Positions 1 through 64,000 of a stretch of DNA of 64,000 nt are shown here, in pieces. The stretch comes from Candidatus Sulfomarinibacteraceae bacterium. Lineage in GTDB: Bacteria > Acidobacteriota > Thermoanaerobaculia > Thermoanaerobaculales > Sulfomarinibacteraceae. Both the position numbers and the translations under genes were made by a program. The notes beneath the pieces are model-generated. The model worked only from the letters and a program-made list of their open reading frames with translations, searched no databases and was not told where the DNA came from. The stretch is taken from NCBI GenBank assembly GCA_963796455.1, contig CAWCLO010000010.1:160001-224000 (forward strand). The letters run 5' to 3'. Every line of letters starts with the position of its first letter. The stretch's first letter is position 1.

Positions 1-1052
1 AGTCGACGATAGGCCGCTTTGTCGGCACCTTCGAGGCTTTTGCGGTCGACCACCGGCTTATCAGAGAAATAGAGGGCGAAGACCGAACCGATCTGATTGA
101 TGGTCATCGGTCTTTCAAAACGACCACCGAGTGCAAGGAGCCCCTGAACCAGTTGATCCGTTCGTTTTTCGAGGTGCTCGTAGACCGAGTCGTTCTTCAG
201 AATCGACAGAACCGCCTCGGCGGCTGCCAGCGAAACCGGGTGGGGCGTAGGTAACGGATCGAAGTCGTTGAGGGCCTCCTGTTCATCTTTGAAGGCCACC
301 ACACCAATCGGGAAACCACCGCCGAGGGCGGCCCCGTAAACCGCCACGTCCGGGACGATCCCAGCCCGTTCGGCAAATCCCCCACGATGAACCCGAAAAC
401 CGGAGACCCGCTCGTCGAGAACCAGGAGCACACCGTTGTCGCGGCAGGCCTCGACGATTTCGTCAAGGGCTCCCGGTGGAGGGGGAACCACCCCGAATCG
501 CCCCATCAACGGGTCGAGGATCAAACCGGCCAGTTTGGGCCCGCCGCTTGTGATCGCGGCGATGATTTTCGCCACGTCCCAACCGGCAACTTCGCGAATC
601 GGGTTGGATGGATCGATGGAGAGTTTTGCCGGCGCGCCGACCCGCAAGGGCGCCCCGCCATCAAGGACCAGGAATTTCTTATTGCCCGTGACCTGACGCA
701 GCCAGTCCAGAACCTGTCGAAAGGCCTCATCCTGGCTTCTGCAGAACCACCAACTTTTGACCCACGGGACAAAACGCCCGAGGTTGGTGGCGAAATCGAC
801 CTCCTGGGGCACATGGAATCCCTCTGGAATCCCGCCAACAAGAACCCGACGTACCGCGTCTAAAACAAACTGGTTGGCAAAACCGACGATGGCCGAGCCA
901 CCGGCGCCCATAAAGTCGATGTAGCCAACATTGTCAACGTCGAAAACACGGGCGCCCTCCGCCTTCTGGGCCACCAAAACCTGGTCAGCTCCTGAACGCA
1001 ATACTGGTACGGTGGCTGCCTTTTGAATGAGTTCGTCGTGTCGTCGACCCAT
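1..1052 (-). CDS. Class-III aminotransferase / glutamate-1-semialdehyde aminomutase (HemL)-like protein, degenerate; 3' end runs off the window
   Basis: Not in the ORF track because it is open at the edge. My manual translation from ATG 1052: MGRRHDELIQKAATVPVLRSG...GARVFDVDNVGYIDFMGAGGSAIVGFA...LVLDERVSGFRVHRGG...PDVAVYGAALGGGFPIG, which follows the HemL motif order. Confidence 0.8.
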   Translation of the reverse strand, partial: MGRRHDELIQKAATVPVLRSGADQVLVAQKAEGARVFDVDNVGYIDFMGAGGSAIVGFANQFVLDAVRRVLVGGIPEGFHVPQEVDFATNLGRFVPWVKSWWFCRSQDEAFRQVLDWLRQVTGNKKFLVLDGGAPLRVGAPAKLSIDPSNPIREVAGWDVAKIIAAITSGGPKLAGLILDPLMGRFGVVPPPPGALDEIVEACRDNGVLLVLDERVSGFRVHRGGFAERAGIVPDVAVYGAALGGGFPIGVVAFKDEQEALNDFDPLPTPHPVSLAAAEAVLSILKNDSVYEHLEKRTDQLVQGLLALGGRFERPMTINQIGSVFALYFSDKPVVDRKSLEGADKAAYRR

Positions 1053-1057
1053 TTTGG

Positions 1058-1267
1058 TCAGTAATCCCTCTCGTCCTGTTCGCCGTCTCCCCAGAAAAAG
1101 AAGCCTCGACAGCGGGCGGAACAGAAGCTCCGACCAAAGTCCTGCACCGCACAGTACTGGCAGTAGACGCTATGACAGATCGTACAGGACTGCAACTCAC
1201 TCTCGGGCACCTTGAGTACGCAGACCGGACAGGTTTTCAGTTCTTCCTCAGGGGTCTCGAACGCCAT
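1058..1267 (-). CDS. Small Cys-rich, probably zinc-binding protein
   Basis: MAFETPEEELKTCPVC...CTIC...CQYC...CSARC (four Cys pairs); stop lies 5 nt before the start of the HemL-like gene. Confidence 0.7.
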   Translation of the reverse strand: MAFETPEEELKTCPVCVLKVPESELQSCTICHSVYCQYCAVQDFGRSFCSARCRGFFFWGDGEQDERDY

Positions 1268-1327
1268 TGATTCGAGTATAACGTGAATGGCCGGAGGAGA
1301 GACCACCGGCAGCTGCCGACAACAGGC

Positions 1328-1356
1328 TAGACGAAGAAAGTATCTGCGGGTATAGT
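1328..1356 (+). promoter_or_regulatory. Sigma70-type promoter for the tRNA/tilS operon
   Basis: TAGACG-17 nt-TATAGT, ending 9 nt before the tRNA 5' end. Confidence 0.7.
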
Positions 1357-1365
1357 TCTCGGTCG

Positions 1366-1440
1366 GGCGGTGTAGCTCAGGGGTAGAGCAGGGGTCTCAT
1401 AAGCCCTGTGCCGGTGGTTCAAGTCCACCCACCGCCACCA
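1366..1440 (+). tRNA. tRNA with CAT anticodon, non-initiator (elongator Met more likely than Ile2)
   Basis: GGCGGTG/CACCGCC acceptor stem, TAGCTCAG D-arm, CTCATAA anticodon loop, GGTTCAAGTCC T-arm, encoded CCA; G1-C72 is paired. Confidence 0.95.
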
Positions 1441-1495
1441 GTTCAGGCCATCGATCTCAACCGGGATCGATGGCCTGAATTGGGTATGATGCCCC

Positions 1496-2833
1496 ATGGC
1501 CCTGACCGGTTTTGCAGATCATTTCCGTGCCGCCTTTCCGGACCTCCTCGGAAACAAGGTGCTGGTCGCTCTTTCTGGAGGGCCCGACTCGGTCGCGCTG
1601 TTGCATCTTCTCGCTGAGGAAGATCTCCACCTCGAAATCGAGGCGGCACACGTGCACCACGGAGTCCGCGGCATCGAGGCCGACAACGACGCAGCCTTCT
1701 GCGAGACTTTGTGTCTCGAACGCGGAGTTCCTTTTCATACATCCAGGATCCAAGCCACCGGCCCCCTCGAGGACGGTCGCGAAGGAACCTGGAGAAAACT
1801 CCGCTACGACGCGCTGCTCGATCTCAAGAAGTCCCTCGCTGCGGTCGCAGTCGCTACAGGACACCATCGCGACGATGTCGCCGAGGGAGTGCTCGTGCAG
1901 CTGCTGCGAGGCGGCGGGCCGCGCGCCCTCGCCGGCATCGCACAACAGACATCACGGGGCGTAGCGCGCCCATTGTTGCCGTGGTCCCGACGGGAGATCG
2001 TCGATTACCTCACCGAGCGAAGAATCGCGTGGCGCGAGGACAGCTCCAATTCCGATCTCGATTTCCTCCGCAATCGAGTCCGCCACAAGGCATTGCCAGA
2101 GCTCGAAAAGATGAGCCCATCGTTACGGGACCACCTCGTGCACCTTGCCAACGCCCTGGCTTCGAGCGAGGCCTACCTTGCCACTGAAGTGGCCGCAAGG
2201 GCCGGATGGATAGATCCCTGGGAACCCGAGGGTGGCGTCGCGGTTGAAACGATCAGCGGTCTCGCACCGCCTCTTCGTGCGCGATGGTTGCACGCTCAGG
2301 CACGCCGCGTCGGGCTCGCACGGGTGACAAGGGCCCAACTCGCCCTTTTCGAAGGCTTGATCCGGGATGGAGAGCCCCGTGCCGTGACGCTCGGCGGCCG
2401 ATGGGCGATCCGACAGGCCCGGGGCCGGCTCTGGCTCGAACCGCCGCTGCTGCCAGAGGAATACGCCATCAACCTCAGCAGAGGAGAAACGATCGATCTT
2501 CCGCTCAAAGGATGGAGCGTCGGAATCAGGGACGGTGGTGCGCCTGAAGAAACCGTTCGCTGGTCGCTGACGGTGAGCCGGGGATCGGTGGTGACCGTCC
2601 GATCGCCAAGAACCGATGATCAGATTTCGGTGTCGGGCGGGACGATCACTCTCAGTAACATTTTGGCGCAAAAACTGCCGCGCCATCTCCGCCGATCATG
2701 GCCCGTATGCTGCGAAGATGATAAAATTTATTGGATTCCAGGAGTCTGGCGGGACCCGGTGCGTTTATACTCCGAGGGCCCTGTATTGGAGGTGATGCGT
2801 CGTGAGCGACCTGCGAGTAATCTACAGCGCTGA
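1496..2833 (+). CDS. tilS: tRNA(Ile)-lysidine synthase
   Basis: PP-loop ALSGGPDS, HVHHGVR, TGHHRDD, EDSSN...RNRVRH motifs. Confidence 0.95.
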   Translation: MALTGFADHFRAAFPDLLGNKVLVALSGGPDSVALLHLLAEEDLHLEIEAAHVHHGVRGIEADNDAAFCETLCLERGVPFHTSRIQATGPLEDGREGTWRKLRYDALLDLKKSLAAVAVATGHHRDDVAEGVLVQLLRGGGPRALAGIAQQTSRGVARPLLPWSRREIVDYLTERRIAWREDSSNSDLDFLRNRVRHKALPELEKMSPSLRDHLVHLANALASSEAYLATEVAARAGWIDPWEPEGGVAVETISGLAPPLRARWLHAQARRVGLARVTRAQLALFEGLIRDGEPRAVTLGGRWAIRQARGRLWLEPPLLPEEYAINLSRGETIDLPLKGWSVGIRDGGAPEETVRWSLTVSRGSVVTVRSPRTDDQISVSGGTITLSNILAQKLPRHLRRSWPVCCEDDKIYWIPGVWRDPVRLYSEGPVLEVMRRERPASNLQR

Positions 2834-3323
2834 GCAGATCAGCGAGCGCGTCAAAAAGGTCGCCGAAGCCATCGCCGCAGACTACGCAGATCGTGAGCTG
2901 GTTTTGGTGGGCATGCTCAAGGGAGCGGCCTTCTTCCTCGCCGATCTGGCACGGGAGATGCCCCGTCCCATCGATTACGAATTTGTCGCGGTCACGTCGT
3001 CCATCGGCGCTCACGGTGAGGTGGTCAGCCTGACCTTTGCCACTCGGGTCGACGTCACCGACCGTCATGTCCTCGTTCTGAAAGACGTCTTTCATTCCGG
3101 AATCACCGAGAATTATCTCATCACACACCTCAGCCAACAGAACCCGGCCTCGATCGAGGTCGTCGCGCTGGTCGACAAACCACAGCTGCGGAGTGTCAAC
3201 CTGAACGCGCGGTACTCAGTCTTTGACGATGCACCGGACGGCTTTCTCGTCGGCTATGGTCTCGGGCCCGGACACGGCGAACACACGAACCGACCGGATC
3301 TCTGCGTCATCGAAGAAGATTGA
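2802..3323 (+). CDS. hpt: Hypoxanthine phosphoribosyltransferase-like protein with divergent active-site motifs
   Basis: LVGMLKGAAFFLADL, LVDK and FLVGYGL motifs; tilS-hpt-ftsH synteny. Confidence 0.8.
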   Translation: MSDLRVIYSAEQISERVKKVAEAIAADYADRELVLVGMLKGAAFFLADLAREMPRPIDYEFVAVTSSIGAHGEVVSLTFATRVDVTDRHVLVLKDVFHSGITENYLITHLSQQNPASIEVVALVDKPQLRSVNLNARYSVFDDAPDGFLVGYGLGPGHGEHTNRPDLCVIEED

Positions 3324-3414
3324 AAGACCGGGGCAAAGAGGGAACAATCCCGGTGGTCGGCGGGTTCTCCCAAGCGCCCGACACAGATCGAAGGGCGCCG
3401 GAGGGTAGCGAAGA

Positions 3415-5301
3415 GTGAATCAAACTGTACGAACCGTTCTGATGTGGATCGTCATCCTTGTCGGCGTCCTGCTGATTCTGCAGGTGCTGAGGGGCTACAA
3501 CACCACCAGTCGTGATATCTCCTTTTCTGAATTCTTGGATCGGGTCGCCGACGACGAAGTCCAGCGCGTCCTGATCAAGGGCGATGAGATATTCATCCGT
3601 TCCAATGCCGCTCTCGAGGAGTCCGCGGCGAGCCCGCGCTATGACCTGCAGACCTACAACCCCGGCTACGACGACCTGATTTCCGAGCTTCGGGCACAGG
3701 AAGTCGAGATCAAGGTCGAAAAGCCGGCGGACGGCCGCATGCTGACGGCCCTACTGTCGTGGGCACCCCTCCTGATTCTGGTTGGTCTGTGGTTTGTCTT
3801 CTTCCGGCAGATGCAGTCCGGTGGGACCAAGGCCATGTCCTTTGGCAAATCGAAGGCGAGGCTTCTGACCCCCGACCAGAAGACCGTCACCTTTGCCGAC
3901 GTTGCCGGGGTCAACGAGGCCAAGGAAGAACTCGAGGAGATCATCGATTTCCTCAAGGATCCGAAAAAGTTCACCCGGCTCGGGGGCAAAATTCCGAAGG
4001 GAGTGCTTCTGATGGGCTCTCCCGGAACCGGAAAAACCCTGCTTGCAAAAGCTGTTGCCGGTGAGGCCGGTGTGCCGTTCTTCTCGATCTCCGGATCCGA
4101 TTTCGTGGAGATGTTTGTCGGCGTCGGTGCCTCGAGAGTCCGTGACCTTTTCGAGCAGGGCAAAAAGAACGCACCGTGCATCATCTTCATCGATGAGATC
4201 GACGCGGTCGGACGCCACCGAGGCGCCGGTCTCGGCGGCGGTCACGACGAGCGCGAACAGACACTCAATCAACTCCTGGTGGAAATGGACGGTTTTGAAA
4301 GCAACGAGGGCGTGATCCTCATCTCCGCCACCAACCGTCCCGATGTGCTCGACCCGGCGCTGCTGCGGCCGGGCCGCTTTGATCGGCGGATCGTGGTCAA
4401 CCCCCCGGACGTCAAGGGCCGGGAGGGGATCCTCAAGGTCCACACCACCGAAATCCCGCTCGCATCCGATGTCGACATGGTGGTGATCGCCCGCTCGACA
4501 CCCGGTTTCTCGGGGGCCGACATTGCCAACCTGGTCAATGAGGCGGCCCTCCGTGCGGCGCGATTCAACAAGATGAAGGTGGACATGGCGGATTTCGAGT
4601 TCGCCAAAGACAAGGTCATGATGGGGTCGGAACGACGATCGCTGGTCATGTCCGAAGAGGAAAAGCGTCTTACTGCCTATCACGAGGCGGGCCATGCGCT
4701 GGTGGCCGTCCTGGTGCCCGAGGCCGACCCGCTGCACAAAGTGACCATCATCCCGCGCGGTATGGCTCTCGGTCTGACCCAACAGCTACCGCTCGAAGAC
4801 CGCTACACCTACGCCAGGAGCTATCTCGAGGCCAACCTCCAGGTCCTGATGGGCGGCAGGCTGGCCGAGGAATTGATCTTTGGTCCCAACCAGATGACGA
4901 CCGGAGCCGGCAACGATCTCGAACGAGCCACCGAACTGGCACGAAAGATGGTCTGCGAGTGGGGCATGTCGAAGACGATGGGGCCGCTCACATACGGTAA
5001 ACGAGAAGAGTCCATCTTTCTCGGCAAAGAATTCTCTCGTCACCAGGATTATTCGGATGCGACCGCGGTTCAAATCGATGACGAGATCCGGAGCTTCATC
5101 ACCACGGCCTATGAGAATGCAAACAGGATCATCAAAGGCCATGTCGCGGCCCTTGAGGCGATCGCCTCCGCCCTCCTCGAGCACGAGGTCCTCGATGGTG
5201 GCGAAATCTACGATCTTCTCGGAAAGAATTCCGATGTCGATGTCGAGGCCATCAAGCGCAACAAGGAACGAGCCGAAACGGAGGTGACGGGATCGGCGTG
5301 A
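3415..5301 (+). CDS. ftsH: ATP-dependent zinc metalloprotease FtsH
   Basis: Two N-terminal TM segments, GSPGTGKT Walker A, IIFIDEID Walker B, RPGRFDR, HEAGH. Confidence 0.98.
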
Positions 5302-6152
5302 TCGTAGGGAAACCCGGGCGCCAGCTGCGCCTCGATCGGCTCTGGCCGCGAATGCGACCGGCTGTCATGGGCATCCTCAATTGCACCCCTGATTCTTTCT
5401 CTGATGGTGGTCTTCACCAGTCCTTTGAAGACGCAGTCGACCACGCCGCCTCTCTGATCGGGTTCGGCGCATCGATCATCGATGTCGGCGGCGAGAGCAC
5501 CCGTCCCGGCGCTCAGCCGGTAACCGCCCGAGAGGAGCGTGACCGCGTCATTCCGGTCATCCGGGAACTTCGGTCTCGATGGCCCGAGGTCGTTCTTTCG
5601 GTCGACACATCGAAGCCCGAGGTCGCTCGAGGGGCGCTTGCCCAGGGCGCCGATCTGGTCAACGACGTGACCGCGGCCGCAGACCACGCCATGCTCGAGC
5701 TCGTTGCGGCAGAAGGCGCCGGAATCGTTCTCATGCACATGCGTGGCGAACCGCGCACCATGCAAACAGACACCACCTACGACCACGTCGTGGCCGAAGT
5801 CCACGAATTCCTGAGGAGTCGCGCCGCAGCAGCGGTGGCGGCCGGCATCCCCGCACGACACGTCTGGCTCGATCCCGGCATAGGCTTCGGCAAGGACGAC
5901 GATGCGAATCTCGCCCTGCTGGCGGCCCTGCCCGATCTCGCGGCCCTCGGACACCCGGTGCTCTCAGGTCCTTCAAACAAGAGTTTCATCGGTCGACTGA
6001 CCGGCGCCGAGACCCATGATCGCCTTGCCGGGACTCTTGCCGCACTCATCCCGGTGCTAGGTATCCGGAGGTCGGTCGTGCGGGTTCACGACGCCGCAGC
6101 AGCGGTCCAGTTCCTCGAGGTCGCGAGCCGAATCAACGAGGCCCACCCATGA
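5298..6152 (+). CDS. folP: Dihydropteroate synthase
   Basis: [38 protein letters not shown]. Confidence 0.95.
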
Positions 6153-6955
6153 ATTGGCTGCTCGGGATGTTGCGCGAGTTGACCGACCTCCAGGTGTCGA
6201 TCGCCGATCTGGCCGATATTCTGACGGTCGCACTGCTGATCTATGCGTTGCTCGTCCTGCTCAGGGGCACGCGCGCGATGCAGATGCTGTGGGGGCTCGT
6301 GATCATCGTCGCGCTCTGGCTGGCCGCCTCGACCCTCAAATTGATTACCCTCACGACGATTCTCACCAATCTTTTGACCTTTTTGCCGTTTGCAATCATC
6401 GTGCTCTTCCAACAGGAGATCCGCCGCATGTTGACCGCATTCGGATCCACCGCGATCTTCCGCTGGGGCCGTCGCCCTGAGGAAGGCCCCGTGATGCTCA
6501 ACGAGCTCGCCCTCGCCGTCCAGGCGTTGGCCTCGCGGCGGATCGGAGCGCTGATCGTCATCGAACGCCGCGACTCCCTCAACTCATGGGCGGACACCGG
6601 AATCCCGCTCGAAGCAAGATTCTCCTACGATCTGCTCCTCAACATCTTCATCCCCGGGACACCACTGCACGATGGTGCCGTCATCATCCGGGGAAGCCAG
6701 ATCGTGGCCGCATCGTGCTTTCTCCCCCTGACCACGAGTCACGAGCTGTCGACCGAGCTCGGAACCCGCCACCGCGCCGCCCTCGGTATGACCGAGGAGA
6801 CCGACGGCCTGGTGGTCGTCGTTTCCGAGGAAACGGGCACCATCTCTCTGGCGGTTGAAGAGCAGTTGCTGAGGCCCCTCGACGAAACCACTCTCCGCAA
6901 CGCTCTTGCGGAACACCTCTTTCAAACCCACAGATTTGAACAGGCGGCCGACTGA
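6149..6955 (+). CDS. cdaA: Diadenylate cyclase CdaA/DacA
   Basis: Three TM helices, FQQEIRR, catalytic LHDGA and GTRHRAA motifs, VVSEETG. Confidence 0.93.
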   Translation: MNWLLGMLRELTDLQVSIADLADILTVALLIYALLVLLRGTRAMQMLWGLVIIVALWLAASTLKLITLTTILTNLLTFLPFAIIVLFQQEIRRMLTAFGSTAIFRWGRRPEEGPVMLNELALAVQALASRRIGALIVIERRDSLNSWADTGIPLEARFSYDLLLNIFIPGTPLHDGAVIIRGSQIVAASCFLPLTTSHELSTELGTRHRAALGMTEETDGLVVVVSEETGTISLAVEEQLLRPLDETTLRNALAEHLFQTHRFEQAAD

Positions 6956-7638
6956 TGCTGCGCCCACGCTATCCTCTGCAATTCCTGGTCGCACTGATTG
7001 CTGCGTTCCTCCTCTGGTACGCCCTCGCCGCTCAGAGAAGCGAAAATATCTCGGTTCGCGGCGTCAAGGCGCGGCTGACTCTGGTCAATATCCCGCGCGA
7101 TCTCGTCCTCACCTCGAGCGTGCCGGATACTGTGTCGCTGCAACTTCGAGGCCCGCTCACCAGAACTCTTGATTCGAGCAACCCCCCGGAGGTCCTGCTC
7201 GATCTGGCCGACGCCAGACCGGGCCTCAACTCCTACCCGATCAACGAGAGCGACATCCCGCTTCCGGCGGAGGTCGACGTGGTGAGCGTCGATCCGTCGG
7301 CGATCACTCTCGAGCTGGAACGACAGGAATCGCGACTGGTGCTGGTGCGCCCGGTCATCGACGGTGTCCCGGCGGCAGGATTTGTCCTCGGCGAAATTCT
7401 CATCGTCCCGACTCACTACACGATCCAGGGCCCCGAATCCAGGCTCCTGGCCTTGGAGTATGTCGAGACCAATCAGATATCCATCGAGGGAGCCACCGCG
7501 CCGGTCGACGTCGTGGTCCAACCGCTCATCCCCGACCCCTTGTTGCGCGCCCTCGGCATCGGTCAGATCCAGATCACCATCGACATCGTGCCCGAGACGC
7601 CACCCGAGGACGAGACCGCCGCCGAGGACGAGAGCTGA
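6955..7638 (+). CDS. cdaR: CdaR/YbbR-like regulator of diadenylate cyclase
   Basis: N-terminal anchor (ALIAAFLLWY), YbbR-like beta repeats, position between cdaA and glmM. Confidence 0.85.
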   Translation: MLRPRYPLQFLVALIAAFLLWYALAAQRSENISVRGVKARLTLVNIPRDLVLTSSVPDTVSLQLRGPLTRTLDSSNPPEVLLDLADARPGLNSYPINESDIPLPAEVDVVSVDPSAITLELERQESRLVLVRPVIDGVPAAGFVLGEILIVPTHYTIQGPESRLLALEYVETNQISIEGATAPVDVVVQPLIPDPLLRALGIGQIQITIDIVPETPPEDETAAEDES

Positions 7639-7696
7639 GTGGTGGTGTCGATCAAGGGGATTTCCCCAACATTCGTGCCGAACACTCCGGTGTCTC

Positions 7697-9025
7697 ATGG
7701 ATAAACTCTTTGGCACGGATGGTATCCGCGGGAGGGCCTATGAGGCGCCACTCGACGAAGCAACCGTTTGTCGTCTCGGGGTGGCTCTGGCCAGGGATCT
7801 TTCCGCCGAAAAAGAAGCACCCTGCATTTTGCTCGCCGGAGATACCCGCGCATCCACGACCGAAATCGCCCAGTGGCTTGCATCCGGATATCAGGCGGCC
7901 GGCGGGCGAGTCACCTGGGCCGGGGTTCTCCCCACGCCCGCAGTTTCACAATTCCTATGCGACAGCGGATGTTCGGCCGGGGTCGTGATTTCGGCATCTC
8001 ACAACCCTGCCCACGACAACGGCATCAAGATCCTCGGCCCCGGAGGCGAAAAGCTCGCCGATGATCGCGAACAACACCTCGAGGATCGTCTCGACGAGAC
8101 TGAAGTCCTGGTCGGGCCGGGTCTGCCCGAAATCGATGACTCTTTCCGCTCGCGCTACCTCGATCTTCTGGTCGCGACCCACGACACGGAGCACCCACTC
8201 GATGGTCTTCACGTGGTTGTCGATGCCGCAAACGGCGCCGCCTCAGGCTTGGCACAGGAGTATCTGGAGCGACTCGGCGCACGCGTTTCGAGTGTGGCTT
8301 CCGAGCCCGATGGTCTGAACATCAATGCCGAATGTGGTGCAACCGCGCCACATCTGCTCGCCGACAAGGTGCGCGAACTTGGTGCCGACGGCGGGATCGC
8401 ACTCGACGGCGACGCCGATCGTGCGGTCCTGGTGGACGAAAAGGCGACGATTCTCGACGGTGACGACATTCTCCTCGCCTGGGCGCGTGATCTCAAAAGC
8501 AACGATCAGCTTCCCGACGGACGGGTCGTCGCCACCGTCATGAGCAACTTCGGTCTCGAACGCACCCTGGGTGAAGAGGGCATGGAAATGATCCGATGTC
8601 CGGTCGGCGACCGGGCAGTTTGGATGACAATGAAGGCGAATGGCTCCGCCCTCGGTGGAGAACAGTCGGGGCACATCATCTGTTCGCGCTACGGCGTGTC
8701 AGGAGACGGCCTGTTGACCGGGAGCCACCTGCTGGCCATCGCCGCCAAACGCGGCATTCCGGTCTCGGCTCTGTCAAACCTCGAGCGTCTGCCGCAGATT
8801 CTGCTCAACGTGCAGGTCGCAAAGAAACTGCCCTTCGACGATCTCCCGACGGTCACCCACCATCTGGCCGAGACCAATCATCGCCTCTATCATCGGGGAA
8901 GGGTTCTCCTCCGGTACTCGGGAACCGAACCGCTCGCCCGGGTCATGATCGAGGGCGAGGATGCGGACGAGATCCAGGATCTGGCCGAGATTCTCGCCGC
9001 CGCGATCGAGTCCGAGCTCGGTTGA
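7697..9025 (+). CDS. glmM: Phosphoglucosamine mutase
   Basis: MDKLFGTDGIRG, SASHN, DGDADR, GGEQSGH, RYSGTEP; start reassigned to ATG 7697. Confidence 0.96.
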   Translation: MDKLFGTDGIRGRAYEAPLDEATVCRLGVALARDLSAEKEAPCILLAGDTRASTTEIAQWLASGYQAAGGRVTWAGVLPTPAVSQFLCDSGCSAGVVISASHNPAHDNGIKILGPGGEKLADDREQHLEDRLDETEVLVGPGLPEIDDSFRSRYLDLLVATHDTEHPLDGLHVVVDAANGAASGLAQEYLERLGARVSSVASEPDGLNINAECGATAPHLLADKVRELGADGGIALDGDADRAVLVDEKATILDGDDILLAWARDLKSNDQLPDGRVVATVMSNFGLERTLGEEGMEMIRCPVGDRAVWMTMKANGSALGGEQSGHIICSRYGVSGDGLLTGSHLLAIAAKRGIPVSALSNLERLPQILLNVQVAKKLPFDDLPTVTHHLAETNHRLYHRGRVLLRYSGTEPLARVMIEGEDADEIQDLAEILAAAIESELG

Positions 9026-9189
9026 GTTCGGGAGTTCTGAAAGAAAGGGTGATTCGCCCGGCCGCTCGATACTCGATGCTGGATACTCGATGCAGGATCA
9101 CTGCTGTCCAAAATAGATCGTCACCTGAAGTTTCCCACCTGACATCGCGTGGTTTACGGGTGGGTTTTTGGCATATCCGGTTCGCGGTT

Positions 9190-9524
9190 GCCCGTGTCCG
9201 TGCCCGCGTCCGCGTCCGAATTCCAGCGGCAGCGACAGTGTCCAGGGGCAGCGACAGGGATCAACGATCAGAGGCAGAGATCAGGGGCAGCGACGGCGTG
9301 ATCACCTCCGGGTCGTTCAATAGAAGGAACAGCCGTTGTCGTGTCGGCGTCTCGCCTGCACACCGTGCGGCCGAGACGGCCGCACCACCAAGGGCGGAGT
9401 CCCGAAGAAATAAGTGCTCTTCACTGTCCCGGCCGCTGATCGCTGACGCTGATGACTGAACACTGCCGCTGGCGACTGTTCGCTGCCGCTGCCCCTGAAC
9501 GCTATCCGAGACTCTGTCTTGGAC
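9190..9524 (+). mobile_element. Gene-less derivative of the four-helix-bundle element (inverted orientation)
   Basis: Reverse complement matches both ends of 50568-51310 (GTCCAAGACAGAGTCTCGGATA end, CACCTCCGGGTCGTTC box, CAGCG arms). It keeps only CCG AAG AAA TAA (9402-9413) of the gene. Confidence 0.75.
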
Positions 9525-9668
9525 AAGAGTGATGCTGGATGCTGGATCCAGACGTCGAGGTCTATTTCGAACCCGAGCCCGTTGCCGTTGCCGTTGCCGT
9601 TGCCGAAGGGGCAAGCGAAAAAGTTGAACCACCCCACTGATTTCGAACTCAAGCGAATGTCGCCTCCC

Positions 9669-9825
9669 GATGTCATCCTGAGCGGAGCGCCTTCGGCGCG
9701 AAGTCGAAGGACCCGTTCGACTCGCGCTGCTCGCTCAGGGCAGGTTCTGCGGTTTGATGTCTTTTCGTTTCATCTCATAGATCCTTCGACTACGCCCCTG
9801 TGGGGGCTTCGCTCAGGATGACATC
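9669..9825. repeat. REP/MITE-like palindromic element, copy 1
   Basis: Terminal IR GATGTCATCCTGAGCG / CGCTCAGGATGACATC, internal GTCGAAGGA/TCCTTCGAC IR; second copy at 14003-14124. Confidence 0.9.
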
Positions 9826-9940
9826 TTGAACGACAGTGCCGATCCGGATCCCGATCCCGTTCCCGAATGCGAAAACGAGCCGCCACATGGAGGGGGGCAG
9901 ATGGGCTGAAAAGCGAGTGCCCATGTGATAAGGGTCGGGT

Positions 9941-10121
9941 CTCCTCTGCTCCTCTCTTGCTCCTCGTCTGCTCCTCTGCTCCTTTCCTCTGCTCCTCTGC
10001 TCCTCTGCTCCTCTGCTCCTCTGCTCCTCTGCTCCTCTGCTCCTCTGCTCCTCTGCTCCTCTGCTCCTCTGCTCCTCTGCTCCTCTGCTCCTCTGCTCCT
10101 CTGCTCCTCTGCTCCTCTGCT
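9941..10121. repeat. (CTCCTCTG)n 8-mer tandem array
   Basis: 16 uninterrupted units at 9992-10119 plus degenerate units upstream. Confidence 0.97.
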
Positions 10122-10165
10122 CTCCCGGAAGGCGTTACAATCCCAAACCGAAACAGGGAGGAACG

Positions 10166-11005
10166 ATGCCCGAAGCGATCAACGGTGAGGTCACGATTCA
10201 CTATCTCGACGAGGGCACCGGCGAAACAGTGCTTCTGATCCACGGTCACACCCAGGACCGACGGATCTTTGATCCGATGATGGGATCACTCATCGGTGAG
10301 GGGCTGAGGGTCATCCGACCCGACCTCAGAGGCCACGGCAAAAGCACCCGCCCTGACTCCGGCTATCACCACTCCCATCACGCCTCCGATATGTTGGCGG
10401 TTCTCGACGCGGCCGACGTCCATCGCGCTTCGGTCCTTGGTTATTCGGTAGGCGGCGCGATTGCGCTCGAGATGGCCATCACCCATCCCGATCGGGTCGC
10501 CGGTCTCGTGCTCGCCTCAACGGTGATGCCGGATCGCCCATTCGAGCCCGAATTCATGGACTGCCTTCGGCAAGTCGCCCGGGTGGCGCGCACCGAGGGA
10601 ATCGCCGCCGCCATGGAAGGAGCCTGGGGTGAGTGTCCGCTCTTCACGCATTCCTTCACCAAAGCGGAGGTCCGCGAAGCAGCGGAGGCGATCACCCGGG
10701 ACTTTCCTGGAGCTGAGTATCTCGCGACCGCGCGGGATCACGTCGAACGTTCGTGGACGGTTCCCGATAGGCTCTCCGAAATTGACGTCCCCACCATCGT
10801 GTTGGCGGGCGACAGCGAGACACCGGGGTTCATCAAATTTGCCGAAGAAGCTGCGGCCGGCATCCCCGGTTCCCGGCTCGAACTCCTGGTCGACTGCGGT
10901 CACCTCCTGCCTCTCGAGGCACCCGACCGGCTCGCCCAGGCGATTCTCGATGCCACGCAAACCGACGATCCCAACGCGACACAACCAATTTCTCAACGGC
11001 TTTAA
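10166..11005 (+). CDS. Alpha/beta-fold hydrolase
   Basis: LLIHGH, PDLRGHGKS, nucleophile GYSVGG, CGHL; GGAGG RBS. Confidence 0.92.
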   Translation: MPEAINGEVTIHYLDEGTGETVLLIHGHTQDRRIFDPMMGSLIGEGLRVIRPDLRGHGKSTRPDSGYHHSHHASDMLAVLDAADVHRASVLGYSVGGAIALEMAITHPDRVAGLVLASTVMPDRPFEPEFMDCLRQVARVARTEGIAAAMEGAWGECPLFTHSFTKAEVREAAEAITRDFPGAEYLATARDHVERSWTVPDRLSEIDVPTIVLAGDSETPGFIKFAEEAAAGIPGSRLELLVDCGHLLPLEAPDRLAQAILDATQTDDPNATQPISQRL

Positions 11006-11109
11006 GCCTTACGCAACCCGCATTTTCCAGGCCGAAAAAACAATCGGGAACGGGATCGGGTACGGATTGGTTACACTCTTCGCTCGTTGAACGGAATGCA
11101 GGAGGACCC

Positions 11110-12174
11110 ATGGCGCTCACACAACAGTTGATTCTTGAAAAACTCCACAATATCCCGGCTCCCAACGGTGCTGGATCTCTGGTCGAGGCCGGAGCGGTGC
11201 GCGGCATCGAAATCGACGGAGACTCGGTCAAGGTGACCCTTGCCGTCGAGGCCCCGCAGCCCAACGTTGCAGGCGAAGTGAAAAAGATCGTCGAAGAGCT
11301 GCTTGCGACGATGGATGAGGTCGGCAGTGCCGAGGTCACCGTCCACCCCTTGCTCGCCACGGTTCAGGCGCGACCCGCAGCCGAGCCGGAACCGCCACCA
11401 ACCTGGGAGGACAAGATTCCCGGGATCAAACACGTCATCGCGGTCGCTTCGGGCAAGGGAGGCGTCGGAAAATCCACAGTCTCCGCGAACCTCGCGCTGG
11501 CCCTGACTTCGCTCGGCCACTCGGTCGGCCTCCTCGATGCGGACATTTACGGACCATCACAACAGATGATGATGGGCACCATGATCGAACCGACAGGCGA
11601 TCCCGAAGGCAAGATCCAGCCGGCGACCGCCGACGGCGGCGTCAAGGTCATGTCCTTCGGTTTTTTGGTCGATCCCGACCAACCGGTCATATGGCGTGGT
11701 CCGATGCTGCAGAAGGCGCTCGAACAATTTGTTGGAGATGTGGCCTGGGGAGAACTCGACTTCCTTGTGGTCGATCTTCCGCCCGGCACCGGCGACGTGG
11801 CGCTGACTCTGTGCCAGAACGTGCCGATGGCCGGGACAGTGATCGTCACGACCCCGCAGGATGTGGCCCTGATCGACGCCCGCAAGGGCCTTCACATGTT
11901 TCGCAAGCTCGAGATCCCGGTCCTCGGCATCATCGAGAACATGGCCTCCTTCGCGTGTCCCGAGTGCGGACACCTGGAGCACATCTTTGGCGAGGGCGGC
12001 GGGAGCCGCACCGCCAAGGAGCTGGAAGTGCCGTTCCTGGGTTCCATCCCGCTCGATCCAGCGGTGGTTGTCGGCGGTGACGAGGGCAAACCGGTGGTCA
12101 CGTCGCGTCCGGACTCGCCGACCGCGCAGGCCTTTATCCAGCTCGCGAAAACGCTGGTGGAACAGATCGGATAA
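11110..12174 (+). CDS. mrp: Mrp/ApbC (NBP35-family) Fe-S cluster carrier ATPase
   Basis: SGKGGVGKST, DADIYGPS, WRGPM, DLPPGTGD, ENM..CPECG. Confidence 0.95.
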   Translation: MALTQQLILEKLHNIPAPNGAGSLVEAGAVRGIEIDGDSVKVTLAVEAPQPNVAGEVKKIVEELLATMDEVGSAEVTVHPLLATVQARPAAEPEPPPTWEDKIPGIKHVIAVASGKGGVGKSTVSANLALALTSLGHSVGLLDADIYGPSQQMMMGTMIEPTGDPEGKIQPATADGGVKVMSFGFLVDPDQPVIWRGPMLQKALEQFVGDVAWGELDFLVVDLPPGTGDVALTLCQNVPMAGTVIVTTPQDVALIDARKGLHMFRKLEIPVLGIIENMASFACPECGHLEHIFGEGGGSRTAKELEVPFLGSIPLDPAVVVGGDEGKPVVTSRPDSPTAQAFIQLAKTLVEQIG

Positions 12175-12200
12175 CGATCGCTTCAGCGGCATGTCCGGAC

Positions 12201-12910
12201 AACCACAGAGGCACAGAGACACAGAGGACTTCCCGGCGACATCCCCGGTCCGGCGAGATCCTGGCCGCCCAGGGCGGCCAGGTACCGCTGGGGCAGGAAA
12301 CCGCTCCGAAAACCAGCTCTCGTCGCGGTTTCCTGCCCCAGCGGCCTGCGCAATCGCGCAGGTCTCGCCTCCTTCCTCCTCTTTCCTTCAATCAAGAGAG
12401 GATGTCACCGAAGCTAGGCAGAACCGGCATGCCGTAGGCGTGCCGGACGGTGGGAAGCGGGGTGACTCCGAGCGCTGGCGATCGGCAGTCACCCCGCTTC
12501 TCACCCGGCGACTGGCGATCGGAGATCGTCTGGCGATCTGCCGACACTGATGGCACCCTCGCACAAGTTCGCCAACCAGGCCTTGGCGTCGCTGCGACTT
12601 TGCGTTCTTTGCGGTTCAACCATGTGCACGCGAGACGCGTGCACCACCATGGTGGTGCAGCCGTCCCGGCTGCACTCCGGTCGTGCCTTTGCGCCAGCCC
12701 TCTGTGTTCCCTCTCTGTGTCTCCGTGCCTCTGTGGTTTTCTTGGTGTGACTCCTTCGTGTCTTTGTGTCTTCGTGTTTGCGACGGCCCTCGATCTGGTT
12801 CATCTGGGTGATCTGTGGGCAAAGCCGGTCCGTCTCCCGTCGATCGCGACGGTCAATCTGCGTGATCGGCGTGATCTGCGGGAGTTCTCTCTCCGCGCCT
12901 CCGTGGTTCA
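12201..12910. repeat. Intergenic cluster of nested inverted repeats and 9-mer periodic arms
   Basis: 26-nt IR with one mismatch (12201-12226 vs 12713-12738) encloses several GC-rich stems; ATCTG(C/G)GTG and CT(T/C)(C/T)GTG repeats follow. Confidence 0.85.
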
Positions 12911-12922
12911 GCCCTGATCGCG

Positions 12923-13672
12923 TCAATTCCCTGAGTAGTTGATCACCACCTGCGTTGGTCCACCATCCTCTGAATTGACGATGGCAACAACGTTCCGGCC
13001 ACCCTCACCGTTGTTTCCATTGACCATTCCACCCACGGTGTCGTCCTGGCTGTAGGTGTTGACCGCGACGTCATAACCTTCGGCTTCGAGGGCCGCCTTG
13101 TAAAAATCGAGCACCTCGGCCACGCTCATGGTTGTTTTGATCTCGAATCCCCCGCTGGATTGGTCGCCGCTCTTCATCATGTGGCGATTTTGCGGCTCGG
13201 AGCCTTCCGGCAAAGGCACCCAACCCGGAACTTCTTCGGAGACCTGACCCGCGGAGTACACGAGCTCGCCCTCCCCGTCGGTGACCTTGAGATTGCCTTC
13301 CTCGAGATCGCTGGCGTCGATGTTGACCTCGCGGTCGCCGGTTTTGAAGCTGAACTGCCCATTCTCGATATCATCAAAATTGACCGTGATCTCCTCACCG
13401 GTCTTCTTGTTGCGGACGGTCATGGTCCCGGCCGCGGGATCGCTCGAGACCTCTTCAAGTTCGGGGTTGAGTTTGACGATCATTTTAGCCGTCGCCATGG
13501 CCGGGTCGTCTTCGAAGTCGGCCACCATGTCTTTTGCTTTGTTTGCCAGCAGGAAGCCGCCCACCGTCATGGCAATCATGACAAAGACGACAATCGCGCC
13601 GCAGCCGATGCCAACCCACGCCCATACCGGAAGACCTGTTTTTGCCGAAGTCTGTGCGCCGTTGCTCATCAC
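12923..13672 (-). CDS. Hypothetical single-pass membrane protein with acidic extracytoplasmic domain
   Basis: 249-aa ORF with GGAGG RBS and an N-terminal hydrophobic helix (WAWVGIGCGAIVVF). Confidence 0.8.
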   Translation of the reverse strand: MMSNGAQTSAKTGLPVWAWVGIGCGAIVVFVMIAMTVGGFLLANKAKDMVADFEDDPAMATAKMIVKLNPELEEVSSDPAAGTMTVRNKKTGEEITVNFDDIENGQFSFKTGDREVNIDASDLEEGNLKVTDGEGELVYSAGQVSEEVPGWVPLPEGSEPQNRHMMKSGDQSSGGFEIKTTMSVAEVLDFYKAALEAEGYDVAVNTYSQDDTVGGMVNGNNGEGGRNVVAIVNSEDGGPTQVVINYSGN

Positions 13673-13729
13673 AACCTCCTCGTGCGGTTCGCCACCGCAT
13701 GGTTTTCTGCTGAGGCTTCGAGGATATCA

Positions 13730-13960
13730 CCGCTCGATGCTCGATACTCGATACTCGATCCCGATCCCGATCACGAGCCCGTTGCCGTTACCGCTACCGA
13801 CAGGGAGAAATGGGGAAAGGGGGAAAGGGAGAAGCAGCCCCCACCTGGCAGAGGGGCATGGGGGCAGAGGACCGCTCGGCTTCCTCGCTATCGCTATCGG
13901 AATCGCTATCGCTATCGTTGGGCTGCTGTAGATACCGATCCTGAAAGGGAGAAAGGGGAA
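13730..13960. repeat. Mixed short periodic repeats (CTCGATA, CCCGAT/CCGTTG, GGGAGAAA, CGCTAT)
   Basis: Visible 6-8-nt tandem units in the divergent intergenic region. Confidence 0.85.
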
Positions 13961-14002
13961 CCAACCGGCACTGGTTTCGCCCACGTACCCATGTCGCTAC
14001 CC

Positions 14003-14124
14003 GATGTCATCCTGAGCGAAGCGCCTTTGGCGCGAAGTCGAAGGATCTGCGGACTGAGGATGTTCCATTCATCTCATAGATCCTTCGACTCCGCCCCTGT
14101 GGGGGCTCCGCTCAGGATGACATC
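14003..14124. repeat. REP/MITE-like palindromic element, copy 2
   Basis: Near-identical to 9669-9825 but lacks the inner CCCGTTCGACT...CTCAGGGCAGG insert. Confidence 0.9.
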
Positions 14125-14205
14125 TTGAAGGACCGTTCCTTTTCCGTTCCTATTGAGACGAAAGGAAAACCCATCGCGGGTCGATAAGCGTGATAAGGAG
14201 CGGGT

Positions 14206-14370
14206 CTCCTCTGCTCCTCTGCCCCTCTGCTCCTCTGCCCCTCTGCCCCTCTGCCCCTCTGCCCCTCTGCCCCTCTGCTCTGCCCCTCTGCCCCTCTGCC
14301 CCTCTGCCCCTCTGCCCCTCTGCTGCCCTTCTGCCCCTCTGCCCCTCTGCTCCTCTGCTCCTCTGCTCCC
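14206..14370. repeat. (C[C/T]CCTCTG)n 8-mer tandem array
   Basis: Tandem CCCCTCTG/CTCCTCTG units preceded by the same GTGATAAGG..CGGGTCTCCTCTG leader as at 9925. Confidence 0.95.
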
Positions 14371-14447
14371 TTTCTCGGTCATCCGTGTGGATCTCCATCT
14401 CCAATCCAGATAGGATGTAGGGTAGTGGATGACCCAGGAAGACCCCG

Positions 14448-15683
14448 ATGAACGCCGAGATCGTTGCGGTCGCCTTGTGTCTGCTCGGCTCCGGCTTCTT
14501 CTCCGGGTCGGAGACCGCACTCACCTCCCTGCCCGTCACCCGCCTCGAGGCCCTGCGGCAACGTTCCGGTCGTTTGACCCGCGCCGGTCTCGACCGCTGG
14601 GCGAAGGCGCCTCAGGAATTGTTGATCACGATCCTGGTCGGCAACAATCTGGTCAACGTCCTCGCTTCGGCCCTGGCCACCAGCATCGCCTACCGGGTTT
14701 CTTCTGATGGCAGTCTGGCGGCGGTGGTCGGTGTGATGACCCTGGGAATTCTGATCTTTGGCGAAATCACCCCAAAAACTCTAGCGCAACAGCACTCCGA
14801 GTGGATCGCCGCACGGGTGGCACCGATCCTCTACGTGCTCGATGTCGTCCTGCGCCCGATCAACTGGGTGCTCGGTCTGCTCTCACGATTTCTTTCACGG
14901 GGTCAAACGCCCGAGTTGGCGGTCACCGAAGAAGACCTGGTCTTCATGTTGCGCCTGGCCCACCGTCATGCCCATTTGCCGCGCGATTCGAGGATCATGA
15001 TCGAATCGGTGCTTCGATTTCAGAATGCCGTTGCGCGCGAGGTCATGATCCCGCGACCGATGGTCGCAACCATCGACAAATCCCTGTCGCTGAAAGACCT
15101 GCAACTTTTTTTGGCCACCACTCCACACAGCCGCTTTCCCGTGGTCGACGGCTCACCCGACGACATCGTCGGTGCCCTTCATACCAAACACCTCCTGCGC
15201 CTCGACGACGGTGAGCCCTGGAACGATCTGGTCGTCCCGGCTCTCTTCATACCGGAGACCAGGTTGCTACCCGATTTGTTGCAGGATTTCCGAAGATCGG
15301 GCCAGCATCTGGCCTTGGTGCTCGACGAATTCGGCGGTCTTTCCGGAGTGGTCACCCTCGAAGACTTGCTCGAATTGGTGGTCGGGGAGATCGAGGACGA
15401 ATTCGACCTCGGCCACGAAGCGGCGGTCAAGGCGGAGGGGGACGCCTGGAGGGTCGCCGGCTATCTCTCGCTCCGGCGCCTGGAGTCCATCTTCCATCGC
15501 GCCATCGAGGAGCCCGAGGACATCGAATCCGTCGGCGGGCTGATCACCCATCTAGTGGAGGACGAGGTCCTGCCCGGAACCTCGGTTCACTGGGACGGCC
15601 TCGACCTCAAAGTCGAGACGATCGAAGACGGTCGCCCCGCCCTCGTCCTGGTTTCGAAAGTCCCGTCAAGGAACCGCGGCTGA
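14448..15683 (+). CDS. HlyC/CorC (CNNM) family protein: DUF21 + CBS pair + CorC_HlyC
   Basis: GFFSGSETAL, TILVGNN, FGEITPK, HSRFPV, DEFGG, EDLLELVVGEIEDE. Confidence 0.93.
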   Translation: MNAEIVAVALCLLGSGFFSGSETALTSLPVTRLEALRQRSGRLTRAGLDRWAKAPQELLITILVGNNLVNVLASALATSIAYRVSSDGSLAAVVGVMTLGILIFGEITPKTLAQQHSEWIAARVAPILYVLDVVLRPINWVLGLLSRFLSRGQTPELAVTEEDLVFMLRLAHRHAHLPRDSRIMIESVLRFQNAVAREVMIPRPMVATIDKSLSLKDLQLFLATTPHSRFPVVDGSPDDIVGALHTKHLLRLDDGEPWNDLVVPALFIPETRLLPDLLQDFRRSGQHLALVLDEFGGLSGVVTLEDLLELVVGEIEDEFDLGHEAAVKAEGDAWRVAGYLSLRRLESIFHRAIEEPEDIESVGGLITHLVEDEVLPGTSVHWDGLDLKVETIEDGRPALVLVSKVPSRNRG

Positions 15684-18600
15684 CCAACCCAGGGTATCCG
15701 CTGATTCGAAGCTGTCCGCGAAGAGCACCGGGGTGGGCGGCAGATCCCGCATCGAGCCGTAGACCCCATCAGTCCCGGAATCCTGGCCCTGACTCGACCA
15801 GACGACCCAAAAGTTTCCGGCTTCGGAACATGCGACATCCACCTGGTATTGGGCCCCAGCGTAGTAGTTGTTGAACGGAAGCTCGTCCGATGCAAAGGAA
15901 CCGTCATCATCGAGCAAGCGCCCGAAGACTCCCGCTCCCGAACTATCCTGGCCATAGCTCTCCCAGACCACGGCCACGTGTCCGTTTGCTTCGCCGTCTA
16001 CCGCCGGGTTGCGTTGGTTGCCGTCGGTGAAATCGTTGATCCGAAATTCACTGCCTGCCGCAACGCCGTCGCCATCGAACCAGCGACCGCGCACGCTGTA
16101 ACCCGATCCATCCTGACCGGTGGCGTCCTGCCACGCGACCAGGAATGCGCCGCCGCCCACCACCGCGGCCACCGGCCTCGACTGGTCGCCTGTGATGACG
16201 GTGTTGACCAGGAACTCTCCGGCAATGGGCACACCCGCGCCGGTCCAGCCGGCGGCCGACCACAGATTCTGAGATTCCGTCGTCCTGCCCCCAACTCTCC
16301 CACACCACCACGAAACCTCCGTCGGGCGAAGCTCCAACGCTGGGATTGTCCTGGTTTCCGGTGGTGGTGGTGTTGACCGCGAACTCATCACCCACCGGCG
16401 TGCCGTCGAGGCCGAAGACCCGTGCAAATACGCCAGGACCCCCACCGGAGTCATTGTCCTGCCAGACAATCATCACCTGGTTGCCACCGTCGATCGCGAT
16501 CTGTGGAACTGTTTGAGTATTCGAACCGGAGGACCCGACCGCGTATTCGCCGCCAAGGGCAGCGCCGGCGGCATCATAGCGCCGTGCCAGGATCTCGGTT
16601 CCACCTTCAGTGGCGGCCTGCCAAACGACGGTGAAGGAACCGTCAGACGCAACCGCAACTCCAGGGTTTTGTTGATCCTCGTCAGTCGACTGGTTGATCT
16701 GAAACTCCTCTCCAACCGGATCGCCATTGCCGTCAAATCGTTGTCCGAATACGCCCCAGCCCCACCCGTCCTGGTTCCAGCTTTCCCACACCACCGTGGA
16801 GTTCCCAGTGGCATTGACACTCACCGCCGGCTTGTCTTGGATGTTCGGTATTGAGGAGTTGATTCGGTTTTCAAGAGCCTCGTCATCGGTGAGGGCGACG
16901 ACTGACGTGCCCGGGGCACCGATCTCGATGTCGCCGACCGGATTGGAGAGCGTCACCTGGAAGTTCTCGCCTCCCTCGACATCGTTGTCGTCGATGAGAG
17001 CAATCGTGATCGTCTTGTCGTCGCCGTTTCCGGCCGCCCAATCGAGGGTCCCGGAGCCAGCCACGTAGTCCGATCCCGATGAGGCGGTACCATCCGCCGT
17101 CGCCCATTCGATCGATGCCGCGCCGTCGGTGTTTCCGGTGCGGGTGACGATGAGATCCACGCTGGCGTCGGTTTCGGCCACTCCGTAGGACGGCGGACTC
17201 GAATTGAAGTCTCGGCCCATCTTCGTCGATGATCGTCACGGTGAAGACCGAAGGCGAACCGAGTACCGTGCCTGCGGTCGGATTGCTGAGCGTGACCTGG
17301 AAGTTCTCGTCAGTTTCTCGGACCTCATCATCGGTAAGGGAAACCGAGATGGTCTTGGGGACCTGGTCGCCCGGCCCCCATTGCAGCGTTCCGGAAGTCG
17401 ATGTGTAGTCCGATCCAGCGGTCGCGGTTCCACCCTCGGTCGCGTAGCTCACAGATACCGTCCCAAGCGCCGGTCCGGAGCGGGAAACATAGGCGGAGAC
17501 GGTTCCGCCGTCCTCTCCAACCTCCGTGGAACCGGAGCCGAAGCGCAGCACATCGACGTCGTCGTCGACGATGGTCAGCAGCGCTCGATTGAGGACACTG
17601 AGGGTCGTCGGGCCCGTTGGGGTGTGGAGTTTGAGAATCAGTTGTTCCTGTCCTTCGATGTCACCGTCGTTCTGGATCGGGACCTGGACAGTTTTGTCCG
17701 TGGTGTCGCCATCGTTCCAGGTGACGGTCTGATTGATTTCGGTGTAATCAGAACCGGCAACCGCGCTGCCATCCTCGGAAGTGATCGTCACTCCCACAGC
17801 CCCTTCACCGTTCCCGTTCCGACGGAGGGTCACCGTCGCCGCGCCGGCCTGCTCGTCGACCGAGTAGGAGTTCGCGGAAAATTGCAGAGACGTGGACTGC
17901 TCGTAGGGTTCCAGGAGTTTCAATGCCGTCAGCACTCCGTCCATGCTCGCGAGGTAGAGCCGGCCCTCGCTCCACGCCAGATCTCCTCGTACGGCGGTCT
18001 CATCCACCGCGTCGGGTGGATAATCGTAGGACCAGACACTCTCGTGGGTGGTGAGATCGATGGCGTGGATCGCAGATCCCTCGTCGCTGTGGTTCCGCCA
18101 ATCAACGTCGACGACGGTAACGATCACATGGGAGTCGGTGACGATCATGGTGCCTTCAGCCTCGAAAGGGGCCTGTGGCGACCACGACCACAACAGAGTG
18201 CCGTCGTCCTGATCCCGGGCCTCGACGTTGCCGTGGTTGATGGCATAGATGACGCCCTTGGCAACCGACACCTGGCCGGCCAAGGCGTTGCGCCGGTTCC
18301 CACCGAAACCATCGTTCACAAAGTATCCAACCTCTTCGTTCACGAAATCGAAGGAAAGGAGTCGACCGTTGTGAATCACGAATGCGTCATTTCGACCACC
18401 CAGCGCCGGCGCGAGATCCATCGACTGGAGGTGCCATTCCGTTGTCGTGTCGACGATGGTGACCTCCTTGGTTCCATTTGCGCAAGATATGGCATACATG
18501 GTCCCGCCGACATAGTTGTAGGCGCGGATTCCATCCACCGCCGGGGTCCACAGGGGGTACTCCTTCAATCTGGCGTACCATCGGAATGGGGGGTCGTCGT

Positions 18601-19192
18601 AGAAATCGAAAGCGACAAGACCGATGTACCTGCCGCCGCCAATGTACGCGACATTGTCGACGATGGTCGGCGCATAGTAGGCGTAGTACCAGGCTTCGTG
18701 GACACCGGTGTCGATGACGGAGCCACTCTCGGCATTGAAGGTGTAAAGAGCGCTTTGTTCAAAGTTGACGACCTGGAGATATACCTTGCCGTTGTCATAG
18801 GCAGGAGGATTGACGGATTTGACGCTGCCGAAATCCTTGGACCACAGGATGGATCCATCCTCAGCGTCGAGGGTGTAATAGTCATCCTCTCCGACTGTGT
18901 AGTCCACCTGTTCGGTGGAGACATAAACCCGGCCGTCGACGGCCGTCACCGGAAAGAGGCCGTCATTGTGGTCGGGAGCCAAAACCACTTCCCAGTCGAG
19001 AGCAAAATCATTCGGGTCGAAAGACACTGGGACGTAACCCGTATGGGCGGGATTCCCCTGGAACATGGGCCAGCTCACCTGGGCATCGAGCCCCCCCGGA
19101 ACAAACATCACCACCAAGGTCGAGGCGGTGACCAGAGTGAGCCCTATCGAAAACCGAACTCCTGAGAAGTGCTTTCCACCAGTTGGCCGCAT
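15666..19192 (-). CDS. Large secreted protein: PQQ-like beta-propeller, Calx-beta repeats, VVVW-repeat domain and DSFES tail; split by 2 frameshifts (~17198, ~16243)
   Basis: Three overlapping ORFs in successive frames. Signal peptide, WPMFQGNPAHTG, Calx-beta GxAxAGSDY...DD.EG.E motifs, ends LFADSFESADTLGWSAAVP; GGAGG before ATG 19192. Confidence 0.85.
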
Positions 19193-19194
19193 GA

Positions 19195-19350
19195 GACGGT
19201 CCTCCACCTTTCTATTTTAAATGAGAGCAATTCCGTAACTGGCTGGTTTGAGTCGATTTATGAGACATTGTCTCGGGTTTCGTGTCAAACATTTGCAAAT
19301 TTGACAAAATCAAGACTCCATATGGGTATATTTGCCACAAGGTATCCGAG
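19195..19350 (-). promoter_or_regulatory. Conserved upstream region, copy 1, with palindrome TGAGACATTGTCTCG and box TTTGCAAATTTGACAAA
   Basis: Same motifs with near-identical spacing upstream of the paralog at 24162. Confidence 0.7.
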
Positions 19351-19443
19351 CCCCCGACGATCTCCGCTCTGCGCGCGACGGCTCTTCTGCGCTGACGCCC
19401 TCGTGCCGAAACGCCGGTCAAACCGTAACGATCAGTATCACGT

Positions 19444-22400
19444 TCAGGGACCTGAAGCCGTCCAGACCGTGACGTCACCCGACTCAAAACCGTCCCGAAG
19501 GATGATCGGACCCGCATGGAGTTGCTTGACGGAGCCAAAGACACCCTCGGTCGCCTGGTCCTGTGCCGCGCTCGCCCAGACCGACAGAAACGCCCCCGAG
19601 GCCGAACAGGCAACGCTCGGCCGGTACTGGGCGCCCTCGGTATAGGAGTTGAACGGGATCTCTCCCGAGGCCATGGTCCCGTCGTCTTCGAGCAGACGTC
19701 CGTAGATCCCGGAACCCGAACCGTCCTGGCCATAGCTCTCCCACAGGACCGCGGCACGTCCGTAGTAGCTCCGCACCTGCTGTGGGATTACGTTGGTTGC
19801 CATCGGTGAATGAATTGACGGTGAATTCGGAGCCCGTTGCTGCCCCGGAGCCGTTAAACCATCGGCCGCGCACGCTGTAACCCGAACCGTCCTGCCCGGT
19901 GGCGTCCTCCCAGACGACCAGGAAACCACCCCCACCGACCACCGCCACCGATGGTTTTTTCTGATCACCGACGATCACACTGTTGACGATGAGCTCTCCG
20001 CCGAGAGGCGCGCCTTGACTCGAATATCTGCGCACGATGACCGATTCAGAGTAACCGTCGTCCTGGCTGTAGCTCTCCCACACCACCACGAAGCCCCCGT
20101 CGGGCGAGCCATCGACATGGGGTGTGTCCTGGCTCTGCGGAGTCGTCGTGTTGACCGCGAATTCGTCACCCTCCGGTATTCCACCGGTATCGATCAAACG
20201 CGCGAAGACACCGGAACCCGAAACGTCGCTGCCCTGCCAAACGACCATGAATCGGCTGCTGGAATCGACCGCGATCTTTGGCGCGGACTGGCTTCCAGAT
20301 AGTGAGGAGTTGACCACGAACTCATCGGTCAAGGGCAAACCGGCAGCATCGAAGCGGCGGGCCATGATCTCGGTCCCGCCGGTGGCGGCAGCCTGCCACA
20401 CCACCACAAAGGACCCATCGAAGGCCACCGCAACCGAAGCCTTTTGTTGATCTTCATCGGTGGTCTGGTTGACCTGGAACTCGCCGCCCTGAAACGCGCC
20501 GATCCGTCGATTCGACGGCCATAGACTCCCAGACCCCAACCGTCCTGACCCTGACTCTCCCACACCACGACGCCGTGACCATTTGAGTTCTTCGCCGAAC
20601 GGGGAAAGGTCTGAGTACTCGCGGAGGTGGTGTTGATCTGGGTTTCCTGCCCTTCGTCGTCGTTGATTTTCAGGTGGCGCCGGATGGATCGCCCATCGAC
20701 ACGTTTCCGGTGGCGTTTGAAAGGCTGAGCAGCACGGTTTCGTTGCCCTCGACAAGGGAGTCGTCGAGAAGTGTAATGGTCACGATCTTATTCTCGCTTT
20801 CGCCATCCCCCCAGCTGAGGGTCTCCGATCTCTCCTCATAGTCTTCGCCCGGGGTGGCGCTACCCATAGCCGTGTTGTAATCGACCGACACCACGCCAGT
20901 GTCCCCAATCACCCGCATGACGGTAATTTCTGCGACTCCTTGATCTTCAACTTCCGAGAATTCGGCGTTGGAGTATCGGATCTGCGATGCGTCGTTGTCC
21001 GAAATGCTGAGCACCGCCGCATCTGGCGCCGTCAACGCCGCCGGCCCGGTGGGGTTGGAGAGCGTGATGTTGACGGTTTCGGTGATCTCCACATCCTGAT
21101 CATCGGTGATGGTGATCGAAAAGCTCTTGGGCTGAGTGTCTCCATCGCCCCAATCGAGGGTCCCCACCATGGTGTTGTAGTCCTGGCCTGCAACGGCTGT
21201 CCCGTTGCTGGTTTGGTAGTCCACCGACACCGCGCCCACCGAGGAGAGGGTGCGGTTGACGGGTGATAGTCGCGACGCCGTCCCGTCATTGACCATATAG
21301 CTCATGCTTGACAATGAAAGGTTGGCAATATCGTCGTCGGCGATGGTAACGGTGGCGGAGCTCGGGCTGCCGAGAATGGCAGCCGGCCCGGGGTTGGAGA
21401 GCTCGACGGCGAACGACTCGAAACCCTCGGTGAGATCGTCGTCCGCTATCGGAATTACAATGCTCTTCGGCGCCAGTGTCGCCGGTGGTCCAGCTTCGAG
21501 AGTGACATTCGACACGGAGGTGAAGTCAAGGCCACCAACGGCAGTATCGTCCACCGTCGAATATTCAACCAACACCGGAAAATCGGATCCACCTGAGCGG
21601 GTCACCGTCAGCTGTACCTGGGCGGCATCCTCATCGACACTGACGAAGGCTGAAGCAAAACGGAGATACGAGACATCGTCGTCGATGATGGTCACAGTTG
21701 CCGCTGAAGGGCTTCCGATGATGCCCCCGGATACACCGGAGAGAACGAAGCTGAACTCCTCGTCACCCTCCATGTTCTAGTCGTTGGTAATTGGAATCTC
21801 GACAATTTGATCTAAACTGAAACCGCTGCTCCAACTGAGGACATCGGCCACGCCGACATAGTCAACTCCCTCAGCGGACTACCGCCTGAAGTTGAGGATC
21901 TTCAACCATTTCTCCTTCGCTCGATCCAGTCCGCTGAACCGTCATTGACAAAGTCCCTGCATCTTCATCCACGGTTGCGGCGGAAACCGCCAGCCGCGTA
22001 ATTGGAGGATCTCGACCCCACCGAACCTGAATGCACTGTGGTCCGATCCAACCAGCATTCCGACACGCTCGTAACCGACGATCGGCCAGCTTATAGAGAC
22101 CATTTTCGATCCCAACCGTCTCGCCAAGCGGTTGGCTCTGCCGAGAATCATTCCTTCCTGATCAAAGTCAAATCCACGCAAAACATGATCGCTGCCGAAG
22201 ACGATGATCGGATCGTTATTGAGATCAAAATAGCTGGATACGCTTTCGATCTCCTCGTCACTAACCGTAAATCTGTCGACTACCTTCCACGCTCCAGCGC
22301 CCTGGTCGATGATGACCAGCTCTCCCTGTCGTTTCCAACCACAATCTGCCGAGGACCAGTGCCGCCGAGATTGACGACATCCACCGCTGTTACCTCACCG

Positions 22401-24162
22401 GGTGTGGTCAGCCAGTGATCGTGGGTGATTCCATCGAATACATGCAGACTCTGATTCACCGCGACGATCTCAAGCGCTGGGTCGCTGTAGAGCTGGGCCG
22501 TCAGCACTTCGTCGATCCGGATGAAGGCCGTATCAAGTCATTATTGTCCCACTCAAGGACACCAGGAAGCCCCGTCCAAAACACACAAAAAGCCACCGCC
22601 AAGTGCGACGATTTCGGTATTGGCATCGTTGTCGATGTCATCGACCGACAACGACCTCACGAGTCCGTTACCGGTGACGTAGAGATACGACGCCTCCAGC
22701 TGATGGCTGGTCCCATTCGAAACATGTGAACGTCCCTCCCAAACGCAATGATTATTTCGGTGCTGTTGTCATCATCAACGTCGGCGAATTCGATATCACT
22801 AGATCCTTGAGTAGACAGCACTAGGAAAGGTCTCAGCGTCAGATTTCCATTCGAGTTGATGAAACCTCGCATCAAAAACAAACACGATGCCCATGTAGTC
22901 GTACCCACTGTAGAGAGAAGCGAACGCAACCTCGAAATCCCCATCGTCGTCGGCGTCGCCATATTCCATCCCTGTGAATCAACCAACATATGTCCCGCTT
23001 CTCCATTCGAGTAGCGGATCAGATACCTCGTGTATGAACAATACGTGAGGGCCCGTCGATGTCGCTCCGGAACCCCAAAAGACCTCCAGCCGGCCATCTA
23101 GATCAAGATCGAAGACTCCAACATCGGTTGTTCCATGCTCCGGGTTGTCGATGGACCATAGGGCCGCCTGAGTCTGGGCGTCGTAGCAGTAAATGTCGCC
23201 CCATTGATTGTTGCCCGCGATGATTTCCGGCACACCATCACCGGTCACATCCGTAACCATCATCGAGTCCAGGGCATCGTCATCAATATTCCAATTGGCG
23301 CTTTCCACTCCAGTAGTCGAACGCAAACACCCCGGAATAACCTCCAATGAAAATCTCCATAGCAGGGTCAGCATCCACGTTTCCGAGATCCACCAAAAAG
23401 CCGGGGAACCTCCCAATCTGGTCCACAGGAGGTCTGCAGTGTCTTGGCTGACAAATCGAATTACCCGGCCATCAAGTAGACGATCTCGTTTCCGCTTAGT
23501 TGATCCACGTTCCCAACCTCGGCATCCGAGGCACCGAATTGAAGCGTGTTTTCGAGCTGGCGACTTCGATCGCTCAACCAGTTGAGTCACCGTTTCCCCA
23601 ACCACGACGATCTCCGGGTGGTTGTCGTTGTCAGCGTCTGAAAGAAGAATCCGTGTGATGTGGTTGTCCCCAGCCGTTTCAGACTCTCGATCAATTGAAG
23701 GGACTCGCCGTCGTACACACGGACTCCCCCACCTTGCAAAACACGACCATGACTTCCCAAACCTCGTCACCGTCAGAGTCGAAGGCCGCTAGTGTTTCAA
23801 ATCCGTCCGCTATGAATTCGCTGACATCGGAGATGAAATAATCTTGGCTGCTCGGCCGATTCTCCAGCACGACAAAAACTCTGTTGTCACCTCCGGAATA
23901 GTTCGGTGTGTTGCCAACCACGAGTTCTGGAGTTCCGTCGTCAATGTCACCGTAGGCAAAACCGGAACGGCCGATCTGGTTCGTGAACGAACCAAAGCCC
24001 ACCTATTGTCTACCGGGGGAACCGGAGCAGCCTTTTCTGCAATGACCACTCGGGGAACCAGGTCCATATGATCTTGAAGAAGAGGCTGGTTCCATTGCCT
24101 TCTACACTTAAAGCACCTAGGCCCAAAACAAGAGCTAAACCGAGGAACAAGCATCGAGGCAT
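19444..24162 (-). CDS. Large secreted protein: FG-GAP/VCBS-like repeats, Calx-beta repeats, VVVW-repeat domain and DGFES tail; many frameshifts (assembly error or pseudogene)
   Basis: Fragments show DLDLDGRLEV, DVTGDGVPEI, DADNDNHPEI, several Calx-beta units and the terminus IILRDGFESGDVTVWTASGP. Signal peptide MPRCLFLGLALVLGLG starts at ATG 24162. Confidence 0.75.
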
Positions 24163-24164
24163 GA

Positions 24165-24322
24165 CAGGGTCCTCCACCCTTCTATTTTAGATGAGATAGA
24201 TGCTGTATCCGCTTGTTTTTTCATGTTTTATGAGACATCGTCTCAGAGATTTGTGTTAAATCTTTGCAAATTTGACAAATATCTTAATTTGCCTTGTCAT
24301 ATTTGCACCCAAGATCCCGAGC
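24165..24322 (-). promoter_or_regulatory. Conserved upstream region, copy 2, with palindrome TGAGACATCGTCTCA and box TTTGCAAATTTGACAAA
   Basis: Palindrome at 24231-24245, box at 24263-24279; paralogous to 19195-19350. Confidence 0.7.
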
Positions 24323-24344
24323 GCCGGCTCCTCTGCCCCTCCGC

Positions 24345-26317
24345 CTATTCAAAGGCCGGCGGTTTGGCTCCCGCGACGGGGCGAATCGAGGTGATCGTGT
24401 CCCCGACCCGGAGTTGGGTCAGCACAGACCGTCCCTCCACCACCTCGCCGATGTTGGTGTAGTGGCCGGTCAGGTGATCGGCCGGCAGCAGGGTGAAGAA
24501 GAGCTGGCAGCCGCCGGTCTGGGGACCGGAGGTGGCGATGCCCACCCGCCACGAGTCAAAGGGCTTGAGCGACGCTTCATCGGGCAGGGCGAAACCGGGG
24601 CCGCCCCAGCCGTCGCCGCGCGGGTCGCCGCCCTGGACGACAAAGTTCGGGACCACGCGGTGGAAATCGAGCCCGTCGTAAAAGCCATCCTCGGCGAGAT
24701 CGGAGATCTCTCGACTTGTGAGCGGTGCCGCGGCCAGATCGAGTTTGATTCTGAAATTCCCGCGGTCGGTTGCAACATCGAGCCAACGCGGCTCGTTCAT
24801 CCACTCGACCAGTTCCTCGTACCAACGACTGCCGTGGCGGGCTTCACGGGCCGGCAGGGCGACCTCGATATCCAAACCGCGAGCCCCATTGACGAACAGG
24901 GCCACAGCCGCAGGATCGGAGTCACTCATGCCGATCATCTGTAGTTGGACACGGCGACCTTCCTCATCCTCGGTCGCCAAAGCGGTCACGAGAGCCTCGA
25001 CTCGAGCATCCGGCATCAGATCCTTTTTCCAGTGAGGTGTGAAGCTCGATCAGCCTTTCGGTGCCCGGGGCCGCATCTGCAGCCCGGAGGAGGCTGAGGA
25101 TCTGTGCGCGAACAGCCGAATCCGGGATCCACCGAAAGCAAGTCGAGGAGCTGCTTTGTGCGTTGGGACGTTTTTTCTTCATCGAGTGCGCCCAGCCAAG
25201 CCAGGCGAACACCGGCGTCTGCGGCCGAGGCCGCCGCTTTTTCGAACTCGGCGCCAAGATCGGCCGCTGCCCGGGCCACCGCCCGTTGCCGCCAGATTTG
25301 ATCCGACGCGGACCACTCCGCAGCGAGCTTTTTGGCGGTCTCGCGATTACGGACTGCAAGCACCGCAAGGGCCTCAGCGGCCAACCAGGGATCATCTCCA
25401 TTGACCACGGCCTGGACATCGCTGAGCTTTCCGATCTTCTGATGCTTTTTCGCCGCCGCCAGCGCAGCAGCTGCCACGTGGGGTTCTTTTGCTGAGAAAT
25501 CGGCAACGATATTCCCTCCGGCTGCGGACGACAACTCGACGTCTTCGTGGGCCGCCAGAGCGCCGTAGGCCGCCGCACGAACCCGCCAGTCGGCATCGTC
25601 GATGGCCTTGGTGAGAACCGTCATATCCGAGGCCGTGAGCGATCCACGTGCCAGGCCGCGTAAAACGGTGGCGCGAATCACGGGTTCTGCATCCCCCGCC
25701 ATGGTCCTCTGAGACGCCCGTGCCGCCGGCGCGCCGCTTCTTGACAGCGAGTACGCGGCAGCCCGTCGGAGATAGGCATCCTTGTGTTCGGCGTAGGGAG
25801 TCACCAATGGGATCCAGGCGGCATCCTCGAGGCGCCACAAATTGGCGAGCAGCGTCTCGAGCACCGCAACATCGCGTTCCTTCGAAATGGCCTGCGACAG
25901 AGCTTTGAATGCGTCGGGCCCGCCGTGGCACAGGGCCCACACCGCCGCCTGGCGGACAAAGGTCGAGCGATCGGTAACTCCCTGCAGCGCGACGTTGAGC
26001 CCGGCCGGTCCGAGCCGCCCAGCCGCAAGCATGGCCCTGTGGCGAACCCTTTCGTCGCTGTCTGAAGCATAGAGTTGGATCAGCCGCAATTTCTCCGGAT
26101 CCGGGTTCGACGCCAGGACTCCCGCCGCCTGCATCCGCACATTTGGATAGGGGTCTTTGAGCATGGCGACAGCGATCGAAAGATCGAGCGACCAGGTGTC
26201 AAGAGCCCGGAAGAGATAGACCTTCCTGGTGTCGATGCCACCCGGAGTCTGGGCACCGAGGGCAATGGAGAGGAAGATCAAAATCACCGATGTCGACGCA
26301 ATCCGTTTCATGATCAC
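24345..26317 (-). CDS. Exported HEAT-repeat protein fused to a C-terminal cyclophilin-type PPIase; frameshift at ~25130
   Basis: Signal peptide, repeated VR..AA.AL HEAT units, GFYDGLDFHRVVPNFVVQGGDP. Confidence 0.85.
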
Positions 26318-27069
26318 GCTCCATAAAGCAGACGGTCACCGAGTACCGGGGGCAACCCAACACTCAAGATGCGGCGCCGGGCCACCGAGGCTCGGTAGGA
26401 AACCCGGTAGAGATAGAGCCGCCGTTGGTCGGTATCGAGGATCGCGTAGGAGGACCGGGGATCCCGGTCGCGGGGTTGACCGACCGAGCCGGGATTGATC
26501 AGGTAGCGGTGTTGGGGCTCGAGGTCGAGCACCAATCTCCGACCCGACAACAATCGAACTTTGAGGGTTTGTGTGCCGTTTTCTTCGCGCAGCATGAAGA
26601 GCGACGGGACGTGGGTATGGCCGAAAAAGATGATGTGGTGCGGAAGGCCGGCAAAGGCCGTCTGGGCGTCATAGGCCGAAAAGACATAGGCGTCTTCATC
26701 AACACTCGAACCGTGGCAGATTGCGACCCCTTCGGTCAGATCGGCGGGCCCTTCGGGGAAGGACTTGAGATACTCGAGGTTGCGATCTTCCAGGTGCTCG
26801 AGGGTCCACTCGGCTGCCTGACGCGCATAGCGGTTGAAGTAGTCGGCGCTGTCGATGCCCGAACAGACTCGATCGTGATTGCCCCGAACGTGCACCAGAT
26901 CCTTGCCGAGAGAACGCATCCAGTCCAGGACCCGATTTGGCGAAGCGCCGTAACCGACCGCATCACCGAGAAAGGCGACACGGTCGAATCTCTTTCTCCG
27001 AACATGGGCCCTGACCGCCTGAAGCGCCTCCCAGTTGGAGTGAATATCGCTCAGGATCAGATAGCGCAC
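26314..27069 (-). CDS. Calcineurin-like metallophosphoesterase
   Basis: SDIHSN, LGDAVGYG, RGNHD, HGS, GHTH, NPGSVGQPRD. Confidence 0.93.
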   Translation of the reverse strand: MRYLILSDIHSNWEALQAVRAHVRRKRFDRVAFLGDAVGYGASPNRVLDWMRSLGKDLVHVRGNHDRVCSGIDSADYFNRYARQAAEWTLEHLEDRNLEYLKSFPEGPADLTEGVAICHGSSVDEDAYVFSAYDAQTAFAGLPHHIIFFGHTHVPSLFMLREENGTQTLKVRLLSGRRLVLDLEPQHRYLINPGSVGQPRDRDPRSSYAILDTDQRRLYLYRVSYRASVARRRILSVGLPPVLGDRLLYGA

Positions 27070-27575
27070 GGCGCCTCCTGAACGGCTTCCACGACGGATT
27101 CGACCACCGCATCCAGTGCTTCCCCACCGTGAAGCGACACTCGAATCGAGGCCTGTCGATAACTCGGCAACCTCGATTCGAACAGCTCTTTTGCCTGGTC
27201 GGCACTGATGAATAGCGGTCGTTCTTCACTCTCGCGCAGCAGGCGTTCGTGGAGAGTTTTCCACGGCAGGTCGAGGTAGACCGAGACGCCGCCCGCCGAA
27301 CGGATGATCTCGCGATTATGCTCGCTGCAGAATGCTCCACCGCCGGTTGCAACCACGACGTCTTCGAGGCCGGCAATACACGCTAGTTCTTTACTCTCGG
27401 CGGTACGAAACTCGGTCTCTCCCTGTTGTTGAAAGACCTCTGCGATCGTTGATCCAAAGCCGTCGCAGAGGCGTTGGTCGAGATCGATAAAGCCACGGCC
27501 GAGACGGTTCGCCAACTCCCGGCCAACCGAGCTCTTACCCGCTCCCATGAATCCAACCAGGAAGATACCGCGCAT
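27057..27575 (-). CDS. aroK: Shikimate kinase
   Basis: GFMGAGKS, DLD, GETEFR, ATGGG, RPL. Confidence 0.95.
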   Translation of the reverse strand: MRGIFLVGFMGAGKSSVGRELANRLGRGFIDLDQRLCDGFGSTIAEVFQQQGETEFRTAESKELACIAGLEDVVVATGGGAFCSEHNREIIRSAGGVSVYLDLPWKTLHERLLRESEERPLFISADQAKELFESRLPSYRQASIRVSLHGGEALDAVVESVVEAVQEAPCAI

Positions 27576-27722
27576 CGTAAACAATTGTATCACCGAGGAT
27601 TTGGGTGCTTCATGGTGCGAAGCACCCTTTTTCCTGTCTCGGGTTTTCGTCCCCCGACCGTGCCGTTCTATTGAGTGCTTTTCGCGAAAACCCGAGACAG
27701 AAAAAATGAACCGAGATCGACG

Positions 27723-29064
27723 CTACGCCAGAAAACGTTCCATGAAATGGGTATCGACACGCCCCGACTGAAATTCCTCGTTGTCGAGGATGCGCAGGTG
27801 GAGTGCCGCCGAGGTCTTGACGCCCTCGATCTGCATCATCTCCAGGGCACGGCGACCACGCACCATCGCCTCGTCCCGGTCACGGCCGTGCACCAGGAGC
27901 TTGGCGATCAGGCTGTCGTAATATGGCGGCACCATATAGCCCGCATAGATATGGGTATCGAGTCGCACCCCTGGCCCACCCGGAAGCACGAGTTTTGTGA
28001 TCCGTCCAGGCGAGGGGGCAAAGGTCTCAGGGTCTTCCGCATTGATCCGAAACTCGATGGCATGGCCGTCTGGGCGAATTTTTTTCCTCTTCGGGATCGT
28101 CATCTGTTCACCGGCGGCGATCCGCAACTGCTCCTTGACGATGTCGACGCCGGTGACGAGTTCGGTCACCGGATGCTCGACCTGCACGCGGGTATTCATC
28201 TCCATGAAGGTGAAGCTGCCGTCCTCTGCAAGCAGAAACTCGATCGTACCGGCGTTCTGATATTTCGCGGCACGGGTGGCCGCAATCGCCGCCTTGCCCA
28301 TCTCGGCTCGAAGATCGTCGTCGATCGCGACGGATGGTGATTCCTCGATGATCTTCTGGTGTCGGCGTTGGATCGAGCACTCACGCTCGCCGAGATGAAT
28401 GATCCGACCGTGCGAATCTGCCAGGACCTGAAACTCGATGTGGCGGGGATTGACGAGATACTTTTCGAGATACAGCGTGGGGTCACCAAAGGCCCTTTCG
28501 GCCTCGTGCCAGGCCGTGTCATAGGCATTCTGAAGCTCGTCCCGGTTCCAAGCCAGACGCATGCCTCGCCCGCCGCCGCCGGCCGAGGCCTTGAGGATGA
28601 CCGGATAACCAATACTTTTCTGCCAGCTCGAGCGCTTCGCCGCTCGCTTTGAGGGGGCCATCCGACCCCGGAAGGATCGGGACCTCTGCTGCCGCCATGG
28701 TCTCGCGGGCCTTAGATTTATTGCCCATGAGGCGAATAGCCTCGGGAGAAGGACCGATGAATGTCAGACCGCATTCACCGACGATTTGGGCGAAATGGGC
28801 ATTTTCGGCCAAGAACCCATATCCCGGGTGAATTGCTTCCACGCGAGTGATCCGGGCAGCGGACATGACCGAAGTGACGTTGAGATAGGAACCGGCGGAA
28901 TCGGAAGGACCGATACAGACGGCCTCGTCCGCCAATTGAACGTGCAGACACTCGCGGTCGGCTTCCGAATGGATAGCGACCGTTCCAACTCCGAGTTCGC
29001 GGCAGGCGGCGATGATCCGCACCGCGATTTCCCCGCGGTTGGCGATCAGGATCTTGGAGAACAT
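27723..29064 (-). CDS. accC: Acetyl-CoA carboxylase biotin carboxylase; one frameshift at the A-run near 28618
   Basis: [54 protein letters not shown]. Confidence 0.95.
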
Positions 29065-29088
29065 TTCAGCGCAGTCCTCTTGCCTGGA

Positions 29089-29568
29089 TCACGGGCGAAC
29101 CAGGAACAACTGTTCGCCAAACTCCACCGGTTGCGCATTTTCGGGCAGGACCTTGACGACGGTCCCGGAAATATCGCTCTCGATTTCGTTCATCAATTTC
29201 ATCGCCTCGACGATACAGAGCGTTTGGCCCTTCTCCACATAGTCGCCGACTTTGGCATATGGATCGGCATCTGGGTTTGGAGCGCGATAGAAGGTTCCTA
29301 CGATCGGCGAAGTGATGGCGTGAAGGTCGTCCTCCTCCGGGGCTGCGGTTGCCGCCGGCGAATCTGCATCCACTGCTGCGACCAGGGCGGACTCCGCCGG
29401 CGCCGCGGCGCTGGCCGGAATCGGCGCAGCGACCGCCTGCGCAACCACCATTTGCGATTTGCCTTCGATACGAACCCGCGAGCCCGCGTGTTCGACCTCG
29501 ACACTCGCGACACCGCTCGAACCGATCAATTCGATCAGCTGACAAATTTCCTCGAACTTGAACATCAA
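29089..29568 (-). CDS. accB: Biotin carboxyl carrier protein
   Basis: [17 protein letters not shown] biotinylation motif, Ala/Pro linker. Confidence 0.97.
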
Positions 29569-29577
29569 GGTTTCACC

Positions 29578-29931
29578 TCAGATAAATTCGGAGTAGAGGC
29601 GCGTGCGGGTGAGTCGGCTCAAAAAACGGCCCTTTCCTGTCAGCCCGTCCCGCGCCAACACCAGGACCAGAAAATACCCGGCAGCAATGGTGGTCAGAAT
29701 AATGACCGCATCTTCTGCAAACACCGAGCATTGTTCCAGACGCCCGTGCCGGAATTCTCTCGACGCCTCAACAAGATCGCGAAGGATCGCGGCCAATTCC
29801 GCGCCGATGGTTTCCAGCGAACCATCGCGCGGTGTCACCACCACCGGAATGCCGTCGGGGTCGACGATGGCAGCGCCGCGAGCCCCCGGACAATTCTCGA
29901 TGAGGTTGTGCATCGACTCGTCGAAATTCAC
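29578..29931 (-). CDS. Roadblock/LC7 (MglB/MglC-like) protein
   Basis: GARGAAIVDPDGIPV...YFLVLVL...GKGRF pattern; 117 aa. Confidence 0.8.
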   Translation of the reverse strand: MNFDESMHNLIENCPGARGAAIVDPDGIPVVVTPRDGSLETIGAELAAILRDLVEASREFRHGRLEQCSVFAEDAVIILTTIAAGYFLVLVLARDGLTGKGRFLSRLTRTRLYSEFI

Positions 29932-31185
29932 GATTCCAGCTTCTCCGCGGCCAGTCTAACCGCCTCGAGCCAGCGCTGCAACGCTCGGGTCCTCTCGTCG
30001 GCGCCGGCCGGGTCGTCTCCAGAGCCCGTATCGGCTCCGTTTCGGGCGGCAAAGGTGTCGAGTAATGCCATGGCCTCCGCCTGGCCGGGGTCACGCTCGA
30101 GCACAGCTCGTGCTGTCCTCTCGGCCAGGGCAAAATCGCCCTGCTCCATCGCGAGCCGCGCGAGGGTCAGGGTCGGCATGGGCACATCGTCTGCTATTTC
30201 GGCCCTGTTTTCGCCGACTGGGGCTTGCATCGCGTCCTCGTCTTCGACTGCGGCCTGCGCCTCGAGCTCGAAGACCGGCACGGGTTCGACTTCGAGAAGG
30301 GTTCGATTCGAGCACGGTTCATCCAGAATCTCGGGCTCCGGAATCACTTCTTGAACCGCCGGAGGGGGCACATCACCCGCAGTTTCTTGCAGGATTTCGA
30401 CCTCTGAAGGCTCACTTTGTAGCTCCTCGACCTCCATCGAACCGGTGTCGAATGACCGCGTCTTCAGAAGAATCGTCGGAGACGATTTCAAAATCCGTCT
30501 CTTCGCTCAGAATGAGCGGTTCTTCACCCTCCGCCTCGATTTCATCCACAGATTCCGGGGTTTCGGCGAAAACCTCGGGCTCCTCAATCACGACCTCGTC
30601 TGCGGCAGAACCCGGTTCATCCCATGTCGTTTCGAAAACATCATTTGCGTTCTCTTCCGGGCCAGCGCCACCGGCTTCATCGACGACAAAGATTTCTTCG
30701 GCCTCGGGGTCCTCGGCCGGAACATGAGCGGGCGTCGCCTCAACCGAAGTGTCGGGTGCTTTGACCTCGAGCATCCCGAGTTCGTCCAGCCGCTCTTCGA
30801 CAAATACAATTCGTTCATCGAGGGCATCGTCCTGCGGCATGATCCCTCGCGCTCGCTTGAGGTTCTTCACCGCCTCGATCCAATCGCCGTTGGCGATCGC
30901 CGCCTCGCCGGCAGACCTCGCTGCGACTCCGTTTTCCGGGTCGAGCTCGAGAGCCTTGGAAAAGGCCACCACAGCGTCCGCTGCATCACCCTTGTCATGC
31001 AGCGCCCGCCCCAGGCTGACCCAGGCAGCAACGTAGCGGGGATGCTGGCTCAGGCCATTGCGGAGAACCTCGATGGCCTCGTCGATCTCACCCTCACGGC
31101 GGAGATGCTCACCGAGCTTGAAGAAGATCCGGGAGGTTGGGTCCTCCCGGAGTTCGAATCGCAGCTGCTCGAGACGATAGTCCAC
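29928..31185 (-). CDS. TPR protein with a long acidic linker; frameshift at ~30455
   Basis: N-terminal DPTSRIFFKLGEHLRREG TPRs and C-terminal TLTLARLAMEQG...LQRWL module in overlapping ORFs. Confidence 0.8.
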
Positions 31186-31191
31186 GGTTTT

Positions 31192-31226
31192 AAAAAAAGC
31201 CGCCACCCGTTACAGGTGGCGGCTAT
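31192..31226 (-). terminator. Rho-independent terminator
   Basis: AGCCGCCACC-loop-GGTGGCGGCT followed by a T run on the minus strand, just after the stop at 31230. Confidence 0.85.
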
Positions 31227-31229
31227 TCA

Positions 31230-33547
31230 TTACGGGGTTGCCGTTCCAGCGAGGGCAACGACCTCAAGCTTGGAGGAGCCTCCGCTGTCATAGGTGATCG
31301 AGAGTTGTCCGGACTTGACGCCCGCCGAGGCGGGGCTGAAGCGCATGGTGTAGTTGCAGCCATCGTTGTAAGTCGAGGACCGGCGCACATCCATTGTTCA
31401 CCTCGACGAAGGAGGCATCACCACTTTGGGTGATTGTCAGGTTCGTGGCGCTCTCTCCGCCGAGATTGAAGACCAGTAGATCCTGGTTTGCCGAATCGTT
31501 GCCGGCCTGCGTGTCGGGGAAGTTCCAGGTTCCCTGAGGATTGGTCACAACATTCGCCGGCGTCGGTTCGCACGACGTTGATGTCGGCTCGATCACCATC
31601 GCGCCCACCAGGGTGTTGCTGCAGTCGCCCGGGAAGTTCCGAACGGTGACGTTGACCGGTGTCGACGTCAGCTGTTCACCCGGGATATCCGGCGGGATGA
31701 TGCACGTCGATGTCGAGAAACGACTCCGAGATCGTCCATGCTCGGCAGATTGAAGATCTCGATGGAGGTGTCGCTGAGGACATCGACATCTCCGCTCGGC
31801 ACGACATAGGAACCGACCGATACCAGGAGATTTTCGGCAAAGTACTGACCGTTGATCGCCAACTCATCCGGAATGACGTTGCGGTCGACAATATTGTCGA
31901 TCGGTGAAGATCACCGGATCGACCGAAAGGACGCAGCGGCGAGTTGCCGAGGAGCGTGAAGATCGCCACCTACGACCTCGAGGTTGCTCTCGAGGAGGAC
32001 CACTCTGAATTTGCCGGCCGTGTCCGAACACTGGACCGCAGATTTCGTCAGGGATCCGAACCACGAACTCGGTACCGGAAACGCTGACGACCTCGAGTTG
32101 ATCCGCGCTGCCCTCCGGGAAGAAATACCTGCAGCGGATCTTCGAAACCCGATCCGTAGATGATGACCAGCTCGCCCACCCTGGGCCTCCGACGGCGTAT
32201 TGCCCGAGATATAGAGGGCGTCGCCATAGGTAAAGCCACTCGCAGCGGTGGATTCCTTACCGGAGGTCATGTTGACGACCTTCACGTCGACGGTGACAGG
32301 GGGTGTCTCTTCCTGTTGGCTGTAATCCGGCGCCACACAGGTTATCCGGTCATTGTTCGCCGGTGTCGTGTCGTTGAATACGTTCACATCGGTGGCTGTC
32401 AGGTCACCGAAGAACACCTGCATCGGAACCTGGAACCCTTTACCGAAGATCGTCACCAAAGTGCCGCCGTCGAGCGGACCCGATGTCGGCGAGAGACTCG
32501 TGATTTCCGGCTCCGGATTGTCGGCAAGAACCAGGAAGCCGTCCTCGAGTCTGGTCTGACCATCCAGGGTCGAAATATTGACGTCCTGGGGCAGAATCCT
32601 GTTCGAGCGGGATCGTGCTGAACAGCGGAGTCTCGATTTGAATCTGCGAACCATCGGGAGCCACCGCCAACACCGGTGCCAGACGGACGACGCCACTTTC
32701 GTCGGTAAAGCTGACGATGATGTCCGAGGCCACGGTGCCAAAGCCCTGACCGAGTACGTTGACGGTTTCACCACCTGAGGAGCTGCCCGAACTCGGCGAC
32801 AGACCGAAGACGATGGGGCCGCCACCAGGCAGCAGAACGAATGCTTGCCCAAGGGTGTCCGACTCCTGCGATCCGGTGCCGGCGTTGGCGATGACGCGCA
32901 CATCCGCCGCCTGCTGGATGGAGGAGTTCTCACCTGTGAATGCCGGCGTGATGACCGTCACCGATCCGTCCTCGCTTGGCGGATCACTTTCGACGACCGC
33001 AGCCACGATGGCCTGAAAGGACTGGCCGTTGAGATCAAAGAAGACATCGACCGGAGACAGAATACCCTTACCGGTTATGACCGCTTCTTCGCCGCCGCCG
33101 TAGGAGCCGCGCCGCGGAGAAATGCCATACAGCTGAAGCTCGTCGCTGGTGGCTCGATCCTCGTATTCGACGGTGATCTGGCGGGATGCGCCTTTTGACC
33201 TGCGCCTGGATGACGTAGGTGTCCGCTTCGGTGGCCACATAGGCGACCGATGCCTTGCCGTTTTCCGTCAAGACGGCAGCCTCGAACGTGCCACTGGCGA
33301 AGGCCCCACCCGAGGCGACAAATTTCACCGAGGTGTCATCTGGCGCCGGTGAACCATTTTGCGTCACCGTCGCCTCGATGAGGATCACGGTGTTGACGAA
33401 TGGTCCGGTGCTGCTCGCTGTGAGCGAGGTAATGCTCCACGCGTCCGGGACCACGGTCGGCACCTGAACCGGGCGGGGGCTGTCCCCGGAGCATCCGACG
33501 AGAGCGACCACCGTCAGGAGCGCGAGATACGGAATCAACCTTTTCAT
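31230..33547 (-). CDS. Lipoprotein with Ig-like and IPT/TIG repeats and a C-terminal ASH-like Ig domain; multiple frameshifts
   Basis: Lipobox VALVG-C; repeated ISP.SG...GG..V.I.G.GF motifs across overlapping ORFs; ends VVALAGTATP. Confidence 0.8.
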
Positions 33548-33565
33548 GGTTTCAGACCCCCACTC

Positions 33566-34126
33566 TTACTGGCCATTGCAGAAGAAGTTGTACTGGATTG
33601 GGATTTTTTGAGTAGCTACCTGTTTTCCGGACACGGTGTTGCCAAATATCTGCAGCTCAAATGCCTGGCGAATATTTGTATTGCCCGTTTCGGGATCGAA
33701 CCCACCGTTTTCGGGATGCAGGTACGCGAGCGGCACTTCGGTCAGATACTCTTTCGGGTAGACCCGCCAGTTGTTGAGAGTGGCTGTGCCATCGGCCGGC
33801 ACGTAGACCCCCTGGTCGGTGATCCATTGCTCGGAGGCCGTCGTCCCGCCATCCGTGCGGTAAGGCGTCACGACCCAACGATTCAGCGTCACATCCTGAT
33901 TGGCTGAGAGTGATCCATCGGGGTCTTTCGACCTCGATTCGATCGTCATGTTGGAGACGGCGATATCCGTGAGCGACAGGCAGACATCGATGTCCGGATT
34001 GTATTCCGAGATATCGATCGTCAGGACAACCACCGACTCGGTGTTGTCCAACGCGCTGTTGCCGCCACACGATGCCACGATCGCCGTTAAGGCAAGCACG
34101 AAACTGGCTTTCAGGATGCGGTTCAT
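33566..34126 (-). CDS. Hypothetical lipoprotein immediately downstream of pilQ
   Basis: Lipobox IVAS-C, GGAGG RBS, beta-rich sequence. Confidence 0.85.
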   Translation of the reverse strand: MNRILKASFVLALTAIVASCGGNSALDNTESVVVLTIDISEYNPDIDVCLSLTDIAVSNMTIESRSKDPDGSLSANQDVTLNRWVVTPYRTDGGTTASEQWITDQGVYVPADGTATLNNWRVYPKEYLTEVPLAYLHPENGGFDPETGNTNIRQAFELQIFGNTVSGKQVATQKIPIQYNFFCNGQ

Positions 34127-34138
34127 CTGACCCTCCAT

Positions 34139-36502
34139 CTAATACTTGACGATCCGGGGGGTAATGAAGATCAGCAACTCGTCGTGGCGCTTGAATACCC
34201 CCTTGTTTTTGAACAACCACCCGAATACGGGGATCTTGTGGAGCCCTGGAATCCGGTTTTCGTTGTTCTGGTCGTTGATCTGGTAGATACCGGCGATCAC
34301 GGTCGTGCCGCCGTCTCGAACCAATAGCTGGGTCTCCGCATCACGGGTAAAGATCGGCGCATTGTTGCCGCCCGTTACTCCGACACCAATGACCGGCTCT
34401 TGTTTCTTGATGTTGATATCGAGGTTGACCGTGCCTTCGGCGGTGATCTGCGGTGTGACCTCCAATTTGAGGGTCGCATCCACGTACTGAACCGTGACCG
34501 TGTTGTTGGCCACCGTCTGGACTGGAATCTGAAGACCCGAACGAATCGAGGCCGACATCAGGTTCTGTGTCGTGACACGCGGCGTGGACACGATTCTCAC
34601 CAAGCCGTCGGTCTCAGATGCCGACAACAGGAAGTCGAGGTTGAAGGTGTTCAGGATGTCGCCAAAGGTCATCGCGAGCACACCCGCATCTCCGCGTCGC
34701 AGATCGACCAGACCGTCTGCCGTGATCGAGTTCGGGAAGCGAAGACCGGTGTCGTTTCCGTGTTCGGCATCCATGACGCCGGAGAAACCCCAGGTCACAC
34801 CGAGCTCACGGGAGAAGTCGCGTGTTGTCTCGACGATCCGGCCCTCGATCACGACCTGAGGCGTCGGAAGATCCAGGGAGTCGATCAGTCGGAGAATGCC
34901 CTCGACCCGATCCACCACGTCACGAATGATGAGGGTGTTGGTGCGGGCGTCCACGGTGACCGATCCACGGGCCGAGAGGAGATAACTATCGCTCGAAAGC
35001 AGGGCTTTGATGTCATCCGCCTTCGAATACGATATGGGTTTCAGCACGGTCCGCAGCGGTTTTGCCTTCTCCTGCTCGAGTTCGAACGCGGCCTTTTGGG
35101 ATTTTTCCTGCGCCAGGCGCGAGATCGGCGCGACCCGCAGCACGTTGTTCTCGAGCACATAGTCGAGATTGTTGATCCTCAAGATGAGGTCGAGAGCCTG
35201 ATCCCAGGGAACATCCCGAAGCTCGACCGTGACGGATCCGGAAACACCAGGATCGAGCACGATGTTGAGGTCGGTCAGAACCGAGAAGGTCTTGAGAACG
35301 TCTTTGATGTCGGCGTCCTTGAGCGTCAGCGTGATCGGCTCGCCGGTGAATTGCTGTTCCTGCGTGGCGACTTCGGTCACCGCAAAGCCCTCAGCGGCGG
35401 TGGTCGGTGCATCGAGCACCGTCACGGCCTCGGCCTGTTCGATGAGCTGGGAGTCATTCGCCACCCACGGGCTGCGCTCGGGCTCCACATTGTCGGGAAC
35501 AGCGGCTTCTGCACGCACGTTTTCCGACGGGATATCGAAGAGATCCGAAACCACCTCGTTGGCCGGCTCGGGCTCAGGCTTCGCTTGCGGCTCGGAGCGG
35601 GTGATCTCGATGCTTCCCGCATCCGCAACCTGCACCGATTCGACGATCCCGGTGGCCGGCATCTCGCCGCCACCGATATAGATTTTTGCTCCGTTCGCGG
35701 TTTCAGCAACCGTGTAGGCCGTCTCCTCACGAAGATCGACCACGACCCGGGTGATCGGTTCGGGGCTGGCCTGGAATTGGGCCACCCGAACCTGGCTGAC
35801 CAACGGTGAGTTCACAGGCATCAATCGCCCGTCAACGCGGTTGATCACACCATTGAGATCGAGGACCAGGCGGCGTGGCTCGGGAAGCATGAATGCCTGA
35901 ACATCAAGACCGCGGTCGCTCTTGAGTTCAACCACGATGCCGTCACCGGTGCGAAGCGGGACGACCTCGTACAGACTGGCCAATCCCGTCAACGGCTGCG
36001 CGGGCCGCGTCTCGGTCTCCACCTTCGGTGGCACAATGACCTCTTCGCGGGTGACCGCGACCGGGGGAATTGTCGTCGCCCGATCGCCGAACACGGCGAA
36101 CTCGAGATCGAGGCCCCCATTTGCCGAGGTCAGCGTCAGTTGAGCAGGCTCCGTGAGCCAAACCGTGAGGCGGGAGACCTTTTTCCCAAACTCCTCCACA
36201 TGGCTCAGCTCCGCTCGGTCGATTCCGAGCTCGGGCCCGACAAAGAGCTCGGTGCCCTGGTCCCAATTTGCTTCGGGTAGCTCAACCACCCACACACCCG
36301 GCTGCGGTGAGTAGTGGACTGTCTCCAGCTCCCCTACCGCACTGAGGTGGAGCACAGGTCCCGCAGGCCCTGCCTCCGCACCCATTCCTTGTATCGTCGG
36401 AATGGCCTCCTCTGCGAGGAGCGGCCCACCGGCAGCCAGCAGTATGCAAGCTGCCGCCGCCACCAGGATGCGGACGTTTTTCATCAACATGCCGGCCCCC
36501 AT
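34139..36502 (-). CDS. pilQ: Type IV pilus secretin PilQ with AMIN domains
   Basis: RLVLDL/VRVAQF AMIN, DVPWDQALDLIL, DARTNTLII, QVVIEGRIVE, ELLIFITPRI. Confidence 0.96.
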   Translation of the reverse strand: MGAGMLMKNVRILVAAAACILLAAGGPLLAEEAIPTIQGMGAEAGPAGPVLHLSAVGELETVHYSPQPGVWVVELPEANWDQGTELFVGPELGIDRAELSHVEEFGKKVSRLTVWLTEPAQLTLTSANGGLDLEFAVFGDRATTIPPVAVTREEVIVPPKVETETRPAQPLTGLASLYEVVPLRTGDGIVVELKSDRGLDVQAFMLPEPRRLVLDLNGVINRVDGRLMPVNSPLVSQVRVAQFQASPEPITRVVVDLREETAYTVAETANGAKIYIGGGEMPATGIVESVQVADAGSIEITRSEPQAKPEPEPANEVVSDLFDIPSENVRAEAAVPDNVEPERSPWVANDSQLIEQAEAVTVLDAPTTAAEGFAVTEVATQEQQFTGEPITLTLKDADIKDVLKTFSVLTDLNIVLDPGVSGSVTVELRDVPWDQALDLILRINNLDYVLENNVLRVAPISRLAQEKSQKAAFELEQEKAKPLRTVLKPISYSKADDIKALLSSDSYLLSARGSVTVDARTNTLIIRDVVDRVEGILRLIDSLDLPTPQVVIEGRIVETTRDFSRELGVTWGFSGVMDAEHGNDTGLRFPNSITADGLVDLRRGDAGVLAMTFGDILNTFNLDFLLSASETDGLVRIVSTPRVTTQNLMSASIRSGLQIPVQTVANNTVTVQYVDATLKLEVTPQITAEGTVNLDINIKKQEPVIGVGVTGGNNAPIFTRDAETQLLVRDGGTTVIAGIYQINDQNNENRIPGLHKIPVFGWLFKNKGVFKRHDELLIFITPRIVKY

Positions 36503-36521
36503 TTTCCTCTCATATCAACGG

Positions 36522-37061
36522 CTAGTCCGTCAATTCTCTTACGATTTCGTCGTATTCTTTGATGCGCCCTGGATCACTCACTTGTTGCCTGAAAACCACT
36601 TTATTTTGGTGGATCTCTGCCACTTCTCCATTAAAGAGCTGGGTCCCAGGCCGAATGATGTACGACACGTTGTCGCGACCGAGCACGAAAGCGAGGATCC
36701 CACTCGGCGTTTCGATGATCCCCTCGACCTTGAGCTCTTCCACCAGCATCCCGGGGAGTCCGGGAGGACGGGCTTTTGCCGGTCCTTCTTCCTCGTTCTC
36801 CTCGAAACCTCGTAACAACGATCGGAACGGATCTCGTCGACCCGCGGGGTCGTAGGAGAAGATCCGGCCTTCCATGACTTCTTCTTCACCGCGCAGAATC
36901 TGCTCGATGCCCGAGACGTCGACGTCGTCACCAACCAGATCAAGCGCCGAGGTTTCCGCCGGCTGTTCGTCGGGAACAGGCTCCGCGTCCTGGGCCTCGA
37001 CCGCTCCGACTGAAAACATGACGAAGGTCAGTGCAAACGCAAGAAGGAGTTTCCGGTTCAT
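36522..37061 (-). CDS. pilP: PilP-like pilus assembly protein
   Basis: YDPAGRRDPF motif; position between pilO and pilQ. Confidence 0.85.
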   Translation of the reverse strand: MNRKLLLAFALTFVMFSVGAVEAQDAEPVPDEQPAETSALDLVGDDVDVSGIEQILRGEEEVMEGRIFSYDPAGRRDPFRSLLRGFEENEEEGPAKARPPGLPGMLVEELKVEGIIETPSGILAFVLGRDNVSYIIRPGTQLFNGEVAEIHQNKVVFRQQVSDPGRIKEYDEIVRELTD

Positions 37062-37645
37062 TCCTCGGCCTCCGGAGTCTCTTCCTTATATATAAAGGTC
37101 CTCTGAACAAAATCGGCGTGGATCGTGTGGCGGGAGCTGTCCGCTCCGCGTCCCCGAACCGGTGTGATGGTGAGATCGTTGACGTTGATGATCCGCGAGA
37201 AATTGCTCAACCGGTCGAAGAACTTCCCGAGCTCGTGATAGGTCCCATCAAGTCCGACCCGGATCGGCCACTCCTGATAGAAGCCACGGTCTTCGAAGAC
37301 CCCCGGTGTGAATTGGGTGAGCCTGAATCCTCCACTCTCAGTCAACTGTTTGGCGCGCTTGATCAGATTGTCCGTCTCGCGCTTCGTGGGAAGAATGCGG
37401 CGCAGCCGTTCGAGCTCCACCTCGTAGTTGCGGATGTCTTCTTCGAGCCGCGGCAGATCCGCCTTGGCCGCTCGTCCCTTTTCAATCTCACGCTGGAGAT
37501 CGTTGATTTTTTCGTCCAAGCGTTCGATGTCGACACGGATGTCCTTGAAGACATACATGTGCATCACCGCGAACAGCGCACCACCCAGCAGAAGACCGAC
37601 GATCACGGCCACGTACCAGGGCTTGGCGTTGAGATCAATAGCCAT
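37058..37645 (-). CDS. pilO: Type IV pilus assembly protein PilO
   Basis: TM plus coiled coil, LP.K.E, GTYHELGKFFDRLSNFSRIIN. Confidence 0.92.
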   Translation of the reverse strand: MAIDLNAKPWYVAVIVGLLLGGALFAVMHMYVFKDIRVDIERLDEKINDLQREIEKGRAAKADLPRLEEDIRNYEVELERLRRILPTKRETDNLIKRAKQLTESGGFRLTQFTPGVFEDRGFYQEWPIRVGLDGTYHELGKFFDRLSNFSRIINVNDLTITPVRGRGADSSRHTIHADFVQRTFIYKEETPEAEE

Positions 37646-37663
37646 AGCTGCCGCCCTCCCCCG

Positions 37664-38278
37664 TCATTGCCCAGGACCAGCGGCCGGGCCGCCATCTTCA
37701 GTGCCTGCGATCTCGGGCGGTTCAACGATGAATGTGCAATCGAGGCTGAAGGTGAAGGTGTCACCCTGGGATCGAGCCATGTTCTTCAGCCTCGGTTCAT
37801 CGAAGAACGGAGAGGCGTCGATGTTTGAAATAAAGTTGGCGACCGCATTTTCGTCCATCGCGGTACCTGCGATCTGGACCGATTCAACCTTGAGGGTGAG
37901 CCTCGAAAGCCAGACCAGTTCGGGCAACGCCCGCGAAACCTCATCCATGATTCGGACGGGTCCGCGCTGGTTCTTTTTGAGTTCGTTGATCACACCGATT
38001 TTGTGGCGGAGCGCTTCGCGGCGGGCCTCGAGTTGTTCGACCTTCTTGATATAGACCAGCAACTCATCGCGCTCACGCCGTTTCTGACGTTCCACCTCCT
38101 GCATATTCGAGCGTTTGCTCGTCAGCAGGTACCACTGAGTGCCGACCACGATGGCGGCAATCGCGAGAACGATCAGGAGAATGATATCGCCTTGCTTGGC
38201 CCCCAGCGAAAACGAAGGCCGTTCCGCCTGCGATGCCGCTGCTGCCGGGGTCTCAGCAATCAGGTTGATCTTTATCAT
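37664..38278 (-). CDS. pilN: Type IV pilus assembly protein PilN
   Basis: MIKINL N-terminus, TM, coiled coil, LPELVWL; start reassigned to ATG 38278. Confidence 0.92.
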   Translation of the reverse strand: MIKINLIAETPAAAASQAERPSFSLGAKQGDIILLIVLAIAAIVVGTQWYLLTSKRSNMQEVERQKRRERDELLVYIKKVEQLEARREALRHKIGVINELKKNQRGPVRIMDEVSRALPELVWLSRLTLKVESVQIAGTAMDENAVANFISNIDASPFFDEPRLKNMARSQGDTFTFSLDCTFIVEPPEIAGTEDGGPAAGPGQ

Positions 38279-38282
38279 GGCG

Positions 38283-39332
38283 TCACTCTCCGACCCTACG
38301 CACCGCAAGACCCACCGCGACCGACATCGCCGATGCGTGTCGGTTGATCCATTCCGGATCGAAGTCGGACTCACTGTAACGAATGTTCCGGAAGGGGTTC
38401 ATGACTTCGACTGCCACCTGAAAGCGCTCGCGAATGACCTCATCGAGATTGAGGATTCCGGCGCTTCCACCAGCAAGTACGACCCGATCGATATGGTCCA
38501 CCGAAGAGGTGGCGACAAAGAAGTCGACGGTCTTCTGCAGTTCAGCCGTCAGATCCTCGGAGACACTGTTGAGCACACTCAATACCTGCTGCAGAGTGTT
38601 TTCGCCGACCCGCTCGCCGAGTTTCAGCCGTTCGGCATCATCGCGCGACAGGCTGAGTTCTCTTTGAATAGCCTCGGTGTACTGATTTCCGCCAAAGGCC
38701 ACATCGCGCCAGAAGATCGATGTCCCGTGATAGAGAACGTTGATGTTCATCACCGAGGCGCCGACGTTGACCAGCGCAATGGTCTCGGGGTCGACATCGT
38801 AATTGGTCTCGAAAGCATTCTGTACGGCAAAGACATCGACATCCACCAGAACCGGGTCTTTGCCGGCCTGGACAATCACCGACGTATAGTCCGCGATGCG
38901 GTCCTTTTTCACCGCCACCAACAACACGTCCATGGTGTCGCCGGCATCCGAGTCCAAAACGACGTAATCCAGGTTGACGTCGTTGATGTCGAATGGAATG
39001 TACTGCTCGGCTTCCCATTGAATCGATTCGGCGAGCTCAGCGTCCGTCATCGACGGCAACTGAATCTTTTTGATGATCACCGAATGGCCCGACAAAGAGC
39101 CGCCGAAACTTGAATTCTTGATGTTATTTTCGGCGATCAAACGGGACAATGCCTCGACCACAAGTGACGAGTCCATTATCGCGCCGTCGACAATCGCCTC
39201 CGGAGAGAGGTCCGCGATTGCCGCGTGGAGAAGTTGAAATTCGCCGCTTTTCAACGGCTTCAACTCGACCATCTTGATCGCAGACGATCCGATATCACAA
39301 CCAACGACTTGTTTTTTAGGCTTACCAAACAC
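38283..39332 (-). CDS. pilM: Type IV pilus assembly protein PilM
   Basis: GCDIGSSAIK, EAEQYIPF, LAGG, AVGLAVR actin-like fold. Confidence 0.95.
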   Translation of the reverse strand: MFGKPKKQVVGCDIGSSAIKMVELKPLKSGEFQLLHAAIADLSPEAIVDGAIMDSSLVVEALSRLIAENNIKNSSFGGSLSGHSVIIKKIQLPSMTDAELAESIQWEAEQYIPFDINDVNLDYVVLDSDAGDTMDVLLVAVKKDRIADYTSVIVQAGKDPVLVDVDVFAVQNAFETNYDVDPETIALVNVGASVMNINVLYHGTSIFWRDVAFGGNQYTEAIQRELSLSRDDAERLKLGERVGENTLQQVLSVLNSVSEDLTAELQKTVDFFVATSSVDHIDRVVLAGGSAGILNLDEVIRERFQVAVEVMNPFRNIRYSESDFDPEWINRHASAMSVAVGLAVRRVGE

Positions 39333-39391
39333 GGCTTACACCTTGACCACAGAAGTTTCGCTGGACAGGATCATAAACCCCTCTACTTTCG

Positions 39392-39420
39392 AGGCTACCA
39401 AAGGCTTCCTCATAGGTCAA
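39392..39420 (-). promoter_or_regulatory. Sigma70-type promoter for pilMNOPQ
   Basis: TTGACC-17 nt-TAGCCT with extended TG on the minus strand, about 60 nt upstream of pilM. Confidence 0.55.
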
Positions 39421-39765
39421 GAACATGGATCACAAATAAAAGCGCAAAAGTAACCGACATAACCTGCGCGACTCCGGTGAAAAATTGATGACTTCTCATT
39501 GAAACTCCGCGACGAAAAAATTTCTTGCTCCGTCGCACTTACAATTTCGTCCTACAATTCTCTCACAAAGAGAAAAATAATTCGCGAAGGACCGCACAGC
39601 TTTCGAAAAAGAAATCTTCCCTTTCAATGTAATGCTTGATTGACGGCGTATTGATTGGGATACGAAAAAAACAGGCACAACATGATGGCCCTCGCTTGCA
39701 AAACGAGGCTTCCTGTGGTATTTAATTCCACCCTTGTAAAGGGGATCCCGAGGAGGAACACGACG

Positions 39766-39963
39766 ATGGCGCAGCGATGTGAAATCTGCGGCAAGGGCCC
39801 GATGACCGGTAGCAATATCTCCCACGCTCACAACGTGAGCAAAAGACGTTGGCTGCCGAATCTGCAGCGCGTCCGCGCAATGGTGGACGGACGTCCGAAG
39901 TATGTTCGGGTCTGCACCAGGTGCATCCGTTCCGGCAAGGTCACCAAGGCACCCCGCATTTAG
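39766..39963 (+). CDS. rpmB: 50S ribosomal protein L28, zinc-binding form
   Basis: MAQRCEICGKGPMTGSNISHAHN..KRRWLPNLQ...VCTRC; AGGAGG RBS. Confidence 0.97.
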   Translation: MAQRCEICGKGPMTGSNISHAHNVSKRRWLPNLQRVRAMVDGRPKYVRVCTRCIRSGKVTKAPRI

Positions 39964-39977
39964 CGACGACAACCCAA

Positions 39978-42173
39978 TCATTGGCCGGCTCCAACTCTGC
40001 CGCGCCGTTCAACCCGCATCATCCCCTTGAGCCCTTCGAGCCGGGAGAGGATGCGGGCGAGTTGTGCGGCATCGTGAACAAGAATCGTCATCGCGGCCAT
40101 GCCGGTGTCGTTCTGCTCCGTGCGCAGTCGGCAACTGAGAATATCGGAGCCTTCGGTGGAGATCGCGTGAGAAATCGACGCCAGCATCCCTGAGCTATCG
40201 GTGAACGACATGTCCACATCGACCTGCGATTTGGGTGATTTGGTCGCCGCCGCGCTCGCTCCCCACTGCACATCGATCTCCCTCTCCGGGTGATACAGGA
40301 GATTCCGAACATTTGGACAGGTTCGGGAATGGACCGCAACACCCTTCCCGCGGGTCACAAAACCGACGATCTCCTCGCCGGGCAATGGCTTGCAGCATTT
40401 GGCGATATAGACCAGGAAATCGGCGTCACCGGTGACCTCGAGGGCTTGTCCGTTCTTCGCCGCCGTGGCCGTTGTCGTCGGTGCGGCCGGCGACGGCGCG
40501 GCTTCGGCTTCGTTCTCTTCGCGAAAGGCGTTGGAGATGGAACTGACCGGAAGTTTTCCGAAACCGACGGCTGCCAGAAGATCCTCTTCTCGGCCAAGAC
40601 CGCTGGCAGAAGCAACATCTTTGATTTCCTGACTGCCGCTGACTTTGCGCAGTGAGGTCCCGATTTTGCGCAGCTCCCGGTCGACCAACTTGCGGCCGAC
40701 CTCGATGGCGCGCTCCTTCTCTTCCTTTTTGAGCCACGCACGAATTCTCGACCGGGCGCGGTTGGTGGCGACAAGAGCCAACCAGTCGTGATGCGGGCGC
40801 TGCCGGTTGGAGGTTGTGATCTCGACGATGTCGCCATTTTTGATATTCGTCTTCAGCGGCACCCAGCGGCCGTTGAGGCGGCCCCCGACACAGGTGTGGC
40901 CGACCTGGGAGTGGACCCGATAGGCGAAATCGAGAATCGTCGCGCCGCGGGGAAAGGAAAAAACATCGCCACGGGGCGTGAAACAGTAGACCTCGTCAGG
41001 ATAGAGATCGACCTTGAGGGAGTCGAGGAACTCGCGCGGCGATGAGCCCTCGGAGTTGTCGAGTAAGGCGCGTAGCCACGCGACCCGCGAATCCTCAGCC
41101 GGTGCGTGGGACCCCTTCTCCTTGTAACTCCAGTGTGCGGCGATGCCGTACTCGGCGATCTTGTGCATATCGTCGGTGCGGATCTGAATCTCGAAAGGAT
41201 GCCCCTCGGGACCGATGACCGTGGTGTGCAGCGATTGGTAGGCATTCGGTTTCGGGATCGCAATATGGTCCTTGAGTCGGCCGGGGACCGGCGACCACTG
41301 CTGGTGGATCAATCCCAGGGTCGCATAACAGTCGGCGACCGAAGCGACGACAATTCGAAATGCCAGGTAATCGAAGACGTTGGCGACATCCACACCCTGC
41401 CTCTTGAGCTTTTCGAAGATCGAATAGAGGTGCTTGATGCGGCCCTGAATCGACCCTTCGATGCCGTTCTCCTCGAGAAGCCCCTCGAGCACACCCTGGA
41501 TCTCGGCAAACCACCGTGCCGCGGCGTCCTTTCGCTCTTCGATCTCGGATGAGAGCTTCTCCGCTTCCTTAGGATGCAGATAGCGGAAGCAGAGGTCTTC
41601 CATTTCGGTCTTGATGCTGCCGATTCCGAGCCGGTTGGCGATGGGCGCAAAGATCTCGAGGGTCTCGCGGGCGATCGCGATCTGGCGTTCGCGGCGGAGG
41701 TGTTCGAGGGTGCGCATATTGTGAAGCCGGTCCGCGAGTTTCACGAGGATGACCCGCACATCGTCCATCGAGGCGAGAAGCAGGCGTCTGAAGTTCTCCG
41801 CTTCGGTCGCCTCGCGACTCGAGTAACTCGACTCGAAATCGGCCATCTTGGTCAATGCGACCACCAGACGCGCGACCTCGGGCCCGAACTCGAGCTCGAG
41901 TTCCTCGGCGGTGGTCTCGGTGTCCTCGAGCAGATCGTGGAGCAACCCGGCCGCCACCGTCTCCTCGTCGAGCTCCATTTCGGCCAGGATCCACGCCACC
42001 GTCAGGGGATGCGTGAAATATGGCTCTCCGGAGCGCCGTATCTGGCCCTGGTGGCGATTCGCGGCGAAGACATAGGCATGGCGCAGCAGATCCTCGTCGA
42101 GGTCAGGGCGGTACCGTTCCATCCGGTTAAGGATGTTCTCGATCCGGATCTTGGAGCTCCGCGGCATCATCAC
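39978..42173 (-). CDS. rel: Bifunctional (p)ppGpp synthetase/hydrolase
   Basis: RRSGEPY, LLHDLLEDT hydrolase, RLKD, EIQIRT, TGS, CCKP, ACT. Confidence 0.96.
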   Translation of the reverse strand: MMMPRSSKIRIENILNRMERYRPDLDEDLLRHAYVFAANRHQGQIRRSGEPYFTHPLTVAWILAEMELDEETVAAGLLHDLLEDTETTAEELELEFGPEVARLVVALTKMADFESSYSSREATEAENFRRLLLASMDDVRVILVKLADRLHNMRTLEHLRRERQIAIARETLEIFAPIANRLGIGSIKTEMEDLCFRYLHPKEAEKLSSEIEERKDAAARWFAEIQGVLEGLLEENGIEGSIQGRIKHLYSIFEKLKRQGVDVANVFDYLAFRIVVASVADCYATLGLIHQQWSPVPGRLKDHIAIPKPNAYQSLHTTVIGPEGHPFEIQIRTDDMHKIAEYGIAAHWSYKEKGSHAPAEDSRVAWLRALLDNSEGSSPREFLDSLKVDLYPDEVYCFTPRGDVFSFPRGATILDFAYRVHSQVGHTCVGGRLNGRWVPLKTNIKNGDIVEITTSNRQRPHHDWLALVATNRARSRIRAWLKKEEKERAIEVGRKLVDRELRKIGTSLRKVSGSQEIKDVASASGLGREEDLLAAVGFGKLPVSSISNAFREENEAEAAPSPAAPTTTATAAKNGQALEVTGDADFLVYIAKCCKPLPGEEIVGFVTRGKGVAVHSRTCPNVRNLLYHPEREIDVQWGASAAATKSPKSQVDVDMSFTDSSGMLASISHAISTEGSDILSCRLRTEQNDTGMAAMTILVHDAAQLARILSRLEGLKGMMRVERRGRVGAGQ

Positions 42174-42370
42174 CAGACGCCTCTCTCACCGCTGCAGGCG
42201 GGGATGGAGTCAGCTCCGTTGACGAGCCGCATCGAGGGAGGCAAAAATGCCATCCATCTATTCTATCTGCCGGGTCAAGGAATCTCCGAATTTTGGCTCG
42301 GAGGGCCCTCTCACACCGGTTGGATTGTGATGATTGTTACAACGCGCAGCCAACACCGGTCAGCATTCCT

Positions 42371-42765
42371 GTCCAAGACAGCTTCTTGTAAAGCTTTCAG
42401 GGACAGCGTCAGCAAACAGCGGTCAGCGTCAGTTTTCAGCCATCAGCGACAGCGAACAGCACTCATTTCTTCGGGTTCAACAGCCGCCAGGTCATGGCAC
42501 GGACCTGATCGAAGGCCAGCATCGCTTCACTGGCTCGATCCCGGCTGATCGCACCGGCGTGAGCGAGAAGCTTTAAGTGGTCGCCCACCGGCTACCCCTT
42601 CTGTTGAACGACCCGGAGGTGGCCACATCATCGCCTGTACTCCTGATCGCTGCCGCTGCTCTCCGTCGCTGAACACTGACCGCTGTCCCTGTTCGCTGTT
42701 GTCTGTCGCTGACCGCCGACCCTGATCGCTGTCACTACCGCTGCAATTCGGGCACGGGCGCGGTG
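42371..42765 (-). mobile_element. Internally deleted copy of the four-helix-bundle element
   Basis: Same GTCCAAGACAG end, CAGCG arms and GAACGACCCGGAGGTGGCCA box as 50568-51310. Confidence 0.85.
42463..42579 (-). pseudogene. 3' remnant of a four-helix-bundle gene
   Basis: Translates as HLKLLAHAGAISRDRASEAMLAFDQVRAMTWRLLNPKK*, homologous to the C-terminus at 50671; no start codon. Confidence 0.9.
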
Positions 42766-42844
42766 TGTGATGGATATTAAAACCTGCTCCAGCTCGTGAT
42801 ACTCGATCCTGGATGTTCGCTGCTTCCTCCACGCACACACATTT

Positions 42845-42917
42845 GCCCGCAGATCACGCAGATTGACACAGATAAGAAGAAGGAATCCATCTGCGTCTAT
42901 CTGCGTGATCTGCGGGC
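42845..42917. repeat. Empty inverted-arm element built of 9-mer units
   Basis: Perfect 19-bp IR GCCCGCAGATCACGCAGAT / ATCTGCGTGATCTGCGGGC; related single arms at ~12856 and ~62890. Confidence 0.85.
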
Positions 42918-42991
42918 GTTTTTTTGCCGCGCCGTGAAAATGAAGTCAGCAATTCAGACCAGACCGCACCCGAATCGAATCGAAGATCCTC

Positions 42992-43023
42992 AAAAAAACG
43001 CCCCGCCAAAGTGGCGGGGCGTT
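42992..43023 (-). terminator. Rho-independent terminator after secF
   Basis: CGCCCCGCCA-CTT-TGGCGGGGCG followed by T7 on the minus strand. Confidence 0.9.
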
Positions 43024-43045
43024 GAGTTCATGAGATCAGAGCGTT

Positions 43046-44224
43046 CTATCTTTTCCCCTTGCGCCGTTTGCGGTTACGGCGGGCCACCAGGAGCTTGTTG
43101 ACGCCAAGAGCAACCGGCGAAGCCACAAAGATCGAAGAATAGGTACCGACGAGGATGCCGATCAAGAGCACAAAGGCAAATGTATTGATGACATCACCAC
43201 CGAAGATATACAGGCTCAATACGACAACCAGGGTGGTACCGGAGGTGATGAAGGTTCTCGACAGCGTCTGGTTGATCGAAACATCCATCAATTTTTCGAG
43301 ATCGTCACCTCGCCGGAGCCGTAAATTCTCGCGCACCCGGTCGAAGACAACCACGGTGTCATTCACCGAGTAACCGACCAGGGTCAGGAGTGCCGCGACC
43401 GTCGGAAGATTGATCTCGCGGTGGGTGACGGCGAGGGCGGTCAGGGTGATCAAGACGTCGTGGAAGAGCGCCGCCACCGCGCCGACCGCATAGGGCAGCT
43501 GGAACCGAATCCAGATATAGACCAACATTCCGACCAGCGAGAAGGCGATCGCCAGCAGGGCCTTCTTTTGCAGATCGGCGCCCACCGCCGGACCGACGCT
43601 CTCCGTCCCCAGAAGGGAATAGGCACCGACCATTGCGTTGCCCTTGAGGTAGTTCTTGGTGGCGGCAGTGATGTTGTCGATCCCGTCAACCTGGTCGATC
43701 GAGGCGAAGATCCCGTTTTCTTTTCGGAACTGGAGGACCGCCTCCGCCATGGGTTCGTAGTAGAGGCTCCGGGCCTCTTCGTCACCGCCCATGCCGTCGG
43801 GGTCCATGGCGACCAGACGGTTGGTCAGCTCGATCGTCCCTCTGGTATTGAGGTCGAAGCCATCACCGATATCGGAGTTGAACTCGGTGTTGAGGAGATC
43901 GAGAATCGGGCTCGCAAAGTCACCCTCCTCACCCATCGGGTTCTCGACCCGGATCAGGACCTCGTTCTTCTCGGGCTCGTCGAAGCGCTGAATCGTCGGG
44001 GTTCCGGCCGTCAGCCTGTCGACCGCGTCTCGCAATGCACCGAGATCCGGCTGCTCGCGAAACTTGAGCGTGACCTGCGTTCCGCCGGTGAAATCAATGC
44101 CGAGATTGAGGCCCGGACCAAGCAACTCGTAGGCCAGACCCGCAACGATGATCAGCAGCGAGATCGTGAGCGCGATCCGCCGGTAGGACAAAAAAGGAAT
44201 GCTGGTGTCGCCGATGATACGCAT
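43046..44224 (-). CDS. secF: Protein translocase subunit SecF
   Basis: GIDFTGGT, VGPAVG, GYSVNDTVVVFDRVRE, GTYSSIFVA. Confidence 0.96.
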   Translation of the reverse strand: MRIIGDTSIPFLSYRRIALTISLLIIVAGLAYELLGPGLNLGIDFTGGTQVTLKFREQPDLGALRDAVDRLTAGTPTIQRFDEPEKNEVLIRVENPMGEEGDFASPILDLLNTEFNSDIGDGFDLNTRGTIELTNRLVAMDPDGMGGDEEARSLYYEPMAEAVLQFRKENGIFASIDQVDGIDNITAATKNYLKGNAMVGAYSLLGTESVGPAVGADLQKKALLAIAFSLVGMLVYIWIRFQLPYAVGAVAALFHDVLITLTALAVTHREINLPTVAALLTLVGYSVNDTVVVFDRVRENLRLRRGDDLEKLMDVSINQTLSRTFITSGTTLVVVLSLYIFGGDVINTFAFVLLIGILVGTYSSIFVASPVALGVNKLLVARRNRKRRKGKR

Positions 44225-44236
44225 GGTTGAATCCAA

Positions 44237-45802
44237 TCAAATACTCAGCGTCTCGACCCGTTCGCGCCCCGCGAGCACGATCATGAAGATCGTGCGCGAC
44301 ACGAAAACGGCCGTGAAGACGCTCGCCAAAATGCCGATTGTCAGGGTCACCGCAAATCCCTTGACCGGCCCGGTGCCGAAGTTGAACAGGAAGAGGGCGG
44401 CGATCAAGGTGGTCAGATTGGCATCGAGGATGGTGCCGAAGGCGCGGGCAAAACCGGTATCGATTGCGGCACGCACCGTCTTACCGACCCGCAATTCTTC
44501 GCGGATACGCTCAAAAATGAGCACATTGGCATCCACTGCCATTCCGATGGTCAGGATCACGCCGGCAATTCCGGGCAAGGTCAGGGTGGCGCCGAAATAG
44601 GCCATGGCGCCGAGCAGGATGATGATGTTGAGGACCAGTGCAACGTTCGCGTTGAGGCCCGACAACCGGTAATACACCAGCATGAAGAGCATCACCACGA
44701 GCAGACCGGAAACAGCAGCTCTCACACCACGTACGACCGAGTCACGTCCCAGGGACGGCCCGACGGTCCGTTCCTCGAGATACGTGATTGTTGCAGGGAG
44801 CGCACCTGCACGGAGCTTGAGCGCGAGGTCTTCAGCGTCCTCGATCGTGAAGTTGCCGGTGATCCGGCCTTCTCCGGGAATCCTTGATTCGATGACCGGC
44901 GCCGAGATGACACGGTTGTCGAGGACGATCGCCATCCGGGTGCCGATGTGAGATCCGGTGTACTGACCGAACTTGTCGGCGGCATGCGGCTGGGTCGCGA
45001 AGCTCACCACCGATTGACCGTACTCGTCCTGGCTTCGGCGAGCCGACCGAAGTTCCTGGCCCGAAATGATCGCCGCCTTTTTGAGCAGATAATAATCGGT
45101 GCCGATCACCGCACCGGTAATGTCCGTTCGATCACCGGGGATGATCTCGGAATCAACCGGAACGATGCCTCCGATCGAGGTCAGCAGGCTCTGTCGATCC
45201 GGGGCCGGTGGGCCCGAAACTTCTTGAAACTCCAGAAAAGCGGTGGATGAGATGAGATCCTTGACACGGGCCGGGTCGTCCACGCCGGGCAACTGCACGA
45301 GAATCCGATCGCTCTCGAGGCCCTGACGCTGGATCACGGGCTCGGCGACCCCGAATTGATCGACACGGTTCCAGATCGTCTCGAGTGACGAACGAACTGC
45401 CATGTCGCGGACCGTCCGGTCCATATTCGGCGGCAGCTGGAATGTCCAGGAACCGACCCCCGGGGTTGCCTTGTATCCCGGCACCCAGGCGTTCGCCAAT
45501 TCGCGAAGCGCAACGGTATCCGTTGCAGCCGGCACACCCACGGTGAAGCTCAAATCGGCAGGGCTCGCTTCAACAGTGCCCAACTCGACTCCATCTTCTT
45601 GTGCCCGACTGATCAGCCGTTGCGCGGCGTCGTCGAGCTCCGCCTTGATGGCATCGTCGGTTTGAACCTGGAGCACCAGATGAATGCCCCCTGACAGGTC
45701 GAGACCGTAATTGATCTTCTCGCCCGGTGGATACAGCGACCACAAACACACGGCCGCGACCGCCAGGATAACCAGTACTCGCCACAGAACCTTCGATTCC
45801 AC
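44237..45802 (-). CDS. secD: Protein translocase subunit SecD
   Basis: GLDLSGG, VGPSLG, TLPGIAG, GMAVDANVLIFERIREE. Confidence 0.97.
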   Translation of the reverse strand: MESKVLWRVLVILAVAAVCLWSLYPPGEKINYGLDLSGGIHLVLQVQTDDAIKAELDDAAQRLISRAQEDGVELGTVEASPADLSFTVGVPAATDTVALRELANAWVPGYKATPGVGSWTFQLPPNMDRTVRDMAVRSSLETIWNRVDQFGVAEPVIQRQGLESDRILVQLPGVDDPARVKDLISSTAFLEFQEVSGPPAPDRQSLLTSIGGIVPVDSEIIPGDRTDITGAVIGTDYYLLKKAAIISGQELRSARRSQDEYGQSVVSFATQPHAADKFGQYTGSHIGTRMAIVLDNRVISAPVIESRIPGEGRITGNFTIEDAEDLALKLRAGALPATITYLEERTVGPSLGRDSVVRGVRAAVSGLLVVMLFMLVYYRLSGLNANVALVLNIIILLGAMAYFGATLTLPGIAGVILTIGMAVDANVLIFERIREELRVGKTVRAAIDTGFARAFGTILDANLTTLIAALFLFNFGTGPVKGFAVTLTIGILASVFTAVFVSRTIFMIVLAGRERVETLSI

Positions 45803-45848
45803 ATTCGCCTCCGCTTCTAATAAATCCGGAAGAGGACCTCAGTCCGGA

Positions 45849-46148
45849 TCAACTGTCGCTTGCAATGCCATCCGCCCCGATGGGGCCGCCGATTGCGCCC
45901 TTTGAGATCCGGATCTTCGTGTTCTCCGAGATCTTGAGCAGAATCGAATGGTCTTCAACCGCAGCAACAGTGCCGTAGATACCGCCCGTGGTGACGACCT
46001 TGTCACCTTTTTTGAGGGCGGAGATCATGGCTTCTTTTTTCTTTTGTTGTTTCTTTGCCGGCATGATCACGAGAAAATAAAACACCCCGAAAATCAGGGC
46101 GAACATGACCATCATCGACAGGGGTCCACCCCCAGCACCTGCTTCCAT
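45849..46148 (-). CDS. yajC: Preprotein translocase subunit YajC
   Basis: FYFLVIMP...LKKGDKVVTTGGIYG. Confidence 0.95.
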   Translation of the reverse strand: MEAGAGGGPLSMMVMFALIFGVFYFLVIMPAKKQQKKKEAMISALKKGDKVVTTGGIYGTVAAVEDHSILLKISENTKIRISKGAIGGPIGADGIASDS

Positions 46149-46156
46149 GAATCACC

Positions 46157-47305
46157 TCACGTCGTCGTTGAACTCTGACCGACTTCGCGCTCACACTCCA
46201 CCCGCTCGCGAAACCGCTTGTAGCGGCCCGCCATGATAGCTTCCCGAGCGCCGCGCATCAAGCTCAAGAAGTACCAGAGATTGTGCATCGTCAACAAAAC
46301 CACCGAAGTGACCTCGTTGCTGACAAAAAGATGGCGCAACGCGGCGCGGGAGTAAGCGGCGCAGGTGGGGCAGGAACAGTCTGCATCGAGTGGTCTCAGA
46401 TCATCGGCAAAGCGCGCATTTTTGATCGGAAAATCACCACTCGAGGTGAAGACCTTGCCAGTTCTGGCCGAGCGGGTCGGCAATACACAGTCAAAAAGAT
46501 CGACCCCACAGGCCATTGCGTGGAGCAGATCCTCCGGATAACCGACCCCCATCAGGTAGCGTGGTCTCTCGGAAGGCAACAAGGGTGCCGCCATCGCAAC
46601 GCCGTCGTGCAATTCGGCCGTCGACTCCCCCACCGCCAGCCCGCCGATGGCATAACCATCAAACTCCGCGGCAGCCAACTCGTCGCTGCACCGGGTCCGC
46701 AGTTTTTGATCGAGGGATCCCTGCTGGATCGCAAACACCCCCCCGCCCCAACCCGAACCCTGCTCGCGTACGGTTTGCGCCCGGGCGAGCCCACGCAGGG
46801 CCCACTCGACGCTGGTGGCGGTGGAACGATCGGCCCGCTCACGATCAACCGGGTAGGGAAGGCACTCATCGAGGACCATGGCGACATCGACTCCGATGCC
46901 GATCTGGGTTTCGATCACATTCTCGGGGGTCAGACGGTGCTTGGCACCGTCGATGTGGGAGGCAAAAGTGACACCCTCAGCATCCATCGCTCGACGACCG
47001 GCCAGTGAAAAGACCTGAAAGCCCCCGGAATCGGTCAGGATCGGTCCATCCCATGCCATCAGCTTGTGCAAACCGCCGAGACGGATGATTCGCTCGACTC
47101 CGGGCCGCAGCAGCAGATGGTAGGTGTTGCCGAGGATCATCTGCGGGCCGAGACGCTTCAGATCCCAGGCTGCGATGCCCTTCACCGTCCCGGCGGTGCC
47201 GACCGGCATGAAGGCCGGCGTTTCGACGACCCCGTGGGGCGTCTCCAACACCGCGGCCCGCGCCGGCCCGTCGGGGCCCTCGGCAGTTATCGAAAACGGC
47301 AGCAT
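46157..47305 (-). CDS. tgt: Queuine tRNA-ribosyltransferase
   Basis: TPAFMPVGT, NTYHL, TDSGGFQVFS, PRYLMGVG, CSCPTC. Confidence 0.97.
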   Translation of the reverse strand: MLPFSITAEGPDGPARAAVLETPHGVVETPAFMPVGTAGTVKGIAAWDLKRLGPQMILGNTYHLLLRPGVERIIRLGGLHKLMAWDGPILTDSGGFQVFSLAGRRAMDAEGVTFASHIDGAKHRLTPENVIETQIGIGVDVAMVLDECLPYPVDRERADRSTATSVEWALRGLARAQTVREQGSGWGGGVFAIQQGSLDQKLRTRCSDELAAAEFDGYAIGGLAVGESTAELHDGVAMAAPLLPSERPRYLMGVGYPEDLLHAMACGVDLFDCVLPTRSARTGKVFTSSGDFPIKNARFADDLRPLDADCSCPTCAAYSRAALRHLFVSNEVTSVVLLTMHNLWYFLSLMRGAREAIMAGRYKRFRERVECEREVGQSSTTT

Positions 47306-47339
47306 TGGATCAATCGTCCGGTGGCCGGAGGAGGCCGTC

Positions 47340-48053
47340 TCAGCCGACGCCGGAAGAGGCGTCGATGAATTCCAGGTTCACATCTTCACCGAGCTCGAGA
47401 CGAAAACGATCTTCGTCGAGATCCGGGTTGATCGTCAGGTTCTTGAACTCGTACCGAGTGCTGTCTCCGTCGGCCTCGTTGTATTTGATCACCACCGGCA
47501 GGTAGAGCGAACGGTCGATTTCGATCTCTACCGAATGCAGTTTCTTTTTCAACAGATTGCCGATCGGCTTCAGGGTGAGCAGGTAGTGAGCGTTGCCGCC
47601 GGGGTCGGCAAGCCGCAGCGAGAAGTGTTCCCTGAGATCGTCGAGGGGCTGGGTTCCCGCCAGCACCCGCACGAATCGGCGCTGTTTTTTCGAGACCTTG
47701 ATTCGCTCCGCGCGGTCCTGTGCCGGATGAAAGGTCGTGACCGTGTCGTCGGCGAAAAGCACGACCATCGCATCGGGTGCCAGATAATCCCACCGAACCT
47801 TGTCGGGAGCCTTAAAAAGGAATTCGCCGGTGGACTCCACCGGATCGAGCAACATCGCGCTTGATTTGTACTGGACGAACTCCGCCCGCAGCGTCCGGAT
47901 CGCGTTCTGGCTCTCCACCACCCGGGCGATCAGCGCATCGAGCTTGGCGCTTCCATCGAGGGCATCGATCGGGTCCGCCGGCGACGTCGCAGCAGCAACG
48001 GCGGCCAACAGCCCGAGCAATAGCGCCAACAAAGATCTTTTCAGTTCTCGCAC
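47340..48053 (-). CDS. lolA: Outer-membrane lipoprotein carrier LolA family protein
   Basis: Signal peptide, AEFVQ, G.F.FKAPDKVRWDY, INPDLDEDRF. Confidence 0.85.
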   Translation of the reverse strand: MRELKRSLLALLLGLLAAVAAATSPADPIDALDGSAKLDALIARVVESQNAIRTLRAEFVQYKSSAMLLDPVESTGEFLFKAPDKVRWDYLAPDAMVVLFADDTVTTFHPAQDRAERIKVSKKQRRFVRVLAGTQPLDDLREHFSLRLADPGGNAHYLLTLKPIGNLLKKKLHSVEIEIDRSLYLPVVIKYNEADGDSTRYEFKNLTINPDLDEDRFRLELGEDVNLEFIDASSGVG

Positions 48054-48431
48054 GGGGCGAACTCTAACACAAAGTGGGCTCGAAACACGGCACGTTCCTT
48101 CGTCATTCGGTGATCCGCTGGCTCAAAAGCTCCCGGGGCACTCTTTCAAAAACCGATGGCTCGCTGCCGTCAACGCCAAACCCGGACCGCAGGGAAGACA
48201 TGGCGGCGATATCGGCTTCACTCACATCCTTTCCCGAGTCGGCCACGAGAACGCGGCGGAGACCGCGGTCCAGCGCGAGTTCAAGCAACACCCGGGTCCC
48301 CGCGACGGTTCGTCGCCGCCGCCGTGAAGACCTCAGATATCTGACCGACAGTCATGCCCTTGCCGAGAAATGTGCCATGACCGGCAGAGTACAATGAGCA
48401 CCGGTTTGATTGATCAAAAATCGGAGGAACC

Positions 48432-48740
48432 ATGAGCGACAAGAAGGCGCGAAACCCGAAAGGCCCCCGTCTGACGATCGACGCCGAGGTCGGGATCGGG
48501 CAGTACTCGAACTTCGTCAGTATCGCCCACAACTTCTCCGAGGTCCTTCTCGATTTTGGCCGAGCCCTCCCTGGGCGCGAGGACATTCCGGTGGTGTCGC
48601 GGATCATCATGCACCCATTCCACGCCAAACAGTTGTTGCGGGCCTTGACCCACAACGTGCAGCTCTATGAGAAGAACTTCGGGCCGATCAGCGATCCACC
48701 ACAGGGAGCGGACATCACGCCGACCGGCGGCACCAACTAG
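48432..48740 (+). CDS. Small conserved protein, DUF3467-like
   Basis: GQYSNFVSIAH...EVLLDF...RIIMHPFHAKQLLRAL...YEKNFG; GGAGG RBS. Confidence 0.85.
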   Translation: MSDKKARNPKGPRLTIDAEVGIGQYSNFVSIAHNFSEVLLDFGRALPGREDIPVVSRIIMHPFHAKQLLRALTHNVQLYEKNFGPISDPPQGADITPTGGTN

Positions 48741-48753
48741 ATCGAGAGCGGGC

Positions 48754-48786
48754 AAAAAAAGGGCGCGCCCGGCGGCGCGCCCTTTG
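48754..48786. terminator. Bidirectional terminator between convergent genes
   Basis: A7-GGGCGCGCC-loop-GGCGCGCCC-T4. Confidence 0.85.
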
Positions 48787-48804
48787 ACTGTCTTGAACGA
48801 ACGA

Positions 48805-50310
48805 TCAGTCTTCGAGTTGGAGGATCACAAAGCGAGAGAGATCCGCCCGCGGCACGTACACATACAGGCGCAGATATCCTCCGCTTTCGATTTCTTTGAT
48901 GGCATCCCGTAGATCGGATGGGCTGTCGATGGGTTCGCCATTGGCTTCGGTGATCACAAAGCCTTGTTGCATACCCGCTTCAGAAGCCGGCGAGAGTGGC
49001 CGCACCTCGGTGACAACCACACCTTCGACGTCCGGTTCGATCCGGTAGTTCTGACGCGACAGTTCGTTGAGCCCGGTGACGGTGACACCGACCCGCTCGA
49101 AGACGTCTCCCTCTTCTCCCGGTCCCTCGGCGGGCTCGGCATCCGAATCGGCCGCTTCCCGTTCTTCGAGGGTGACCTCGATGGTCATCTTTTTACCGTT
49201 GCGGATCACTCCGAGATCGACCTTGGTCCCCGGAGGCATCGCCGAAACGGTATCGATGAGCTCTCGGGTGTCTTCAATCGATTCTCCCGAAACAGAAACG
49301 ATCACATCTCCGTGGCGCACACCCGCTTTGGCGGCGGCATGTCCTTCGACAACCGCCTCGACCAGGGCTCCATCCGAACTCTTCAGACCAAAGGCCTCGA
49401 CCTCGTCTTTGCTGAGGTTGTTGATTGAAACACCGAGATAACCACGGATGACCCTGCCGTTTTCACGCAACTGCGGCAGAATTCTACGCGCCACATCGAT
49501 CGGAATCGCAAAGCCGATGTTCTGGCCGGCGGCATTGATCGCGGTGTTGATGCCGATGACGTTGCCGTAGAGATCCACCAGGGGACCTCCGGAGTTTCCG
49601 AAATTGATCGCCGCGTCGGTCTGAATGAAGTTTTCAAAGGACGTCGATTCGGCGGACAGGCCGAGCGCCCGGCCCTTTGCCGAAACCACCCCGACGGTGA
49701 CCGTGTGCTCCATGTTGAGGGGATTGCCGGTCGCCATCACCCACTGCCCGACCCGGACTTTGTCGGAGTCACCGAGGGCGAGATAGTCGAATTCGCGGTC
49801 CGGTTCGATCACCCTGAGAAGCGCGATGTCGGTGGCTGGGTCGATGCCGACCACCTCGGCCTCATATTCGTCATCATTGGCAAGCCGAACCCGGATCTGG
49901 TCCGCGCCATCGATGACGTGATGGTTGGTGACGATTTCACCGCTGGATGAAATAAAGAAACCCGAGCCCGATGAGCGCTGCACCCGCGGCCGATTCCCTT
50001 GCTCGCCCTGATCACGGGGGCCGAAGAAGAAATGGAAAGGATCATTCGGCATCCCTTCACGGCGTTCCGATGGATCCTGAACATCAGCCGAAAAGACCGA
50101 AACAACCGAGGGCACCACGTGCTCGGCCAACTCGGCAAAATCCGGAAGCGGCATTCCGTTGTTGGTGGCGGCCGGAACCGGGCCCGGCGCCGGCGGATCG
50201 GCTTCACTCCGACGGGTGAAATCCAGGCCTCCCGACAGAATCATTCCGAACAAAATGGCTGCGACGACAACTGCCGCCAGAGAGAAGACCTTTTGCGATT
50301 CACTTTTCAT
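48805..50310 (-). CDS. degP: Do/DegP-DegQ family serine protease with two PDZ domains
   Basis: GSGF, TNHHV, DIAL, QTDAAINFGNSGGPL. Confidence 0.93.
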   Translation of the reverse strand: MKSESQKVFSLAAVVVAAILFGMILSGGLDFTRRSEADPPAPGPVPAATNNGMPLPDFAELAEHVVPSVVSVFSADVQDPSERREGMPNDPFHFFFGPRDQGEQGNRPRVQRSSGSGFFISSSGEIVTNHHVIDGADQIRVRLANDDEYEAEVVGIDPATDIALLRVIEPDREFDYLALGDSDKVRVGQWVMATGNPLNMEHTVTVGVVSAKGRALGLSAESTSFENFIQTDAAINFGNSGGPLVDLYGNVIGINTAINAAGQNIGFAIPIDVARRILPQLRENGRVIRGYLGVSINNLSKDEVEAFGLKSSDGALVEAVVEGHAAAKAGVRHGDVIVSVSGESIEDTRELIDTVSAMPPGTKVDLGVIRNGKKMTIEVTLEEREAADSDAEPAEGPGEEGDVFERVGVTVTGLNELSRQNYRIEPDVEGVVVTEVRPLSPASEAGMQQGFVITEANGEPIDSPSDLRDAIKEIESGGYLRLYVYVPRADLSRFVILQLED

Positions 50311-50567
50311 GAAATACCTCCGAGATATCGGCGAACCTCGTTCGCCAGCAGATCGTGCAACAGCAAGAAGCCTGCCAACGTTCCCGAAACAGCCATATTG
50401 CAGGTCTTCTGCGGAAATTCGGCGCTTTTTTTACAATTTCGCAACCTTATCCCCTGGATACGGCTGTTTGGCCGATGAGTTTCCAGCCCGGACATCAAGT
50501 ACCCCTGCCATTTTGGCGCGGTTAGGCCACCGGCACCAGGCTCCCCTCACGACGAAAAACCCATCGA

Positions 50568-51310
50568 GTCCAAGACAGAGTCTCGGATAACGTTCAGGGA
50601 CAGCGACGGCGAACAATGGCCAGCGGCAGCGAACAGCGGCCGGGGCAGCGACAGCGTCAGCGAACAGCCCTTACTTGGTCGGGTTCAAGAGCCGCCAGGT
50701 CATCGCGCGGACTTGATCGAAGACGTTCATCGTTTCACGGGCTCCGTTCGGGCTGATCGCCCCGGCGTCGGCGAGGAGCTGCAAGTGGCTGTCGACCTCT
50801 TTCGCCGAGGCGTAGGCGATCCTCCAGTGGTTCGATCGGTCTCTACCGAAGCGGCCGTGCCCTTCAGCCAGGTTCGCGGGGACTGAACTTGCCGACCGGA
50901 TCACCTGATCGGCAATAGGCTTCAGCGGAGCGGGAACCCTCATCACGAGCTTGATCGCAATCCTGCTGCCTCGAGGGCCTTCGAGTGGGCAACGAGGTTG
51001 GTGTTCGTGGCGGCGTTGGACATGGTCACCTCCGGGTCGTTCATGCCCATACCCACAAGCCGGTGAGGCGGCCGATGTCAAGGATGCCCTGCACCCTGCC
51101 TGTCCTTGACATCGGCCGCCCACCGGCTACCCCTTCCTTGGAACGACCCGGAGGTGGCCATTTCGCCGACTGGACTGCTGATCGCTGCCGCTGATCACTG
51201 AACACTGATCGCTGTTCCCGGTCGCTGCTCCCCGTCGCTGGCGCTGGACGCTGTCGCTGTCCCTGGACACAGTGGCTGCCGCTGCAATTCGGGCACGGAT
51301 GCGGACGCGG
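50568..51310 (-). mobile_element. Putative repeat-armed element carrying a four-helix-bundle gene (near-complete copy)
   Basis: Inverted CAGCG-rich arms (50597-50670 and 51175-51285) flank the gene and the leader hairpin; two derivative copies exist in the window. Confidence 0.75.
50671..51023 (-). CDS. Four-helix-bundle protein (23S rRNA-IVP / Avd-like family); 1-nt frameshift near 50962
   Basis: DQVIRSASSVPANLAEGHGR...IAYASAKEV motif. GGAGG RBS and ATG 51023 (MSNAATNTNLVAHSKALEAA) join the downstream frame if one base is added, giving about 117 aa. Confidence 0.88.
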
Positions 51311-51335
51311 TCTAGGAAACGGGCAGGGAAAGGGA

Positions 51336-52448
51336 TTAGTCCGCGATACGGATCTGATTCTTGCCATCTTCCTTGCCGCGGTACATGGCCAGATCGGCGG
51401 CGCGCAACAGGAGGTTCTTTTTGAGGTCCGTGGTTCCCTGCCGAGGGAGGTGGTGCGGGTAGACGGCAACGCCGATCGAGCTGGTCAGCGGCTGACGCCA
51501 GTAGACCGGACCTTCGGCCCACGAGAAGGATCCCTGGAGAAACCTCGTATCGGCCAATTGGCGCTGAATCGAGGTTGCCACCTCGCAGGCCATCTCGAGA
51601 TCGTGGTCGGGGAGAATCACGACGAACTCGTCCCCGCCATAACGGGCGAGCGTCGCGTTCTCGTCCTCCACCGCCTTGGTCAAGAGATAGCCGAATTCTT
51701 TGAGCACCTGCGACCCGGCAAGGTGGCCGTGGGTGTCATTGACGCTTTTGAAATTGTCGATATCGAGAAAGAGCAAAGCCACCGTCGAACGGGTCACGTC
51801 CGAACGAATCAACTCTTCGCTGAGCCGGTGGTGAAAAAACCGATCGTTGTACAGACCGGTCAGATCGTCGCGACGGGCCATTTCATTGGCCCGCTGGGCA
51901 TCCAGCAGGTTTTCGATCGAGATCGAGGTATAGCGCGCAAAGATCTCGAGCATGTCCATGTTGCGCTCGGTGTAGTGCTTGTTGTCCGATCGGTTGAGAA
52001 GTTCGAGCACACCACACACCGCGCGCTCGATCCGCACCGGCACGGCCACCACGCCGGTTGTGTGAAACTGGTTGTCCTCGTCGATCTTGGAATAGAATTT
52101 TGGATCGTTTTGAGGATCCGCCATCAGATACGGTTCGCCGGTTCGGTAGACGTGCCCGACCACACCCTGGTCGGCAGGTACCGAGTTGCCGATCAGACCG
52201 GCGCCGGTTGGACCGAATGCCGCCACGAAGTAGAGCATGGTTTCCGAGGGCTTCTCGTGCTTGTCAACCGGCCGGTCCATGAGGATCGATCCCGCCATCG
52301 ACGGGACGAAATCGTTGGCCTTGCGGAGGATCTCACCGAGAAACGACGGCAGCTGCAGCTGTGACATCGCAAACGCGGAATAACGTTTGCGGTCGAGGAA
52401 GGGCTCAAGATCGCCCAACGGAAGGCTGTAGACCTCGGGTGGGCCCAT
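51336..52448 (-). CDS. GAF-domain diguanylate cyclase
   Basis: GAF (GVVGHV...AVPV...GVLELLN), DDLTGLYN, DIDNFKSVNDTHGH, RYGGDEF. Confidence 0.95.
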   Translation of the reverse strand: MGPPEVYSLPLGDLEPFLDRKRYSAFAMSQLQLPSFLGEILRKANDFVPSMAGSILMDRPVDKHEKPSETMLYFVAAFGPTGAGLIGNSVPADQGVVGHVYRTGEPYLMADPQNDPKFYSKIDEDNQFHTTGVVAVPVRIERAVCGVLELLNRSDNKHYTERNMDMLEIFARYTSISIENLLDAQRANEMARRDDLTGLYNDRFFHHRLSEELIRSDVTRSTVALLFLDIDNFKSVNDTHGHLAGSQVLKEFGYLLTKAVEDENATLARYGGDEFVVILPDHDLEMACEVATSIQRQLADTRFLQGSFSWAEGPVYWRQPLTSSIGVAVYPHHLPRQGTTDLKKNLLLRAADLAMYRGKEDGKNQIRIAD

Positions 52449-52460
52449 CTATCGATCGTA

Positions 52461-54131
52461 TCACGCACGCCGCATCAGACCCCGGAGACGCTCTTCAAGA
52501 TCAACCACGGTCTCGGTGTGATCGGCTCGCCCAGGAGCAAAACGAATCGCCTCGAGCTCACGGCGAAGCCGGTTCATCTCTTCCTCCAAGGGGCGTCCCT
52601 TGGGACGATCCCTGGCGTCGAGCCACCACCGCTCGAGGGCGATATGGAGCTCGCGCGCCCGTTCGGCGGGACTCTCCCCCGATCGTCTCGGTGGCAAGCC
52701 CGAACGGCGGCGGCGCGAGATGATCAGTGGTACGACGCCGCCGGCCAAACCACCGAGCAACAAAGCGCCGGCGATCCAGACCCAGGTCGGAGTTCCGCCT
52801 ACGGCTACGCCCGGTGCATCTTCGGAGACGGCTTCTTGTTCTTCCGCCGCTTCAGGCGTTTGGTCCGCGCTCGCGACCGGGGCCGGTGTGGGCTCCGGTG
52901 CAACCACCTCGAGGTGCAGAGGACCGATGGTCTGTTTCTGATAGGTACCCGCTGAGGGGTCGAAGACCGCCAACTGCACCGGCTTGAGTTCGAGGGCTCC
53001 CGGGATCCGCGGTACAAGAGTCATGCTCCAGGTCCGTGATCCGTGGATTCCCTGTGCGTCGACCTTGAAATTGCTGTCTTCTTCTGGTGGGTAGGTCTCA
53101 CAATCGGTGCAATTCGGCCACAGCGCCGGCGCCTCGACCATCGGCAGGTTGCCGTTGCCGCGTAGTCTGATCGTGACGACCGCCGACTCACCGAATTTGA
53201 TGGTCTTCGGCTCGACGCTCGCGGTGTAACGCAGGTCGCCCACCGCGCCGGCAAAGCCGTCGGTCATCGGTGGTCTGGAGGAGACCTCGATCACGCGTTC
53301 CCGCGACGACCGTTCCACCACCTGTTGCGGCCCGAAGACACTGGCATTGCGGAAACCGATTCGTGCCGACACCGAGGGCACGCTGACACTGCCGGTCTTG
53401 AGCGGGACCAACACGTTGCGGGCGACTACGAATCGATTGAAACGCACACCGTCCACCTCGACGACCTCGCCCGCGATCCGCTCCGGGGGCTCGACGCGTT
53501 GTGCCCACCAGCCCGGAAAAGCGGGCGGCGTCACCCATTCGAATCCATCGGGCGCGCCGGCGGTTGTGTCGAGCACGATGGTGGCGATGACGGTCTCACC
53601 GAGCGCCACCTCTTGGTGAGTCACGAGTTGGCGAAGCGCGACCCGAACCGAGCGCGCGGGTTGTCGCCGTCCAAAGAGATCTTCGAAAGGATCCGAGCCA
53701 AAGGGCGATCGACCGCGGCTGCGGCGCTGGGGCACCACGCTTCCGGGTACGACCTCGGCGGCTACCCGTTCGGCGGTCAACACCTGTTCCCCGAGCGTCA
53801 CCGTCACCGGACCGAGCGAAGCCTTGCCCACCGATTTGCCCTGCAGCACATAATTGAAGCTGACCGACCGGGTCGACGCACCGTTGACCCACGAAAACTC
53901 GGTATTGGTGGACGGACCAGAGACGATCTCGAGGTTGTTCAAATCCCCGAGATCCACTTCCGGGTTGCCGCTCGGCTCGGTGATGCGGACCGTCAACCGA
54001 GCCACATCCTCGATTCCGAATTCGCGCGGATCGAGGCGCACTTCCAGACTCGACTCGACGGCACCGAGACCCGCAGCGAGTAGCACCGCGGCGGCGGCAA
54101 ACCCGAGCACCATCCCGGGTCGAGGTCCCAT
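52461..54131 (-). CDS. batD: BatD-family protein
   Basis: Signal peptide, WVNG, GAVG...GNGN pattern, C-terminal TM; last gene of the Bat cluster. Confidence 0.8.
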   Translation of the reverse strand: MGPRPGMVLGFAAAAVLLAAGLGAVESSLEVRLDPREFGIEDVARLTVRITEPSGNPEVDLGDLNNLEIVSGPSTNTEFSWVNGASTRSVSFNYVLQGKSVGKASLGPVTVTLGEQVLTAERVAAEVVPGSVVPQRRSRGRSPFGSDPFEDLFGRRQPARSVRVALRQLVTHQEVALGETVIATIVLDTTAGAPDGFEWVTPPAFPGWWAQRVEPPERIAGEVVEVDGVRFNRFVVARNVLVPLKTGSVSVPSVSARIGFRNASVFGPQQVVERSSRERVIEVSSRPPMTDGFAGAVGDLRYTASVEPKTIKFGESAVVTIRLRGNGNLPMVEAPALWPNCTDCETYPPEEDSNFKVDAQGIHGSRTWSMTLVPRIPGALELKPVQLAVFDPSAGTYQKQTIGPLHLEVVAPEPTPAPVASADQTPEAAEEQEAVSEDAPGVAVGGTPTWVWIAGALLLGGLAGGVVPLIISRRRRSGLPPRRSGESPAERARELHIALERWWLDARDRPKGRPLEEEMNRLRRELEAIRFAPGRADHTETVVDLEERLRGLMRRA

Positions 54132-55879
54132 CACCAGTCCTTCTCGACCTTGCCGGGTTTCGGCGTCGGAGACCGCATGGCGTCGCGTGCCTCGGCCTCG
54201 GCCCGATCGAGAGCCGCATAGAGCGGTTGGTTGGGATCCGGAGTCGGGGTCGGCGCCGCTCCCTGGCCCTGTGATGGAGTCGGCGTCGGAGACGGTTCCT
54301 GGTCTTCTCCCTGTTGTTGCTCCTGATCCTGTTGCTGCTCCTGGTCCTGATCCTGCTCTTGCTGCTGTTGTTGTTCCTGTTCTTCGCGCAGCTTGAGAGC
54401 GAGTTCGTAGTTGTGCTTGGCCTGCAAATCGTTCGGATCGGCCAACATCGCACGCTGCAACCAGTGCAGGGCCTGATCGAGCTGTTGTCCCGAGAGCGCG
54501 GCGGTCCCCGAGTTGTAGGAAGCGCCGGCCACTCCTCCCTGATCGGCCGATGAGAGCAGCGGCGCAGCCCGCTCCAGATCGCCGGAAGCCGCAAGGGTGG
54601 TCCCGAGATCATAGAGACGTTCGGGGTTCTCAGGCTCGAGTTCAGCGGCGCCGGCAAAGGCCTTTGTTGCGGACTCGAGATCACGGGCCTGATACTGCTG
54701 GCTGCCTCGCCTCGCCAACCGCCGGCCTCCACCCGGAATGAGTCGTTGCCACCACGAGGCCGGTGGCAATGGGGCCGGCTCGGCGCGCTCGCCGGGGGGC
54801 GCTCCCTGCACTCTCGGTGGGGAAACTGCCGATGCATCCTGTTGTGCCGAGGCACCACCGGCCCAAAGCACACAGATCAGTCCCGCGGCGGCAAAACGAC
54901 GCCACGGCGACAGGGCAAAACCGACGAAAAGGAAGAGGGCCGCAAACCCCAGGAAGATCGGGAAGCGCTCGACGCGTCGAATCGAATTGCTCTCTTCCAC
55001 CTCCCTGGTCTGGAGATGGGAGATCGCGGCCGCGATCTGCGACACAACATCGGTCTCGTTCAAACTCACCACCTCGCCATCCACCTCGTCGGCGATCTCG
55101 CGCAAAACCTCAGGGTGAGCGCGGGTCACAACCGGTTGACCACCGCTGTCGCGTTTGTAGTGAACCCCTCCCTTACCGTCCGACTCCGGGATGGGTCCAC
55201 CGCGTTCGGTCCCCGCCACGATACCGAGCAGACCGACGCTGGCATCAAGCAATGAGGAAATTGCCGTTTCGACGTCACCCTGGAGATTCTCGCCATCGGT
55301 GAAGAGCATGAGGACCCGTCCGTCGCCCTCTTCAGGAAGCAGTTCGATGGAGCCCGCCACCGCCCGCTCCAGATTGGAGCCCGGCAGGGCGACCATCCCT
55401 GGTTGCACGCCCTCCAAAAAAACGGCGATTGCGCCGAGGTCCCTTGTCAGCGGCACCAATGGATAGGATTCGCCGGCGAAGATGACGACCGCCATGCGAT
55501 TGCCCTCAAGAAGCGGCAACAGCCGCTGTAGCGTCTCGATGCTGCGGGCAAGACGCGACGGCCTCACGTCTTCACACAACATGGAATCGGAAAGATCCAG
55601 CGCCACCACGAGGTCACGAGTTCGAACCGTCTCGACGGCCGGAAGCTCACCCCATTGCGGTCTCGCCAAGGCGACAACCAACAGGACCGCCGCCCCACAC
55701 CAGGCCAGCAGCCGCAACAAACCCGTCGATGGAATGCCACCGAGGAGTCGTAGCCACACCCCGGGCGCAGCCAGGCGCCGCTGTTGTTCGATCCGCCGGC
55801 GGTGCCGCAGCAACGACAGCAGGATCGCCACAACCGGGATCGCCAGCAGTGTGAGCCGAAACGGTTCCGCAAAACTCAC
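54131..55879 (-). CDS. VWA + TPR protein (BatB/BatC-like fusion) with Q-rich tail
   Basis: ARPQWG, DLSDSM MIDAS, TDGE, TPR YN.G motifs, QQQQEQDQ tail, ends EKDW. Confidence 0.88.
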   Translation of the reverse strand: MSFAEPFRLTLLAIPVVAILLSLLRHRRRIEQQRRLAAPGVWLRLLGGIPSTGLLRLLAWCGAAVLLVVALARPQWGELPAVETVRTRDLVVALDLSDSMLCEDVRPSRLARSIETLQRLLPLLEGNRMAVVIFAGESYPLVPLTRDLGAIAVFLEGVQPGMVALPGSNLERAVAGSIELLPEEGDGRVLMLFTDGENLQGDVETAISSLLDASVGLLGIVAGTERGGPIPESDGKGGVHYKRDSGGQPVVTRAHPEVLREIADEVDGEVVSLNETDVVSQIAAAISHLQTREVEESNSIRRVERFPIFLGFAALFLFVGFALSPWRRFAAAGLICVLWAGGASAQQDASAVSPPRVQGAPPGERAEPAPLPPASWWQRLIPGGGRRLARRGSQQYQARDLESATKAFAGAAELEPENPERLYDLGTTLAASGDLERAAPLLSSADQGGVAGASYNSGTAALSGQQLDQALHWLQRAMLADPNDLQAKHNYELALKLREEQEQQQQQEQDQDQEQQQDQEQQQGEDQEPSPTPTPSQGQGAAPTPTPDPNQPLYAALDRAEAEARDAMRSPTPKPGKVEKDW

Positions 55880-56874
55880 CACGGCATCCTCCCCATGACA
55901 CCCTCGAGGAGAGCTCCGGCGAGCACCAGAGCCAGAGCGGCAAAGGCCCACGGTTCAAAACGCTCCCGGTAGCGCACCAGGCGAGTCGAGGTGAAGACGG
56001 TCTTTTCCATGATGTCGATCTGGGCAAAGACCTCCTCCAGCGCCTCCGGATCGCGAGCACGAAAGGAAGCACCACCAGTTCCGCGCGCGATTTCCGCCAG
56101 GAGTTCGGGATTGACCTCGACCTCGACATTTCGGATCTGGGAAATTTCGCGGCCGCTGCGTGGATCGCGCATCCTGACCGGGATCGGGACGGTACCGCCG
56201 CGTCCGACCAGAACCGTGTGGACTGTGATCTTCTCGTCCCGCGCCAGTTCCGCCGCCGTGCGGGGGTCGAGTTGGCCGGCGTTGTTCGAACCATCGGTCA
56301 CCAGGATGATGACCTTGGAGTCCGCGTCCGAGTTGCGCAGACGATTGACCGCCGTGCCGATTCCGAGACCGATCGCGGTGCCATCGGGAAGTGTCCGCAG
56401 CTTGACCTGTTGCAGCAAGTGGCGGGCGACATCGTGATCGAGGGTGAGCGGACAGATGGTGACGGCCGCACCGGCAAAGACCACCAGACCGATCCGATCA
56501 TCCGGTCTCTGATCGAGGAAACCAGCGATGGTTTCCTTGGCCACACCGAGGCGGTCGCTGGGTTGGAAATCAAGCGCAGCCATCGATCCCGAGATATCGA
56601 GGGCAATCACCATGTCGACGCCCTCGGCGTGTTCGAGTTGCCTCGAAAGGACCTCCTGGGGCCTGGCGAGGGAAACCGCGAGCGGCGCGAAGGCCAGGGC
56701 TGCAAGAACGCCCGCCACCACCGTCAAACCGAAAAACCCCCGTCGGCTCTTTTCGGTACGGGCGGTCAGCGGAAATGGATAGCGCTGCCATCGGCGACGG
56801 AGAATCCACACCGCCATCGCCGCCAAGGCGACAGCCATGAGGACGAGCCACCACGGTTCAGCGAGCCGCATCAT
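55876..56874 (-). CDS. batA: VWA domain protein BatA
   Basis: LARPQ, DISGSM, PLTLDH, GTAIG, TDGSNNAG. Confidence 0.9.
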   Translation of the reverse strand: MMRLAEPWWLVLMAVALAAMAVWILRRRWQRYPFPLTARTEKSRRGFFGLTVVAGVLAALAFAPLAVSLARPQEVLSRQLEHAEGVDMVIALDISGSMAALDFQPSDRLGVAKETIAGFLDQRPDDRIGLVVFAGAAVTICPLTLDHDVARHLLQQVKLRTLPDGTAIGLGIGTAVNRLRNSDADSKVIILVTDGSNNAGQLDPRTAAELARDEKITVHTVLVGRGGTVPIPVRMRDPRSGREISQIRNVEVEVNPELLAEIARGTGGASFRARDPEALEEVFAQIDIMEKTVFTSTRLVRYRERFEPWAFAALALVLAGALLEGVMGRMPW

Positions 56875-57812
56875 CCGGCCACCTCCTCTGCCGCCGCTTC
56901 CTGCTCGGGCGAAAGCAGCGCGTCGATAGCTCGAGCGGCCTCGGCCGAGGTCCCGAGAATGGTCCGCATCTCCGATTCATCAGATGGAATCCGTCCGAAG
57001 CGCACCCGGTCGACCGTCGTCATGACGCCGTGAATGCCGCGCTGGATGCCCTCCGGCCAGCCCAAACGACGGACCAGCAACCGGAGCTCGAAGGAGGTCA
57101 TATCTTCGGCCGGCTCGCCGCACTGTCGCTGCAGATAGTGGCGAAGGCCCGAAGCAAGGCGATCACACACGCCTTCGGAGGGCTCACGACCAATTCGGTC
57201 CCCCAGCCGCGACAACAAGTCTTCGAATTCATCGAGCGGGGACACCACCGGCCGACCCGAAACAGCCTGTCCGAGGAGCCGCCGGCTGACACCGAACACC
57301 ATCCACGCAACACCGACCAGCGGCACGAGAAGCAGGGCCACCAGAGGCAGAACCCACTCCCACGGAAACCCGGTGACGCCGACAGGATCACGCAAGGGTT
57401 GGGGCTCCGCATCGCCCTCTTCGGGGAGTACCGAAACCACGGTCACGGCCGGGAGCTTCGCGGCGGAGACCTCAGAGGTCGTGCCGTCGTCTGATCGAAC
57501 CACCGCCAACGGCGACGGCAATTCCAGTTCGCCGAGTTCAAGGGGGGCCACCACAGCCTCCCATGCCGGCGGGCGGGCTTCGGGTATCTCCCGTGGTCCC
57601 TCCACCAATGCCCACCGACCCTCGGCATCGGCGGCGAGCTGCAATTCTCCCCACAAAAGGTTTTCACCACCCCGGGCCACCACTCGGATCGCAACCCGGT
57701 CGCCGACCCGAAAGGTGTCACCCGAGACCATCACATCGAGCGTCGGTTCCTCGGCCGCAACGCCACAGGTCACCGCGAGCAGAACGAGCAAAATGGAAAT
57801 TTCAGTGCGCAC
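56871..57812 (-). CDS. Hypothetical membrane protein of the MoxR/Bat cluster
   Basis: Signal peptide, central TM, LRHYL...A..MTS.E motif; translationally coupled on both sides. Confidence 0.8.
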   Translation of the reverse strand: MRTEISILLVLLAVTCGVAAEEPTLDVMVSGDTFRVGDRVAIRVVARGGENLLWGELQLAADAEGRWALVEGPREIPEARPPAWEAVVAPLELGELELPSPLAVVRSDDGTTSEVSAAKLPAVTVVSVLPEEGDAEPQPLRDPVGVTGFPWEWVLPLVALLLVPLVGVAWMVFGVSRRLLGQAVSGRPVVSPLDEFEDLLSRLGDRIGREPSEGVCDRLASGLRHYLQRQCGEPAEDMTSFELRLLVRRLGWPEGIQRGIHGVMTTVDRVRFGRIPSDESEMRTILGTSAEAARAIDALLSPEQEAAAEEVAG

Positions 57813-58692
57813 GCCGTCGCTCCCGACGTTCGAGCATCGATCGCACCGCCGGCAGGTAGTCCTCTCCGGTGTTGAGATCGATCACATCGATGCCCGGAGG
57901 GGGCACTTCGCGCGCAATCCTGCCGGGACCACGGATCACTCCGCGATCGCCGGTTTCGGGATCGATCGCAGGCAACGCCATGGCGCCGGCACCGTTTTCG
58001 AGCAGGGCATCACCAAGACGGACCACCACAACCTCGTGTCGACCGGACAGAGCGATCAGCTCGCGCCGAGGCAGAGGGCAAACCTGGTCGGCAAGGATGA
58101 TGACCACACCACGACGACGTAGCATCCGTCCGGCCGCACCAATCGCCTCGTCGAGAGCGGTTGCATCGCCCCGGGGCTCGGCAGCGAGGATTTCGCGCAC
58201 GACCCGCAGACCGTGGCGCCATCCGAGTCTTGGTGGAATGACTTTCCGGACTCCATCATCAAAAAGGATGGCTCCGACTCGGTCGCGCCGGGCCGCCGCG
58301 AGAGCAAAAAGCCCTGCGACCTCGGCGATGAGGTCGTGCACGGTCATCACCCCGGAACCAAAACGGGTCGAGGCGGAGAGATCAACCAGCAGGAGCACGT
58401 TGAGGTCTCGCTCCTCACGATAGCGTTTAACGTGCAGAAAACCGCTGCGCGCGGTCACGTTCCAGTCGATGGTGCGGACATCGTCGCCCGCCCGGTATTC
58501 GCGCACCTCCTCGAACTCGAGGCCGAGACCGCGAAAAGCGCTCTGATAGTCCCCGGACAGCCCCGATTCCATCGCCTGGCGGGCCCTGATCTCGAGGCGT
58601 CGAACCTGGGCGCGCAGCTCGGCCCCGGCCTCTCTGACCGGCGCCACCGGCTTCGGCCGCCCGAGGTACTTGGAAAACTTAAACCGAAACAC
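57802..58692 (-). CDS. DUF58 family protein
   Basis: GLEFEEVREYRAGDDVRTIDWNVTAR, DLSAS. Confidence 0.93.
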   Translation of the reverse strand: MFRFKFSKYLGRPKPVAPVREAGAELRAQVRRLEIRARQAMESGLSGDYQSAFRGLGLEFEEVREYRAGDDVRTIDWNVTARSGFLHVKRYREERDLNVLLLVDLSASTRFGSGVMTVHDLIAEVAGLFALAAARRDRVGAILFDDGVRKVIPPRLGWRHGLRVVREILAAEPRGDATALDEAIGAAGRMLRRRGVVIILADQVCPLPRRELIALSGRHEVVVVRLGDALLENGAGAMALPAIDPETGDRGVIRGPGRIAREVPPPGIDVIDLNTGEDYLPAVRSMLERRERRRAH

Positions 58693-58763
58693 GACCCGGC
58701 CTCTTCAGGCGCCCACGATTCCTGGGCATCCGATCGTTGCTTGAATACCAGATCCGGCGCTGC

Positions 58764-59747
58764 TCACGGCACCTCCACAGCGAGCAGGATCCGGTCCACG
58801 ATTTCTTCCACTGTCGCCCCCTCAGCCTCCGCCTCGTAGGTAAGTACCAGGCGATGACGGAGGACCGAAGGCGCGAGCTCCTTGACGTCTTCAGGAGTCA
58901 CAAAGGAACGCCCACGCACCAGCGCCAACGCGCGGGAGCCGATCGCCAGGGCGATCGATGCTCGCGGCGAGGCCCCAAAAGACAGCAGTGGCACCAGATC
59001 GCCGAGACCCACATCCGCCGGGGTCCGGGTGGCGGCCACCAGATTGACGATGTATGAACGAATCCGGTCGTCGAGATAAACCTCGCGAACGATTTTTTCG
59101 AGCTCCATGAGCTCCTCGACCGAACTGATCTGCCGGGGCGTCGGAAAAGTCTCACCGAGGTGGTATTCGAGAACCCGGCGCTCCTCTTCGGGCGCGGGGT
59201 AGCCGACAAATACCTTGAAGAGAAAACGATCCAACTGGGCCTCGGGCAAGGGATAGGTGCCCTCCTGCTCGATCGGATTCTGGGTTGCCAGCACGACAAA
59301 GGGCTCGGGCAGATCGTGGGTGGTGTCGCCGATGGTCACCTGACGCTCCTCCATGGCCTCGAGGAGGGCCGATTGAACCTTGGCCGGGGCGCGGTTGATT
59401 TCATCGGCAAGCACCAGGTTGCAGAACACCGGTCCGCGATGCGGCACGAACTGGGAAGTCCTGGGATCAAAAATCTGGGTTCCGGTGACATCCGCTGGAA
59501 GAAGATCCGGAGTGAACTGGAGGCGTTGGAAACTGCCGCCGATGACACCGGCCAGGGTCCGCACCGTCAAGGTCTTGGCAAGACCGGGAACTCCTTCGAG
59601 CAGAACATGACCGCGACACAGCATCGCGACCAGCAGGGACTCGATGAGACGGTCCTGTCCGACGACGACCTCTGCCACCGCACGTTGGATCTCACCGAGG
59701 CGAGCAGCCGCCCGATCGATGTTTCTGTTTTCCGCAGGTGTATCCAT
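58764..59747 (-). CDS. moxR: MoxR family AAA+ ATPase
   Basis: HVLLEGVPGLAKT, QFTPDLLPAD, DEINRAPAKVQSALLEAM, PLPEAQLDRF. Confidence 0.96.
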   Translation of the reverse strand: MDTPAENRNIDRAAARLGEIQRAVAEVVVGQDRLIESLLVAMLCRGHVLLEGVPGLAKTLTVRTLAGVIGGSFQRLQFTPDLLPADVTGTQIFDPRTSQFVPHRGPVFCNLVLADEINRAPAKVQSALLEAMEERQVTIGDTTHDLPEPFVVLATQNPIEQEGTYPLPEAQLDRFLFKVFVGYPAPEEERRVLEYHLGETFPTPRQISSVEELMELEKIVREVYLDDRIRSYIVNLVAATRTPADVGLGDLVPLLSFGASPRASIALAIGSRALALVRGRSFVTPEDVKELAPSVLRHRLVLTYEAEAEGATVEEIVDRILLAVEVP

Positions 59748-59950
59748 AACTCCTCCATGAGCCAACGGGCCCGCGTCGTTCAGACGCAAAGATCATGCCC
59801 GCACCAGACCTCTTTCACCGGACTCGAACGGCGTCGATTCGACCCGCCGACGCCAGATCGGCAGATTGAACCGCCCAAACCTCCCGCAAGTGTCGCAAAA
59901 ACCCAACATCAAGTAGAGGCATGGCGGCCGGTCAGTTTACAATGATCTTC

Positions 59951-61846
59951 ATGTCTCCGACCCATATCGGACGCTATGAGATCCAGTCGACTCTCGGCCG
60001 CGGTGCCATGGGAGTGGTGTATCTGGCGCTTGATCCGATTATCGATCGCAAGGTGGCGCTCAAAACAATGCGAGTTGACCTCGATGCCGAACACGCCGGA
60101 GAATTCCGCGAACGATTCGTTCGGGAAGCCCGGGCGGCGGGCCGGCTCAACCACCCCGGCATCGTGACGGTTCACGATGTTGGTGAGGACCCCGAATCCG
60201 GGCTGATGTACATCGCGATGGAGTATGTCGAAGGCCAGGACCTCAAATCGATCGCTTCCGAACATCGATTCCGACCCTCGGAGGCTGCACGAATCGCATC
60301 CGATGTCGCGACGGCCCTCGATTATGCCCACGGTCTGGGGGTCATCCACCGGGACATCAAACCCGCCAATATCATCCTCACACCTGACGGTTCCGCCAAG
60401 ATCACGGATTTCGGCATTGCCCGCTTCGAAACCTCGAATCTGACGGTCGACGGGCAATTCATCGGCACTCCCAACTTCATGTCGCCGGAACAGATCACGG
60501 GCAGACAGGTCGATGGGCGTTCCGATCTCTTCTCCCTCGGTGTGGTCCTCTTCAGCCTTCTCACCGGACGCCGCCCATTTGTCGGTGACACCATGCACGA
60601 GGTCACCCTCCGAATCGTTCAAGAACCAAGCCCGATACCGTCCACCCTCAGCGACGAGATTCCGGCCGCGCTGAATCCCATTGTTCTCAAGTGTCTCGAA
60701 AAAAACCCTGACAAACGCTTTCAAACCGGTCGCGAGTTGGCCCGTGTTCTGGCCGCCGTTGCCGGTTCGTTGGTCGATCGAGAACCCGACGACAAAGGAA
60801 GCACGGGTGTGTTCCAGCCCGACCTTGAAACCCGTATCCACGGTGAATCGCCAACCGCGGAGTCGGGGCCAGGGAGGGCGCGGAGCCCGGCCTCGGTTTT
60901 TTCGTTGTGGAAGCGCATTCCAATGCCGGAGTGGCTGCAATGGGAGATCGATCTGCGCTGGTTCCTGGCCCTCTCGGCGGCCATGGTGCTGATCCTGGTC
61001 CTTACCCTGACCATCCTCCGTTCAACCATCGATCGCGGGCCCTTTGCGGCCCCGTCGCTCGCCTCGACAAAGAACCTCAATGGGGTGGTGGCGGCAATGG
61101 ATCGCGCCCGCAGCCAACTGGCCGCCGGTCAACTCGATGCCGCTGAGGCCTCGGCGATGGCAGCAGTCGATCAGGCCCCGACCTCGCCAAAGGCCCGTGA
61201 GTTGGCGCAAAGAATTCACCGGGCGGTGGAGGAGCAGCGAACCAGCGCCGCCAACCAGCTGTTGGTCGCCGAGCTGATCGAGGAGGGCCGCAGGCTCTAT
61301 CGCCGTGAGGATTATCCCGAAGCGGCGGCGCAACTCAGAGAGGCCCTCGAACTCGACCCCAAGAACGAGGTCGCCGCCTCCTACCTCGATCTTTCGCTCG
61401 AACGGATGCGCGCCAGGTCGAGCAGCCGATCAAATCCTTCGAGCACCCGCGGCGCGACCGGTGCGGTTCCGACGACGGAAGCGCCACCTCTCGCAACGCC
61501 CACCGCCGGCATCGCCAGACTCACGCTGTCGTTCGATTCGCCGGTGAGCTCCGGAACGATTCTGATCACCCTCGACGGCGAGTCGTTGTCAGAGATTCCC
61601 TTCGATTTTTCGGCCAAGGCATTTCTCGGGTTCCGCCGCAAGGGAACCGGAACCATCAAACGCGTCGTTCTCACCCCGTCGGGCCGCCACCAGATCGGCG
61701 TTCAACTCATGCGGCCGCAACAGGGTCTGCTTGGATCGAAAGAATTTGGCGTCGAGCTTGCTCCCGACAGCCTATGGTCACTCCGAATCGACATGCCTTC
61801 CGCAACGGCCGCACCGAATTTCTTTCTCGTGCAATCGGCCCGGTGA
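59951..61846 (+). CDS. Hanks-type Ser/Thr protein kinase with TM segment and extracytoplasmic TPR region
   Basis: LGRGAMGVV, VALK, HRDIKPAN, DFG, GTPNFMSPE, TM, TPR. Confidence 0.95.
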   Translation: MSPTHIGRYEIQSTLGRGAMGVVYLALDPIIDRKVALKTMRVDLDAEHAGEFRERFVREARAAGRLNHPGIVTVHDVGEDPESGLMYIAMEYVEGQDLKSIASEHRFRPSEAARIASDVATALDYAHGLGVIHRDIKPANIILTPDGSAKITDFGIARFETSNLTVDGQFIGTPNFMSPEQITGRQVDGRSDLFSLGVVLFSLLTGRRPFVGDTMHEVTLRIVQEPSPIPSTLSDEIPAALNPIVLKCLEKNPDKRFQTGRELARVLAAVAGSLVDREPDDKGSTGVFQPDLETRIHGESPTAESGPGRARSPASVFSLWKRIPMPEWLQWEIDLRWFLALSAAMVLILVLTLTILRSTIDRGPFAAPSLASTKNLNGVVAAMDRARSQLAAGQLDAAEASAMAAVDQAPTSPKARELAQRIHRAVEEQRTSAANQLLVAELIEEGRRLYRREDYPEAAAQLREALELDPKNEVAASYLDLSLERMRARSSSRSNPSSTRGATGAVPTTEAPPLATPTAGIARLTLSFDSPVSSGTILITLDGESLSEIPFDFSAKAFLGFRRKGTGTIKRVVLTPSGRHQIGVQLMRPQQGLLGSKEFGVELAPDSLWSLRIDMPSATAAPNFFLVQSAR

Positions 61847-61881
61847 TGCATCCCGACCGCCCAACCCGGGGCGATTGATTT

Positions 61882-62739
61882 ATGCCCACCGATCTTCACC
61901 GCATCCAACTCGACACCTCATGGGGACCCCTTCACCTGGTCGGTGGTTCGCGCGCCGGGGACGGCACCCTGATCCTCCTGCCTCAACTTCACCTCGCGCT
62001 CGATGCCGGACGGGCTCACCGGGCGCTGCCATCGATGACGACGGTCTGCATCAGCCACGGTCACATGGATCATCTCGGCGGCATCGGCTACTGGGCAAGT
62101 CAGCGCCAGCTCCAGAATATGGGACATGCCGCCGTCCTCGCACCGGGAGCGATCGCTCCGGACATCGAACAACTCCTCGCGACCCACGCCAGGCTCGAAG
62201 GCGGGACGGGTTATGACATTGAGGTCATTCCGGTTGCCGACGGCGGCGCTCAACGGTTGCGAAACGACATGGATCTGCACTTCTTCACCACCGACCACTG
62301 GGTCCCAACTCTGGGATCACGCTTGTCGTGGCGCCGCCGTTGTCTGCTGCCGGAGTTTGCCGGTCTCACCGGGGAAGAGATCGCTACGAGGAGACGGTCC
62401 GGTCGGCGGGTCACCGAAGATATCGAAACCAATCTCCTCGCCTATTGCGCCGATTCGGGGCCGCGCATATTTGCCGGCGGGGCGGAAATCCTGTCGTCCG
62501 AGATCGTTCTCATCGAATGTTCGTTTTTTCGCCCCGGCGACCGCGACCGGGCGAAACGATTCGGCCACATGCACATCGAGGATCTGCTCGCCGCCATCGA
62601 GTTGTTCCATTGTCGTCATCTTGTGCTGCTGCACGCCTCGCGCCGCCACCGCCTGCGCGAGGTGGAAACCGTGATCAACGAACGTTTGCGGCCGGAATTC
62701 GACTGCCAGCTCCACCATCTGATGGTCGACTGGGACTGA
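61882..62739 (+). CDS. Metallo-beta-lactamase-fold nuclease, short (TM-type) RNase Z-like
   Basis: SHGHMDH, H.VPTLG, short arm LLPEFAGLTGEEI, IECSF, GHMH, LLHASRR. Confidence 0.8.
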   Translation: MPTDLHRIQLDTSWGPLHLVGGSRAGDGTLILLPQLHLALDAGRAHRALPSMTTVCISHGHMDHLGGIGYWASQRQLQNMGHAAVLAPGAIAPDIEQLLATHARLEGGTGYDIEVIPVADGGAQRLRNDMDLHFFTTDHWVPTLGSRLSWRRRCLLPEFAGLTGEEIATRRRSGRRVTEDIETNLLAYCADSGPRIFAGGAEILSSEIVLIECSFFRPGDRDRAKRFGHMHIEDLLAAIELFHCRHLVLLHASRRHRLREVETVINERLRPEFDCQLHHLMVDWD

Positions 62740-63107
62740 GAAGGGGAAAGGGAGAAAGGGCGCAGGGGAGAAGGGGAGAGGCTCGTTCTGAGCTTTCACC
62801 AACCACCAGCTCTCGATAACAAAGCCGACCACAACTCTCTCAAAACCAGATCGCAGGAAACGGAGAGAGACACGGGTCAAATTATCCGTTATCTGCGTTC
62901 ATCTGCGTGATCTGCGGTTTCTCCGATGGCTGTGCACTCCAGCAACCGATGGTCGACCGGGACGAAAGAGAGTTCGGATTTCGGATTTCGGAATTGTCGG
63001 GCACTTTTCCAGAAAGAGAGGAGGTTGCGGAGAGGTGAGTGGTCTCCCTTTCTCCCTTTCTCCCCTGCTCCCTTTCTCCCTCTCCCTCTCCCTTTCTCCC
63101 TTTCCCG
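62738..63107. repeat. Inverted purine/pyrimidine 8-mer arms enclosing other periodic repeats
   Basis: GGGAGAAA-type arm at 62738-62782 and TTTCTCCC-type arm at 63043-63107; ATCTGCGT and TTCGGAT repeats lie between them. Confidence 0.85.
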
Positions 63108-63110
63108 AGA

Positions 63111-64000
63111 TTACTCTCCAAAATCTCCGGCAGCGGTCAGTACCAACTGGTCGGGGTGCAGGTGCTCTTTGATTGCCGCCATGACCTCGTCACGGCTGAC
63201 CTCGAGCAACTGTTCGGGAAAACGATCGAGCCTTTCCACACCTTCGGATGAGGTCAACGCGGTCACGAGCTCACGTGCGACCCCCGAATTCGTGGCCAGC
63301 CCGACTCGATAGGCCCCCGAGAGAGCGGTGCGCTCATCCTCGAGCTCCGGCTCCGAGGGGCCATTTTTGACGTAATCCGATATGACGTCCCGGCTCGCCG
63401 AAACGGCCTTGTCGAGGTTTTCGGCGGAAACTCCCAGGGAGGTGGCCCACAACCCGGGCACGTGGAGCGTGCCAAAAAAACGGCTATAGATGCCGTAGGT
63501 GAGCCCCTGGCGATCACGAACCTCCACGCCCAGTCTCGAGGTCAGCGTCGATTGACCGAGGCACGAGTTGGCGAGAATCGCGGCAGCATAGCCGTCTGCA
63601 CCGCGGAGCAAGTGACCACGGTGGCCGAGAAAGACGTCGAGGTTGGGGCGATCCTTGATCTGAATCCGTTGCTCGGAGGGAGGAGGAGGATCCCCACCCG
63701 GCAATTCGAGCTCCGGCTCATTGCCGCCCCCCCAACCTTCCATTGACTCGGCAAACACCGAAGTAACGAAGGAGGCGTCCACATCGCCGACCACCGCCAT
63801 CACCACGGTTGCCGGACCATATATTGAATGGTGAAAGGAGCTGAGATCCTCACTCGAAAGTGATGCCACCTCCTGCTCACGGACCTCGATCGTCCGGCGC
63901 TGAAGCGGGTGCCCATTTGGATAGAGTCTCCGGCTGAGGGCAGCGTAGGCGCGGGCATGGGTTTCCTGGCGCTCCCTCACCAGTGACCCGAGCACCTGCT
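63111..64000 (-). CDS. M16 family (pitrilysin-like) peptidase, C-terminal part; 5' end outside the window
   Basis: Y..HP, AVVGD, LG..TLTSRL..EVRDRQGLTYGI motifs. Confidence 0.88.
   Translation of the reverse strand, partial: QVLGSLVRERQETHARAYAALSRRLYPNGHPLQRRTIEVREQEVASLSSEDLSSFHHSIYGPATVVMAVVGDVDASFVTSVFAESMEGWGGGNEPELELPGGDPPPPSEQRIQIKDRPNLDVFLGHRGHLLRGADGYAAAILANSCLGQSTLTSRLGVEVRDRQGLTYGIYSRFFGTLHVPGLWATSLGVSAENLDKAVSASRDVISDYVKNGPSEPELEDERTALSGAYRVGLATNSGVARELVTALTSSEGVERLDRFPEQLLEVSRDEVMAAIKEHLHPDQLVLTAAGDFGE

Follow-up and report, generated by a model that had tools for sequence, protein, structure and literature searches.

The stretch of DNA analysed here, hereafter the window, spans 64,000 nucleotides (G000:C10:160001-224000). 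G000 denotes its source assembly (5.02 Mb in 10 contigs, 90.5% complete), other G numbers denote further genomes, and L numbers denote loci extracted from genomes. The window contains three copies of one repeated unit, E1, E2 and E3 (Table 1). An initial annotation of the sequence had described three loci with a common end motif, a box and inverted CAGCG-type arms; all of these are present and mutually alignable, and the alignment bore out that the locus at 42371-42765 holds the 3' third of a gene and that at 9190-9524 only its last codons. The gene at 50671-51023 had been taken as full; however, it is not intact, since a two-base run has lost a nucleotide at CDS position 62 (about position 50960 of the window). 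This frameshift is possibly a long-read sequencing error: the additional base does appear in contigs of other samples, although these derive from pooled copies. On its left side E1 has also lost the inverted end, together with some 90 nt of subterminal DNA. E3 extends over 9099-9531, beyond the limits first given; both ends together with a target duplication are found in this copy alone among the three.

Table 1. Position and anatomy of the three copies in the window.
Feature	Position	Strand	Remarks
Copy E1, gene-bearing	50561..51310	-	Between a GGDEF gene and degP; from alignment and family comparison
E1 right terminal inverted end	50561..50578	-	Degenerate in its outer bases; the end motif of the initial annotation makes up the inner 11 nt
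E1 downstream hexamer arm	50597..50670	-	Complementary to the upstream arm; from sequence and fold of E1
E1 four-helix-bundle gene	50671..51023	-	1-nt deletion near 50960; intact copies have 117 codons
E1 box	51027..51042	-	Holds the ribosome-binding site of the gene; from sequence comparison of copies
E1 inner palindrome	51059..51128	.	Two arms of 25-26 nt that co-vary between species; each carries a -35-like hexamer facing outward
E1 inverted copy of box	51141..51156	+	In read-through transcripts, predicted by folding to pair with the ribosome-binding site
E1 upstream CAGCG-type arm	51178..51292	-	Ends in the third motif of the initial annotation (51279-51292)
E1 short internal hexamer array	51291..51310	.	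Break-off point of E1 (and E2)
Copy E2	42364..42764	-	Between secF and rel; right end kept, left end lost; 3' third of gene at about 42467-42586
Copy E3	9099..9531	+	Complete 433-bp gene-less MITE downstream of glmM; inverted ends 9099-9116 and 9514-9531
E3 left 9-bp target duplication	9090..9098	+	1 mismatch; inside a heptamer array
E3 right 9-bp target duplication	9532..9540	+	From flank comparison

Other repeats lie close to these copies. Beside E3, a second repeat family of paired hairpins (window 9580-9770) recurs genome-wide (for example at G000 C1:511853-512269 and C1:335712-336188); we take it to resemble REP-type elements. The alpha/beta hydrolase gene that follows glmM (window 10166-11005) is co-directional with glmM and is convergent in the relatives displayed, which suggests a local inversion next to E3 and the other repeats. 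Adjoining E2 there is a hairpin of short repeated words (window 42846-42918), whose depth in other samples is far above that of the flanking genes.

A BLASTN search with the three window copies identified 243 family loci covering 97 kb of G000; the gene is covered to 90% or more in 65 of them, partly in 42, and little or not at all in 136. The proposal of a mobile element with full-length and MITE forms thus gained many further copies. The three annotated motifs have 85, 166 and 84 exact occurrences in the 5.02 Mb, and patterns built from the ends match 255 times in G000 and 6 times in a base-shuffled genome. The end motif first described is genuine as a shared sequence, but it is internal to the true ends. 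Conservation among the 65 copies runs past both of the limits first drawn, and the unit is bounded by 18-bp imperfect inverted repeats: its right end lies 7 nt outside the annotated one, and the second inverted end about 100-110 nt beyond the other. Complete gene-bearing copies measure about 820-890 bp. The MITE forms, of 340-720 bp, come from internal deletions and one replacement, the latter replacing the gene in 22 of the 37 short complete copies. E3 is among these 22, so that the short forms anticipated as deleted derivatives do exist, but E3 belongs to an amplified gene-less subfamily and has no private deletion. Two gene-less copies of 433 bp are 98% identical and lie at different sites with different perfect duplications. 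Such amplification of gene-less copies implies that the four-helix-bundle gene is dispensable in cis.

Right ends outnumber left ends in G000 (158 versus 88). The 32 copies without a left end terminate at the internal hexamer array and show no target duplication (p 0.82). One-ended transposition was considered for them and rejected, as no duplication was found within 70 nt upstream. The excess of right ends, together with left-less copies without duplication, indicates that a second process shaped many loci. Insertions had no orientation bias relative to flanking genes (10 versus 19, p 0.14, with crude gene calls). A comparison with Rfam gave only generic hairpin matches, none near the gathering score. 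G000 also contains, at C1:2036-2760 and about 20 other loci, a multicopy element of 500-750 bp with 8-mer arms and no recognised gene.

To characterize the target duplication, 64 end pairs under 1 kb were used, and the match between flanks was scored at lengths from 2 to 15 nt against shuffled pairs. The 9-nt match was 81%, against 52% in shuffled pairs (z 16.8), and the next best lengths were 2 nt (z 4.4) and 12-13 nt (z about 3.3). Among pairs located outside heptamer arrays (n=17), the 9-nt match was 72% versus 32% (z 9.5), and no other length was prominent; insertion at a 2-bp AT core was rejected because, outside arrays, the 9-nt match holds and the 2-nt match does not. The 9-bp duplications are perfect in 21 of the 64 pairs and have a single mismatch in 17 more (38/64 with at most one), the mean number of mismatches being 1.85 at gene-bearing copies (n=27) and 1.57 at short copies (n=37). 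The target consensus is AT-N5-AT. Sites with heptamer-like flanks account for 47 of the 64 insertions, though arrays hold just 640 of the 12,306 AT-N5-AT sites, and 76 of 153 heptamer arrays touch an element end, an enrichment that is somewhat overstated because the duplication itself lengthens the array.

The idea that heptamer arrays are footprints of the element was weakened by genomes that have no end match and are rich in arrays (209 in G015, 58 in G022, 51 in G004); extinct elements may be the source of the arrays in these genomes. The two autonomous elements found in the genus, an IS4 element in G017 (L113:1388-2798) and an ISL3 element in G008 (L180), both lie inside heptamer arrays. 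Single-copy four-helix-bundle genes of other subfamilies were also seen, at G000 C4:1278094, C1:983149, C9:2726 and C10:733004 and in L163-L166. Most of them are bracketed by their own inverted arrays of 6-8-nt words, with no IS ends in the flanks viewed, and such loci may be the source of the arrays targeted by the mini-transposons.

The ends of the unit are those of a known type of insertion sequence. The exact 18-nt right end occurs in at least 101 stretches in other genomes. Nine loci carrying a transposase (an ORF of about 390 aa) were examined: five are elements of 1,417-1,583 bp that have both ends and are flanked by a perfect 9-bp duplication; in another the duplication shows two mismatches, and the remaining three have no usable one. 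The elements in L067, L085, L048, L051, L062 and L113 have an identical right end and a near-identical left end. The transposase of L067 belongs to the IS4 family (NF033592, 251 bits against a cut-off of 115, with PF14294 and PF01609) and has Y(2)R(3)E(6)K spacing; this YREK DDE transposase is found in the L067 and L113 elements and not in the cassette, where one passenger CDS and no transposase lie between the ends. By YREK spacing, end signature, size and a duplication of 8-10 bp, the autonomous elements appear to fit the IS4Sa subgroup as given in Table 1 of PMC2266710. The L113 element, from the same genus as the window, is intact and has one end identical to the left end of the cassette; its flanks are not a direct repeat. 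Given that ends and 9-bp duplications match those of autonomous IS4 elements, the cassette is best read as moved in trans, and its initial description as a hairpin-armed element without a transposase partner is not supported.

We did not find the matching IS4 transposase in G000 by profile searches of the 90.5% complete assembly (NF033590, NF033592, PF14706, PF14294, PF01610 and PF00078 yielded no mover), nor in G041-G044, four genomes holding copies with well-kept duplications. An IS4 transposase above the NF033592 cut-off is present in 2 of 25 genomes of the genus. A PF01609 element of G000 was rejected as the mover because its ends differ. That element (C7:291074-293800) has an intact transposase of 353 aa and its own ends, and is adjoined at the contig end by a frameshifted gene that presumably belongs with IS110. 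IS4-type ends also enclose other cargo: in another species (L015, L016 and similar loci) they surround a different gene-less hairpin cargo of 320-390 bp with good 9-bp duplications, and in L033 the 2.2 kb between them hold an ORF of 416 aa, which we take to be a group II intron maturase.

The passenger gene belongs to the protein family proposed for it at the outset, with HMM scores of 55.5 bits for TIGR02436 (cut-off 24) and 54.2 bits for PF05635 (cut-off 33.8); an intact copy (L332:560-910) also passes the TIGR02436 cut-off, and a family search of G000 gave 70 PF05635 matches. By sequence match alone it resembles two five-chain PDB entries, 2GSC (XCC0516; E 0.003) and 2RLD. PF05635 proteins are widespread, and we know of no function for them outside their resemblance to Avd. 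Literature searches, mostly of papers outside subscription, found none on TIGR02436 or on this gene with Avd and repeats or MITEs; among papers on 'four helix bundle protein', judged by title, none was about mobile elements.

The gene is intact in 58 of the 65 copies, with a mean dN/dS of 0.16. Variants common to at least two copies comprise 136 synonymous and 68 non-synonymous changes (omega 0.15-0.18), while private variants comprise 38 and 69 (omega 0.59, binomial p 0.01). Adenine-specific variation is absent among the gene copies, and no reverse transcriptase match (RVT_1, PF00078) was obtained in G000. The copies have a median gene identity of 0.889 and form a star-like tree, and linkage between variable sites drops with distance (r2 0.114 below 25 nt and about 0.02-0.03 above 50 nt, permutation p 0.001): the gene copies are mosaic.

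Upstream of the gene, the leader is a nested palindrome in which the ribosome-binding site pairs with the inverted copy of the box. At its inner 16 pairs, 16 related sequences compared without a shuffle control had 23 changes on both sides and 7 broken cells out of 256; conversion within the element of a DNA palindrome would look the same as this covariation. The leader may silence translation in read-through transcripts, and in the predicted fold of E1 the arms form a long stem enclosing leader and gene. Arms and gene together are an older cargo cassette, which also occurs without IS4-type ends.

In all 16 relatives with the degP-GGDEF interval, this interval is unoccupied: it has no gene, box or ends and measures 216-700 bp, compared with 1,029 in G000. 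Two further relatives' loci have no GGDEF gene. Likewise, 17 glmM loci among those listed have neither box nor ends. Many of the relatives' intervals hold other repeats, and with about 70% identity in flanking genes these genomes are too diverged for a single 9-mer to be seen at an empty site. Contigs from four low-depth read runs contained no empty allele, no excised circle and no spanning contig, the E2-E1 joints among them being cross-copy alignments.

The cassette matches 19 of 24 genomes of the same genus and, weakly, 5 of 16 of the same order. IS4-type ends number 161 in G000, 77 in G006, 68 in G021 and 24 in G008, and are absent from 14 of 25 genomes. In G014, which has no IS4-type ends, all 12 displayed cassette loci adjoin a different end, of GG type, in 8-mer arrays. 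In this genome and in G008 the cassette is found between GG-type ends with an 8-nt flank match. Across 24 GG-type end pairs (one locus counted twice) the best match is at 8 nt (z 4.2, with a high background). The GG-type end pattern is present in 11 of 25 genomes and absent from G000 and G006. 8-mer arrays accompany the ends in all 11 of these genomes, and the 9 genomes that have no such arrays lack the ends as well; the arrays could be footprints or targets of GG-type elements with an 8-nt duplication. An origin of the GG-type ends from ISL3 is plausible, the ISL3 element of G008 sharing only the outer bases with them. In the loci examined we found neither an ISL3 transposase beside GG-type ends nor an autonomous element with exactly these ends. 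Other four-helix-bundle subfamilies in G000 and G014 have word-repeat arms only.

In a midpoint-rooted tree of 91 genes, the IS4-ended genes are on one side of a branch with support 100/98. Nine genes labelled G006 (from L003 and loci placed in G041) cluster tightly with one from G044 inside the G000 diversity; they are 95.6% identical within the group and 84.5% identical to G000 copies, while degP and glmM of G000 and G006 are 70% identical at the DNA level. With this rooting, the tree suggests transfer of the element between the two species. The second species holds a young burst of 9 copies (95.6% mean identity, several perfect duplications). The G044 copy (L077), 97% identical to the G006 group, comes from a genome recorded as an alphaproteobacterium, and reflects either transfer between phyla or a binning error.

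Our preferred reading, which we hold to be very probable, is a non-autonomous mobile insertion cassette of the IS4Sa type, with MITE derivatives, moved in trans and later recombined among its copies. The history would begin with an older cassette: a hexamer arm, a palindromic leader that sequesters the ribosome-binding site, the four-helix-bundle gene and a complementary arm. This cassette would have come to lie between both ends of an insertion sequence from the IS4 family (IS4Sa type). The resulting unit of about 850 bp would be excised by an IS4 transposase acting in trans, probably by the cut-and-paste chemistry ascribed to the IS4 family in PMC2266710, and be inserted through a 9-bp staggered cut, for the most part where AT-N5-AT sites lie within heptamer arrays. 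The MITEs of 340-720 bp, still able to move, would stem from internal deletions and a single replacement; later recombination among copies would have mixed alleles, with many copies, like E1 and E2, losing the left end. In G000 the moving was presumably done by an IS4Sa-type transposase that has since been lost or was left unassembled.

How much of the present family stems from insertion, and how much from exchange among copies, is the nearest alternative to be weighed. It is possible, if doubtful, that after an old burst most of the diversity seen today, and some of the loci, arose by gene conversion or recombination among copies and arrays. The decay of linkage, the star-like tree and the modest median identity of the genes speak for it, as do the left-less copies that end at the internal hexamer array without duplication. 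However, recombination does not create new 9-bp duplications at unrelated sites, the young burst in the second species counts against this reading, and mixed strains in the assembly could mimic some of the mosaicism. A very unlikely reading takes as the main function an intervening sequence of mRNA, whose paired arms RNase III would cut from host transcripts. The protein family is that of the ORF in 23S rRNA intervening sequences, the predicted stem encloses leader and gene, and RNase III excision was shown for the Coxiella intervening sequence (PMC4990558); against it, none of the three window copies lies in rRNA, insertions are not biased in orientation to host genes, and RNA processing would not account for target duplications. 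There is equally little to recommend, and we would give marginally less credence to, a self-mobile hairpin-armed element moved by its four-helix-bundle protein, alone or together with a reverse transcriptase, the IS4-like ends being incidental. Such an element would agree with the lack of a cognate transposase in the assembly, with copies without IS4 ends in G000 and relatives, with the subfamilies that have word-repeat arms only and with selection on the gene. Its difficulties are that ends and duplication length match autonomous IS4 elements, that a change of end type shifts the flank match from 9 to 8 nt, that the genome has no RVT_1 match and no adenine-biased variation, and that gene-less copies spread; it may hold for arm-only cassettes.

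The role of the protein is a separate matter, compatible with IS4 trans-mobilisation: it is either a helper in trans or a passenger kept intact for another reason, and for pure passenger cargo a dN/dS of 0.16 would not be expected. We consider it rather unlikely that an Avd-like protein, bound to the cassette's hairpin or arms or to word-repeat arrays, makes trans-mobilisation more frequent or better targeted. Such a helper would explain repeated capture by different IS ends together with selection on the gene, and it accords with the preponderance of intact genes, the contrast between shared (136:68) and private (38:69) variants, the GG-ended cassettes of G014 and G008 with their 8-nt flank match, the co-varying leader arms and the homology of PF05635 to Avd (PMC10053308). 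On the other hand, gene-less copies spread too, as the 22 of 37 short complete copies attest, so any role would be in trans, and duplications are no better kept at gene-bearing than at short copies. The selection could also act at the level of the host, for example against faulty oligomer subunits, as the five chains of 2GSC might suggest, or be a legacy of functional alleles that gene conversion mixes in a common pool.

Compared with known systems, the IS4Sa-type cassette most resembles the mobile insertion cassette (MIC) MIC231 of Bacillus cereus, which belongs to the IS231 subgroup of IS4 (PMC6199540): in both, two inverted ends of the IS4 family enclose a single passenger CDS and no transposase, the size lies within 0.7-3 kb, a conserved stretch adjoins the left end, and trans-mobilisation is expected. 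In contrast to MIC231, it has IS4Sa-type rather than IS231 ends, a 9-bp duplication, 65 gene-bearing copies in one chromosome, a strong bias to heptamer arrays, and structured cargo with a selected gene. With IS4Sa and the DUF4372 plus DDE_Tnp_1 (NF033592) elements it shares end signature and a duplication of 8-10 bp (PMC2266710); unlike them, it has no transposase, and its subterminal and internal DNA shows no resemblance in the stretches viewed. ORF-bearing 23S rRNA intervening sequences (S23p, PF05635) have the same protein family and an enclosing long stem (PMC4990558), whereas the cassette is intergenic, multicopy and outside rRNA, with IS ends and target duplications, and its ORF is mostly intact and selected, that of Coxiella being described as decaying in the same source. 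The protein is also like XCC0516 (PDB 2GSC) and like Avd of diversity-generating retroelements (PMC10053308); the cassette differs from the latter in that no reverse transcriptase was found in the genome and no adenine-specific variation in the gene copies.

The transposition itself follows ordinary MIC biology; what needs explaining is the cargo, which is under selection and has been captured repeatedly. By targeting short repeat arrays, a mini-transposon has come to fill about 2% of one bacterial genome, and with 58 of 65 genes intact, its cargo may have a job. It is improbable, although it would be of wide consequence, that the cassette is a helper module independent of transposase family, its Avd-like protein binding leader or arrays and boosting or steering whichever transposase is present. 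If true, this would explain the independent capture by IS4 and other IS ends, the selected high copy number and the array bias, and PF05635 proteins would gain a role in DNA mobility. The 58 intact paralogues in one genome show which residues and leader base pairs stay conserved. The gene now has a defined vehicle, with IS4Sa-type ends, a 9-bp duplication and a named transposase family, so that its movement can be rebuilt and the contribution of the protein measured.
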